Virus record (IMG/VR): IMGVR_UViG_3300032050_000049
Coordinates: 1 to 30,620 of that record
Strand: one strand, 5' to 3'
Length of the DNA stretch: 30,620 nucleotides
From: a virus
Lineage: Duplodnaviria; Heunggongvirae; Uroviricota; Caudoviricetes
Shown here: positions 1 through 30,620 of the stretch, in pieces
Layout of the letters: the number at the start of each line of letters is the position of its first letter
Position numbering within the stretch: the stretch's first letter is position 1
Program-made: the position numbers and the translations under genes
Notes under the pieces: generated by a model
Databases searched by the model: none
Seen by the model: only the letters and a program-made list of their open reading frames with translations
Told to the model about the DNA's origin: nothing

Positions 1-23
1 AGATAAAAAAGTAGTAAGTAATA

Positions 24-40
24 GTTCTTTAACAAATTTT
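24..40 (+). promoter_or_regulatory. boxA-like antitermination element upstream of tRNA-Lys
   Basis: GTTCTTTAACA at 24-34 fits the rrn boxA consensus GYTCTTTAANA; related motifs recur at 602, 785, 1653, 2109 and 2213. Confidence 0.55.
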
Positions 41-43
41 AAT

Positions 44-120
44 GGCCTTGTAGCTCAGTTGGTAGTAGCAGAAGCCTTTTAAGCTTTTGGTCGTGGGTTC
101 GAGTCCCACCGGGGCCACCA
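44..120 (+). tRNA. tRNA-Lys(TTT)
   Basis: Acceptor GGCCTTG/CGGGGCC, anticodon arm GAAGC-CTTTTAA-GCTTT, T arm GTGGG-TTCGAGT-CCCAC, encoded CCA. Confidence 0.95.
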
Positions 121-124
121 TTTT

Positions 125-338
125 AACTGGTAATAAACGAAGTAAATCATATATTGTGGGACAACTACACTTTTAAGTATCGTGATTGATTACGAAAGCA
201 TTTTTTCCGTGTAGAATTTGACTTTCATCATTAAACATATTAAATGATTAACCCAAACACAACTGTGTGCTGTGCTGAAAAATGTCCGCTACACAGCGAT
301 GCTTACGTAGATAAGTAACTCAATGAATATTACCAGTT
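125..338 (+). ncRNA. candidate structured RNA A between tRNA-Lys and tRNA-Glu
   Basis: Perfect 11-bp closing helix AACTGGTAATA(125-135)/TATTACCAGTT(328-338) enclosing nested helices 165-170/209-214, 180-185/190-195, 227-232/243-248, 269-274/292-297 and 300-305/312-317; strand assumed from the flanking tRNAs. Confidence 0.5.
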
Positions 339-346
339 CATTTAAC

Positions 347-422
347 GGAGTCATCGTCTAACGGTTTAGGATAATTCCCTTTCACGGAATAGATCAGAGT
401 TCGATTCTCTGTGGCTCTACCA
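347..422 (+). tRNA. tRNA-Glu(TTC)
   Basis: Acceptor GGAGTCA/TGGCTCT, anticodon arm ATTCC-CTTTCAC-GGAAT, T arm CAGAG-TTCGATT-CTCTG, CCA end. Confidence 0.93.
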
Positions 423-429
423 TTTGATG

Positions 430-587
430 TTTGGTTGTATAGCTAAGAAAAACAACTTGGTGGAGGGTATATAACCAAAATGCCCCTAGAGTTGGAAGTT
501 CTCTTAAAAAACTTCTTGGTTGCGGGGTTAGCGCATGGTATACTCTGTTTGTTGGGTGGATAGAGTATTCAATAGATACACCCAACA
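430..587 (+). ncRNA. candidate structured RNA B ending in an H-type pseudoknot
   Basis: 12-bp helix 430-441/468-479, hairpin 495-500/510-515, pseudoknot S1 ATACTCT(540-546)/AGAGTAT(562-568) with S2 TGTTGGGTG(550-558)/CACCCAACA(579-587). Confidence 0.5.
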
Positions 588-623
588 TAATTTTTAGGAT
601 AGTTCTTTATAAACAATTTAAAC

Positions 624-698
624 AGCTGGCGGCAGGTTATTATTTGACGATGGCTCATAACCATTGGTAACTAAGTGAGATTCTTAGGCGAGCGACCA
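624..698 (+). tRNA. aberrant tRNA-like gene, anticodon CAT
   Basis: Anticodon arm GATGG-CTCATAA-CCATT, T arm CTAAG-TGAGATT-CTTAG, acceptor AGCTGGC/GCGAGCG with 1:72 and 5:68 mismatches, ACCA end; D arm poorly paired. Confidence 0.6.
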
Positions 699-706
699 TT
701 TGTAAT

Positions 707-778
707 GGCTGGGGCTTCAGCAAGCAAGATTCTTTCATACGGAATCTTTAATGAGGGCAGCACTCATACCAGCTACCA
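707..778 (+). tRNA. aberrant tRNA-like gene, anticodon CAT, miniature D loop
   Basis: Acceptor GGCTGG/CCAGCT, D arm GCTT-CAGC-AAGC, anticodon arm GATTCT-TTCATAC-GGAATC, T arm ATGAG-GGCAGCA-CTCAT, ACCA end. Confidence 0.6.
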
Positions 779-853
779 TTTATTGTTCCTTGAAATTTTA
801 ACTTTTGTGTAAATAAAATGTATTCTTGTTTGGCTCTCTAATATATATTAGAT

Positions 854-1633
854 ATGACAGAAGAAGAATACTTGTTAAATCCAAATAAATGTAATGTTTG
901 TAGTTCTATAATAAAATACAATTCTAGAGCTAGAGAAAGAAATAGAAAATATTGTAGTTTGCAATGTTTTGCAAAATCAAGGACTATACTCTCTATTGAT
1001 GATTATGAAAAAAATCCATTAAAATGCTGTGAATGTAATCAGATAATTTTGTTTTCTAAAAAAAGAAAACGAAAAAAAGTATATTTTTGTGGCAATAAAT
1101 GTGCGGCTATTTATAGAGGTAGAAACTTTAAGTTAAGTGATGCTGGACTAAAAAGTTTAATAGAAAAACATAAGGTAATACAGAAGAAAGTTTGGACTAA
1201 AGAAAAAAGGTTGGAACATTCATTGAAAATGAAGAAAGCAGTGGATGATAATCCAGAATCTTATTCTAGTAAAAATGTTTGTGGTAGAGTTAAAACAATT
1301 AAGACTATAGATAGTTTAGGTAATGAAACTAGTTGTCTTGGTAAATGGGAATTATTGGTAATAGATTATTTAAACAAAAATAATATAAGATGGTCAAATA
1401 AGATTGAAGAAAATTTCCAATATTATTGGAATGAATCTTACCACAGATATTTTCCAGACTTTAAATTATTAGATTATGATAATGTCTTTATTGAAGTTAA
1501 AGGATATGAAAGAGATAGAGACAAAGCTAAGTGGGAACAATTTCCACATAAACTAATAATTATAAAAAAAGAAGAAATTGAAAAGTTAAAAACAAATAAA
1601 TTTCAGTTGACTTTTGAAAATTTGACACTATAG
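854..1633 (+). CDS. putative free-standing (homing-type) endonuclease: N-terminal CxxC/YCSxxC zinc-binding repeats plus C-terminal PD-(D/E)XK domain
   Basis: CNVC..YCSLQC and CCEC..FCGNKC repeats; C-terminal WE..YFPDF..FIEVKG motif typical of PD-(D/E)XK nucleases; located inside the tRNA array. Confidence 0.7.
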   Translation: MTEEEYLLNPNKCNVCSSIIKYNSRARERNRKYCSLQCFAKSRTILSIDDYEKNPLKCCECNQIILFSKKRKRKKVYFCGNKCAAIYRGRNFKLSDAGLKSLIEKHKVIQKKVWTKEKRLEHSLKMKKAVDDNPESYSSKNVCGRVKTIKTIDSLGNETSCLGKWELLVIDYLNKNNIRWSNKIEENFQYYWNESYHRYFPDFKLLDYDNVFIEVKGYERDRDKAKWEQFPHKLIIIKKEEIEKLKTNKFQLTFENLTL

Positions 1634-1634
1634 T
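1607..1634 (+). promoter_or_regulatory. sigma70-like promoter for downstream tRNAs
   Basis: TTGACT(1607-1612)-16 nt-TATAGT(1629-1634), overlapping the endonuclease stop; followed by boxA-like GTTCTTTTAAAA at 1653 and tRNA-fMet. Confidence 0.5.
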
Positions 1635-1667
1635 TAGTATATAAGATTTGATGTTCTTTTAAAAATT

Positions 1668-1744
1668 TGCGGGGTAGATCAACGGAATAGATCGTCCGGC
1701 TCATAACCGGAAGGTAGAGTGTTCAATTCACTCCCCCGCTACCA
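1668..1744 (+). tRNA. initiator-type tRNA-fMet(CAT)
   Basis: Acceptor TGCGGGG/CCCCGCT with an unpaired 1:72 position, anticodon arm TCCGG-CTCATAA-CCGGA, overall similarity to bacterial tRNA-fMet. Confidence 0.88.
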
Positions 1745-1750
1745 TTTAGT

Positions 1751-1844
1751 GGTTCCGTAGTTTAACGGTAGAACGCAACGCTTATAACGTTGATAAGCTC
1801 TAGATTTGAGCACGGTCTCGGTTCGAATCCGGGCGGAACCACCA
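1751..1844 (+). tRNA. tRNA with TAT (Ile) anticodon and long variable arm
   Basis: Acceptor GGTTCCG/CGGAACC, anticodon arm CAACG-CTTATAA-CGTTG, variable arm GCTC-TAGATTT-GAGC, T arm CTCGG-TTCGAAT-CCGGG, ACCA. Confidence 0.88.
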
Positions 1845-1865
1845 AATTTAGGAACTATATCGTGC

Positions 1866-1960
1866 GTAGAGAAACATTAATAATGACTCTACTATTCGTG
1901 AAAGTCTAACGGTAACTCTTCCATATCGTAAATGATGGTGCAAATCCATTGGAAGAACAA
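1866..1960 (+). ncRNA. candidate RNA C: hairpin plus acceptor/T-arm minihelix
   Basis: Hairpin GTAGAG(1866-1871)/CTCTAC(1887-1892); 7-bp TCTTCCA(1917-1923)/TGGAAGA(1950-1956) stacked on ATGG-TGCAAAT-CCAT, ending ACAA. Confidence 0.35.
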
Positions 1961-1968
1961 TTTTAAAT

Positions 1969-2045
1969 GGCTAGGTAGCCCAAAGGCAGGAGGCAGCACT
2001 CTCAAAAAGTGTACAGTGTCAGTTCGAATCTGACCCTAGCTACCA
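1969..2045 (+). tRNA. tRNA-Leu(CAA), short variable loop
   Basis: Acceptor GGCTAGG/CCTAGCT, anticodon arm GCACT-CTCAAAA-AGTGT, 5-nt variable loop ACAGT, T arm GTCAG-TTCGAAT-CTGAC, ACCA. Confidence 0.9.
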
Positions 2046-2061
2046 TTTTTTGAAAAAGCAG

Positions 2062-2089
2062 TTGACATCAGAAGATGATGTGGTAAGAT
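2062..2089 (+). promoter_or_regulatory. strong sigma70-like promoter with extended -10
   Basis: TTGACA(2062-2067)-16 nt-TAAGAT(2084-2089) with TG at 2081-2082; followed by boxA-like GTTCTTTAAACAATTTA at 2109. Confidence 0.7.
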
Positions 2090-2126
2090 AAAAGAGTAGT
2101 AAGTGATGGTTCTTTAAACAATTTAT

Positions 2127-2202
2127 GCCTATGTAGACCAACGGCAGAGTCACGAAACTTAAAATTTCGGTAGTACTGGTTCGAATCCAGTCATAGGCAC
2201 CA
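2127..2202 (+). tRNA. tRNA-Leu(TAA), short variable loop
   Basis: Acceptor GCCTATG/CATAGGC, anticodon arm CGAAA-CTTAAAA-TTTCG, 5-nt variable loop GTAGT, T arm ACTGG-TTCGAAT-CCAGT, ACCA. Confidence 0.9.
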
Positions 2203-2212
2203 TTTTTTGATA

Positions 2213-2228
2213 GTTCTTTAACAATTTA
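2213..2228 (+). promoter_or_regulatory. boxA-like element upstream of candidate RNA D
   Basis: GTTCTTTAACAATTTA differs at one position from the E. coli rrn leader sequence GCTCTTTAACAATTTA. Confidence 0.6.
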
Positions 2229-2514
2229 AGATAGTGGCGGAACAACCTTTGTATAGGGGTAACGCACAATAGTGGTGAAGAATCATTATTGGTTGGAGTA
2301 ATAATGTGCAGTGTAAGTCTATGGCGGATTGTGGGTCGTACAACCTATAATTCAAGCGTAACGACATCGTAGCTAAAATAAATGATATATCGTAGGTCGT
2401 TGTGGGAAACCAATCCCATCAATCGTTAACATAGAGAGTAATTAACTTTATGGATTGTGGATGAATAACGGTGCATATTGTGAAACTTGGAGGTAATCAT
2501 TAGTCCTTCCTATT
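2229..2514 (+). ncRNA. candidate large structured RNA D (about 285 nt)
   Basis: No credible ORF; helices 2265-2271/2476-2482, 2284-2290/2300-2306, 2360-2365/2396-2401, 2403-2407/2414-2418, 2420-2424/2453-2457, 2430-2436/2446-2452; possible loop-loop pairing TTGGTT(2289-2294)/AACCAA(2408-2413). Confidence 0.6.
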
Positions 2515-2525
2515 TGAATTTAAAT

Positions 2526-2598
2526 GCGGGTCAAGTGTAAAGAGGGCACGCTGGTCTACCAGATCAGAAGGCGAAATGCAAAGTTCGGACCCGCTCCA
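2526..2598 (+). tRNA. tRNA-Gly-like with ACC anticodon and atypical T arm
   Basis: Acceptor GCGGGTC/GACCCGC with U73 discriminator (bacterial Gly-like), anticodon arm CTGGT-CTACCAG-ATCAG, T arm CGAA-ATGCAAAG-TTCG. Confidence 0.75.
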
Positions 2599-2611
2599 GT
2601 TTTTTTAAAAT

Positions 2612-2704
2612 GGCTCTGTGATGTATGGTGCATGGGCAGACTTATAATCTGTATAATCCCTAGATTTGGGTGCTGATAGGGTTCAATTCCCTACGGAGCC
2701 ACCA
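2612..2704 (+). tRNA. second tRNA with TAT (Ile) anticodon and long variable arm
   Basis: Acceptor GGCTCTG/CGGAGCC, anticodon arm GCAGA-CTTATAA-TCTGT, variable arm CCC-TAGATTT-GGG, T arm TAGGG-TTCAATT-CCCTA, ACCA. Confidence 0.87.
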
Positions 2705-2727
2705 TTTTTTAAAGTAAAAGTATTTAC

Positions 2728-2803
2728 GGGTCAATAGCTCAATGGTTAGAGCGTAGAACTCATAATTCTTTGGTTATCGGTTCAAGTCCGGTTTGACCCA
2801 CCA
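2728..2803 (+). tRNA. tRNA with CAT anticodon, probably Ile2 (lysidine type); elongator Met not excluded
   Basis: Acceptor GGGTCAA/TTGACCC, D arm GCTC-AATGGTTA-GAGC, CTCATAA loop, TTCAAGT T loop; layout resembles bacterial tRNA-Ile2. Confidence 0.85.
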
Positions 2804-2806
2804 AAT

Positions 2807-4039
2807 TTAAGTTAGTTCTCTTATAACGAGTGCTGGGTATATTGTGTAAGTATTATTATAGGTTTTTATACCAATGGCTAATATGTCGCTTGTATTATCT
2901 ATTTTTCTACCCAACCCATAATATGGATCCAGTGCTACTTTATCACCAACGCCTGCTCCGCCTGTGCCGGAAAAGTATCCTGTTGCTATGACTGTACCAG
3001 GATTTATAATGACATTACCTGTATTGGTTGTGGCTATTTGTGTGACTACTGATCCTGTGACATTGAGCCAAGTTAAAGGGTCTGTAACAGTTGGATTAAC
3101 TAGCAAATCCCATCTACCACTAAAAGGACTATTATTGCCTGGTTCTGCTAAAAAATCCAATTGTTCTGGTATTATTTGAGCGCATTTTGAAGAGATGCTA
3201 TTGTATCTTAAAAATAATACGCCATCGTATTCTGCTGAAGCAATTGCAGCTCCTGCATAATTTGCTGCTACTACTCTTTTTCCGGTGTTTTGAAAACCGC
3301 CTTCGCTTATGACTGTACTACATATTTGTGTCAGTAAGCTGCCAGTTGTAGTATTTTTGTGGGTAGTTATTTCGAATCTAATAGGCAAATTGGGATTACG
3401 TAGATACACTGTTTCTAAACTATTGTAGTTATTTATTTCGTGTACATAAATTACTATACCTTTTTGTACCACGCCATATCTTACTCTACCCACGCCTAAC
3501 CATTCATAATCTATTGTATAAATTTGTGCTTTATTGGTATCTAATATGTTACCGCTTGGACCTGATCCATTCATTTTATCTAGGTTCCAACTACTTTGAC
3601 TGACAAAAGTATCAGTTTTGATCTTATTAATAGTTTTTCTAAGTACAATGCCAAAGCTACTGCCACTACTCTGAAAGAAGTATCCATCATCATCATCAAA
3701 GCTACCTATGCTCTTTTTTATACCGTCTACTCCCGTACCAAATTTACTTGTGCAAATGACTTGCTGACTTTTACCCGGTTGATAAACAAATATTCGTTTG
3801 GTTTGTTTTATAGCTCTACTACCACTTGTTTGTGTAACTCTAAATGTGCTTTGAGCACTACCACTATTCCAAGTTACAGTAGCACTTCCTACTGTTTTGA
3901 TATCAAAATAGAAGCTGCCACTATCTACAATTTGTTTGCTATCAAATAGTGTGGTTGGATTGCTTACACGCCATTTGCCAAATGCATCTATACTTGGACT
4001 ATCAGCTGCTAATATTTGTGTTTTTTCGAAGTATGACAT
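2807..4039 (-). CDS. conserved phage protein, probably virion structural
   Basis: 410 aa ORF; motifs DAFGKWRVSNPTTLFDS, YQPGKS, WNLDKMNGSGPSG and DYEWLGVGRVR resemble a family I recall from aquatic phage structural regions (not searched). Confidence 0.6.
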   Translation of the reverse strand: MSYFEKTQILAADSPSIDAFGKWRVSNPTTLFDSKQIVDSGSFYFDIKTVGSATVTWNSGSAQSTFRVTQTSGSRAIKQTKRIFVYQPGKSQQVICTSKFGTGVDGIKKSIGSFDDDDGYFFQSSGSSFGIVLRKTINKIKTDTFVSQSSWNLDKMNGSGPSGNILDTNKAQIYTIDYEWLGVGRVRYGVVQKGIVIYVHEINNYNSLETVYLRNPNLPIRFEITTHKNTTTGSLLTQICSTVISEGGFQNTGKRVVAANYAGAAIASAEYDGVLFLRYNSISSKCAQIIPEQLDFLAEPGNNSPFSGRWDLLVNPTVTDPLTWLNVTGSVVTQIATTNTGNVIINPGTVIATGYFSGTGGAGVGDKVALDPYYGLGRKIDNTSDILAIGIKTYNNTYTIYPALVIRELT

Positions 4040-4042
4040 AAA

Positions 4043-4591
4043 TTATAATATCCAATATTGATTTGTTCCGTCGCTTTGTACTACCATATTTGTTCCTTTA
4101 TGAGAGATACTTTGAGTTAGATCGTAGTCTATAAATGAAGCGTTTGAGACTGTGACATTAACGCGGTGTCCACTAGTATCTATTTTCTTTATATTATAGA
4201 TGTTAGTATTACCCACTGGATTTGGTAATTTGACATCAAATGATCCACTTGTAGCATCGCATAAGATTGTATAATCGGTAGTATATGATATTGTATAGTT
4301 ATTAAATATTTTTTTAACAGGATAGCTTACATTTGTTATTTGTATATAGCTTGCTGTGACTGTATAAAGTGCCCAACTGGATGTGATTGGGTAGGTGCTA
4401 CCAGTTTGCATTATGGGGCAACTACAAGGTGCGTAACTAGCGCTTAAAGAATTGCTTGATGTTACATTTAAAAGTTGAATTTGGCTGCCTGTGCCATTGA
4501 GGACTAAGCTACTACTGTAGATTTGGAGTAATCTGGGATATGACTCACAAATTTTTTGTGTATTTAGATTTTGAGATGGAAACTGAGGCAT
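4043..4591 (-). CDS. small tail-fibre-associated structural protein
   Basis: Carries the TGSTYPITSSW/ASY linker shared with the fibre genes; C-terminal CDATSGSFDVKLP..IKKID..SDG..W beta domain typical of phage fibre appendages. Confidence 0.55.
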   Translation of the reverse strand: MPQFPSQNLNTQKICESYPRLLQIYSSSLVLNGTGSQIQLLNVTSSNSLSASYAPCSCPIMQTGSTYPITSSWALYTVTASYIQITNVSYPVKKIFNNYTISYTTDYTILCDATSGSFDVKLPNPVGNTNIYNIKKIDTSGHRVNVTVSNASFIDYDLTQSISHKGTNMVVQSDGTNQYWIL

Positions 4592-4606
4592 ATCATATTA
4601 TATTAA

Positions 4607-5119
4607 TTATAAATCTTTTTGTAGTAGATTTTTAATTAATTCTTTTTTTGCCTCTTTATTTAATTTACCGTTTGATTTTATCTTTTTGATTTCCTCATTA
4701 AGATTTCTCAATAGATTTTGTTTTGCATTTTCTACTGATTGTGATTTTTCTACAACAACTTCTTTTTGTTCTTCTTTGAGTTTAATTTCTACAAGTGGTG
4801 ATTGTTTGATATTTTTGATTTCTTTGATTTCCACCTTATTATAATTATCAAATTGTACTTCACTTTCCCACGGGGTAACCAATTGATTTTCTACAATGAC
4901 TTCCAATTTAATCTTGGCAGTATCACTTTCAGTAAAGTACTTTTTGAGACTCTTGATGGGTACAGTGATAGTATTTTTATCTACGCTGCCAAAGAATACT
5001 AAGTTAACATCTTCACTTTCAATGATCAATCGAGCTGAGCTATTTTTGTAAGAAGCATTTTTAATACTAGCTTCACATTCAAATGTTTCTTCTTTATCCA
5101 AGTAAATTTTGTAGCTCAT
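4607..5119 (-). CDS. hypothetical protein
   Basis: 170 aa ORF packed in the minus-strand block; charged, likely helical C-terminus. Confidence 0.7.
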   Translation of the reverse strand: MSYKIYLDKEETFECEASIKNASYKNSSARLIIESEDVNLVFFGSVDKNTITVPIKSLKKYFTESDTAKIKLEVIVENQLVTPWESEVQFDNYNKVEIKEIKNIKQSPLVEIKLKEEQKEVVVEKSQSVENAKQNLLRNLNEEIKKIKSNGKLNKEAKKELIKNLLQKDL

Positions 5120-5489
5120 CGTCTTTGTACTTTCTTATATTTTTAATGTCAACTCCTACCTCATTTAATGTATTAAGAATGAAGTTAACGTCATTTACTT
5201 TTATAAATATCTTTTTGTCGGGTATTTCAATAGTTTTCTTATATTTTTTATTTTGACACTGCAATAGTATATCAACTAATCTAGCTCTTTTAACAGGATT
5301 TTTTATTTGATAATCCAACAGTGCTTTTTGTTGGTCTTCATAATTGTCAAAAGGATGATCACCCCATTCTTGTGGATTGCGTGCTCCTCCTTGTGTTGCT
5401 TCTAAAGCACCTGCTATACAGTCTCCCCAAGTGAAACAATATGAACTCCACGTATCACAAACTGACGCAAATGTATTAGTAACTGACAT
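5094..5489 (-). CDS. hypothetical protein
   Basis: ORF track starts at TTG 5492; the ATG at 5489 is the likelier start; overlaps the next gene by 26 nt. Confidence 0.6.
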   Translation of the reverse strand: MSVTNTFASVCDTWSSYCFTWGDCIAGALEATQGGARNPQEWGDHPFDNYEDQQKALLDYQIKNPVKRARLVDILLQCQNKKYKKTIEIPDKKIFIKVNDVNFILNTLNEVGVDIKNIRKYKDDELQNLLG

Positions 5490-5524
5490 CAACTATAAGT
5501 AGTTATTATATTTTCATATTTTAC

Positions 5525-5553
5525 TTGACCGCCACAAATATTTGATATATTAT
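5525..5553 (+). promoter_or_regulatory. sigma70-like promoter of the accessory gene block
   Basis: TTGACC(5525-5530)-17 nt-TATTAT(5548-5553), 10 nt before ATG 5564, at the strand switch. Confidence 0.65.
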
Positions 5554-5563
5554 AGTAGATAAT

Positions 5564-5794
5564 ATGGCACATTTAATTAAACTAAATCAGTTGGATCTCA
5601 ATCACGATAATACACGCACTTATGTTCCTATTCTATTTAATTTGGATAGGGCCATTAGTATGGAACCCAGTGTAAGTGGTAAACACACAGCGATTATTAC
5701 AGCGCATAATGGTGCTGGTATTCGTGTAAAAGAAACATTGGATGAAATTCTGCATCTATCAAAGGGTTGCGTTAAAAACGTTTTAAACGGTTAA
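5564..5794 (+). CDS. hypothetical protein
   Basis: 76 aa ORF directly after the promoter, 3 nt before the next gene. Confidence 0.7.
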   Translation: MAHLIKLNQLDLNHDNTRTYVPILFNLDRAISMEPSVSGKHTAIITAHNGAGIRVKETLDEILHLSKGCVKNVLNG

Positions 5795-5797
5795 TAT

Positions 5798-6502
5798 ATG
5801 ATTAATATAAAGAATATCAATGTTTCTGCTTATAAAGAAGAGTTTGTTAAAAACAGACGAGTTGTAATAGATAACTTTTTGACAGAAGAATATGCTGAAA
5901 AGTTGTATAAGTACTATACAACCGAAATGAACAAAGAATATTGGTCTGCTACATATATGCCGTCACTTAGATATGAAGGTGATTGGGAGTGGTGGCAAAA
6001 TATTCCGGGTAATAGATATGTTATGGAACAAGCTTATCAACACGCTTGTAACGCTAGAGATAACAATTTATTCAGTTATTTTTTCTATAAAACTATGCCA
6101 GGTGTTATGGAAAAGGCTAAATCCGTTGTTTATGAAGAAACAATGGCTTTCTTTAACGGTAAAGAAATGATTGAGTTTATTAATAGTGTAACTGATTTGG
6201 AAATTACGATGGGAGACAAAACCTTTGTGAGTCGTTATGCTGAAAACTGCTTTTTGAGCAATCATACAGATGATGTTAACGGTAAATTGGCATTTGTGTG
6301 TCATTTGACCAAAGATTGGAATCCTGATTTTGGTGGGTTATATTTTGATTTGAGAGACAAAAACAATATCAGAGCGATCAATCCATCTTTTAATAAATTG
6401 GTAATTTTTGAAGTAACAGCTGGAGTAGCACCACATTGTGTAACACAGGTTGTTAATAACTCAAACAAAGAAAGAATAAGCGTATCTGGTTGGTATAATT
6501 AA
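5798..6502 (+). CDS. 2OG-Fe(II) oxygenase (prolyl-hydroxylase-like)
   Basis: HTD..H facial triad (LSNHTDD..APHCV), WNPDFGG, FNKLVIF and RISVSGW motifs. Confidence 0.85.
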   Translation: MINIKNINVSAYKEEFVKNRRVVIDNFLTEEYAEKLYKYYTTEMNKEYWSATYMPSLRYEGDWEWWQNIPGNRYVMEQAYQHACNARDNNLFSYFFYKTMPGVMEKAKSVVYEETMAFFNGKEMIEFINSVTDLEITMGDKTFVSRYAENCFLSNHTDDVNGKLAFVCHLTKDWNPDFGGLYFDLRDKNNIRAINPSFNKLVIFEVTAGVAPHCVTQVVNNSNKERISVSGWYN

Positions 6503-6516
6503 TAAAATAAATTGTT

Positions 6517-7209
6517 ATGTATATTCCTGTAGAACACGAACACATTCCACTTGTAGTAATTGATAATTTTCTTCCCCGAGATTATGTTACTAAATTGTAT
6601 GAAGATTTTGTCAAGTTAAAGCCACATTTTGGTGTACCACATTGGAGTGGTGGTTACAATGATGGTGCTGCTTATAATCCAGATGAACCATTGAGTCCAT
6701 TGTGTACTGGACAAGATGTTTGGCTTCCATTTAACAATGATCAAGCTGAAAAGAACAAAGATTTGGGTTATTATGTATCAAATCTAAGCAAATATATCTT
6801 TCATCAGGGTATATTAGATTTTTTAACCCACGCTAAAAATGAAGAACTCACTGCTTATGCTAAGTACAGATACTTGTATAAGTACCACATCATTAATTAT
6901 GGTGATGGTGGTTATTATAACTGGCACCGAGATTTGTCAGTTAGTGGAATGACTTGGGATGGTGTAGATGTAAACAAACAAAATGCATTTACATTTGCAC
7001 TTACTTTGGTTAAAGATCCAAGTGTGATGAAGGGTGGAGAACAATACTTTATGTATAAAAACCATACATACAGATTGCCACTTACAAGCAATCAGTTAGC
7101 AATCTTTCCATCCACAGTGTTTCACGCTTGTAGTGAAATTACTGCTCCAAAGGATTTGGCTTGGGAAAACAAGAGATTCAACATACAGGCGTGGTTATGT
7201 CACGGTTAA
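6517..7209 (+). CDS. 2OG-Fe(II) oxygenase
   Basis: YYNWHRD..GGE..AIFPSTVFHAC..RF motifs of the double-stranded beta-helix oxygenase fold. Confidence 0.85.
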   Translation: MYIPVEHEHIPLVVIDNFLPRDYVTKLYEDFVKLKPHFGVPHWSGGYNDGAAYNPDEPLSPLCTGQDVWLPFNNDQAEKNKDLGYYVSNLSKYIFHQGILDFLTHAKNEELTAYAKYRYLYKYHIINYGDGGYYNWHRDLSVSGMTWDGVDVNKQNAFTFALTLVKDPSVMKGGEQYFMYKNHTYRLPLTSNQLAIFPSTVFHACSEITAPKDLAWENKRFNIQAWLCHG

Positions 7210-7212
7210 TAT

Positions 7213-7512
7213 ATGGAGTTTATTCACACATATTTGGGTTACAATAATAACCGAGACGAGTATAACTGTGAAATATTAAATAACAAGAAAAACTCGGTGG
7301 GTTTTTGTAAATATTATAAAAATAATAGTTATGATGAAATTGTGTGTATAGAATTCATAAACATACGATATGAACATCGTCGTAGAGGGTATGCTACGGC
7401 GTTGGTTAAAGAACTACAGAGTAGGTATACATTAAAATGGGATTATAGGTTTAGTGAGACTGGTAGAAAATGGTATGATGGATTGAGAAAAAAACAAGTG
7501 ATAACTGATTGA
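7213..7512 (+). CDS. GNAT-family acetyltransferase
   Basis: Acetyl-CoA-binding motif A (INIRYEHRRRGYATALV) and FSETGRKW. Confidence 0.7.
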   Translation: MEFIHTYLGYNNNRDEYNCEILNNKKNSVGFCKYYKNNSYDEIVCIEFINIRYEHRRRGYATALVKELQSRYTLKWDYRFSETGRKWYDGLRKKQVITD

Positions 7513-7554
7513 TTATTATATTTATTTCTATAATAACAATTTAAATTCACTATT

Positions 7555-8043
7555 ATGACCAAAGAAGATCTAAAACAACTAATTCAAGAAGTCTACGAAG
7601 AAGAAATGGCAGAAACCAAGAAAAAAGGTGCTGCTAAGGAAGAACCAAAGAAAGAAGCTCCTAAAGCTCCTAAAGCACCTGTGAAGAAAGCTGCTGAAGC
7701 TCCAAAAGCAGAAGATCCAAGCAAGATTACCAAGTCATTTGTCAAGACAATTGACAAACACGGTGATAAGAACAAATTTGCTGGTGACAAGGGTGATGCT
7801 GAATTATTTGGTAAAATCAAGAAAATTCTTACTCCATATGTTGGCAGAAGATTAGAAGAAGCTGATATTGATAAGATGATGGGAGAAATGGAATGTGATG
7901 AATGTTACGAAGAAGGTGCAAAACCTGATTTCTTAGATTTAGATAAAGATGGTAATAAGAAAGAACCAATGAAGAAAGCAGCAATGGATGCTAAGACCAG
8001 TAAAAAGTTAAAAGAAATTATAGAAAAAGCAAAAAACATTTAA
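7555..8043 (+). CDS. Lys/Glu-rich protein with DxDxDG (EF-hand-like) motif
   Basis: KPDFLDLDKDGNKKEPMKKAA; low-complexity KKAP region. Confidence 0.7.
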   Translation: MTKEDLKQLIQEVYEEEMAETKKKGAAKEEPKKEAPKAPKAPVKKAAEAPKAEDPSKITKSFVKTIDKHGDKNKFAGDKGDAELFGKIKKILTPYVGRRLEEADIDKMMGEMECDECYEEGAKPDFLDLDKDGNKKEPMKKAAMDAKTSKKLKEIIEKAKNI

Positions 8044-8050
8044 ATTATTT

Positions 8051-8077
8051 AACCCGTCGTAAATGACGGGTTTTTTT
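8051..8077 (+). terminator. rho-independent terminator
   Basis: CCCGTC-GTAAAT-GACGGG followed by T7, 8 nt after stop 8043. Confidence 0.9.
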
Positions 8078-8092
8078 GTGTAATAAAATAAT

Positions 8093-8266
8093 ATGAAAAC
8101 TCCGTGTAAAAGAATCTGTGTGGTTGTGGATGCTAAACTATGTGAAGGATGTGGTCGTACTTGGGAAGAGTTGCGAGAGTGGTCATTTTATAGTGATAAA
8201 CAACGTGATGAGATAATGGAACGGTTAAAACACTTTAAAAGTAAGCATAAGAGTAGATTTGATTAA
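8093..8266 (+). CDS. DUF1289-like small Cys-rich protein (not in ORF track)
   Basis: 57 aa MKTPCKRICVVVDAKLCEGCGRTWEELREW..; PC..IC..C.GC.RT..E...W pattern of DUF1289. Confidence 0.75.
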   Translation: MKTPCKRICVVVDAKLCEGCGRTWEELREWSFYSDKQRDEIMERLKHFKSKHKSRFD

Positions 8267-8280
8267 TATTTATAACTACT

Positions 8281-9765
8281 ATGAAGCTATTTAGAGACTT
8301 ACTGTTAGAAAATCCAGATACTGTATATTATAAGAAAAAGACATATAGTTATCGTAGCCCAGCGAACAAATGTGCTTTTCTTGTATATAAAGATGAAAAG
8401 AGTGGTAAAAATGCTATATTTGGATATAGTCTTGTTAAAAAAGAATTTTATTGTGATGACCCCGAAGTTTTAAAGGATGTAGACGAACTATCCAAACAGC
8501 CAAGTCTCAAATTGGATACAAGTATGAATTCTGATAATCAGCTTGATTATTGGGGACAAAGAGCAATAACTAACTTAAAGAACAGTAATAGTGGGGGAGG
8601 TCATTTAGATATAGAAAATCTTTTAAAAGGTATAGGTAGATTTGGTATTTATGCTGATCCACTTTTGAAGGGTAGAATATTTGAGGTAGATGATGCTAAA
8701 GATGTGGTTGATGATTCTCATTTAAAGATTGAAACTACAATACCAAGTGGCAAAGGTATTATTGTAACATTCTGGGATTCTAAAAGAGATAGAATAATTA
8801 AGTATAAAGATCAATATGATAAGGTTATAGAGTTCAATGGATATGACCCCAAAGAATGTTTGTATGAACCAAGTATGAATTTTTATACATATGATAACTT
8901 TTACAACGATGGTCCATCAATATCGGAAAAACCTTCACGAACTACCACTTCAAATACTACTGATACTACTTCTAGGAACTTACAAACTGGAGGTAATCCA
9001 GTCAGTTTCAAAGTGGGTGATAATGTGAAAGTTAGAGGAATGAAGACTTCTGGAGTGGTTGTATCTATTGCCGGAGATAAAATTACTATAAGAATAACGG
9101 ATACAGATGTTGAAGGTGTTAGTGTTGGTTCTGAAAAAACGTTTTCTTCTTGGTTTTTGGAACCTGTTGTCATTAATAATACAGAATTTAAAGTGGGTGA
9201 TAAAGTAAAATACAAAGGTTATGACACATATGGTGAAATAAAATTTATTGATGGAAATACTATTATTGTTAAAATAAATCAGTCTGATATTCCTCTTATG
9301 CCTGTAGGTGTAAGTTTTAGTTTTCCGCCATCTGCTTTGGAACTTGATAAAAGAACTCAAGGTGAGACGATTGAGAAAGTAGTTGATGATAAGACTCAAG
9401 AGTTTGTTGAAAAACGAGGTAAACTACATTCAACGGGTGCTACATTTACTCCAACGGAAAAACAAAATTTAGAAAAAGAAGTAGATAGTTTGGAAATTGA
9501 AATCAAGATACTAAACGATCTATTGAATGCTGGTATAAAAAACTATACAGATAATGTAAAAGATGTGGTTGCTAAATCTATTCAACGCAAACTACACGCC
9601 ATGTCAAAAGAAAAACAAGATAGATATAGTTTGATAGCCCAAGCTGAAAAGCAATATGGTATGCCTATTGCACAAATAAGACAAAAGTATAGAAATGTGC
9701 CATTGGATCAATTGGTTAAGAAAGAATCGTTATATAAGAAACTATTAAAGGCATTAAGAGGATGA
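8281..9765 (+). CDS. hypothetical protein with two KOW/SH3-like repeats and a helical C-terminus
   Basis: FKVGDNVKVRG and FKVGDKVKYKG repeats; TATTTATA motif at 8267-8274. Confidence 0.7.
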   Translation: MKLFRDLLLENPDTVYYKKKTYSYRSPANKCAFLVYKDEKSGKNAIFGYSLVKKEFYCDDPEVLKDVDELSKQPSLKLDTSMNSDNQLDYWGQRAITNLKNSNSGGGHLDIENLLKGIGRFGIYADPLLKGRIFEVDDAKDVVDDSHLKIETTIPSGKGIIVTFWDSKRDRIIKYKDQYDKVIEFNGYDPKECLYEPSMNFYTYDNFYNDGPSISEKPSRTTTSNTTDTTSRNLQTGGNPVSFKVGDNVKVRGMKTSGVVVSIAGDKITIRITDTDVEGVSVGSEKTFSSWFLEPVVINNTEFKVGDKVKYKGYDTYGEIKFIDGNTIIVKINQSDIPLMPVGVSFSFPPSALELDKRTQGETIEKVVDDKTQEFVEKRGKLHSTGATFTPTEKQNLEKEVDSLEIEIKILNDLLNAGIKNYTDNVKDVVAKSIQRKLHAMSKEKQDRYSLIAQAEKQYGMPIAQIRQKYRNVPLDQLVKKESLYKKLLKALRG

Positions 9766-10778
9766 AAACAAAGAAATTACGCATTTTCGATTTGGATGAT
9801 ACACTTTTTGAAACTGAAGCTAAAGTTATTGTTACTTCATCGAATGGTACTAGTAGAGAAATTACCCCAGCTGAATATGCTGTATACGAACCACAACCAG
9901 GCGATAAGTTTGATTTTAGTCAATTTCAAACACTTATCAACCCAACACTAATTCGTTCAATTGGTAAACGATTTTATAAGATAGTTACATCTTCGAATGG
10001 TGATCGTAAGACGGTGATATTGACGGCTAGAGGTTCTGAAGCAGCCCCACACATAAGAGATATAATTAGAAAGTACTTTAGAGTGGATATTGAAGTGATT
10101 ACTCTTGGTACTGGCGATCCTATGGCTAAAGCTAATTGGATATTGAACAAAATACAAAATGAGAGTTACAATGATATATTCTTTGTGGATGATAGCAGCA
10201 AGAATATATTGGCTACCTATAGAACTATTAGTAACTTACCTATTAAGTATAAGTTAGTTGATATTACTACCCCACGTAAATATGAGGGTAACAATCTTCC
10301 AACTACCAATAGTTTAACTGAGATGTTAAAGAATGTGGTTGATAAAGAAAGACTTAAAAAGGCTTATAAGTTTTTTGTTAACAAGTTAAGTTTACCCAGT
10401 GGAAAAATCAAGTTAGAGTTTGGTAGTTTAGAAGATGATGTGCAAGGTAAGGTAAAAGTGGAGGGTGATGGAAAGCCATATAAAGTGAAGAAATATACAA
10501 TTATTATGAGAACAAACAGTCCTCATAGCAGTGATGATCAAATCAAGACATTGGCGCACGAGTGTTGGCACATTAAGCAAGTGGAAGATGGTAAATTAAA
10601 TACATTTGATAATAGTTGGGAAGGTAAAGTATATCCTAGATACAAAGACAATGATCCAAAAGAAAAGACTTTGCCTTGGGAAGTTGATGCTAGAGCAAAT
10701 GCTGAAGAGTTGTATTTGGATTATAACAGATATGCTAGAGAAACAGGCGCTGCTAAAAAGATTATAAAGATTAAATAA
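9762..10778 (+). CDS. HAD-superfamily phosphatase domain fused to a zincin (HExxH) metalloprotease-like domain
   Basis: IFDLDDTLF, ILTARG and FFVDD HAD motifs; LAHECWHIKQ..LPWEVDA zincin motif; ATGA overlap with the upstream gene. Confidence 0.75.
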   Translation: MKTKKLRIFDLDDTLFETEAKVIVTSSNGTSREITPAEYAVYEPQPGDKFDFSQFQTLINPTLIRSIGKRFYKIVTSSNGDRKTVILTARGSEAAPHIRDIIRKYFRVDIEVITLGTGDPMAKANWILNKIQNESYNDIFFVDDSSKNILATYRTISNLPIKYKLVDITTPRKYEGNNLPTTNSLTEMLKNVVDKERLKKAYKFFVNKLSLPSGKIKLEFGSLEDDVQGKVKVEGDGKPYKVKKYTIIMRTNSPHSSDDQIKTLAHECWHIKQVEDGKLNTFDNSWEGKVYPRYKDNDPKEKTLPWEVDARANAEELYLDYNRYARETGAAKKIIKIK

Positions 10779-10779
10779 T

Positions 10780-11979
10780 ATGTTAATCGACTCACCACTT
10801 GTTAAAGATGGAGTAATGTCTGGGTCCAGTATATTTACGGGATCGATAAATATAAGACCCAGCGATTTGACTATACAGTCAAATGCTGTATATCTAACTT
10901 TAGATAATAATACAGGTAAAATAGGAAAATCACCTGTTATATCAACAACCACAAGTGGCACATCCGGCACTGCTGGAACTGCGGGTACAGCAGGTACTAG
11001 TGCTACAGCCGGTACAAGCGGTTTGACTGGATATCCAGGTAGTAGTGGTACTAGTGGTGTTGGATCTACATTATATACTGGTAGCACTTATCCTATTACT
11101 GCAAGTTGGGCAATTACAGCTAGTTATGCATTGAATGCGAATGCTGGTGGTACTCAGTTATATACTGCCAGTACATATCCTATCACTGCGAGTTGGGCGG
11201 TAAGTTCTAGTTATGCTTTATATGCACTGAGTGGTGGTACTCAATTATTTACGGGTAGCACTTATCCAATAACTGCAAGTTGGGCTTTATATGCGATAAG
11301 TGGCGGTACAAAGTTATTTACTGGCAGTACTTATCCTATAACTTCCAGTTGGGGTATTACTGCTAGTTATGCTTTGAATAGTGGTACTAGTACCGCTGTA
11401 TTGTTTACTTCTTCATTTTTTAAAGGTGAGGTTTTATCTAAAATAACTTGTTCTGCTTATTATTCGTATTATCATTTAAGTACCCAAAATGATTTAAATA
11501 TAAGACTTACTGGTAGCAAAATTCCCTCTGCTTTTTCTATAAGATTAGTAAATAGTGGCAGTATCAGTCATCGTGTAAGATTATCTCCATATAATACTAT
11601 TGAATGGGCTGGTGTTGCTAGTGGATTTGATAATACTGGGTCCATATTGATGGCGGGTAATCAAGAATTATTTTTCTCATTCATTTTTTATGATAACGCT
11701 GCTATTGGTAGACCTGTAAGTAAATCTATAGCATTTATAACTGATTTAAAAACACCTGGTTTACAAAACAAAACTACAGCTCAGAATTTGTATATATTGG
11801 GTGAAGGTTTATCAGGAATGGTATCTGGTAGCATAAATGATCCAAATACATACATATTTACAGCTGATGGAGGTGGTACTGAACCATCTGCGGCTGGATT
11901 AACCAGCAAAGCTTTTTGGGGGTGGATGCCAGTTTATGTAGAAGGATATGGTAGAAAATTCTTACCTCTATATGAATAA
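10780..11979 (+). CDS. tail-fibre-like structural protein
   Basis: GTS/GTA triplet tract followed by four L(Y/F)T(G/A)STYPIT(A/S)SW repeats. Confidence 0.6.
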   Translation: MLIDSPLVKDGVMSGSSIFTGSINIRPSDLTIQSNAVYLTLDNNTGKIGKSPVISTTTSGTSGTAGTAGTAGTSATAGTSGLTGYPGSSGTSGVGSTLYTGSTYPITASWAITASYALNANAGGTQLYTASTYPITASWAVSSSYALYALSGGTQLFTGSTYPITASWALYAISGGTKLFTGSTYPITSSWGITASYALNSGTSTAVLFTSSFFKGEVLSKITCSAYYSYYHLSTQNDLNIRLTGSKIPSAFSIRLVNSGSISHRVRLSPYNTIEWAGVASGFDNTGSILMAGNQELFFSFIFYDNAAIGRPVSKSIAFITDLKTPGLQNKTTAQNLYILGEGLSGMVSGSINDPNTYIFTADGGGTEPSAAGLTSKAFWGWMPVYVEGYGRKFLPLYE

Positions 11980-12027
11980 ATAAATATTAAGTATATCTTC
12001 TTTCTATTTATAACTATAACATTATCT

Positions 12028-14103
12028 ATGACAAACACACGTGTAGAAAAAGAACAAACAGTAACATTACACAGAACGGTAAAAGGTTTTTATAAAGCCT
12101 CTGTAATGGGCGTTGATGAAAACAATCAGGTCAGCGAACAATTTTCAACAGGTTGGAAACCCAACACAATTTTAAACACTGGTTTGGACAAAATTGCTTA
12201 TATGCCATGGGCACAAGTGTTTCAATTTTGTTTGGTTGGTGATTATCCATATGGTCCAACTGACACATTGACTGCTTCTTTTAGTGAAAAGATGTTGAAA
12301 AGACCAAGAAAAATCAACGCTTTTTATCTAACTGGCGAAAATAACTGTGGTCATAAAGTTTCTGGTAGTCTGGTCAGATTATACAGAACATTCGATTTTT
12401 ACAAAGAATTAGATAATACCACATACACTGAAGTTGGTTTCAAAGAAACACCTGCTGCAACTACATTGTTTAGCAAAATTCGTTTGGATCCACCAATTAC
12501 TTTGCACGCTGGTCAATATCTTCGTGTAAACTACGAATTGCGTGTAAATATGAGTCCATTCAGCAGCAGTGTGGGTGGTAGAATTCCAGCTCAATATCCT
12601 TCTTTTACTGGTTGGACAACTGGTTCACTAGACAGAGAAGCAATTCAAAAGATCGGTTTGTGTGGCATTGATAGTGGTAGTGGTTTGGCAATTCCAATTG
12701 ATGAAGGTGGTTTTTGTAACGAACCATTTGCTCCTGGCCAAATAAGCTTTGGACCTGGCTTTGGTTTCGTAAATAGATATTATAACGGATCTAATGTAAA
12801 CTATGTTCCTACAGGTTCATTTTTCCCAGCTGTAAGTTATGAACCAAATCCATTCAAAGCAGTTGGTCCGCTTCAAGAATTTTTTGCGAATTATCAAAAT
12901 CCATATCAATTTTTGGATTTGGGTATATCTGCTAGTTTGAGTGTTAACAACGGTAGATACAGTGGAAGTTATTGTATTCCAAATATAGCCGCATACAAAC
13001 CAAGAAATTATTTTACCAGTGATTTATTTTATCAACTATCAGAAATATTTTCTAACTTGTATACCAGTTATGGTACAAATTGGGCAGTTGATCCTCCAGG
13101 CGCTGGTGGTAGTGGACAAGGTGATACTACAGAAACTGAAGGAACTTATTACGTTAGTCAACAAAATACTGATAATCCCAACACCGGTCAGTGGGGATTC
13201 AAAACTGGCGTAACAATTGCAGACACAGCTGTATACTATAGTTCAAATAGATTTACAAAATTAGATAATTTGTGGACTCCATATTCTAAATTGGCTACAC
13301 TAACTAGCGTACCTGGTGCAACACCTACGTTAAGTACCAACAACAACAATACCAATTTGTTTAATGATTTCTTTTACGATCCATCTATGCAAAATAGTGG
13401 AAGTTTGAGCTTTCCAAAATTTCCAAGTAGATTGATGGTGCCAGGAGGCAGAGGTACAGGATCCAAATATGAAATAGAAGAAAGTCCCGCTACACAACAA
13501 ACAGTTGATGGTAAAAAGATGATAGCTGGTGATGGTATTATAGACAAGAAAATACCAAATTATTTCGTTTATTGGGATGATTGGAATCCATATCAAACCA
13601 CCGCTTCATTAGCAAATATGCCATTGTGGGTAAGACGCACAGGTTGGACAGGTACACCTTCTCCAACAAGTGGACGTAAAGTTGGTACAAACTATTATGT
13701 ACGTGGAAGCAGTTGTTTTCTATCAACATTTAGTGGATCTGCTACATCTTCGTTTAATGCACGTGATAGATCTAGAAATTCAACCACCAAGATATTTTCA
13801 GTTGAATTGCCAATGTATTTGAATCCATATACTCAAAGTACTTATACAAGAGACAAAGTGGTTATTTTTAGCAATGGTGTTGCTAATAATGAAGATATTC
13901 CAACTTTATATAGACCAGATCCAGCTGTTGCTCCGTTGTGGAGAACAATTGGTGTGGGTCCAACCAGTATTAACTTGACACCTGAGGCGATGAATGATGC
14001 GGCTAAGAACAATGGTTATGTGTATGTATTGCAAAATGGACAAACCAAGAGCAAAGATTATTCATTGAAGATGGTGTTTAGATACACTTGGGGTAGAGGT
14101 TAA
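12028..14103 (+). CDS. putative tail/baseplate structural protein
   Basis: 691 aa; NTILNTGLD and RTFDF..TEVGF..LFSK motifs resemble N-terminal domains of phage tail proteins; TATTTATA at 12005-12012. Confidence 0.5.
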   Translation: MTNTRVEKEQTVTLHRTVKGFYKASVMGVDENNQVSEQFSTGWKPNTILNTGLDKIAYMPWAQVFQFCLVGDYPYGPTDTLTASFSEKMLKRPRKINAFYLTGENNCGHKVSGSLVRLYRTFDFYKELDNTTYTEVGFKETPAATTLFSKIRLDPPITLHAGQYLRVNYELRVNMSPFSSSVGGRIPAQYPSFTGWTTGSLDREAIQKIGLCGIDSGSGLAIPIDEGGFCNEPFAPGQISFGPGFGFVNRYYNGSNVNYVPTGSFFPAVSYEPNPFKAVGPLQEFFANYQNPYQFLDLGISASLSVNNGRYSGSYCIPNIAAYKPRNYFTSDLFYQLSEIFSNLYTSYGTNWAVDPPGAGGSGQGDTTETEGTYYVSQQNTDNPNTGQWGFKTGVTIADTAVYYSSNRFTKLDNLWTPYSKLATLTSVPGATPTLSTNNNNTNLFNDFFYDPSMQNSGSLSFPKFPSRLMVPGGRGTGSKYEIEESPATQQTVDGKKMIAGDGIIDKKIPNYFVYWDDWNPYQTTASLANMPLWVRRTGWTGTPSPTSGRKVGTNYYVRGSSCFLSTFSGSATSSFNARDRSRNSTTKIFSVELPMYLNPYTQSTYTRDKVVIFSNGVANNEDIPTLYRPDPAVAPLWRTIGVGPTSINLTPEAMNDAAKNNGYVYVLQNGQTKSKDYSLKMVFRYTWGRG

Positions 14104-14120
14104 TTATAAAATAACTTGTT

Positions 14121-14342
14121 ATGGCATATATTTTAGTAAATACAGGATCTATTGCTAATAGTGATACTGCTGATACTATCAGAGAAGGTTTTCATAAAGT
14201 AAACAGTAACTTTATTAGTTTAAATACCAGCGGCATCACCAGTTCAATTAACTTGGCTGGTGCTGCTGGAGGTAGCAGTGGATTGTATTTACCAATTGTT
14301 ATAAATGGTACCACGTATAAAATACTATTAAACAATAATTGA
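14121..14342 (+). CDS. miniature protein with a T4 gp9/gp10-like N-terminal motif
   Basis: VNTGSIANSDTADTIREGFHKVNSNF resembles the I.IG..ANDGTGD.LR.AF.K.N.NF baseplate-wedge motif. Confidence 0.55.
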   Translation: MAYILVNTGSIANSDTADTIREGFHKVNSNFISLNTSGITSSINLAGAAGGSSGLYLPIVINGTTYKILLNNN

Positions 14343-14380
14343 ATAGATTATTGGTGGTACTATTTATATGTTAGTAAATT

Positions 14381-17300
14381 ATGTCCATCAAGAAGTTAGA
14401 TTTATTAAGAATTATAACCAGCTCAAATTATCTTTATAATTTTAGCTCCAGTTATTCTAACAAAGCATTAACTGCAAGTTATGCTTTAAATGCTAGCGGT
14501 GGTGGCGGTGGTACATCAGGTACAAGTGGAGCTGGAGGCAGTAGTGGAACAAGTGGAACTGGATCTCCTGGCACAAGTGGTACGTCCGGCTCTTCTGGTG
14601 AATCCGGCACATCTGGTACAAGTGGTAGTAGTGGTACTTCTGGTAACTCTGGTTCAAGTGGATCAAGTGGATCAAGTGGATCAAGTGGTGTAAATGGCGA
14701 TAATGGCACTAGCGGAACATCTGCAACTGCTGGAAGTAGTGGTACAAGTGGCGTAGGATCGCCTGGTACATCGGGTTCATCAGGTGAATCTGGCACATCA
14801 GGTAGTAGTGGTTCAAGTGCTACTGCGGGTAGTAGTGGCACAAGTGGTGTAGGTTCTCCAGGCACTAGTGGTAGTAGTGGAGCTTCAGGCACATCAGGTA
14901 GTAGCGGTAACAGTGGAACAAGTGGAAGTAGCGGAACAAGTGTATCTGTGTCTGGTACAACAAATAGATTGGTTAAATTTACCAGTGCTTCTACAATTGG
15001 CAATACATCAACTGTACACGAAAGTGGATCTGCATTTTTAGGAGTGGGTGTATCATCAAGTTTAGTATCAAGATTGCAAGTTTACCGCAGCGGAAGTAAT
15101 TCAAGTGTACTTAAAGTGGATGGTGGAAGTGGTACATTATTCGAAGTTACCGATAATCTAAGCGGTAGTTTATTTAGCGTAAACACCATAGCAGGTTTTC
15201 CAATACTAGAAGTATTTAGCAACAATAGGATGGTTGCTGGGGCTTATGGTACAAATGCTTTAGTAGTAAGTGCCAGTAGCGTTGGTATCGGTATTGCCAC
15301 ACCAAGTACCAAACTACACATTCAGGGTAATGTAAGTGGTAGCCAATTTACATCAAGCAGAAGAAACGCAGTTGGATTTTCTGGTACTGCAAGTTATGCG
15401 AGACGAGCTTTGACTGCGAGTTTTGCTTTGAATGCAAGTAGTGTGGGTATTATGAGAACTGGCAGTAGATATCCTATAACTGCAAGTAGAGCAATTACCG
15501 CAAGTTATGCTTTGGCTAGTGCTGGTGGTGGCGGAGGCAGTGGTACTATATCAAGTGGTATAGTTAATAGAATACCTAAATACACAGGTACAACTACTGT
15601 TGGTCAATCATTTACTCCTATTTTTGAAAGTGGATCTGCTTTTGTTGGTGTTGGACCTATTTCTACCAGTTTGGTATCAAGACTACAAGTTTTCCGCAGT
15701 GGAAGTAATGCTAGTGTGCTTAAAGTAGATGGTGGAAGCGGTACATTGTTTGAAGTCACTGATAATCTAAGCGGTAGTTTATTTAGTGTAAATACTATTG
15801 CTGGTTTTCCAATACTGGAAGTATTTAGCAACAATAGGATAGTTGCTGGCGCTTATGGTACAAATGCTTTGGTTGTAAGTGCTAGTAGCGTTGGCATTGG
15901 CATTGCTACTCCAAGTGCCAAACTACATATTCAAGGTAATATAAGCGGTAGTCAATTTACCAGTAGTAGACGAAATGCAGTTGGGTTCTTTGGTACCAGT
16001 AGTTTTTCAAGAAGAGCATTGACCGCAAGTTTTGCATTAAATGCTGGTGGAGGTGGTACCACATTAAGAACAGGTAGTACATATCCAATTACAAGTAGTT
16101 TTTCCCGAAGAGCTATTACAGCAAGTTATGCATTGACTAGTGCAGGTGGAGGAGGAAGTGGTACTGTATCTTCAGGTGTTGTAAATAGATTGGCCAAATA
16201 TACAGGCGCAACTACAGTGGGAAGTTCGGCTATAGTATATGAAAGTGGAAGTGCTTTTATTGGTATAGGTGTAACAAGCAGTTTGGTATCTAGTTTACAG
16301 GTTTACCGCAGCGGAAGTAATGCTAGTGTACTCAAGGTAGATGGCGGTAGTGGCACACTATTTGAAGTTACTGATAATTTAAGTGGTAGTTTGTTTAACG
16401 TCAATGATATTACTGGTTTACCTATATTTGAAGTGTTTAGTAACAACAGAATTGTTGCTGGTAAATATGCTGCAAATGATTTGGTGGTCAGTGGTAGCAG
16501 AGTTGGTATGGGTACAGCTACACCCCAAGCAAAGTTGCACGTTGTGGGTAACATAAGTGGTAGTCAATTTACTAGTAGCAGAAGAAATGCTATAGGTTTC
16601 TCTGGCACTGCAAGTTATGCAAGAAGAGCATTGACTGCAAGTTATGCATTGAATGCAAGTGGAGGTGGTGGAAGTACATTACGAACTGGCAGTACATATC
16701 CAATTACTGCTAGTAAAACATCTGCAATTGCAGCGGGTGTTACTAATAGATTTGTTAAGTATACAAATGCTTCTGCTGTTAATAGTTCAACTATGCTGTA
16801 TGAGAGTGGAAGTGCTTTTATTGGCATAGGTATAACAAGCAGTTTGGTATCTAGTTTACAAGTATATCGTAGTGGTAGCAATGCTAGTGTGTTGAAGGTG
16901 GATGGTGGAAGTGGTACATTGTTTGAAGTCACTGATAATTTGAGTGGTAGCTTATTCAATGTAAATGATATTACAGGATTACCTATATTTGAGGTATTTA
17001 GCAACAACAGAATTGTGGCGGGTAAATATGCTGCAAATGATTTGGTTGTTAGTGGCAGTAGAGTGGGTATTGGTGTGGCTACACCACGTGCTAAACTACA
17101 CATACAAGGAAATATAAGTGGAAGTCAATTTACTAGTAGCAGAACAAATGCAGTTGGGTTCTTTGGTACTGCTAGTTATGCAAGAAGAGCATTATCAGCC
17201 AGTTATGTACTTGGAGGAGCTGCTGGATCAAGTGGCACTAGTGGTGCAAGTGGTACATCAGGTAGTTCGGGTACTAGTGGAACATCAGGATCAAGTGGAA

Positions 17301-18529
17301 CTTCAGGTAGTTCTGGAACAAGTGGAAGCAGTGGAACAAGTGGAGTTGGATCTCCTGGTAGCAGTGGAACCAGTGGTACCAGTTCTACCCCAGCGTTATC
17401 GTTGGCGCAAACATTTGTATTAACTGCATCTGTGAGTCAATTTCAATTGACACAAAGCGTGGCAAACAAGGATCAAATATTGGTAATATTGGATGGGTTG
17501 GTTCAATCCAGATCAGGTAGTTATACAGTTTCAGGATCCACTTTGACTTTGACAGAAAATGCGCTTTCAGGTTCAAATGTTGATATCAGATATTTTGGTG
17601 GTGGTTCTTCTATTAGTAGCAGTTTTTCAAGAAGAGCATTGACCGCGAGTTATTTGTTGCCTGCTTCAAACAACACAACCAAAGCTATATTTGGTTATGG
17701 TTATACTGGTGTAAATTTATCTATGACAAATTTGGTGAGCAACACAGGTGTGGTTGCAAACGATGTAACAGGAGTTGGTACTGCTAGGTCTAACTTAGCA
17801 GCTGCTGGATATAGCAGTGATAAATCTATATTTGGTTATGGTACTACTGGTGCAGTTGTATCTATGACAAATTTGGTGAGCAACACAGGTGTGGTTGCTA
17901 CTGACACAACTGGCGTAGGTACTGCTAGAGAAGTATTAGCAGCTGCTAGATATGGTACAGATAAAGCTATATTTGGTTATGGTTATACTAGTGCTGCTGT
18001 ATCTATGACTAATTTGGTAAGTAACACAGGCGTGGTTGCAACCGACACAACAGGTGTTGGCACGGCTAGATGGTCTTTAGCTGCTGTTGGATATGGAACT
18101 GATAAAGCTATATTTGGATATGGTACTACTGGTACAAATGTATCTATGACAAATTTAGTGAGCAACACAGGTGTAGTTGCTACTGACACAACAGGAGTTG
18201 GTACTGCTAGAAGAATTTTAGCAGCTGCTGGATATGGAACTGATAAGGCTATATTTGGTTATGGTTATACAAGTACACAAGTATCTATTACAAATTTAGT
18301 AAGCAACGCAGGTGTAGTTGCTACTGACACAACAGGAGTAGGTACTGCAAGATATTCTTTAGCTGCTGCCGGATATGGAACTGATAAGGCTATATTTGGA
18401 TATGGTTTTACTAGTACAAATGTATCAATGGTTAATTTGGTATCAAACGTTGGAGTAGTTGCAAATGATACAACTGGTATAGGTACCGCTAGAGAGCGTT
18501 TAGCTGCTGCTGGATATTCGACGACATAA
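14381..18529 (+). CDS. large modular tail fibre/adhesin with Kelch-like C-terminus
   Basis: Gly-Ser/Thr triplet tracts (about 14495-14940 and 17218-17385), four copies of an approximately 160-aa module containing GIGIATP..KLHIQGN, one NG/DG-VQ..YTVSGSTL module, six 47-aa KAIFGYG repeats. Confidence 0.8.
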   Translation: MSIKKLDLLRIITSSNYLYNFSSSYSNKALTASYALNASGGGGGTSGTSGAGGSSGTSGTGSPGTSGTSGSSGESGTSGTSGSSGTSGNSGSSGSSGSSGSSGVNGDNGTSGTSATAGSSGTSGVGSPGTSGSSGESGTSGSSGSSATAGSSGTSGVGSPGTSGSSGASGTSGSSGNSGTSGSSGTSVSVSGTTNRLVKFTSASTIGNTSTVHESGSAFLGVGVSSSLVSRLQVYRSGSNSSVLKVDGGSGTLFEVTDNLSGSLFSVNTIAGFPILEVFSNNRMVAGAYGTNALVVSASSVGIGIATPSTKLHIQGNVSGSQFTSSRRNAVGFSGTASYARRALTASFALNASSVGIMRTGSRYPITASRAITASYALASAGGGGGSGTISSGIVNRIPKYTGTTTVGQSFTPIFESGSAFVGVGPISTSLVSRLQVFRSGSNASVLKVDGGSGTLFEVTDNLSGSLFSVNTIAGFPILEVFSNNRIVAGAYGTNALVVSASSVGIGIATPSAKLHIQGNISGSQFTSSRRNAVGFFGTSSFSRRALTASFALNAGGGGTTLRTGSTYPITSSFSRRAITASYALTSAGGGGSGTVSSGVVNRLAKYTGATTVGSSAIVYESGSAFIGIGVTSSLVSSLQVYRSGSNASVLKVDGGSGTLFEVTDNLSGSLFNVNDITGLPIFEVFSNNRIVAGKYAANDLVVSGSRVGMGTATPQAKLHVVGNISGSQFTSSRRNAIGFSGTASYARRALTASYALNASGGGGSTLRTGSTYPITASKTSAIAAGVTNRFVKYTNASAVNSSTMLYESGSAFIGIGITSSLVSSLQVYRSGSNASVLKVDGGSGTLFEVTDNLSGSLFNVNDITGLPIFEVFSNNRIVAGKYAANDLVVSGSRVGIGVATPRAKLHIQGNISGSQFTSSRTNAVGFFGTASYARRALSASYVLGGAAGSSGTSGASGTSGSSGTSGTSGSSGTSGSSGTSGSSGTSGVGSPGSSGTSGTSSTPALSLAQTFVLTASVSQFQLTQSVANKDQILVILDGLVQSRSGSYTVSGSTLTLTENALSGSNVDIRYFGGGSSISSSFSRRALTASYLLPASNNTTKAIFGYGYTGVNLSMTNLVSNTGVVANDVTGVGTARSNLAAAGYSSDKSIFGYGTTGAVVSMTNLVSNTGVVATDTTGVGTAREVLAAARYGTDKAIFGYGYTSAAVSMTNLVSNTGVVATDTTGVGTARWSLAAVGYGTDKAIFGYGTTGTNVSMTNLVSNTGVVATDTTGVGTARRILAAAGYGTDKAIFGYGYTSTQVSITNLVSNAGVVATDTTGVGTARYSLAAAGYGTDKAIFGYGFTSTNVSMVNLVSNVGVVANDTTGIGTARERLAAAGYSTT
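14960..17210 (+). repeat. four tandem intragenic modules (period about 560-620 nt)
   Basis: Copies begin near 14960, 15563, 16181 and 16742; each has ESGSAF..LKVDGGSGTLFEVTDNLSGSLF..SQFTSSR. Confidence 0.9.
17678..18529 (+). repeat. six 141-nt (47-aa) Kelch-like blade repeats
   Basis: DKAIFGYGxTxxxVSMTNLVSNTGVVATDTTGVGTARxxLAAAGYGT x6; the same array occurs at about 20037-20894 and 22161-23018. Confidence 0.9.
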
Positions 18530-18542
18530 AATATAAAATAAT

Positions 18543-20894
18543 ATGCCATTTACAAGATTACGACAATCAATGATTAAGCCAAATGGATCTATAACAGGAT
18601 CATTAAGTGGCACTAGTAGTTATTCAAGAAGAACATTGACCGCGAGTTATGCTTTGAATGCAAGTGGAGGTTCAATTAGTTATATTACAGGTTCGCCTGT
18701 GGTTGGACAATATATTGTTGTGAGTGGTAGTAATACAACTCAGTATGCATTAATACAAAACGTAACTAATCCAGAACATTTGTTAGTATCTGTAAATGGC
18801 GTTGTACAAAATTATAGTTCAAGTTATACAGTTACTGGTTCTACACTTAATTTTTATCAACCATATGATGACGGTGATGAAATTGATGTAAGATTCTTAA
18901 ATGGTGGTACTACCGTACAAACAGGTAGCATTGCGAAACAAACAGTTTGGACCAATGTAACTTCAGGTAGTACAAATACTATAACTGGACTAAGCTTAAG
19001 TAGCAACAAGTGGGATGTAAGCGTGGTAGAAGAATGGGATGCTGCGACACTTGATCAGTACTACAATAGTTGTAGCTTGTTGTGTCATTTTGACAGTATA
19101 AATTCTGCGGGAAGATTTATTGATAATAGCAGAAATAATTTTGCGATTACATCAAGTGGTGGAGCAGGATTGAGCACATCACAATATAAATTTGGTGGGG
19201 CTAGTGCTTATTTTGATGGAAGTGGTGATTACTTAACAACACCTTTGTCGTCAAATCTTCAATTTGGCACTGGAGATTTTACCATAGAATGTTGGAATTA
19301 TATGATTGCTAGAATCAATAGTTTTCCGACAATATTTTCTAATTACAACAGTTATACAGTCGGCGCATTATCTTTATTCGCAGGTCATAGTTCAGGAACA
19401 ACTACGTCATATCAAGTTGCAATAAATGGCGCTGCGTTCCCTACTATTCAAGGTGGAACAATTGAGTATAATACCTGGGTACATTTAGCAGTAGTTCGTA
19501 ACAGTGGTACAATTAAATTATATGTGAATGGTACAAGTGTTGGTACTCCGTATAGTACCGCTGTAACATTAAATGGAGTAGGATCACTTTTTTATATAGG
19601 AACAACTGGCGATAATATAGCTGCAGGTTATATTAATGGTTATATAGATGAATTTAGAATTACCAAAGGTGTTGCAAGATATACCAGTAATTTTACACCG
19701 CCTTCTGCACCATTTCCAAATTCACGTAATCAAGTGCTTACAAGGTATGTGGGTTTGGTGGGTGGTATAGATGATAAATATGTGGATTATGGTGTACAGA
19801 AGTTAAGCAACAGTTCGCTTAAATTGACAAGGCTTACATATCCAAATCAACCTATAGTTGGTAGCGGATCATTGAGTGGCAGTGTAAGCAGAGTATATGT
19901 AAATGTATTGGATTATGATAATGTTTCAATATCTGGCAGTATAAGTAATGCTGTTACTGCTAGTTTTGCTTTAAATTCAGCAACTAGCAGGGTTGCATTA
20001 TCAGCTAGTTACTTAATACCCACTTCAAATAACACAACCAAAGCTATATTTGGTTATGGTTATAATGGCAGTGTAGCTGTATCTATGACCAATTTAGTTA
20101 GTAATACAGGCGTAGTTGCAAATGATACAACAGGTGTAGGTACCGTTAGGTATCAATTAGCCGCTGCTGGATATGGAACTGATAAAGCTATATTTGGTTA
20201 TGGTTATGCGACTTCTGTATATGTATCTATGACCAATTTAGTTAATAACACAGGTGTTGTATCTACAGATACAACAGGTGTAGGTACTGCTAGAGAAGCA
20301 TTAGCTGCGGCTGGATATGGCACTGATAAAGCTATATTTGGTTATGGTACTACTGGTACAAATGTATCTATGACTAATTTGGTAAGTAATACTGGAGTGG
20401 TTTCAACAGATACAACTGGCGTAGGTAGTGCTAGAAGCAATTTGGCAGCAGCTGGATATGGAACTGATAAAGCTATATTTGGTTATGGTTATACAATCGC
20501 AAATGTATCTATGACCAATTTGGTAAGTAATACTGGCGTGGTTTCAACAGATACAACTGGTGTAGGTACTGCTAGAAGAGATCTACGTGCAGCTAGATAT
20601 GGAAATGATAAAGCTATTTTTGGTTATGGTTTAACCAGTGTAAATGTATCTATAACTAATTTGGTATCAAACGTTGGAGTGGTTGCAACTGACACAACTG
20701 GTGTTGGCACCAATAGAATACAATTAGCTGCTGCTGGATATGGTGTTGATAAAGCTATATTTGGTTATGGTTATACTACTGCAGAAGTTTCTATGGTTAA
20801 TTTAGTAAGTAATACAGGTGTAGTTGCGAATGACACAACGGGAATTGGTACTGCTAGAAGACTTTTAGCTGCATCTGGATATAGTACCAGTTAA
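18543..20894 (+). CDS. tail fibre/adhesin: LamG (concanavalin A-like) domain plus Kelch-like propeller
   Basis: FDGSGDYL..DFTIECW..WVHLAVVRNSG..LYVNG..YIDEFRITKGVARY LamG signature; six C-terminal blades. Confidence 0.8.
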   Translation: MPFTRLRQSMIKPNGSITGSLSGTSSYSRRTLTASYALNASGGSISYITGSPVVGQYIVVSGSNTTQYALIQNVTNPEHLLVSVNGVVQNYSSSYTVTGSTLNFYQPYDDGDEIDVRFLNGGTTVQTGSIAKQTVWTNVTSGSTNTITGLSLSSNKWDVSVVEEWDAATLDQYYNSCSLLCHFDSINSAGRFIDNSRNNFAITSSGGAGLSTSQYKFGGASAYFDGSGDYLTTPLSSNLQFGTGDFTIECWNYMIARINSFPTIFSNYNSYTVGALSLFAGHSSGTTTSYQVAINGAAFPTIQGGTIEYNTWVHLAVVRNSGTIKLYVNGTSVGTPYSTAVTLNGVGSLFYIGTTGDNIAAGYINGYIDEFRITKGVARYTSNFTPPSAPFPNSRNQVLTRYVGLVGGIDDKYVDYGVQKLSNSSLKLTRLTYPNQPIVGSGSLSGSVSRVYVNVLDYDNVSISGSISNAVTASFALNSATSRVALSASYLIPTSNNTTKAIFGYGYNGSVAVSMTNLVSNTGVVANDTTGVGTVRYQLAAAGYGTDKAIFGYGYATSVYVSMTNLVNNTGVVSTDTTGVGTAREALAAAGYGTDKAIFGYGTTGTNVSMTNLVSNTGVVSTDTTGVGSARSNLAAAGYGTDKAIFGYGYTIANVSMTNLVSNTGVVSTDTTGVGTARRDLRAARYGNDKAIFGYGLTSVNVSITNLVSNVGVVATDTTGVGTNRIQLAAAGYGVDKAIFGYGYTTAEVSMVNLVSNTGVVANDTTGIGTARRLLAASGYSTS

Positions 20895-20936
20895 AAATGA
20901 ATGTGGTAATAAAACGACATTAACTATTTATAAAGT

Positions 20937-23018
20937 ATGCCTGCATTAGGAAAAACAAAAGTATCACCCAGTTTAATTTCAACAGGATCATTATTTCTTG
21001 GTACATCCAGTTACGCTGTTACCGCTTCATTCGCTTTGAATTCAAGTGGAGGTGGTGGCGGAGGATCAGTTCAAACAGGCAGTATTGCGAAACAAACAGT
21101 TTGGACCAATGTAACCTCAGGCAGCACAAACACAATAACCAGCTTAAATTTGAGTAGCAACAAATGGGATGTAAGCGTGGTGGAAGAATGGGATGCTGCA
21201 ACATTGGATCAATATTATAATAGCTGTAGCTTGTTGTGTCATTTTGATAGTTTGAATCCTTCTGGAAGATTTATTGATAATAGCAGAAACAATTTTAAGA
21301 TAACATCAAGTGGTGATGCTAAATTAAGCACCTCGCAATATAAATTTGGTGGAGCAAGTGCTTATTTTGATGGTACAATTGATTATTTGTTAATACCCGA
21401 TAACAATGCATTTGAATTGGGTAGTTCAGATTTTACATTAGAATCGTTTGTTTATTTTGTAACACTGCCATCTTCTAATGGATATTACTCAACTATAATA
21501 TCAAAATGGTCATCAAGCAATAATTCTTATTTTATTTATTTATATAATAATGCTGGAACTTATCAATTATATTTAACTTATTCAACTAACGGAACGTCTA
21601 ACACAAATTTAGGTGTAAATTGGACTCCGAATGTTGGTCAGTGGTATCACATTGCATGTGTAAGAAGTTCTACAAATGTATATTTCTGGGTCAACGGCGT
21701 TCAACAAGGCGCAACACAATCTATTTCTGGAACATTATATAATGGCACGGCACCTCTAGAAATAGGAGCAAATATATTGGGATCATCAAATACAGTTTTA
21801 AATGGATATTTAGATGAATTAAGAATAACAAAAGGTGTAGCAAGATATACCGCTAATTTTACACCTCCTTCCGCGCCATTTCCAAATTCAAGAAATCAAG
21901 TGCTTACAAGGTATGTGGGTTTGGTTGGTGGCATTGATGATAAGTATGTGGATTATGGTGTTGAGAAGTTAAGCAACAGTTCGCTTAAATTGACACGATT
22001 AACTTATCCAAATCAACCGTTAATTGGCAGTGGATCATTGAGTGGCAGTGTAAGCAGAGTGTATGTAAATGTATTGGATTATACTAATGTGAGTGTAACC
22101 AGCAGTTATGCTAGAAATTCTTTGTCAGCAAGTTATTTAATACCCACTTCAAATAATACAACCAAAGCTATATTTGGATATGGTTATACTAGTGCAAATG
22201 TATCTATGACGAACTTGGTAAATAACACAGGCGTTGTTGCAACGGATACAACTGGCGTAGGTAGTGCTAGAAGCAATTTGGCAGCAGCTGGATATGGAAC
22301 TGATAAAGCTATATTTGGTTATGGTTATACTACAGGAAATGTGTCATTAACAAATTTGGTAAGTAATACTGGCGTAGTTGCTACAGATACAACAGGCATA
22401 GGTACTGATAGAAGATCATTAGCAGCTTCTACCTATGGAAATGATAAAGCTATATTTGGATATGGTTATACCACAGGAGTTGTATCTATAGTTAATTTGG
22501 TATCTAATACTGGTGTAGTTGCTACAGATACAACAGGCATAGGTACCGCTAGATATAGTCCCGCAGCTGCTAGATATGGTGGTGATAAAGCTATATTCGG
22601 ATATGGTACTACTGGTGCAAATGTATCTATAGTTAATTTGGTATCTAATATTGGTGTAGTTGCAAATGATACTACAGGAATTGGTACTGCTAGAGAATCA
22701 CTATCGGCTGCGGGATATGGAGGTGATAAAGCTATATTTGGATATGGTTATACCACAGGAGTTGTATCTATGACAAATTTGGTAAATAATACTGGGGTAG
22801 TTGCAAATGATGTAACAGGTGTTGGTACCGCTAGATGGCAGTTAGCTGCTGCGGGATATGGTGGTGATAAAGCTATATTCGGATATGGTTATAATAGTAG
22901 CAATGCTGTTGTATCTATTACAAATTTAGTAAGCAGCACGGGTGTAGTTGCGACTGATACAACGGGTGTAGGCACTGCTAGAAGAATTTTAGCAGCTGCA
23001 GGTTATTCGACAACATAA
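20937..23018 (+). CDS. paralogous tail fibre/adhesin: LamG plus Kelch-like propeller
   Basis: Same cassette flanks as 18543-20894 with a different LamG core; six C-terminal blades. Confidence 0.8.
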   Translation: MPALGKTKVSPSLISTGSLFLGTSSYAVTASFALNSSGGGGGGSVQTGSIAKQTVWTNVTSGSTNTITSLNLSSNKWDVSVVEEWDAATLDQYYNSCSLLCHFDSLNPSGRFIDNSRNNFKITSSGDAKLSTSQYKFGGASAYFDGTIDYLLIPDNNAFELGSSDFTLESFVYFVTLPSSNGYYSTIISKWSSSNNSYFIYLYNNAGTYQLYLTYSTNGTSNTNLGVNWTPNVGQWYHIACVRSSTNVYFWVNGVQQGATQSISGTLYNGTAPLEIGANILGSSNTVLNGYLDELRITKGVARYTANFTPPSAPFPNSRNQVLTRYVGLVGGIDDKYVDYGVEKLSNSSLKLTRLTYPNQPLIGSGSLSGSVSRVYVNVLDYTNVSVTSSYARNSLSASYLIPTSNNTTKAIFGYGYTSANVSMTNLVNNTGVVATDTTGVGSARSNLAAAGYGTDKAIFGYGYTTGNVSLTNLVSNTGVVATDTTGIGTDRRSLAASTYGNDKAIFGYGYTTGVVSIVNLVSNTGVVATDTTGIGTARYSPAAARYGGDKAIFGYGTTGANVSIVNLVSNIGVVANDTTGIGTARESLSAAGYGGDKAIFGYGYTTGVVSMTNLVNNTGVVANDVTGVGTARWQLAAAGYGGDKAIFGYGYNSSNAVVSITNLVSSTGVVATDTTGVGTARRILAAAGYSTT

Positions 23019-23040
23019 ACAATATATATTAAACAAACAT

Positions 23041-23649
23041 ATGGCATCAAATCTAAATTCTGAATTTAATTATCGTTATCAAGTTATAGGTAGTACCCCG
23101 TGGGAAAAGTTAAAAACATTAAAAGGTTTTCTTGTGGGTAGAAAAAGAGCAGCTGTTTTGGAACAAGTAGCTGATTTAAAATATAAAGCCAAATTATCTG
23201 AACTAAAACATCTAAAAGAATTACCAGCATTACCGCACGTAATTTTAAACTTAGAAGCAGAAATATTAGAACTTGAATCACATCTTGATGATCAAAAACA
23301 TGCATTTGAATTAAACCGACAAGAAATAAAGATTTTAGAAAATCTAATAACAGAACTATATACAATAGTTGAACCCACCAGAATACCTGGTTATACAGAT
23401 GACCAAATGTTTGAAGCCAATGCTAATAACGAATTTACTGTAACAATCGGACGGGAAATACAAGCAGAAATTATTGCCAATGGCAGACCATCCCCAGCCA
23501 AATTGTTAAACGCAATGAGCAATCCACAAACACTTGAATCATTGAAACTTGTGGGGTTAGTACCAAAAGAAACACTTTTATTGGAACAAAAAGATATTGT
23601 TGATGCATTGAAGTTAAACAACATAAACGAACCAAAACTAATACAATAA
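23041..23649 (+). CDS. coiled-coil protein, possible fibre assembly factor
   Basis: Heptad-rich LEAEILELESHLDDQK..EIKILENLITEL; directly follows the three propeller genes. Confidence 0.6.
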   Translation: MASNLNSEFNYRYQVIGSTPWEKLKTLKGFLVGRKRAAVLEQVADLKYKAKLSELKHLKELPALPHVILNLEAEILELESHLDDQKHAFELNRQEIKILENLITELYTIVEPTRIPGYTDDQMFEANANNEFTVTIGREIQAEIIANGRPSPAKLLNAMSNPQTLESLKLVGLVPKETLLLEQKDIVDALKLNNINEPKLIQ

Positions 23650-23650
23650 T

Positions 23651-24028
23651 ATGAAACTTTATATATTACCAGCTACAAACTTTGAATCTTTGTTTGGAAG
23701 TCCAATGGAAAGAAAACAAGTTGATGATGTTGTAATCATTGCGCAAACACCAGATTGTTCCAGTTTCTTGGTATTATCCAAAACAAATTATACAGCTTTG
23801 GAACCATTTGTCAGTTATGATGGATTTGATTTTACATATTGTCAACAATGGGGATTAACAATAAATGAAGAAGTGGTTGTAAGAACCATATCTGACCTAA
23901 GAAAAAATGCATATCCACCAATGGCAAATTATTTGGATGCTATTGTGAAAAATGATAATGAAGCACTGCAAACATATCTTGATGCGTGTCTTGCAGTAAA
24001 AGAAAAATACACTAAATTAGAATCTTGA
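23651..24028 (+). CDS. putative tail-fibre assembly chaperone-like protein
   Basis: C-terminal LRKNAYPPMANYLDAIVK..YLDACLAVKEKY resembles the R..YP...QLD....VK.KYPK motif of fibre-associated small proteins. Confidence 0.55.
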   Translation: MKLYILPATNFESLFGSPMERKQVDDVVIIAQTPDCSSFLVLSKTNYTALEPFVSYDGFDFTYCQQWGLTINEEVVVRTISDLRKNAYPPMANYLDAIVKNDNEALQTYLDACLAVKEKYTKLES

Positions 24029-24032
24029 ATTT

Positions 24033-24764
24033 ATGTATTACGGACCAAAGATTGTAACAAGTGGATTAGTATTGTGTTTGGATGCGGCTAATAAACGTAG
24101 TTATCCTGGCACTGGTACCACTTGGACAGATTTGAGTGGTAATAGTAATAATGGTACACTAATAAACGGTCCTACTTTTAACGCGGGTAATCAAGGTGGT
24201 ATAGTGTTCGATGGTACCAATGATTATATATCTATTGGTAGTCAGAATATAGTTGGAACTGGTACGTCTCCATTCTCTGTGGAATTATGTATATATAATA
24301 CTAAAAATTGGGGTGTTGGACAATATACGATGCCTTTTAGGGTTAAACAAGATAGTGAATTTTTTGTTACATTGTACAATCCATCAGGAACTTTATTAAG
24401 TACTCCGATTTTCAGAGGATACTACACTCAGTGGGCTACACCAGTTACCCAATCTGATTTTGTGAATAAATGGATATTTTTGAATTATGTATATAATGGC
24501 GGAGATAAAAGTACGGCAACATCATATGTTTCATATTTAAATGGGGTTCAACTCCCAACGGGAACTATAAACAATGGACCAGCCAACGGTGGGTTGGCAT
24601 CTAATTGTAATATTATCGGCGTAGATGGAGATAATGGATGTAATAGTATTAATAGTGGATTACTGCAAGGTAAAATAAGTTTGTATAAATTGTACAACAG
24701 AGCATTAAGTGCAGCTGAAGTATTGCAAAATTATAACGCAACTAAAAGTAGATTTGGATTATAA
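24033..24764 (+). CDS. LamG/concanavalin A-like lectin protein (paralogue 1)
   Basis: GPKIV..GLVLCLDAAN..SYPG.GTTW.DLSGN..FDGTNDY..YNRALS..E.LQNYNA.K.RFG. Confidence 0.8.
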   Translation: MYYGPKIVTSGLVLCLDAANKRSYPGTGTTWTDLSGNSNNGTLINGPTFNAGNQGGIVFDGTNDYISIGSQNIVGTGTSPFSVELCIYNTKNWGVGQYTMPFRVKQDSEFFVTLYNPSGTLLSTPIFRGYYTQWATPVTQSDFVNKWIFLNYVYNGGDKSTATSYVSYLNGVQLPTGTINNGPANGGLASNCNIIGVDGDNGCNSINSGLLQGKISLYKLYNRALSAAEVLQNYNATKSRFGL

Positions 24765-24773
24765 TTATAGTAT

Positions 24774-25433
24774 ATGGCAGGTAAAAGTGGACCAGATATT
24801 GTTGAAAATGGATTGGTATTGTGTTTGGATGCGGCTAATAAACTTAGCTATCGTGGCACAGGCACAACGTGGACTGATTTGAGTGGTAATAACAATACGA
24901 GTACACTAATAAACGGTCCTACATTTAGTACGGCTAATTTGGGTAGTATCGTATTTGATGGTACCGATGATTATGTAAATTGTGGTAATGGTGCCTCTCT
25001 GAAATTAACTTCAGGAACAGTAACTGTGTGGATGAAGACTACTTCTACAGCTGTAGCTTATCAAGGTATAGTGGTTAAGGCACTCAACTACGGAATATAT
25101 AATTATGGTGGTAATTTACTTCTTTACGATTGGGGTGCAGACACTAATAGAAATTCGGGTATATCTATTTCTGATGGAAATTGGAGATTTATTACATTAA
25201 ATTTTGCTAGTAATTCAGCAAACAACGCAAAGGTATATATAAACGGTGTATTAGTATATACCACAACGATGTATAAAACTAGTGATGATTACAGTTTAGG
25301 TATTTCTACAGGCAGTAGTGGATCTCAACTTTTTCCAGGCACTATTGGCAGTGTACAAATATACAACAGAGAATTAACTGCAACTGAAATATTACAAAAT
25401 TATAACGCAACTAAAAGTAGATTTGGAAGATAA
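24774..25433 (+). CDS. LamG/concanavalin A-like lectin protein (paralogue 2)
   Basis: Same N- and C-terminal signature, divergent core. Confidence 0.8.
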   Translation: MAGKSGPDIVENGLVLCLDAANKLSYRGTGTTWTDLSGNNNTSTLINGPTFSTANLGSIVFDGTDDYVNCGNGASLKLTSGTVTVWMKTTSTAVAYQGIVVKALNYGIYNYGGNLLLYDWGADTNRNSGISISDGNWRFITLNFASNSANNAKVYINGVLVYTTTMYKTSDDYSLGISTGSSGSQLFPGTIGSVQIYNRELTATEILQNYNATKSRFGR

Positions 25434-25444
25434 TTATACTGTAT

Positions 25445-26098
25445 ATGGGTATATCTAGAGGACCAAAAATTGTATCAAGCGGATTAGTATTGTGTTTGGA
25501 TGCGGCTAATAAAGTGAGTTATCCTGGCAGTGGTACCACTTGGACAGATTTAAGCGGTAATAACAATACAGGTACTCTTACAAATGGTCCTACATTTAGC
25601 GCTGGTAATCAAGGTAGTATAGTTTTTGATGGTACCAATGATTATGTAAATATAAGTTCATTAATAACTGGAAATCAATCTTTTTCTTGGGGTGCTTGGA
25701 TTAATCCCACTGCAACAGGAACGCCTGTGCTTTTTGGAAATGTTTCTACTGGATTAGCAATGCTTTCGTATTGGGACTCTGCCAATAATAAAGTGAGAGT
25801 TGGTACTTATGGTAATGATAGATTAACATCAGGAACTGCAATTCCACCTTCTACTTGGGGATATACTTTTTGGACTTGGAATGGAACTACGTTAACTTCA
25901 TATACAAATGGAATTGCAGACGGAACGGCGACTGGATTTTCATTTAATATTTCAAGTTTATATACAACTATAGGCAATGCTGTAAATAGTCAATATTTTA
26001 ATGGTCGTATATCACAAACTTTAGTTTACAACAGAGCATTAAGTGCAACTGAAGTATTGCAAAATTATAATGCTGTAAAAGGTAGATTTGGAAGATAA
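25445..26098 (+). CDS. LamG/concanavalin A-like lectin protein (paralogue 3)
   Basis: Same N- and C-terminal signature, divergent core. Confidence 0.8.
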   Translation: MGISRGPKIVSSGLVLCLDAANKVSYPGSGTTWTDLSGNNNTGTLTNGPTFSAGNQGSIVFDGTNDYVNISSLITGNQSFSWGAWINPTATGTPVLFGNVSTGLAMLSYWDSANNKVRVGTYGNDRLTSGTAIPPSTWGYTFWTWNGTTLTSYTNGIADGTATGFSFNISSLYTTIGNAVNSQYFNGRISQTLVYNRALSATEVLQNYNAVKGRFGR

Positions 26099-26143
26099 AT
26101 ATCTTAATTTGATGAATGTGTATAATTATGATATTTATATGAT

Positions 26144-29100
26144 ATGTTGACGTTAACAAAGGTATTACCAGCATTAATTTCAAGTGGTAGCTTTACTGGT
26201 TCATTTTATGGTACCAGCAGTTATTCAAAAAGAGCATTAACCGCAAGTTATGCTTTGAATGCGAGTGGCGGTAGTGGAACCAGTGGAACCAGTGGTGCAA
26301 CAGGCACAAGTGGTACCAGCGGTAATAGTGGAACCAGTGGCACAAGTGGTAACAGTGGTACTAATGGTACAAGCGGAAATAGTGGAAGTAGTGGAACAAG
26401 TGGTGGAGGAGCTTCATTAAATACAGGTAGTACTTATCCTATTACAAGCAGTTGGTCAAGAAAAGCAGTTACTGCTAGTTATTTAAATATTATAAGTCAA
26501 TCTTTAATACCAGCTAAAAATAACACATATAGTTTGGGTAATCCTACTAATAAATGGAAAGATATATATGTAAGTACCGCGAGTATTTATTTTGATAACT
26601 ATCCACTTACAGTTAATGTCACAAATAATATACCGAGACTCAATTTCTTCAGTAGTAGCATAGTAACAGTACCAATAGGTTCAAATACAAACACAGCCAG
26701 TTATGCGCTTAAAGCATTAACAGCTAGTTATGTGTCTGGTGGTGGTTCCGGTACATCAGGAACAAGTGGTACAAGTATCACTGCAAGTTTGCAAACAGGC
26801 AGTATTGCTAAACAAACCGTATTATACAATGTGGTCTCAGGCAGTCAAAACGTAATCACTGGGTTGAATTTGAGCGGAAATAAGTGGGGTGTAGATATCA
26901 AAGAAGAATGGGACTATGCGGTTGTACCAGGCGATCAATATTATAATAATGTAAATTTATTATTACGTCTCACCGGAAGCAACGGAAGTACAACATTTGT
27001 TGACAATAGTTCATCGCCGAAAACGATGACTGCTAATGGTAATGCTCAAATTAGTACGGCGCAAACTAAATTTAGTGGGGGTAGTCTTTATTTAGATGGT
27101 AATGGTGATTATCTTACTACACCAAATACAACTTCGTTGTTATTAGGTACAAATGATTTTACTATAGAGTGTTTCTTATATTTGACGCAAAATGGTACCA
27201 CAGCTGTAGGTGAAACATATGCACCATTAATACTATTAGGAAATTATTTTGCGGAAAATTCAAACAGTAGAGTTTTTTATTCATTTATATATAACGTACA
27301 AGCTGGAAATAAATTAAGTTTTTCAACAAAAGGTGGAAATAGTTTTGGGCAGCCCGATTATTATGGTGTTTCAAGTAATGCTATTAATATTCCATTGAAT
27401 ACTTGGGTACACGTTGCGGTGACCAGAACTTCAAATCAAATTAAATTTTGGTATAATGGATCGCTTGTAGGAACAGATAGCTCTGTATCTTGGAATTCAA
27501 TTAATTTAAATGTTACTCCTGGTGCTAATAATAACTTGTATATCGGAAGACAGAGTGGATTCAGCTCAGTTGATGGTGCTCTATGGCATTTTCCTGGGTA
27601 TTTGTCGAATATTAGAATTACAAACGGTGTGGCTAGATACACTGGCAATTTTACCCCAGCTACATCTCAATTTCCAACCAATGTAGGATCGACACAATAT
27701 GCAACAAAATATATTGGATTGATTGGCGGATTAAATGATAAAAATGTAGACTATGGAGTACAAAAACTAAGTGATAGTTCACTTAAAGTGGTTAAAATGT
27801 CTCAAACAACCACACCATTTCCAAGTGGGTCATTGAGTAGCAGTGTAGATAGAGTGTACGTAAATGTGCTTAATTACACAAACGTCAGTGTGACCAGCAG
27901 TTATGCTACAAATGCTTTGACCGCAAGTTATATATTGGGTGGAGGCGCAAATGGTAGTAGTGGTACCAGTGGCGCAACAGGATCAAGTGGCACCAGTGGA
28001 AACAGTGGTACGAGTGGATCATCTGGTACTAGTGCCACTGCTGGTAGCAGCGGTACAAGTGGAGTTGGTTCACCTGGCACAAGTGGTACAGCAGGATCAA
28101 GTGGCACAAGCATCACTGCTAGTTTGCAAACAGGCAGTATTGCTAAACAAACTATATTATATAATGTTGTATCTGGTAGTCAGAATGTTATAACCGGTTT
28201 AAATTTGAGTGGTAACAAGTGGGGTGTAGATATCAAAGAAGAATGGGACGCTGTAGTTGTACCAGGCGATCAATATTATAATAGTTGTAGCATATTATTA
28301 CATTTAAATGGTTCAAATGGTAGTACTACATTCGTTGATAATGGTCCCAATAACTTAACTGTTACAGGAGCTGGTGCTTCTATTAGTACTGTGCAGAGTA
28401 AGTTCGGAGGAGCTAGTGCTGTATTTTCCGGGGGAAATGCAATAACTTGGCCAGCTAGCAATTTATTTGCTTATGGATTGTTACCTTTTACCGTTGAATT
28501 CTGGGTATATCCAAATTCGGTATCTAGCGAATATATTTATGCGCAAACTAGACTTGGTGATAATTATTTTTTAATAGGAATTGGAGGTGGTGTACTGTAT
28601 TTAACATTTGGTGCTGGTGGAGGATCTTCAATATCAGGTGGATCTATATCTACTGGTACGTGGACCAATATCGCACTTGTAAGAGAAGGCACCGGAACAA
28701 ATCAAACAAAGTTATATATAAACGGAACTCAGGTTGCAGCAGGTACGTGTAATTATAATTTTTCCGATACTACTTTTGTACCAACTTTGGGTCGATACAC
28801 ACACACTTCGGCAAATGTATATAATGGATATGTAGATGAATTTCGTATAACCAAGGGAATTGCAAGATATACCAGTAACTTTACCCCACGAACATCCGAA
28901 TTTCAAAATAATGTTGGTTTAACACAATATGCTACTAAATATGTAGGTTTGATTGGTGGTTTGAATGATAGAAGTGTAGATTACGGTGTGCAAAAATTAA
29001 GTGACAGTTCGCTTAAAGTGGTGAAGATGACACAAACCACATCGCCTTTTCCAAGTGGATCGCTTAGCTCATCAGTAGATAGGGTATATGTTAACGTGCT

Positions 29101-30620
29101 TAATTACACAAACGTCAGTGTAACTAGCAGTTATGCTACAAATGCTTTAACTGCAAGTTATATATTAGGTGGCGGGGCAAATGGCAGTAGTGGTACCAGT
29201 GGTGCAACTGGCGCAACTGGAACGTCAGGTACTTCAGGTAATAGTGGAAGTAGTGGAACAAGTGGTGGGGGTGCTTCATTAACAACTGGTAGTACGTATC
29301 CTATTACAAGCAGTTGGTCTCGTAGATCTTTAACAGCTAGTTATGCATTAAATGCTAGTGGTGGTGGGTCTTCACTTGCAGTTGGACAAACATTTGTAAG
29401 CAATGGTAGTCAAACTGTATATACTTTGAGTCAAACCGCAGCCAATAGAGATCAAATACTTGTTGTAACCAATGGTGTAGTTCAAAGCAGAAGTGGTAGC
29501 AATTATACTGTAAGCGGTACAACTTTAACTTTGAGTGACCCCGTTCAAAGTGGTGGATTGATTGATGTTCGATTTATAAATGCTGGTCAAGGTTCAAGTG
29601 GCACAAGCGGTGCAAATGGTACTGTTCAAACAGGTAGCATTGCTAAACAAACCATATTATATAATGTAGTCTCAGGTAGTCAAAACGTAATTACCGGTTT
29701 GAATTTAAGCGGCAACAAGTGGGGTGTGGATATCAAAGAAGAATGGGATGCTGTAATTGTAGCCGGCGATCAATATTATAATAGCTGTAGTTTATTGATG
29801 CATTTTAATGGAAGTAATGGTAGTACTACATTTACTGATAATAGTAAAAATAATTTTACAGTTACATCGGTTAATGGTACGGCTATAAGTACCGATCAAA
29901 GTAAATTTGGCGGTGCAAGTGTATATTTTGATGGTACAAATGACTATCTTTCTATAACAAATAATTCAGCACTAAACTTATCGGGTGGGTCATATACAAT
30001 AGAATGTTGGATTCGTCCAACAGGCAATTATTCTAATTATAGGCCTATAATTGCAAAAAGAATTCCAGGCACTGGTACCAGTGCCTGGCAAGTTTACTTA
30101 AGAGTTACCACAGGATATCTTAGTTATTTTAACGGAACTGAAATTGTATCATCTACAACACCAACAGCAAATGTATGGAGTCACGTAGCTGCTGTTTATA
30201 ATGGAACTACAATTAATTTATATTTAAATGGTGTAAGTGTTTTGTCAACTGCTGTAGGAAATTCAGACGTTGATGCGTCGATTAATATTGGAGCTTTTCC
30301 ATCATTTGGCGAATATTTTATTGGTTATATAGATGAATTGAGAGTAACCAAAGGTATAGCTAGATATACTAGTAATTTTACACCGCCGACTTCTGAATTT
30401 CCAAATAATGCTAGTATAACGCAATATGCAACCAAATATGTTGGTTTGATTGGTGGTTTGAACGATAAAAGTGTAGATTACGGCGTACAGAAGTTGAGTG
30501 ATAGTTCGCTTAAGGTGGTAAAGATGAGTCAAACCACATCGCCATTTCCAAGTGGATCATTGAGCAGCAGTGTGGATAGGGTGTATGTGAATGTGTTGGA
30601 CTATAATAAAGTAAATGTGA
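26144..30620 (+). CDS. giant multi-LamG tail fibre/adhesin, 3' truncated by the window (not in ORF track)
   Basis: Translated by hand from ATG 26144 (MLTLTKVLPALISSGSF..) with no stop through 30620 (1492 codons); three LamG cassettes at about 26792, 28127 and 29627 separated by Gly-Ser/Thr tracts; TATTTATA at 26132-26139. Confidence 0.9.
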   Translation, partial: MLTLTKVLPALISSGSFTGSFYGTSSYSKRALTASYALNASGGSGTSGTSGATGTSGTSGNSGTSGTSGNSGTNGTSGNSGSSGTSGGGASLNTGSTYPITSSWSRKAVTASYLNIISQSLIPAKNNTYSLGNPTNKWKDIYVSTASIYFDNYPLTVNVTNNIPRLNFFSSSIVTVPIGSNTNTASYALKALTASYVSGGGSGTSGTSGTSITASLQTGSIAKQTVLYNVVSGSQNVITGLNLSGNKWGVDIKEEWDYAVVPGDQYYNNVNLLLRLTGSNGSTTFVDNSSSPKTMTANGNAQISTAQTKFSGGSLYLDGNGDYLTTPNTTSLLLGTNDFTIECFLYLTQNGTTAVGETYAPLILLGNYFAENSNSRVFYSFIYNVQAGNKLSFSTKGGNSFGQPDYYGVSSNAINIPLNTWVHVAVTRTSNQIKFWYNGSLVGTDSSVSWNSINLNVTPGANNNLYIGRQSGFSSVDGALWHFPGYLSNIRITNGVARYTGNFTPATSQFPTNVGSTQYATKYIGLIGGLNDKNVDYGVQKLSDSSLKVVKMSQTTTPFPSGSLSSSVDRVYVNVLNYTNVSVTSSYATNALTASYILGGGANGSSGTSGATGSSGTSGNSGTSGSSGTSATAGSSGTSGVGSPGTSGTAGSSGTSITASLQTGSIAKQTILYNVVSGSQNVITGLNLSGNKWGVDIKEEWDAVVVPGDQYYNSCSILLHLNGSNGSTTFVDNGPNNLTVTGAGASISTVQSKFGGASAVFSGGNAITWPASNLFAYGLLPFTVEFWVYPNSVSSEYIYAQTRLGDNYFLIGIGGGVLYLTFGAGGGSSISGGSISTGTWTNIALVREGTGTNQTKLYINGTQVAAGTCNYNFSDTTFVPTLGRYTHTSANVYNGYVDEFRITKGIARYTSNFTPRTSEFQNNVGLTQYATKYVGLIGGLNDRSVDYGVQKLSDSSLKVVKMTQTTSPFPSGSLSSSVDRVYVNVLNYTNVSVTSSYATNALTASYILGGGANGSSGTSGATGATGTSGTSGNSGSSGTSGGGASLTTGSTYPITSSWSRRSLTASYALNASGGGSSLAVGQTFVSNGSQTVYTLSQTAANRDQILVVTNGVVQSRSGSNYTVSGTTLTLSDPVQSGGLIDVRFINAGQGSSGTSGANGTVQTGSIAKQTILYNVVSGSQNVITGLNLSGNKWGVDIKEEWDAVIVAGDQYYNSCSLLMHFNGSNGSTTFTDNSKNNFTVTSVNGTAISTDQSKFGGASVYFDGTNDYLSITNNSALNLSGGSYTIECWIRPTGNYSNYRPIIAKRIPGTGTSAWQVYLRVTTGYLSYFNGTEIVSSTTPTANVWSHVAAVYNGTTINLYLNGVSVLSTAVGNSDVDASINIGAFPSFGEYFIGYIDELRVTKGIARYTSNFTPPTSEFPNNASITQYATKYVGLIGGLNDKSVDYGVQKLSDSSLKVVKMSQTTSPFPSGSLSSSVDRVYVNVLDYNKVNV

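Follow-up and report, generated by a model that had tools for sequence, protein, structure and literature searches.

The tRNA array at the beginning of the phage DNA analysed here carries a repeated element, GTTCTTTAA(C/A)AA, whose identification as a boxA of the ribosomal RNA operon type is strongly supported. The phage repeats this boxA before its tRNA and small-RNA genes, and in doing so it probably borrows the machinery with which its host transcribes and folds rRNA. Several lines of evidence bear out the initial annotation, which had called the motif an rrn-type boxA: its identity to the rrn boxA of Beta- and Gammaproteobacteria, its sense orientation, its conservation in 12 relatives and its confinement to the tRNA array in two whole related genomes. 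Where we speak of a host-type boxA, the label derives from the motif itself. Throughout, the window denotes the entire stretch of DNA under analysis (30,620 nucleotides).

Copies of the motif in the window and in related arrays

Six boxA-like strings had been reported for the + strand of the window, and all of them are present: GTTCTTTAACAAATTT at 24, GTTCTTTATAAACAATTTA at 602, GTTCCTTGAAATTTTA at 785, GTTCTTTTAAAAATTT at 1653, GTTCTTTAAACAATTTA at 2109 and GTTCTTTAACAATTTA at 2213. Scored against the consensus GYTCTTTAANA (PMC5725501), the copies at 24 and 2213 are perfect and those at 602, 1653 and 2109 have one change each, while the string at 785 has three changes and fails. The boxA reading holds for five of the six, and the string at 785 is best seen as a degenerate boxA relic.

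As had been proposed, each of the five intact copies lies just 5′ of a tRNA or other RNA gene (44, 624-778, 1668, 2127 and 2229), all on the + strand. The first (24..39), which starts 20 nt 5′ of tRNA-Lys(UUU) (44..120; ARAGORN, and Rfam tRNA at 64.2 bits), follows a leader, AGATAAAAAAGTAGTAAGTAATA (1..23), made up of the last part of a −10 hexamer (TAAGAT), truncated where the window begins, and of GTAGTAAGT, which comparison with relatives marks as a conserved initial transcribed sequence. The second (602..620) has an intact core and additional bases in its A-rich half; no promoter was found for it, leaving it as an internal copy. It precedes one or more tRNA-like RNAs (624..778) with a CAU anticodon-type arm, an encoded ACCA end and a cloverleaf-like predicted fold, called by neither ARAGORN nor Rfam, and relatives carry orthologous boxA copies before the same CAGCTGGCGGCAGG RNA. 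The third, GTTCTTTTAAAAATT (1653..1667), starts 18 nt after the −10 hexamer of a predicted sigma-70-like promoter, TTGACT-16-TATAGT (1607..1634), and 15 nt before tRNA-Met(CAU) (1668..1744; ARAGORN, Rfam), which is itself followed after 6 nt by a tRNA-Ile(UAU) (1751-1844) without a boxA of its own. For the fourth (2109..2125), the arrangement is similar: it starts 19 nt after the −10 hexamer of a predicted sigma-70-like promoter, TTGACA-16-TAAGAT with a TG (2062..2089), which is followed by a GTAGTAAGTGATG leader, and 18 nt before tRNA-Leu(UAA) (2127..2202; ARAGORN, Rfam). The fifth (2213..2228), 11 nt after the 3′ end of tRNA-Leu, is invariant in all relatives and leads into a structured RNA of ~370 nt beginning with AGATAGTGGCGGAAC (2229..2600). 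This RNA contains no ORF and matches no Rfam family; it is kept in relatives, with the same start after boxA in 12 IMG/VR contexts. Neither the motif nor any of the non-tRNA RNAs could be assigned to an Rfam family, a sub-threshold wcaG match being the only extra hit.

The relic (785..800, + strand) does precede the inserted ORF (854..1633, + strand; 259 aa), as the initial annotation had noted, but the endonuclease identity given to that ORF is putative: a weak match to PHROG 945 'endonuclease' (E 1e-5) is the only one to suggest a homing-type enzyme, and a Pfam search of the ORF gave no match. In two relatives that lack the ORF (L181 and L182), CCAGCTACCATTTTA, GTTCTTTAATAATTT and tRNA-Met are contiguous; in the window the ORF lies between the relic and tRNA-Met.

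Two copies had been placed just downstream of predicted promoters, and sigma-70-like sites do end 18-19 nt before 1653 and 2109. The copy at 24 also lies behind a predicted promoter, cut by the window start, judging by the relatives L013 and L003, which read TTGACA-N17-TAAGAT-AAAAAAGTAGTAA-GTTCTTTAA at this point. Across the family, a GTAGTAA-type leader stands 5′ of boxA in 26 of 77 sites, and 32 of the 77 have a predicted sigma-70-like promoter 6-40 nt 5′ of boxA. Relative to these predicted promoters, boxA is on the transcribed strand, 3′ of the promoter and inside the nascent RNA, and predicted centroid structures leave it unpaired or marginally paired in all five leaders.

The heptamer GTTCTTT occurs five times in sense and not once in antisense orientation in the 2853-bp array. 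Dinucleotide shuffles of the array yielded a mean of 0.33 copies, and none of 5000 reached five. The remaining 27.8 kb of the window hold eight copies, both strands summed, so that the density there is lower by a factor of 12 (Poisson P 7e-5). The motif is thus enriched in the array over the rest of the window, clusters in the tRNA arrays of two whole relatives as well, and is not equally common in other AT-rich DNA.

Conservation extends this picture. The same motif is found in 12 related IMG/VR arrays, with 3-8 copies each, in sense orientation, at orthologous sites and 13-22 nt 5′ of tRNA 5′ ends. Over 13 family arrays (39.6 kb) GTTCTTT is present in 81 sense and 8 antisense copies, versus 22 sense and 28 antisense copies outside them (~98 kb). 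An unbiased count of 7-mers in the 40 nt before tRNAs returned GTTCTTT as the top word (30 of 76 leaders, 1.1 expected). In two whole relatives the motif clusters only in the tRNA array; seven of the 17 near-matches in the complete relative G002 fall in its 3-kb array, all in sense, and those elsewhere do not exceed the control. Variation outside the core follows the boxA consensus, with A at position 8 (72%), A at 9 (84%), A or C at 10 (84%) and A at 11 (71%) of family sites. The full consensus GYTCTTTAANA is matched perfectly by 31 of 58 distinct family sites, and some copies retain the GTTCTTT core alone (GTTCTTTCAGCA, GTTCTTTGTAAG).

Relation to rRNA operons and other boxA systems

The exact 16-mer GTTCTTTAACAATTTA was located at 80 bacterial loci, at least 29 of which lie upstream of 16S or 23S rRNA (22 of 80 less than 600 nt upstream of a 16S start, 7 of 80 upstream of 23S). 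For 18 further loci the contig ends within 400 nt, and about ten of these run into rrn leader sequence that holds boxC. Five Beta- and Gammaproteobacterial genomes contain 23 copies of the 12-mer GTTCTTTAACAA, of which 21 serve as boxA in an rrn leader or spacer and none precedes a free tRNA operon. A spacer boxA of Taylorella has been published as TGTTCTTTAACA (PMC2666751). In E. coli the rrnB leader has GCTCTTTAACAATTTA, from which the phage 16-mer departs by one C-to-T difference.

In rRNA operons, boxA nucleates an antitermination and chaperone complex of NusB, NusE/S10, NusA, NusG, SuhB and S4. The phage element resembles this boxA in sequence, being identical to that of many Beta- and Gammaproteobacteria and one base off that of E. 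coli, and in setting, being sense-oriented at genes for untranslated, structured RNAs and 3′ of sigma-70 promoters; the second, internal boxA of the 16S-23S spacer provides a precedent for reloading. It does not form part of a complete boxB-boxA-boxC leader. Bacterial rrn leaders show the order hairpin-boxA-...GTGTGGG, whereas the phage copies lack both the boxB hairpin and boxC (GTGTGGG), and since only 13-19 nt separate the −10 element from boxA, the phage leaders have no room for such a hairpin. Moreover, the distance from boxA to the mature RNA 5′ end is 13-22 nt in the phage, compared with 91-367 nt in the rrn operons that were analysed; for cells, no boxA has been described at 13-22 nt from the mature 5′ end of a tRNA. 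Unlike in rrn operons, the phage boxA recurs through the array, with 5-8 copies per 3-4 kb, before tRNAs and other small RNAs.

Established cases of control by Nus factors and boxA are those of rRNA, of lambdoid phages, of suhB and of CRISPR arrays. As relayed in PMC7862264, the CRISPR-array boxA (Stringer et al. 2020) is likewise a boxA-only leader element of a long, untranslated and processed RNA, but there a single leader boxA lies 58-90 nt or more upstream, whereas the phage copies recur between genes. An 11-nt boxA, GTTCTTTAAAA, gave ~10-fold more RNA from an untranslated CRISPR array (synthetic, Legionella; PMC7862264), and this variant is also present in the phage family. The suhB 5′UTR (Baniulyte et al. 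2017, PMC5725501) again features boxA alone, close to where the gene under its control begins; in that case, however, the Nus complex acts as the repressor of a translated gene, while the targets of the phage boxA are untranslated. The published boxA survey explicitly left out non-coding RNA genes (PMC5725501).

Among phages, lambda exploits NusB/S10 through the boxA of its own nutL and nutR transcripts, as outlined in PMC2800207. Lambda's element departs from the rrn consensus and works only with boxB and the N protein, whereas the present motif follows that consensus, and the predicted folds place no boxB-like hairpin of a lambdoid nut site beside it. In the T7 early leader, a perfect rrn-type match, GCTCTTTAACA (813-823), which we take to be the element described as boxA, lies behind the host-polymerase promoters A1-A3 and does without N protein. 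T7 has one copy before translated early genes, in contrast to the repeated copies before untranslated RNAs seen here.

A proposed mechanism and competing explanations

We propose, with a probability of about 0.65, that the motifs are boxA-only loading sites for Nus factors (NusB/S10) on host RNA polymerase. We infer both the Nus binding and a gain to the phage, whether through protection from Rho, through speed or through folding of terminal helices. Host RNA polymerase would initiate from the array's own sigma-70-like promoters, and a single-stranded boxA would exit near transcript positions +6 to +13, or behind an upstream tRNA, where host NusB/S10 could capture it on the nascent RNA. With NusA, NusG and SuhB, NusB/S10 would turn the polymerase into the fast, termination-resistant and RNA-chaperoning form that serves rRNA. 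RNase P would remove the boxA-bearing 5′ leader, so that the RNA tether would be lost at each processed gene, and the boxA of the next unit would reload the complex, much as the 16S-23S spacer boxA does in rrn operons. No homologue of RNA polymerase beta or of NusB was found in the relatives G001 or G002, and a profile search for T7-like RNA polymerase (PF00940) matched nothing in the control genomes either and so carries no weight.

The initial annotation had envisaged transcription of a long untranslated operon by the rRNA antitermination complex. The rrn-type identity of boxA stands, but recruitment of Nus factors against Rho on one long operon, with reloading, needs qualifying: at least three internal sigma-70-like promoters, as predicted, divide the array into short transcription units with few rut-like stretches. 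Array transcripts contain more G than C (C 14%, G 21%, median C/G 0.71), with just two 78-nt windows of C/G ≥1.5. Because the units are short and the RNA is C-poor, the threat from Rho looks modest, and for the same reasons, including the three or more promoters, RNA folding or processivity may be more important than the blocking of Rho.

A stronger version of this idea, that the boxAs serve mainly as per-gene folding tethers rather than as anti-Rho devices, strikes us as unlikely. NusB/S10 would then keep every tRNA or small RNA tethered by its 5′ leader at the RNA exit of the polymerase, such that the 3′ strand of the acceptor helix would emerge beside its 5′ partner and odd-shaped RNAs would be insulated from their neighbours. 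Such tethering would explain the 13-22 nt spacing to mature 5′ ends and the single copy per 1-3 genes, as well as the presence of boxA even in very short units and the low rut content. If true, the RNA-looping chaperone model of the rRNA complex would come to cover RNAs the size of tRNAs.

We regard it as rather unlikely that the motif is an RNA processing signal (for RNase E/G, a phage endoribonuclease, or as an RNase P leader determinant) separating the RNAs of the array, its likeness to boxA being incidental or secondary. Its location would suit such a role: the motif lies 13-22 nt 5′ of mature ends, often right after CCA, in A/U-rich single-stranded spacers of the kind in which tRNA precursors are cut, and it appears once per 1-3 RNA genes instead of once per operon. 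RNase E has a loose preference for RN/WUU, with which ACA/AUUU is compatible. An RNase E-type site, however, needs no 16-nt identity with an rrn leader, and what is invariant is GUUCUUU, the boxA core, and not the A/U-rich part. In the family, 19 tRNAs lie no more than 20 nt behind another tRNA and lack the motif, and in unrelated phage contigs a single boxA heads a tight run of 20 (L472), 14 (L461) or 6 (L366) tRNAs, with none between them.

This last arrangement also suits loading in cis better than a trans effect. That the boxA leaders are decoys, released by RNase P and soaking up NusB/S10 to the detriment of host rRNA synthesis, or sites for a phage RNA-binding protein, seems quite improbable to us; many copies per transcript, each in a cleaved-off leader and identical to the rrn signal, would fit, but there is neither a precedent nor a candidate phage protein.

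It is very improbable that the motif acts as DNA, whether within a phage-specific promoter or operator or as a target of a homing endonuclease or of cassette recombination. The motif does occupy the spacer of a weak promoter-like TTGATA-17-GATAGT at 2207-2235, and one copy is the precise insertion point of the endonuclease-like ORF, with a degenerate relic left behind. Yet the −35-like part differs between relatives (TTGATA, TCAATA, ATATTA) and the motif does not, transcripts whose start was set by the motif would begin within tRNAs, the motif is not palindromic, and ~40% of copies lie 3′ of a good predicted sigma-70 promoter and hence within the transcript. We rejected a general phage promoter, the motif being confined to the tRNA array in the complete 296-kb relative. 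Hardly credible, finally, is a functionless relic of cassette duplication or of host rrn spacer capture: rrn spacers do contain tRNA genes beside boxA, but boxA follows them there and precedes tRNAs of many identities in the phage, its core is invariant amid diverged flanks in relatives whose neighbouring structural protein is just 60-85% identical, and its orientation is sense in the window array (81 vs 8 in family arrays).

Implications and occurrence in other phages

If phages load the rRNA complex onto tRNA and small-RNA arrays, the efficient expression of long or dense untranslated operons by host polymerase would be explained. The boxA type (GTTC or GCTC, both proteobacterial) would then offer a short marker predicting host range at the level of class, and boxA would flag unannotated RNA genes in phages. 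The leaders of ~20 nt would provide a compact natural system in which to study the complex as an RNA-folding tether, and a practical design rule for synthetic tRNA or guide-RNA arrays might follow.

No account of boxA in the tRNA arrays of phages turned up in a literature search. An apparent literature match for the sequence proved to be the BOXA1R PCR primer. Against 50,697 phage records, the array gave no megablast match and only single tRNAs in a distant mode; it therefore has no cultured relative from which a host could be inferred. The sense boxA consensus was present in none of the tRNA arrays of six phages (Vibrio phage D479, E. coli phage phiWec188, Acinetobacter phage Konradin, T5, FelixO1 and rV5; two of the six T4-like), the T5 match at 33699 being antisense to the T5 tRNAs. 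The use of boxA in tRNA arrays thus appears lineage-specific and not general. Beyond the family, sense tRNA clusters account for 14 of 75 contexts of the GTTC-type 16-mer but for 0 of 86 contexts of a reversed control 16-mer (P 1e-5), and seven of 81 occurrences of the GCTC-type 16-mer are directly 5′ of a tRNA.

Array layout and boxA copies

The window has a G+C content of 35%, and its first 2.8 kb form a plus-strand array of eight tRNA genes in the order Lys, Glu, Met, Ile-UAU, Leu-CAA, Leu-UAA, Ile-UAU and Met. Between the tRNAs lie stretches without ORFs that resemble structured RNA in appearance, as well as one 259-aa ORF (854-1633) with a weak endonuclease match; past the array, the window codes for virion and tail proteins. 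A DNA-level search for cultured relatives returned none, and a protein-based search recovered only uncultured IMG/VR contigs, with 60-85% identity in the neighbouring structural protein. These contigs, which include a complete 296-kb relative (G002), are referred to below as the family.

All six boxA-like strings listed in the initial annotation are present, beginning at 24, 602, 785, 1653, 2109 and 2213. The published consensus, GYTCTTTAANA, is matched in full by copies 24 and 2213; one change each separates 602, 1653 and 2109 from it, and three changes separate copy 785. In the 2853-bp array GTTCTTT occurs five times in sense, against a mean of 0.33 in dinucleotide shuffles (five or more in 0 of 5000), and not once in antisense; its density is 12-fold lower in the other 27.8 kb of the window. 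Three of the five copies are promoter-proximal, the internal ones being 602 and 2213, the latter starting 11 nt past the CCA end of a tRNA-Leu. Good sigma-70-like promoters are predicted 18-19 nt upstream of copies 1653 and 2109, while that of copy 24 is truncated by the window start; relatives carry TTGACA-N17-TAAGAT there, followed by the same GTAGTAA leader. Structure prediction leaves boxA unpaired in the leader RNAs. Between the -10 hexamer (TAAGAT) and boxA, the first transcribed bases are conserved as GTAGTAAGT(R)AT in 26 of 77 family sites, with window examples at 1-23 and 2090-2108; they could provide the context of the start site, or a second element for protein binding or pairing.

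Comparison with relatives indicates that copy 785 is a relic boxA. In two contigs lacking the ORF (L181 and L182), an intact, uninterrupted boxA at the equivalent site runs directly into tRNA-Met. The ORF at 854-1633 is inserted exactly at this boxA (window 785-1667) and is flanked by a degenerate boxA upstream and by a promoter and new boxA at its downstream end. A further contig, L161, has the same endonuclease-like insertion, and conserved boxA leaders may act as homing targets.

Correspondence with bacterial rrn boxA

The exact 16-mer of copy 2213 was searched across 185,579 species genomes, and 80 loci were examined. Twenty-two lie less than 600 nt upstream of a 16S 5' end and seven upstream of a 23S 5' end; a further 18 end at a contig edge within 400 nt, about 10 of which run on into rrn leader sequence containing boxC. 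The 16-mer belongs to Beta- and Gammaproteobacteria (Methylophilaceae, Alcaligenaceae, Burkholderiaceae, Oxalobacteraceae, Alteromonadaceae, Pasteurellaceae and others), in whose leaders a promoter is followed by a hairpin, boxA and GTGTGGG, the textbook order. Across five of these genomes GTTCTTTAACAA occurs 23 times; 21 of the occurrences are boxAs in rrn leaders or spacers, and none of the 23 precedes a free tRNA operon. The Taylorella spacer boxA has been published as TGTTCTTTAACA (PMC2666751). In E. coli, the rrnB leader has GCTCTTTAACAATTTA at 144 nt upstream of 16S, and each E. coli genome holds about seven copies of this string. The account of the known rrn boxA in the initial annotation is correct, and the phage 16-mer departs from the E. 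coli leader solely at the Y position. The identification of the phage motif as an rrn-type boxA is well supported. The 16-mer was also seen outside the Proteobacteria: in L058, a Candidatus Paceibacterota MAG of the candidate phyla radiation, it sits 165 nt ahead of a 16S-like start.

Recurrence in relatives and in other phages

Across 13 family arrays (39.6 kb), GTTCTTT occurs 81 times in sense versus 8 in antisense; roughly 98 kb of flanking family DNA holds 22 sense and 28 antisense occurrences. When 7-mers were counted anchored on tRNA 5' ends only, GTTCTTT ranked first, being found in 30 of 76 distinct leaders where 1.1 would be expected. The first G of the motif lies 13-22 nt from the tRNA 5' end, and orthologous leaders retain the boxA core while their flanks diverge. 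Past the core, the bases at family sites are those typical of boxA (A at positions 8, 9 and 11, A or C at 10), and 31 of 58 distinct sites are perfect to the consensus. Among 86 family tRNAs, 33 have the motif, 19 stand no more than 20 nt behind another tRNA and 34 come after other RNA-like elements; since only some tRNAs have a copy of their own, the motif punctuates units of one to three genes.

The initial annotation had named an equal frequency of the motif in other AT-rich DNA as a refuting outcome. In the two relatives examined as whole records the motif proved array-clustered and is not common in their other AT-rich DNA: 7 of 17 near-matches to the 12-mer in G002 fall within its 3-kb tRNA array, all in sense, as do 5 of 19 within that of G001, and near-matches elsewhere did not exceed a reversed-pattern control.

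Outside the family, 14 of 75 IMG/VR contexts of the GTTC-type 16-mer lie inside sense tRNA clusters, seven directly before a tRNA, and 7 of 81 contexts of the E. coli-type (GCTC) 16-mer directly precede a tRNA, compared with 0 of 86 for a reversed control; no boxA match fell within an antisense tRNA cluster in these contexts. In unrelated phage contigs, a single E. coli-type boxA (GCTCTTTAACAATTTA) stands 21-31 nt ahead of the first gene of tight tRNA runs, heading 20 tRNAs in L472:2737-5105, 14 in L461:643-2358 (with a second boxA-like string, GCTCTTTAGCAA, just upstream) and six in L366:391-1454. Such a layout is what a leader antiterminator would be predicted to show. Not all phages have the trait: no sense boxA was found in the tRNA arrays of T5, FelixO1, rV5, phiWec188 and two T4-like phages; T7 has a perfect boxA copy in its early leader. 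Many prophage-like contigs that lack neighbouring tRNAs (isolate-derived IMG/VR contexts L137, L140, L147, L168, L178, L190, L193 and L198, and L048 from Mannheimia) also carry the 16-mer, always in the same surroundings (GACTGTGGGAT-boxA-GTGCTTGTGCGG); there it may be the boxA of an early phage operon.

We found no literature description of boxA in phage tRNA arrays. The element is of a known kind, in an arrangement that is apparently undescribed: boxA-only, repeated from unit to unit, and set right against the 5' ends of tRNAs and small RNAs in a phage.

Proposed role, alternatives and neighbouring RNAs

The best-supported reading, to which we assign a probability of about 0.65, is that the array motifs are putative boxA-only loading sites for Nus factors on host-polymerase transcripts. 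Sigma-70-like promoters are predicted in the array, and searches of G001 and G002 found neither a NusB gene nor one for RNA polymerase beta. The host polymerase would transcribe the array and Nus factors would load at boxA; as RNase P removes the leader containing each boxA, the tether between RNA and polymerase would be cut gene by gene. Reloading is plausible, a new boxA serving each unit after the earlier tether is cut, and in rrn operons, too, a second boxA stands in the spacer. Experiment provides a precedent from Legionella, where the 11-nt GTTCTTTAAAA, a boxA-only element that is a frequent variant in the phage family studied here, raised RNA from an untranslated, processed array about 10-fold (PMC7862264). 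The same source reports that Stringer et al. found boxAs occurring naturally ahead of CRISPR arrays.

Antitermination by the array boxAs is plausible. The initial annotation had proposed recruitment of the host rRNA antitermination complex to a long untranslated operon; its identification of boxA is well supported, but "long" needs qualification, as the transcription units are short. Array RNA is rich in G, poor in C and offers few rut-like stretches, so that, in such short units, protection from Rho may matter less than speed or chaperoning. An RNA-looping chaperone role has been proposed for the rRNA complex (PMC4807359), and the nearness of boxA to the 5' strand of each terminal helix would fit such a role.

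A processing signal, whether an RNase E/G site or an RNase P leader, would suit the position of the motif, yet we consider it unlikely: it leaves the 16-nt identity to rrn leaders unexplained, the boxA core is invariant where the A/U part is not, and single copies head long tRNA runs in other phages. A DNA-level promoter or operator is likewise unlikely, as start sites would land within tRNAs, the -35-like flank varies while the motif is constant, and the motif is absent from the remainder of the genome. That the leaders serve as a decoy for Nus factors also seems unlikely, and a neutral relic is contradicted by conservation and strand bias.

Several neighbouring RNAs merit description. Two tRNA-Ile(UAU) genes (1751-1844 and 2612-2704) measure 93-94 nt with long extra arms, while both tRNA-Leu genes are short (76-77 nt). 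In L003 (13131-13323, minus strand) and L006, the tRNA behind the same promoter-boxA leader is interrupted in the anticodon loop by a group I intron (Rfam Intron_gpI, 74.8 bits), unlike its counterpart in the window, the intronless tRNA-Leu(UAA) at 2127-2202. Elsewhere, introns at this position of tRNA-Leu(UAA) typify cyanobacteria and plastids. The spacer downstream of tRNA-Glu (425-530) gives a sub-threshold match to the wcaG RNA motif (30.2 bits versus a gathering score of 42, E 0.005), and its sequence is kept in relatives such as L003. Finally, an unassigned RNA of about 370 nt (2229-2600), beginning AGATAGTGGCGGAAC and matching no ORF or Rfam family, occurs in at least 12 IMG/VR contexts (including L141, L148, L161, L180-L182, L195 and L208), preceded every time by an invariant boxA.

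Follow-up and report, generated by a model that had tools for sequence, protein, structure and literature searches.

In the textbook view, long variable arms in bacteria are limited to the tRNAs for Leu, Ser, Tyr and Sec, and AUA is read through lysidine. Bacterial isoleucine identity comprises A73, C4-G69, U12-A23, C29-G41, G or lysidine (L) at position 34, A35, U36, t6A37 and A38 (PMC9976931). The IleRS of E. coli prefers the LAU anticodon 360-fold over UAU, and an unmodified U34 could read AUG as well (PMC3575796). UAU anticodons are nonetheless carried by the closest described systems, which are the TilS-independent tRNA-Ile(UAU) of Mycoplasma mobile and other tilS-lacking bacteria (PMC3575796), the nematode nev-tRNA-Ile(UAU) (PMC3333845, PMC4300185), and the bacterial and phage allo-tRNA(UAU), mined from metagenomes and sometimes present in phages (Mukai et al. 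2017, PMC5389517). The two phage genes studied here share with the first of these UAU, A37, A38, A73, the 7/5 acceptor/T branch and a presumed reading of AUA as Ile, and with the other two the combination of a UAU anticodon and a long variable arm.

Both genes lie in a tRNA array of the window, i.e. the whole stretch of 30,620 nucleotides of phage DNA that was analysed. We call them types A and B, and their features are the following.

1607 to 1650, plus strand: sigma-70-like promoter region (consensus match), upstream of tRNA(CAU) at 1668-1744 and of type A
1751 to 1844, plus strand: tRNA(UAU) type A, 94 nt, 7/5 acceptor/T branch, CCA encoded, A73 at 1841
1781 to 1787, plus strand: type A anticodon loop CUUAUAA, anticodon UAU at 1783-1785, 5-bp stem 1776-1780/1788-1792
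1793 to 1816, plus strand: type A variable region, 24 nt (from the sequence, helix covariation, and loop and stem statistics)
2062 to 2089, plus strand: second sigma-70-like site (consensus match), upstream of tRNA-Leu(UAA)
2612 to 2704, plus strand: tRNA(UAU) type B, 93 nt, A73 at 2701, CCA encoded
2641 to 2647, plus strand: type B anticodon loop CUUAUAA, anticodon UAU at 2643-2645, stem 2636-2640/2648-2652
2653 to 2676, plus strand: type B variable region, 24 nt (from the sequence, motif search and family statistics)

ARAGORN calls each gene tRNA-Ile(tat), and the Rfam tRNA model (RF00005; gathering score 29) gives 62.5 bits to type A and 39.3 bits to type B, each of which has 21 nt inserted in its variable region. 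This confirms the tRNAs(UAU) that a preliminary description had placed at 1751-1844 and 2612-2704. The traits it listed as shared, namely the CT-TAT-AA loop, A73, ATAA and an identical TAGATTT arm loop, are present in the sequence of both genes, and the remaining stems differ as it stated, since acceptor, D, anticodon and T stems are all distinct. Both genes show the cloverleaf expected of a tRNA, including U33 and a T loop of the form GTTCRANYC. The D arm of type A is class I-like (4-bp stem, 7-nt loop), and that of type B is compact (AUGU/GCAU with a 5-nt loop, U8 G9). In type A, the linker AUAA (1793-1796) leads to the arm GCTC-TAGATTT-GAGC (1797-1811; stem GCUC/GAGC, 1797-1800/1808-1811; loop UAGAUUU, 1801-1807, with GAU at 1803-1805), then to the linker ACGGU (1812-1816), a T stem of 5 bp, an acceptor stem of 7 bp, A73 and CCA. 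The order is the same in type B: AUAA (2653-2656), the arm (T)CCC-TAGATTT-GGG(T) (2657-2671; stem (U)CCC/GGG(U), 2657-2660/2668-2671; loop UAGAUUU, 2661-2667, with GAU at 2663-2665), GCUGA (2672-2676), and again T and acceptor stems of 5 and 7 bp, A73 and CCA. Such a molecule may be seen as an ordinary 7/5 class I body in which about 19 nt (linker plus 4-bp/7-nt hairpin) would have been inserted before a normal-looking 5-nt variable loop. The arms had been assigned to class II; they are indeed long and paired, but their geometry (flanks of 4 and 5 nt, 7-nt loop) is not of the Leu, Ser or Tyr type.

The motif CNC-YAGATTN-GNG was found twice in the window, against 0.02 expected, and none of 100 shuffles reached two; hairpins with the same loop were not found elsewhere in the window or in 126 loci, beyond one chance match. 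The complement of the arm loop, AAATCTA, is absent from the window's first 3 kb, where the tRNA array lies. Pairing of AGAUU with the 3' strand of the anticodon stem, seen only in types B and C, and of the arm loop with AUC of the T loop, which is not conserved, were rejected as chance, and an alternative fold of type A, in which the arm pairs with the T loop, was rejected because it is not conserved in type B. Thermodynamic folding was uninformative by itself (z = -0.58 for type B). The sigma-70-like scan gave 17 sites, against 11.1 +/- 3.7 in shuffles, all of them matches to consensus only. The remaining tRNAs of the array serve the abundant A/U-rich codons AAA, GAA, UUA and UUG, to which relatives add AGA. 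Other conserved structured RNAs adjoin both tRNAs(UAU) in the array.

A search of phage tRNA sets for the TAT anticodon together with this arm had been proposed, and 41 distinct family members were gathered from IMG/VR phage tRNA arrays, metagenomes, four phage-like MAG contigs and the cultured Lactobacillus phage LpeD, the family counts being drawn from related, non-independent sequences. Scans of IMG/VR returned 18, 33 and 57 matching stretches, part of which are chance matches without a tRNA, and the metagenome scan returned at least 50 family matches. The representative genomes of 185,579 species contained only four tRNA matches, each on a MAG contig; one is isolated, on a contig of 1.6 kb, and the other three belong to tRNA clusters or arrays of the phage type. 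The member in LpeD, which is unannotated, was reached by a short-query search; blastn searches of cultured phages with the window's first 4 kb or with tRNA A found no close relative. Copies identical to type A occur in 15 IMG/VR loci and copies identical to type B in five further loci, with a 1-SNP variant in locus L002. Members score at least 72 bits against the family model and all other tRNAs at most 51 bits; with family model R1, type A scores 106.2 bits and type B 93.6 bits. ARAGORN failed to call two members. We found no published description of a tRNA(UAU) with a GAU-loop extra arm in a literature search that covered journals outside subscription, and the family is widespread in phages and apparently undescribed so far.

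Cloverleaf and arm are paired at 96.5% across 25 sequences, compared with 62.9% in shuffles; in this alignment, 19 of 21 pairs show double changes, and covariation was found in all four helices tested. For example, the arm-helix pair at columns 50-60 is CG in six sequences, GC in six, UA in six, AU in five and UG in two. The acceptor and T helices of the 7/5 branch are 100% and 95.9% paired across the family. In the MAFFT alignment of the 41 distinct sequences, used for loop and stem statistics, the centre of the arm loop is G in 41, A in 41 and U in 40 (the single GAC is in L174), position 2 is A in 36 (G 2, U 2, C 1), position 6 is U in 35 (C 4, G 2), and position 7 may be any base. The arm-stem pair matching C29-G41 is C-G in 40 of the 41 members; C-G is kept at the second pair of the arm stem, mostly also at the fourth, and the 5' linker AUAA is nearly invariant, with AA as the minimum. 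The anticodon loop has U33 in 40 members, UAU in 41, A37 in 40 and A38 in 35, and A73 occurs in all 36 genes that encode CCA. Scans based on the arm, with the anticodon unconstrained, retrieved UAU tRNAs exclusively, and scans with the arm unconstrained retrieved 27 distinct members, each of which has GAU at positions 3-5 of the arm loop. The arm, whose conservation in homologues the preliminary description had singled out for verification, is thus both kept and covarying.

The bodies that carry this arm are diverse, mostly of class I, some of them Ile-like with A1-U72, and when stripped of the arm and compared with 284 other phage tRNAs by nearest neighbour they score low and do not point consistently to any one isotype. 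As to the real anticodon stem, C29-G41 occurs in six of seven short phage tRNAs(UAU) and in five of seven tRNAs-Ile(GAU), and in only 7 of the 40 long tRNAs(UAU) that ARAGORN calls, among which is one Ser-like tRNA outside the family. Judging from these alignments, selection on the arm module is strong, across tRNA bodies and phages that differ greatly. Yet some relatives (L001, L004, L014-L016 and L031) encode, in addition to the long tRNA(UAU), a short one of class I, which indicates that the arm is not indispensable.

The phage had been described as rich in ATA, in particular in its KAIFG blades, and this is borne out by codon usage: of the 512 Ile codons in the window 248 are ATA, more than any other, which amounts to 27 per 1000 codons, and ATA is used in 17 of 18 AIFG motifs. 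Where ATA positions have changed in orthologues, they have become ATT or ATC (23), Val (14) or Leu (8), much as changed ATT positions have become other Ile codons (22), Val (14) or Leu (7), whereas changed TTA positions have become Leu (44) or Ile (7). The difference between ATA and TTA is significant (Fisher's test, p = 5e-8) and that between ATA and ATT is not (p = 1). Ser is aligned to ATA at 1 of 172 positions in orthologues. ATA evolves as an Ile codon, like ATT and unlike Leu codons.

Both genes are probably (at roughly 70%) functional phage AUA-reading tRNAs, charged with isoleucine and adding to the host's supply for the Ile codon that the phage uses most. The earlier proposal of AUA decoders in an ATA-rich phage is supported by the rank of ATA among the Ile codons, by its Ile-like substitution partners and by an array that fits A/U-rich codons. 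What we infer from the sequences is charging of both tRNAs with Ile and a role of the arm as a module by which a conserved component of the host recognises them. Of the IleRS identity set, A73, A35, U36, A37 and A38 are present in both genes; the real anticodon has U34, without G34 or lysidine-34, and G-A-U is found only in the loop of the extra arm. Determinants known from E. coli are missing from the bodies, type A having U4-A69, C16 and A29-U41 (U12-A23 is present) and type B having G12-C23, together with U4-A69 and A29-U41. The conserved features of the arm, for their part, match the anticodon of the major tRNA-Ile (GAU) and, in the stem, the pair equivalent to C29-G41, a determinant for IleRS. 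IleRS is the leading candidate for the host component, because an E. coli-type IleRS charges the UAU anticodon 360-fold worse than LAU. The extra arm could then be a transplanted identity module, a pseudo-anticodon arm through which any bacterial IleRS, an enzyme that normally does not accept U34, could bind a tRNA with UAU and charge it, which is a tentative proposal that we regard as rather doubtful. The five-way junction would allow two stackings and might act as a switch, the GAU arm lying below the D stem for charging and the UAU arm taking this place for decoding. Against this proposal, the equivalent of position 33 in the arm loop is A instead of U, the stem has 4 bp instead of 5, and the equivalent of position 37 is U instead of A, such that the determinants t6A37 and A38 are missing there. 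Besides, the variable arm is not located where IleRS holds the anticodon. The member with GAC, the relatives that also have a short tRNA(UAU) and the relatedness of the sequences counted weigh against the proposal as well.

The same Ile-accepting AUA decoders might also carry an arm that is not read by IleRS, which binds or shields against another factor, and this we regard as a real possibility, if somewhat short of an even chance. Candidates are a U34 or A37 modification enzyme, a phage protein or a host tRNA nuclease (the arm providing protection or a decoy); otherwise, the arm could stabilise a weak core. The bias at loop positions 2 and 6 (A in 36 of 41, U in 35 of 41) and the near-invariant AUAA point to a conserved surface larger than GAU, and tRNAs with CAU, UGU, CGU and UCU anticodons also have long arms in arrays of the same kind, suggesting that phages may add arms to their tRNAs more generally. 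The variable arm also faces away from class I synthetases. However, its invariance across phages of very different hosts favours a universal host ligand over a phage-specific protein, the arm goes with no anticodon other than UAU, and the bases that are invariant in it are those that mark Ile identity. The motif is moreover absent elsewhere in the window and its flanks, which argues against a hairpin shared by a regulon. The suggestion made at the outset that these tRNAs carry a binding loop is compatible with the evidence, except that the invariant part is GAU and not the whole CTAGATTTG.

Charging with Leu or Ser, also considered in the preliminary description, is unsupported. LeuRS might insert Leu at AUA, as for the nematode nev-tRNA-Ile(UAU) in vitro, given A73, the long variable region and the fact that bacterial LeuRS does not read the anticodon (PMC9976931). 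The D arm of types B and C (U8 G9, short stem) is also faintly similar to that of the class II tRNA-Leu(CAA) found in related arrays, and with A73 this likeness means that some LeuRS charging of type B may occur. As a general explanation it is improbable, because ATA exchanges like ATT and unlike TTA, the D arm is of class I in type A and in many relatives, some bodies are Ile-like with A1-U72, the arm (linkers of 4 and 5 nt, 7-nt loop) is unlike the Leu arms of the same arrays, and a Leu-inserting tRNA would have no need of the conserved GAU and C-G. Charging with Ser or Tyr through the long arm is scarcely credible: the extra arm is the sole structural point in its favour, bacterial tRNA-Ser has G73, the arm has a 7-nt loop on a stem of 4 bp, TyrRS would not find G34 and U35 in the anticodon, and Ser is almost never aligned to ATA (1/172). 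Allo-tRNAs with UAU anticodons do exist, but they have G73 or U73, where all 36 CCA-encoding family genes have A73, and an 8/4 or 9/3 branch instead of 7/5 (PMC5389517). Finally, the genes might give tRNA-shaped regulatory or decoy RNAs without a role in translation, which for example titrate a factor binding tRNA-Ile(GAU). Two anticodon-like loops per molecule and conserved structured RNAs as array neighbours would fit this idea, and yet it is very unlikely, given a perfect anticodon loop (U33, A37, A38) on a 5-bp stem, the canonical T loop, the 7/5 branch, CCA and A73, and an anticodon that fits the most used Ile codon of the phage.

With charging by isoleucine as the favoured reading, the family would break the restriction of long arms to Leu, Ser, Tyr and Sec and bypass the lysidine reading of AUA, and it is common in the tRNA arrays of phages. 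Should it be the arm that renders a UAU tRNA chargeable, this would be a natural example of a portable identity element; if it does so as a pseudo-anticodon read by IleRS, the anticodon read by the synthetase would be separate from the one read by the ribosome. This would be relevant to the independence of phages from host tRNA pools and TilS, to the theory of tRNA identity, and to the engineering of orthogonal or codon-specific tRNAs. It also matters for annotation, where such genes are missed or mislabelled, as shown by the unannotated copy of LpeD and the two missed by ARAGORN.

How do these tRNAs compare with known systems? Like the bacterial class II tRNAs (Leu, Ser, Tyr), they have a paired extra arm between the anticodon and T arms, a length of 90-95 nt (the Leu tRNAs of related arrays have 84-89 nt), and a variable region of more than 10 nt with a stem-loop, here 24 nt with a covarying 4-bp stem. 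Unlike them, they have a UAU anticodon, linkers of 4 (or 2) nt on the 5' side of the arm and of 5 nt on its 3' side where class II has 1-2, and a 7-nt arm loop of fixed sequence instead of 3-5 variable nt, and type A has a 4-bp D stem with a 7-nt D loop instead of a 3-bp stem with an enlarged loop. We know of no case of an IleRS reading the loop bases of a variable arm. The archaeal LeuRS of Haloferax and Pyrococcus recognises the tip of the long variable arm and is a precedent for a class Ia synthetase doing so, although it involves a different enzyme and domain. The tRNA-Ile(UAU) of Mycoplasma mobile is of class I with a short variable loop, whereas the phage tRNAs have a 15-nt hairpin with linkers, and it relies on an evolved IleRS that accepts U34 (Arg865), whereas the phage tRNAs must use the IleRS of the host (PMC3575796). 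The nev-tRNA is eukaryotic, encoded by a nuclear gene of nematodes, has a tRNA-Leu body and is leucylated in vitro (PMC3333845, PMC4300185), in contrast with a family found in phage arrays, with diverse bodies, a conserved arm of its own and an Ile-like ATA. The allo-tRNAs, finally, have an 8/4 or 9/3 branch, a D arm like that of tRNA-Sec and G73 or U73 (PMC5389517), whereas the family with the GAU arm has a 7/5 branch and A73.

ARAGORN places eight tRNA genes in the window's first 2.8 kb, and two of the eight carry the anticodon TAT. We call these two type A and type B. The genes concerned are:

1751-1844: type A tRNA(UAU), 94 nt (ARAGORN)
1969-2045: tRNA-Leu(CAA), 77 nt, 5-nt variable loop, class I shape
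2127-2202: tRNA-Leu(UAA), 76 nt, 5-nt variable loop, class I shape
2612-2704: type B tRNA(UAU), 93 nt (ARAGORN)
2807-4039, minus strand: virion protein (phrog_1645), about 30% identity to cyanomyophage and phage HMO-2011 proteins
elsewhere among the window genes: 2OG-Fe(II) oxygenases
elsewhere among the window genes: collagen-like and Laminin_G_3 tail or baseplate proteins

Against the Rfam tRNA model both types align over their full length (A 62.5 bits, B 39.3 bits, gathering score 29), each with 21 inserted nucleotides in its variable region. Both have a CUUAUAA anticodon loop on a 5-bp stem, followed by an AUAA linker and an extra hairpin, the arm, with loop UAGAUUU in the two genes and stem GCUC/GAGC in A or CCC/GGG with U/U flanks in B. 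Next are 5 nt and a canonical T arm; the acceptor stem has 7 bp, the discriminator is A73, and both genes encode CCA. The remaining stems are all unlike, and the preliminary description of two UAU tRNAs sharing linker and arm loop on otherwise different bodies was correct. In 30.6 kb, 0.02 copies of the arm motif would be expected; there are two.

Phage tRNA(UAU) bearing such an arm form a widespread family. An exact pattern scan of IMG/VR recovered 18 loci with one syntenic array, in the order Arg(UCU)-Lys-Glu-Met-Ile(UAU)-Leu(CAA)-Leu(UAA)-Ile(UAU)-Met; identical copies of type A occur in 15 IMG/VR loci and of type B in 6. Looser IMG/VR scans led to very different phages with arrays of 20-30 tRNAs, and a metagenome scan gave at least 50 further family matches. 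Among prokaryote representative genomes (185,579 species) only four matches were tRNAs, all on MAG contigs: three within tRNA clusters or phage-type arrays, and one alone on a 1.6-kb contig. A cultured virus, Lactobacillus phage LpeD (Herelleviridae), has a member in a nine-tRNA cluster, in a record without tRNA annotation (L126 1459-1553, that is NC_048677.1 about 138769-138863, minus strand; 80.6 bits, arm loop CAGAUUA, CCA not encoded). We trained a covariance model, R1, on 25 sequences. Members reach 72-106 bits with it, and no other tRNA exceeds 51 bits; it also found two members overlooked by ARAGORN, both UAU.

Some outlying RNAs deserve mention. The second TAT tRNA of L174 (94 nt) is family-like, with arm loop CGGACUA (GAC, not GAU) and T loop AGCGUUA, and may be decaying or a true exception. 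An odd 84-nt architecture, in which a UAU anticodon hairpin is followed by AUAA and an apparent displaced D arm, occurs in L068 (2217-2300), L084 (3691-3774), L146, L162 and L198; it scores 41-45 bits with R1 and has no ARAGORN call. The class II tRNA(UAU) on metagenome contig L168 (about 1278-1372), with a Ser/Leu-type D arm and discriminator G, is a different UAU tRNA, allo- or Ser-like.

Is the arm under selection? In 25 distinct sequences, pairing in cloverleaf and arm reaches 96.5%, against 62.9% when shuffled and 34-48% when slid, and one arm-helix pair is C-G, G-C, U-A or A-U at similar frequency. Against circularity, we used two complementary kinds of scan. When the arm was left free, with only anticodon loop, AUAA and T loop fixed, G-A-U stood at loop positions 3-5 in 27 of 27 distinct members; when the arm was fixed and the anticodon free, every tRNA recovered had UAU. 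The arm singled out in the preliminary description is thus conserved in homologues, its GAU core and covarying stem being kept across the family.

Composition of the arm in 41 distinct sequences
Loop position 1: pyrimidine in 41
Loop position 2: A 36, G 2, U 2, C 1
Loop positions 3-5: G 41, A 41, U 40 (the single GAC is that of L174)
Loop position 6: U 35, C 4, G 2
Loop position 7: any base
Closing pair: C-G 34, G-C 7
Second pair from loop: all four Watson-Crick types
Third pair from loop: C-G 40, G-C 1
Outer pair: G-C 18, U/U 15, others 8

From these counts, the invariant core of the arm has two parts: GAU at the anticodon's place in a 7-membered loop, and a C-G pair at the equivalent of anticodon-stem 29-41.

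The array suits the abundant AAA, GAA, UUA, UUG and AUA codons, and in relatives also AGA. ATA is the top Ile codon of the window's 22 ORFs (248 of 512; 27 per 1000 codons). We compared changed positions in orthologues of related phages at 60-94% protein identity.

Codons replacing those of the window
ATA: Ile codons 23, Val 14, Leu 8
ATT: Ile codons 22, Val 14, Leu 7
TTA: Ile codons 7, Val 3, Leu 44

ATA exchanges like ATT (p = 1) and unlike TTA (p = 5e-8), the comparisons being phylogenetically non-independent, which indicates that ATA means Ile in this phage lineage. A73, universal in the family, is consistent with Ile or Leu and argues against Ser, and the 7/5 branch excludes the allo-tRNA identity, allo-tRNAs having 8/4 or 9/3 with G73/U73 (PMC5389517). 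Type A and many relatives have a class I D arm, and several relatives start with A1-U72, as does the short tRNA(UAU) of L001. Type B, and type C, a further body type sharing its compact D arm, faintly resemble the class II tRNA-Leu(CAA) of related arrays in this arm, which leaves some chance that they are partly leucylated. Types A and B are real AUA-reading tRNA-Ile, predicted to be charged as such, with an ordinary task and an unusual build.

As to the arm's role, tRNA-Ile2 given a UAU anticodon is charged by E. coli IleRS 360-fold less well than its lysidine form, and Mycoplasma mobile required an altered IleRS for its UAU tRNA-Ile (PMC3575796). Among the identity elements of bacterial tRNA-Ile are G/L34, A35, U36, t6A37, A38, A73, C29-G41, C4-G69 and U12-A23 (PMC9976931). 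The GAU arm might serve as an IleRS recognition element, Ile identity being kept, a reading to which we give roughly one chance in four. Within the loop GAU stays constant amid variable bases, and 40 of 41 members have C-G at the arm's 29-41 equivalent. C29-G41 of the true anticodon stem is common in short phage tRNA(UAU) (6 of 7) and phage tRNA-Ile(GAU) (5 of 7), but scarce in long tRNA(UAU) (7 of 40 in the ARAGORN-called set, which includes one Ser-like non-member); the mark seems to have shifted from anticodon stem to arm. That the arm is conserved in phages with unrelated hosts likewise suggests a universal host ligand. Yet the arm loop has A at the U33 equivalent and U at that of t6A37, the stem is only 4 bp, IleRS holds the anticodon elsewhere than at the variable arm, some relatives also have a short tRNA(UAU), and one variant is GAC. 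That the arm binds another ligand, or has a protective or structural role, with Ile identity kept, is quite plausible, if short of an even chance. The topology is a five-way junction, with a 1-nt joint from UAU arm to D stem, as in any tRNA, and a 5-nt joint from GAU arm to T stem, resembling a class I variable loop; purely from these joints we infer that two alternative stackings are conceivable.

The window's tRNA-Leu(CAA) retains a Leu-like D arm, with a 3-bp stem and a long loop, and at the corresponding places in their arrays related phages have class II tRNA-Leu of 84-89 nt; the Leu tRNAs of this phage group have thus lost the extra arm, while Ile tRNAs have gained one. Long-arm tRNA(CAU) of 83-88 nt (L001 7079-7165, L015 3706-3792, L019 9969-10055, L024 10038-10120, L023 8793-8880) have a U1/U72 mismatch atop the acceptor stem, also present in the window's tRNA(CAU) (1668-1744), whose variable loop is short.

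The window is phage DNA (G+C 31-40%), and a search against cultured phages found no close relative. Sigma-70-like promoters are predicted from consensus matches upstream of tRNA groups, and a GTTCTTTAA(A/C)AA-type repeat lies directly 3' of promoter-like sites and 5' of tRNA genes (1651-1667, 2107-2125, 2209-2227). A 259-aa ORF inside the array (854-1633) weakly matches an endonuclease (phrog_945, E = 1e-5); in its place L006, L008, L012 and L018 have a 73-nt tRNA(CAU) immediately 5' of type A. The non-coding stretch of about 400 nt between tRNA-Leu(UAA) and type B (2222-2603) is 75-97% identical across more than 20 related loci, has a consensus structure with 21 pairs preserved by double changes, and ends 3' in a multi-hairpin domain closed by 7 bp, then a U run; Rfam offers nothing for it beyond a weak match to manA RNA (14.2 bits, E = 0.24), and the stretch probably represents a structured RNA that these phages conserve. 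Spacer 423-853 is conserved throughout in relatives. A wcaG-RNA-like match lies at 425-530, its 30.2 bits falling short of the gathering score (42), and a tRNA-like element of about 155 nt at 623-778, which has a terminal stem of 6 bp, a loop reading CUCAUAA and a 3' end in ACCA, was called by no tRNA finder. A mini tRNA-like hairpin at 1917-1960, with 7-bp stem UCUUCCA/UGGAAGA around a T-arm-like AUGG-UGCAAAU-CCAU, then ACAA, sits in a spacer 81% identical in L029.

We found no published description of the long-arm, GAU-loop tRNA(UAU) architecture in the non-subscription literature searched; what our study adds is the statistics from unbiased scans, the shift of C29-G41 and, for this lineage, the codon test. 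Class II tRNAs, nev-tRNA-Ile(UAU) and allo-tRNA(UAU) are the closest look-alikes, but types A and B lack a defining feature of each; allo-tRNA(UAU) differs in its branch and discriminator base. The closest functional relative of types A and B is the TilS-independent tRNA-Ile(UAU) of M. mobile.

What the first reader, a model, noticed from the sequence alone, without database searches (positions are those of the whole stretch)
2229..2514. Unassigned ~285-nt ornate RNA embedded as a member of the tRNA operon
Seen: a gap between tRNA-Leu(TAA) and tRNA-Gly that has its own boxA-like leader (2213), no credible ORF and many helices: CACAATA(2265-2271)/TATTGTG(2476-2482), CATTATT/AATAATG, AACGAC/GTCGTT, TGGGA/TCCCA, CAATC/GATTG, CATAGAG/CTTTATG. 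The ends can also pair (ATAG 2231-2234 with CTAT 2510-2513). The loop of the 2403-2418 hairpin (AACCAA) is complementary to TTGGTT at 2289-2294, a possible kissing loop. Known: large ncRNAs such as GOLLD and ROOL occur next to tRNAs in phages but are longer. Inference: a compact structured phage ncRNA, possibly of an undescribed class, processed out of the tRNA precursor.
Basis: partly seen in the sequence, partly recalled or inferred. Interest (0 to 1): 0.8.

Follow-up and report, generated by a model that had tools for sequence, protein, structure and literature searches.

The report
Circular manA-like RNA in phage tRNA operon
The flagged gap holds a real gene for a conserved, folded RNA of about 294 bases in uncultured freshwater giant phages; environmental RNA data suggest it is cut out of the tRNA transcript, joined into a circle and accumulates, and its frame distantly resembles the cage-forming manA RNA.

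Summary
Window 2229-2515 is a conserved, non-coding, highly structured RNA. I found 40 distinct homologues in freshwater phage and metagenome contigs, at 70-97% identity. On this alignment 98% of the cells in 84 predicted pairs form a pair. Double compensatory changes occur in 26 pairs, against 17±1.7 in shuffles.

Two helices are rejected, and the kissing loop is specific to one clade.

No Rfam family reaches its threshold. The only recurrent weak hit is manA (RF01745) at 14-22 bits against a cut-off of 55.2. The closing helix, the GAAYAA/UAA hairpin and the terminal 11-nt-loop hairpin are shared; the middle is not.

In metatranscriptome contigs of three studies the element is a 292-295-nt unit. 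Its depth is about 200-257 against 5-7 on the flanks. Its 3' end is joined to its 5' end, and this joint is absent from all DNA searched.

Relatives carry a T4 Rnl1-type RNA ligase 2-12 kb downstream.

My reading is a stand-alone stable RNA excised from the tRNA precursor and circularised. It probably acts in trans, and self-assembly like manA is the best guess.

The scan found this before on other DNA: note e1-5372441, on a near-identical relative, also reported the circle.

The parts
2062..2089 (+). sigma-70-type promoter (TTGACA, 16 nt, TG-TAAGAT) of the unit tRNA-Leu / element / tRNA-Gly-like / tRNA-Ile / tRNA-Met
   Evidence: 10 of 12 matches, with an extended -10 TG. In L014, L171 and L214b a TTGACA/TATACT promoter lies directly before the boxA and the element.
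2127..2202 (+). upstream tRNA-Leu(UAA); its CCA end lies 27 nt before the element
   Evidence: This is the upstream neighbour in most of the 40 homologues. In several relatives it is split by a group I intron.
2213..2224 (+). boxA-like antitermination motif GTTCTTTAACAA, invariant in front of the element
2223..2229 (+). 5' copy of the 7-nt direct repeat AATTTAA; the RNA junction lies somewhere inside this repeat
   Evidence: Read from the sequence. The joints carry 6 ambiguous letters.
2230..2523 (+). the 294-nt unit seen joined head to tail in RNA contigs. This is one of seven equivalent registers; each end may lie up to 6 nt further left.
   Evidence: contigs of 295 nt (X17) and 326 = 295+31 nt (X18) cover 2224-2520. 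The joints are 2517>2224 and 2518>2227. Depth is 204-257 on the element and 5-7 on the flanks.
2229..2234 (+). P1 5' strand (AGAUAG), pairs with 2510-2515
   Evidence: 98% paired. L214b changes both strands: UUCU/AGAA.
2237..2265 (+). P2 hairpin: 2237-2239/2263-2265 and 2245-2249/2256-2260, with the internal loop GAACA / AA. This is the manA-like 'GUG-xC-xGAAYAA ... UAA' module.
   Evidence: the inner pairs show CG/GU/AU and UG/AU/CG types. Aligned with high posterior probability to manA P2.
2267..2291 (+). P3 hairpin (2267-2276/2282-2291) with a GAAGA/GAAAA loop
   Evidence: One clade lengthens both strands, and in L214b the sequence is entirely different yet still pairs.
2296..2314 (+). P4 long-range helix, 5' strand; pairs with 2468-2488
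   Evidence: Several pairs carry 14-23 double changes.
2317..2324 (+). P5, 5' strand (GUCUAUGG), a G.U-rich helix with 2455-2462. Its last 3 pairs compete with CAAUC(2420-2424)/GAUUG(2453-2457).
   Evidence: 100% paired, but only one-sided changes.
2326..2353 (+). P6 hairpin (2326-2336/2343-2353)
   Evidence: compensatory changes at five pairs.
2360..2401 (+). P7 hairpin (2360-2365/2396-2401) carrying a large, nearly invariant loop with two AUCGUAG repeats and AAUGAU (2381-2386)
   Evidence: AU/GC and CG/GC swaps. AAUGAU is complementary to the P10 loop in 39 of 40 sequences.
2403..2418 (+). P8 hairpin (UGGGA / UCCCA); the loop AACCAA is variable across clades
2430..2452 (+). P9 hairpin (CAUAGAG / CUUUAUG); its loop carries the conserved palindrome UAAUUA
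   Evidence: UA/CG and AU/GC swaps. Loops listed.
2455..2488 (+). 3' strands of P5 and P4, with the invariant joiners GAUGAAUAAC and GAAAC
2489..2509 (+). P10 terminal hairpin (GGAGG / CCUUC) with the 11-nt loop UAAUCAUUAGU. Its 3' strand runs straight into the 3' strand of P1, as a T arm does into an acceptor stem. It matches manA's last hairpin.
2510..2515 (+). P1 3' strand (CUAUUU)
2517..2523 (+). 3' copy of the direct repeat AATTTAA
   Evidence: Read from the sequence; joints.
2526..2598 (+). non-canonical tRNA-Gly-like gene (anticodon loop CUACCAG, reduced T arm, U73-CCA). It is the downstream neighbour in 39 of 40 homologues, and its 5' end is a likely RNase P site 2-3 nt beyond the unit.

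Best explanation
Window 2229-2515 is a gene for a stable, trans-acting structured RNA of uncultured freshwater jumbo phages.

- Shown: it is transcribed with the tRNAs from sigma-70-type promoters behind a boxA motif.
- Shown, from RNA contigs only: it accumulates as a discrete unit of about 294 nt whose two ends are joined head to tail.
- Inferred: the unit is cut out by the tRNA-processing machinery. RNase P would cut at the following tRNA-Gly-like gene, followed by trimming. A cut may also occur at the tRNA-like stack of P1 and P10.
- Inferred: helix P1 holds the ends together as a broken hairpin loop, and an ATP-dependent RNA ligase seals them. The Rnl1-type enzyme that related phages encode a few kb downstream is the candidate.
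- Partly shown: its outer frame (P1, the P2 hairpin with a GAAYAA/UAA internal loop, and the terminal hairpin P10 with an 11-nt loop) is that of the manA RNA. It is wrapped around a larger and different core, P4/P5 enclosing four hairpins.
- Inferred by analogy, about 35% likely: the circle works as an architectural RNA that associates with copies of itself. The contacts would be invariant exposed loops. The P7 loop AAUGAU pairs with the P10 loop AUCAUU, in the way the L8-L9' kissing loop builds manA pentamers. The P9 loop carries a palindromic UAAUUA.
For: Conservation and structure:
- There are 40 distinct homologues, one copy per genome in G001 (complete), G002 and G003, all restricted to phage-like contigs.
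- RNAalifold predicts 72 pairs, 21 of them with compensatory changes.
- With ribosum scoring, 98.3% of cells in 84 pairs are paired. Pairs with double changes number 26, against 17.0±1.7 (maximum 22) in 300 shuffles and 0-6 when the partners are slid.

Operon membership:
- A promoter and a boxA precede it, and tRNAs lie on both sides.

RNA species:
- Contigs of 295 and 326 (295+31) nt cover exactly 2224-2520.
- Depth is 204-257 on the element against 5-7 on the flanking tRNAs.
- 'Goes back' joints of 294 and 292 nt appear in X18 and X16.
- Loose ends in X17 and X18 read from the 3' end of the element into its 5' end. The runs come from three studies.
- The joint sequence is absent from 2.9 million viral DNA contigs, at least 16 of which hold the element, and from all 223 fetched loci.

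Ligase:
- G001 has a PF09511 match of 57.7 bits. The same gene lies on the same strand, 2-12 kb downstream of the element, in at least 7 contigs.
- An AAA_33 kinase follows 3.4 kb further in G001.
- G002 has an Rnl2-type ligase.

manA frame:
- manA is the only Rfam family that hits every clade. Scores are 14.2-22 bits; the best E-value is 0.001, for L023 searched against all families.
- My own model R1 puts its top hit in the S-CREM1 locus and in the P-SSM4 locus exactly on their manA RNAs, aligning P1, P2 and P10.

Context parallel:
- In cyanophage S-CREM1 the true manA lies between tRNA-Leu and tRNA-Asn, and wcaG lies before tRNA-Met.
- The window has a wcaG-like RNA at 425-530 (30.2 bits, E 0.005).

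Self-assembly analogy:
- manA forms pentamers, decamers and 60-mers through the L5-L7' and L8-L9' kissing loops (preprint 10.64898/2026.07.01.735769).
- In this family the corresponding loops are complementary in 39 of 40 sequences.
Against: - All RNA evidence comes from assembled contigs of metatranscriptomes. These cannot show true ends, the strand or RNase R resistance. Two of the three studies (both riverine) may be one campaign. Run X15 shows only the co-linear genomic form.
- The manA scores are far below the family cut-off of 55.2 bits.
- R1 also scores 10-20 bits on coding DNA of the window itself. The reciprocal hits therefore count only by where they fall, and the P-SSM2 manA was not the top hit in its locus.
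- The centre of the RNA has no manA counterpart.
- The complementary loops are invariant, so there is no covariation test. The divergent paralogue L214b breaks that complementarity.
- No ligase gene lies in the 30-kb window itself.
- RNA ligases are common in large phages, so their presence is only circumstantial.
- The processing enzymes and the function are inferred.
Confidence: 0.6

Rival explanations
1. It is an independent, new class of phage RNA. The resemblance to manA is convergent or due to chance: both simply use a closing helix, a common UAA/GAN-type internal loop and a terminal hairpin.
For: - The scores are 14-22 bits against a cut-off of 55.2.
- My model R1 gives 10-20 bits on unrelated coding DNA.
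- The central five-way domain, the large P7 loop and P3 have no manA counterpart.
- No canonical manA or intermediate form was found in 122 kb of related loci or in the complete genome G001.
Against: - The same family is the sole hit in five diverged clades.
- The reciprocal top hits fall exactly on manA in 2 of 3 cyanophage loci. My own positional estimate puts the chance of that at about 0.4%.
- The order and spacing of the shared modules are the same, including 'UG' before both hairpins and an 11-nt loop with 5 of manA's 6 best-conserved loop letters.
- The tRNA-array context with a wcaG-like partner is also shared.
Confidence: 0.3
2. The RNA is linear. The head-to-tail joints would be artefacts (template switching on an abundant structured RNA, or assembly artefacts), or they would come from unsampled genomes with tandem gene copies.
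For: - Only contigs could be laid, not raw reads.
- A 7-9-nt direct repeat flanks the unit and could favour template switching.
- X15 shows the co-linear form only.
Against: - The joint appears in three runs of three studies, and for several sequence variants.
- Its depth is equal to or above that of the body of the element.
- The X18 contig closes on itself with a 31-nt overlap, as a cycle in a k=31 graph does. A 7-nt repeat cannot create that.
- No DNA contig holds the joint.
- No tandem copy occurs among about 60 DNA loci.
Confidence: 0.12
3. It is a cis-acting leader of the tRNA-Gly-like gene, for example a processing scaffold or a sensing element that controls maturation or read-through into the following tRNAs.
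For: - It stands directly before a tRNA-Gly-like gene in 39 of 40 cases, with three different tRNA-Gly-like types.
- It contains two invariant UUGGAG strings. Their UGGA could pair with the UCCA end; this is read from the sequence only.
Against: - In L171 the tRNA-Gly-like gene is absent but the element is intact.
- There is no T-box or riboswitch match and no terminator.
- The element accumulates on its own, 30-50 times above the downstream tRNAs, and is joined to itself rather than to them.
Confidence: 0.08
4. It is a tRNA-like or tmRNA-like RNA that is aminoacylated. The acceptor-like P1 with a G.U at the third pair (in relatives whose P1 has 7 pairs), stacked on the T-arm-like P10, would support this.
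For: P10 abuts the 3' strand of P1 exactly as a T stem abuts an acceptor stem. The G2230.U2514 wobble is conserved in 39 of 40 sequences.
Against: - There is no 3' CCA after P1.
- ARAGORN finds no tmRNA, and Rfam gives no tmRNA or tRNA match.
- There is no conserved reading frame, given the indels.
- The ends are joined.
Confidence: 0.03

Closest known systems
manA RNA motif (Rfam RF01745; Weinberg et al. 2010, PMC2864571; cryo-EM preprint 10.64898/2026.07.01.735769)
   Same: - It is phage-borne.
- A closing helix is followed by 'UG' and a hairpin with a GAAYAA/UAA internal loop.
- A terminal hairpin, preceded by 'UG', carries an 11-nt loop and abuts the 3' strand of the closing helix.
- An earlier hairpin has a loop complementary to that terminal loop.
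- In cyanophage S-CREM1, manA likewise sits between two tRNA genes, with a wcaG RNA nearby.
   Different: - It scores 14-22 bits against a cut-off of 55.2.
- It is about 100 nt longer.
- manA's three-hairpin centre (the GUGGUG, GNRA and ACCA loops) is replaced by P3 plus a P4/P5 stem enclosing four hairpins.
- The 5' extra hairpin of manA is missing.
- It is led by a boxA motif.
- It is apparently circular in RNA data, which has not been reported for manA.
- manA is filed as cis-regulatory; this RNA behaves as a gene of its own.
Stable RNAs species 1 and 2 (rnaC, rnaD) of the phage T4 tRNA cluster (from my own knowledge; not tested here)
   Same: They are non-tRNA stable RNAs of unknown function, encoded among phage tRNA genes and released from the same precursors by the tRNA-processing enzymes.
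   Different: The T4 RNAs are shorter (about 120-140 nt) and are not known to be circular.
Circular C/D box sRNAs of archaea, sealed by an ATP-dependent RNA ligase (PMC9014305, PMC2577357)
   Same: Small structured non-coding RNAs whose ends are brought together by a terminal helix and joined by an Rnl-type ligase into stable circles.
   Different: They occur in a different domain of life, use a different ligase family (Rnl3) and have a different RNA fold and function (guides for methylation). Here the role of the ligase is only inferred.
wcaG RNA motif (RF01761)
   Same: It is the companion motif of manA in cyanophages. A wcaG-like RNA lies in the same array at window 425-530 (30.2 bits).
   Different: It is a different RNA from the flagged element, and it too is below its cut-off (42 bits).
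GOLLD and ROOL large RNAs
   Same: They are large ornate RNAs often found near tRNAs in phages, and they form RNA-only multimers according to recent cryo-EM work cited in the preprint.
   Different: There is no Rfam match at any threshold. They are two to three times longer and have unrelated architecture.

Membership tests
manA RNA (RF01745) | Covariance-model score at or above the curated gathering score of 55.2 bits | tested here: not met
   The window scores 14.2 bits. Relatives score 22.0 (L023), 17.9 (L147), 17.6-17.7 (L145) and 14.6 (L019). True manA RNAs score 96.6-184 bits.
manA RNA (RF01745) | A closing helix followed by GUG, a 2-bp clamp, a xGAAYAA internal loop, a stem-loop, then UAA and the clamp (P2 module) | tested here: met
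   2229-2265 aligns to model positions 18-60 with high posterior probability. The same module aligns when my model R1 is run on the S-CREM1 and P-SSM4 manA RNAs.
manA RNA (RF01745) | A terminal hairpin preceded by UG, with an 11-nt loop UA..CA..AAU, running directly into the 3' strand of the closing helix | tested here: met
   2487-2515 (UG GGAGG UAAUCAUUAGU CCUUC CUAUUU) matches model positions 161-182 as a separate hit. It is also aligned.
manA RNA (RF01745) | A central three-hairpin domain with GUGGUG, GNRA and ACCA loops, followed by the P4 hairpin | tested here: not met
   The consensus structure of the 40 homologues has P3 plus a P4/P5 stem enclosing four hairpins. The model aligns this part with low confidence and many non-canonical pairs. 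An ACCA loop with a UGGU partner exists only in the window's clade.
manA RNA (RF01745) | Loops of the last two hairpins complementary to each other (the intermolecular L8-L9' kissing loop in the cryo-EM preprint) | tested here: inconclusive
   The P7 loop AAUGAU and the P10 loop AUCAUU are complementary in 39 of 40 sequences. Both are invariant, so no covariation test is possible, and L214b breaks the pairing. Equating these loops with L8 and L9 is my own reading of the Rfam consensus and of the preprint text.
manA RNA (RF01745) | Forms closed homo-oligomers (pentamer-based decamers or 60-mers) in vitro | not testable with these tools
   This needs SEC, native gels or cryo-EM on the transcript.
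Ligase-sealed circular non-coding RNA | A head-to-tail junction present in RNA and absent from DNA | tested here: met
   The joints 2517>2224 and 2518>2227, with matching loose ends, appear in RNA contigs of X16, X17 and X18. The junction pattern has 0 matches in viral contigs and in all 223 loci. Caveat: these are contigs only, and DNA libraries of the same samples were not examined.
Ligase-sealed circular non-coding RNA | An RNA ligase available in the system | tested here: inconclusive
   An Rnl1-type gene lies 2-12 kb downstream of the element in at least 7 related contigs, and G002 has an Rnl2-type gene. No RtcB was found. The 30-kb window holds none, and its full genome is not held.
Ligase-sealed circular non-coding RNA | Exonuclease (RNase R) resistance and circular gel mobility | not testable with these tools
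   This needs an experiment.
tmRNA | A tRNA-like domain ending in CCA, a tag reading frame, and detection by ARAGORN or Rfam | tested here: not met
   ARAGORN reports no tmRNA and Rfam gives no match. No CCA follows P1. Indels of 1, 2, 3, 4 and 7 nt rule out a conserved frame.
GOLLD / ROOL / T-box / known self-cleaving ribozymes | A match to the Rfam covariance model | tested here: not met
   With permissive filters on 2200-2600 at E up to 10, only manA is listed.

The most novel reading that the evidence does not exclude
A phage-encoded RNA is excised from a tRNA operon transcript by the tRNA-processing enzymes. The phage's own 'tRNA repair' ligase closes it into a 294-nt circle, and it then assembles through kissing loops into RNA-only oligomers or cages inside the infected cell. 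This would be a natural circular architectural RNA in a bacterial virus. It would also give Rnl1-type ligases a constructive substrate beside tRNA repair.
Probability: 0.2. Interest if true: 0.9.

Novelty: new variant of a known kind. Interest (0 to 1): 0.74.

Why it matters
Function of manA-type RNAs:
- manA has been filed since 2010 as a candidate cis-regulator with no function. A 2026 preprint shows it builds RNA cages in vitro, but gives no biological setting.
- This family shows a manA-framed RNA as a free-standing, boxA-driven member of tRNA operons in freshwater jumbo phages.
- It is far more abundant than its neighbours in environmental RNA assemblies, and it is apparently circular.

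If that holds:
- It gives the manA-type RNAs a defined mature form that can be tested directly.
- It suggests a constructive role for phage RNA ligases, and perhaps for the odd tRNA-Gly-like gene as a processing handle.
- It adds a DNA-encoded circular RNA to phage biology, where very few are known.
- Circular topology would explain both the stability and the tolerance of such genes to permutation.

Tried and rejected
- BLAST of the element and of 12 kb of the window against the GenBank phage collection: no match.
- The window's own genome is not held.
- The 14-mer TATTGGTTGGAGTA was too unspecific: 117 mostly chance loci.
- The 19-mer scan of cellular genomes gave two chance matches, with no R1 hit and no tRNAs. 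I therefore found no cellular or prophage copy.
- blastn with the S-CREM1 manA found only itself.
- RNase P RNA, group I intron, hammerhead, T-box and tmRNA readings were considered by eye from short motifs (GUAAGUC.AUGG, GAUGAAUAAC, GAAAC, UGGA). I dropped them because the helices needed are absent and Rfam lists none of them at E up to 10.
- The reciprocal CM scores cannot serve as statistical support, because R1 reaches 20.3 bits inside a coding gene of the window.
- R1 found nothing in 838 kb of unrelated loci. That search used default filters and a larger E-value base, so it is only a weak control.
- RtcB: none in G001-G003.
- Target-site duplication by a mobile element was considered for the AATTTAA repeat. 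The same AU-rich string precedes other tRNAs of the array, so it is more likely a shared leader or processing context.
- The exact ligation point cannot be placed, because the repeat makes seven registers equivalent.
Full report
**Where it lies.** The window is an AT-rich, phage-like contig. Its genome is not held and it has no relative in the GenBank phage collection. Positions 44-2803 form a tRNA array on the + strand. The flagged gap lies between tRNA-Leu(UAA) (2127-2202) and a cloverleaf at 2526-2598 that both ARAGORN and Rfam miss. A promoter (TTGACA, 16 nt, TG-TAAGAT, 2062-2089) and boxA-like motifs precede the RNA genes of the array. On the + strand these motifs start at 24, 1653, 2109 and 2213. 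They are among 9 pattern matches in the whole window, against 1.4 expected. The only ORF in the gap is a 49-aa frame on the minus strand.

**Is it real and conserved?** Searches with neighbouring proteins and with DNA patterns in IMG/VR and in metagenomes gave many loci. An nhmmer profile search then gave 75 hits. These reduce to 40 distinct element sequences, 70-97% identical to the window. All come from freshwater, lake, river or drinking-water phage-like contigs (for habitats). One of them is a complete 295,831-bp jumbo phage, G001. G001, G002 and G003 each hold one copy. One contig, L214, holds two diverged paralogues. Two exact 19-mer matches in cellular genomes are chance matches. Indels of 1, 2, 3, 4 and 7 nt exclude a coding reading.

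**Structure.** The single sequence folds only slightly better than shuffles (z = -1.9). The alignment is what decides.
- RNAalifold on the 40 sequences gives 72 pairs, 21 of them with compensatory changes.
- With ribosum scoring there are 84 pairs and 98.3% of cells are paired. Double changes occur in 26 pairs, against 17.0±1.7 (maximum 22) in 300 column shuffles and 0-6 when the partners are slid by 1-3 columns.

The helices, in window coordinates, are:
- P1: 2229-2234/2510-2515
- P2: 2237-2239/2263-2265 and 2245-2249/2256-2260
- P3: 2267-2276/2282-2291
- P4: 2296-2314/2468-2488
- P5: 2317-2324/2455-2462
- P6: 2326-2336/2343-2353
- P7: 2360-2365/2396-2401, with a large invariant loop
- P8: 2403-2407/2414-2418
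- P9: 2430-2436/2446-2452
- P10: 2489-2493/2505-2509

The divergent paralogue L214b changes both strands of P1 and the whole of P3 while keeping the pairing.

- Three hold: AACGAC/GTCGTT, TGGGA/TCCCA and CATAGAG/CTTTATG. The end pairing also holds.
- CAATC/GATTG is 99.5% paired with AU/GU/GC variation. It competes with the last three pairs of P5.
- CACAATA/TATTGTG loses its C-G pair in 21 of 40 sequences. CATTATT/AATAATG is only 60% paired. Both are replaced by P3 and P4.
- The AACCAA/TTGGTT kissing pair keeps its two central G-C pairs in only 17-21 of 40 sequences.

**Comparison with known RNA families.** At gathering thresholds only tRNAs are found in the window, and only tRNAs and group I introns in 122 kb of related loci. 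With permissive settings one family recurs on the element in every clade: manA (RF01745). It scores 14.2 bits in the window, 22.0 in L023 (E 0.001 against all families), 17.9, 17.6 and 14.6 elsewhere. The cut-off is 55.2 bits, and true manA RNAs score 97-184 bits. Membership by the curated test therefore fails.

The parts that do align are specific:
- the closing helix;
- 'GUG', a 2-bp clamp, a GAAYAA loop, a stem, then UAA and the clamp (P2);
- 'UG', a 4-5-bp stem and an 11-nt loop UA..CA..A.U, running straight into the 3' strand of the closing helix (P10).

I built a model of this family, R1, and ran it without filters on three cyanophage loci. Its best hit in the S-CREM1 locus and in the P-SSM4 locus falls exactly on their manA RNAs and aligns those same modules. 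The scores (11.4 and 10.5 bits) are not significant in themselves, because R1 reaches 20.3 bits inside a coding gene of the window. Only the position counts; by my estimate that is about a 0.4% chance. The P-SSM2 manA was not the top hit in its locus. The centre of the RNA has no manA counterpart.

The context is a second parallel. In cyanophage S-CREM1 (OP535465) the true manA lies between tRNA-Leu and tRNA-Asn, and wcaG lies before tRNA-Met. The window carries a wcaG-like RNA at 425-530 (30.2 bits, E 0.005). In P-SSM2 and P-SSM4, manA lies between protein genes, so the tRNA context is not universal. I put the odds that this family is a diverged, enlarged relative of manA at roughly 55-65%.

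**Genomic context across the family.**
- The boxA motif and the string AATTTAA directly precede the element in nearly all copies.
- Upstream is usually tRNA-Leu(UAA), in several relatives split by a group I intron.
- In L014, L171 and L214b the unit lies elsewhere in the array, behind its own TTGACA/TATACT promoter.
- Downstream, in 39 of 40 cases, is one of several tRNA-Gly-like genes (anticodon loops CUACCAG, CUUCCAG, AUUCCAG and CAACCAG). Their acceptor and anticodon stems covary, the T arm is reduced and they end in U73-CCA.
- L171 lacks this gene and keeps the element, so the element does not depend on it in cis.

**The RNA species.** Six metatranscriptome runs hold about the element's share of the 621-nt query. 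I laid four of them on the window.
- In X17 and X18 the depth is 257 and 204 over 2226-2519. It is 5-7 over the downstream tRNAs and 18-22 just upstream.
- X17 has a 295-nt contig covering exactly 2226-2520.
- X18 has a 326-nt contig (295 + 31) whose end returns to its start (joint 2517>2224, 'goes back 294').
- X16, from a third study, has a joint 2518>2227.
- Loose ends in X17 and X18 read from ...UCCUUCCUAUUUG... into GAUAGUGGCGG....
- A 7-nt direct repeat (AATTTAA at 2223-2229 and 2517-2523) makes seven registers equivalent. It is far too short to create such a cycle in a k=31 assembly.
- The junction string, allowing for the two main variants, is absent from 2.9 million viral DNA contigs, at least 16 of which carry the element, and from all 223 fetched loci. 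No tandem copy exists among about 60 DNA loci.
- X15 shows only the co-linear form at low depth, which could be precursor or DNA.

I conclude that the mature RNA is most likely a 294-nt circle. The caveats are that only contigs could be examined, that the strand and the true ends are not shown, and that two of the three studies may be one campaign.

**How the circle could be made (inferred).**
- P1 brings the two ends together. In the joined form P1 is capped by a 7-nt AU-rich loop (GAAUUUA), so the unsealed RNA looks like a broken hairpin loop.
- From my own knowledge, that is the kind of substrate T4 RNA ligase 1 repairs in tRNA anticodon loops.
- G001 encodes an Rnl1-type ligase (PF09511, 57.7 bits). 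The same gene lies on the same strand, 2-12 kb downstream of the element, in at least 7 contigs, including one of the window's own clade, L194.
- An AAA_33 kinase follows 3.4 kb further in G001. G002 has an Rnl2-type ligase. No RtcB was found.
- The window itself holds no ligase.
- The 3' end would arise from the RNase P cut at the tRNA-Gly-like gene (2525/2526), followed by trimming of 2-8 nt.
- The 5' cut is unknown. The P1/P10 coaxial stack resembles an acceptor/T-arm minihelix and might itself be an RNase P site.
- An archaeal precedent exists: Rnl-type ligases circularise C/D box sRNAs (PMC9014305).

**What it may do (inferred).** A 2026 preprint reports that manA RNAs form pentamer-based decamers and a 60-mer cage. 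The contacts are the intermolecular kissing loops L5-L7' and L8-L9' and a GNRA-receptor contact. By my reading of the manA consensus, L8-L9' is the CUGU/ACAG complementarity between the loops of the last two hairpins. This family has the analogous pair: AAUGAU in the P7 loop and AUCAUU in the P10 loop, complementary in 39 of 40 sequences. It also has a conserved palindromic UAAUUA in the P9 loop, a GAAGA/GAAAA loop on P3 and, in the window's clade only, an ACCA/UGGU pair. These loops are invariant, so covariation cannot test them, and L214b breaks the P7-P10 pair. I take self-association into a defined RNA assembly as the most likely mode of action, at about 35%. The alternatives are a decoy or sponge for a host tRNA-directed enzyme and a cis role for the tRNA-Gly-like gene.

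**Earlier notes of this scan.** Earlier notes describe manA-like RNAs in tRNA arrays of other phages. For a near-identical relative, note e1-5372441 reports an abundant RNA whose ends appear joined. I used these notes as leads. The manA resemblance and the circle were re-derived here from my own searches.

**Verdict.** This is a real, conserved, expressed structured RNA gene. It is uncatalogued, it is most likely an enlarged manA-type RNA, and it is most likely circular. Its function is not established.

Noticed in passing
window 425-530: A wcaG-like structured RNA lies directly after tRNA-Glu (RF01761, 30.2 bits against a cut-off of 42; E 0.005). The same sequence follows tRNA-Glu in L014 and L171. 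In cyanophage S-CREM1, wcaG and manA share one tRNA array in the same way.
   Followed up: partly
window 2526-2598, and the units after the element in about 40 loci: This is a family of tRNA-Gly-like genes (anticodons ACC or UCC, discriminator U73 plus CCA) that ARAGORN and Rfam miss. U8 is often missing. The T arm is reduced to 3-4 pairs with UGCAA-type loops (G in place of pseudouridine-55), and some have anticodon loops of 6 or 8 nt. The acceptor and anticodon stems covary. The weak pairs at 49-65 and 50-64 recall the non-proteinogenic tRNA-Gly of staphylococci (from memory, untested).
   Followed up: partly
L019 518-710; L003 9131-9323 (-); L016 7730-7922; L179 5560-5752: In several relatives a group I intron (72-75 bits) is inserted in the tRNA-Leu(UAA) gene that precedes the element. 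The window's own tRNA-Leu(UAA) is uninterrupted.
   Followed up: no
window 121-346 and 1845-1968: These spacers of 226 and 124 nt lie between tRNAs that are only 7-10 nt apart in the relative L013. They are variable non-coding insertions in the array and may be further RNA genes.
   Followed up: no
window 1751-1844 and 2612-2704: Two tRNAs with anticodon UAU carry long variable arms of about 24 nt that share the loop CUAGAUUUG. That is unusual for an isoleucine-type tRNA.
   Followed up: no
window 600-780: After another boxA-like motif there is a stretch of about 170 nt with a CAU anticodon-like arm, ending in ...ACCAGCUACCA. ARAGORN does not call it. It may be one or two deformed tRNA-like RNAs.
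   Followed up: no
L214 2468-2866 (-) and 4598-4991 (-): One metagenome contig carries two paralogues of the element, about 70% identical. The second has its own promoter, a changed P1 and a different P10 loop (UAGUCAGGAGU) that no longer matches the P7 loop.
   Followed up: partly
L208 7491-8582 and 11959-12414 (G001); also L164, L175, L194, L157, L028, L024: An Rnl1-type RNA ligase gene lies 2-12 kb downstream of the tRNA and element array, on the same strand, in at least seven contigs. In G001 an AAA_33 (polynucleotide-kinase-like) gene follows 3.4 kb further. Together they could be a T4-like RNA repair set.
   Followed up: partly
window 19568-19718 and 9060-9191: My covariance model R1, run without filters, scores 20.3 and 15.0 bits inside protein-coding genes. 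These are false positives. They show that the shortened calibration gives E-values that are too optimistic on AT-rich DNA.
   Followed up: no
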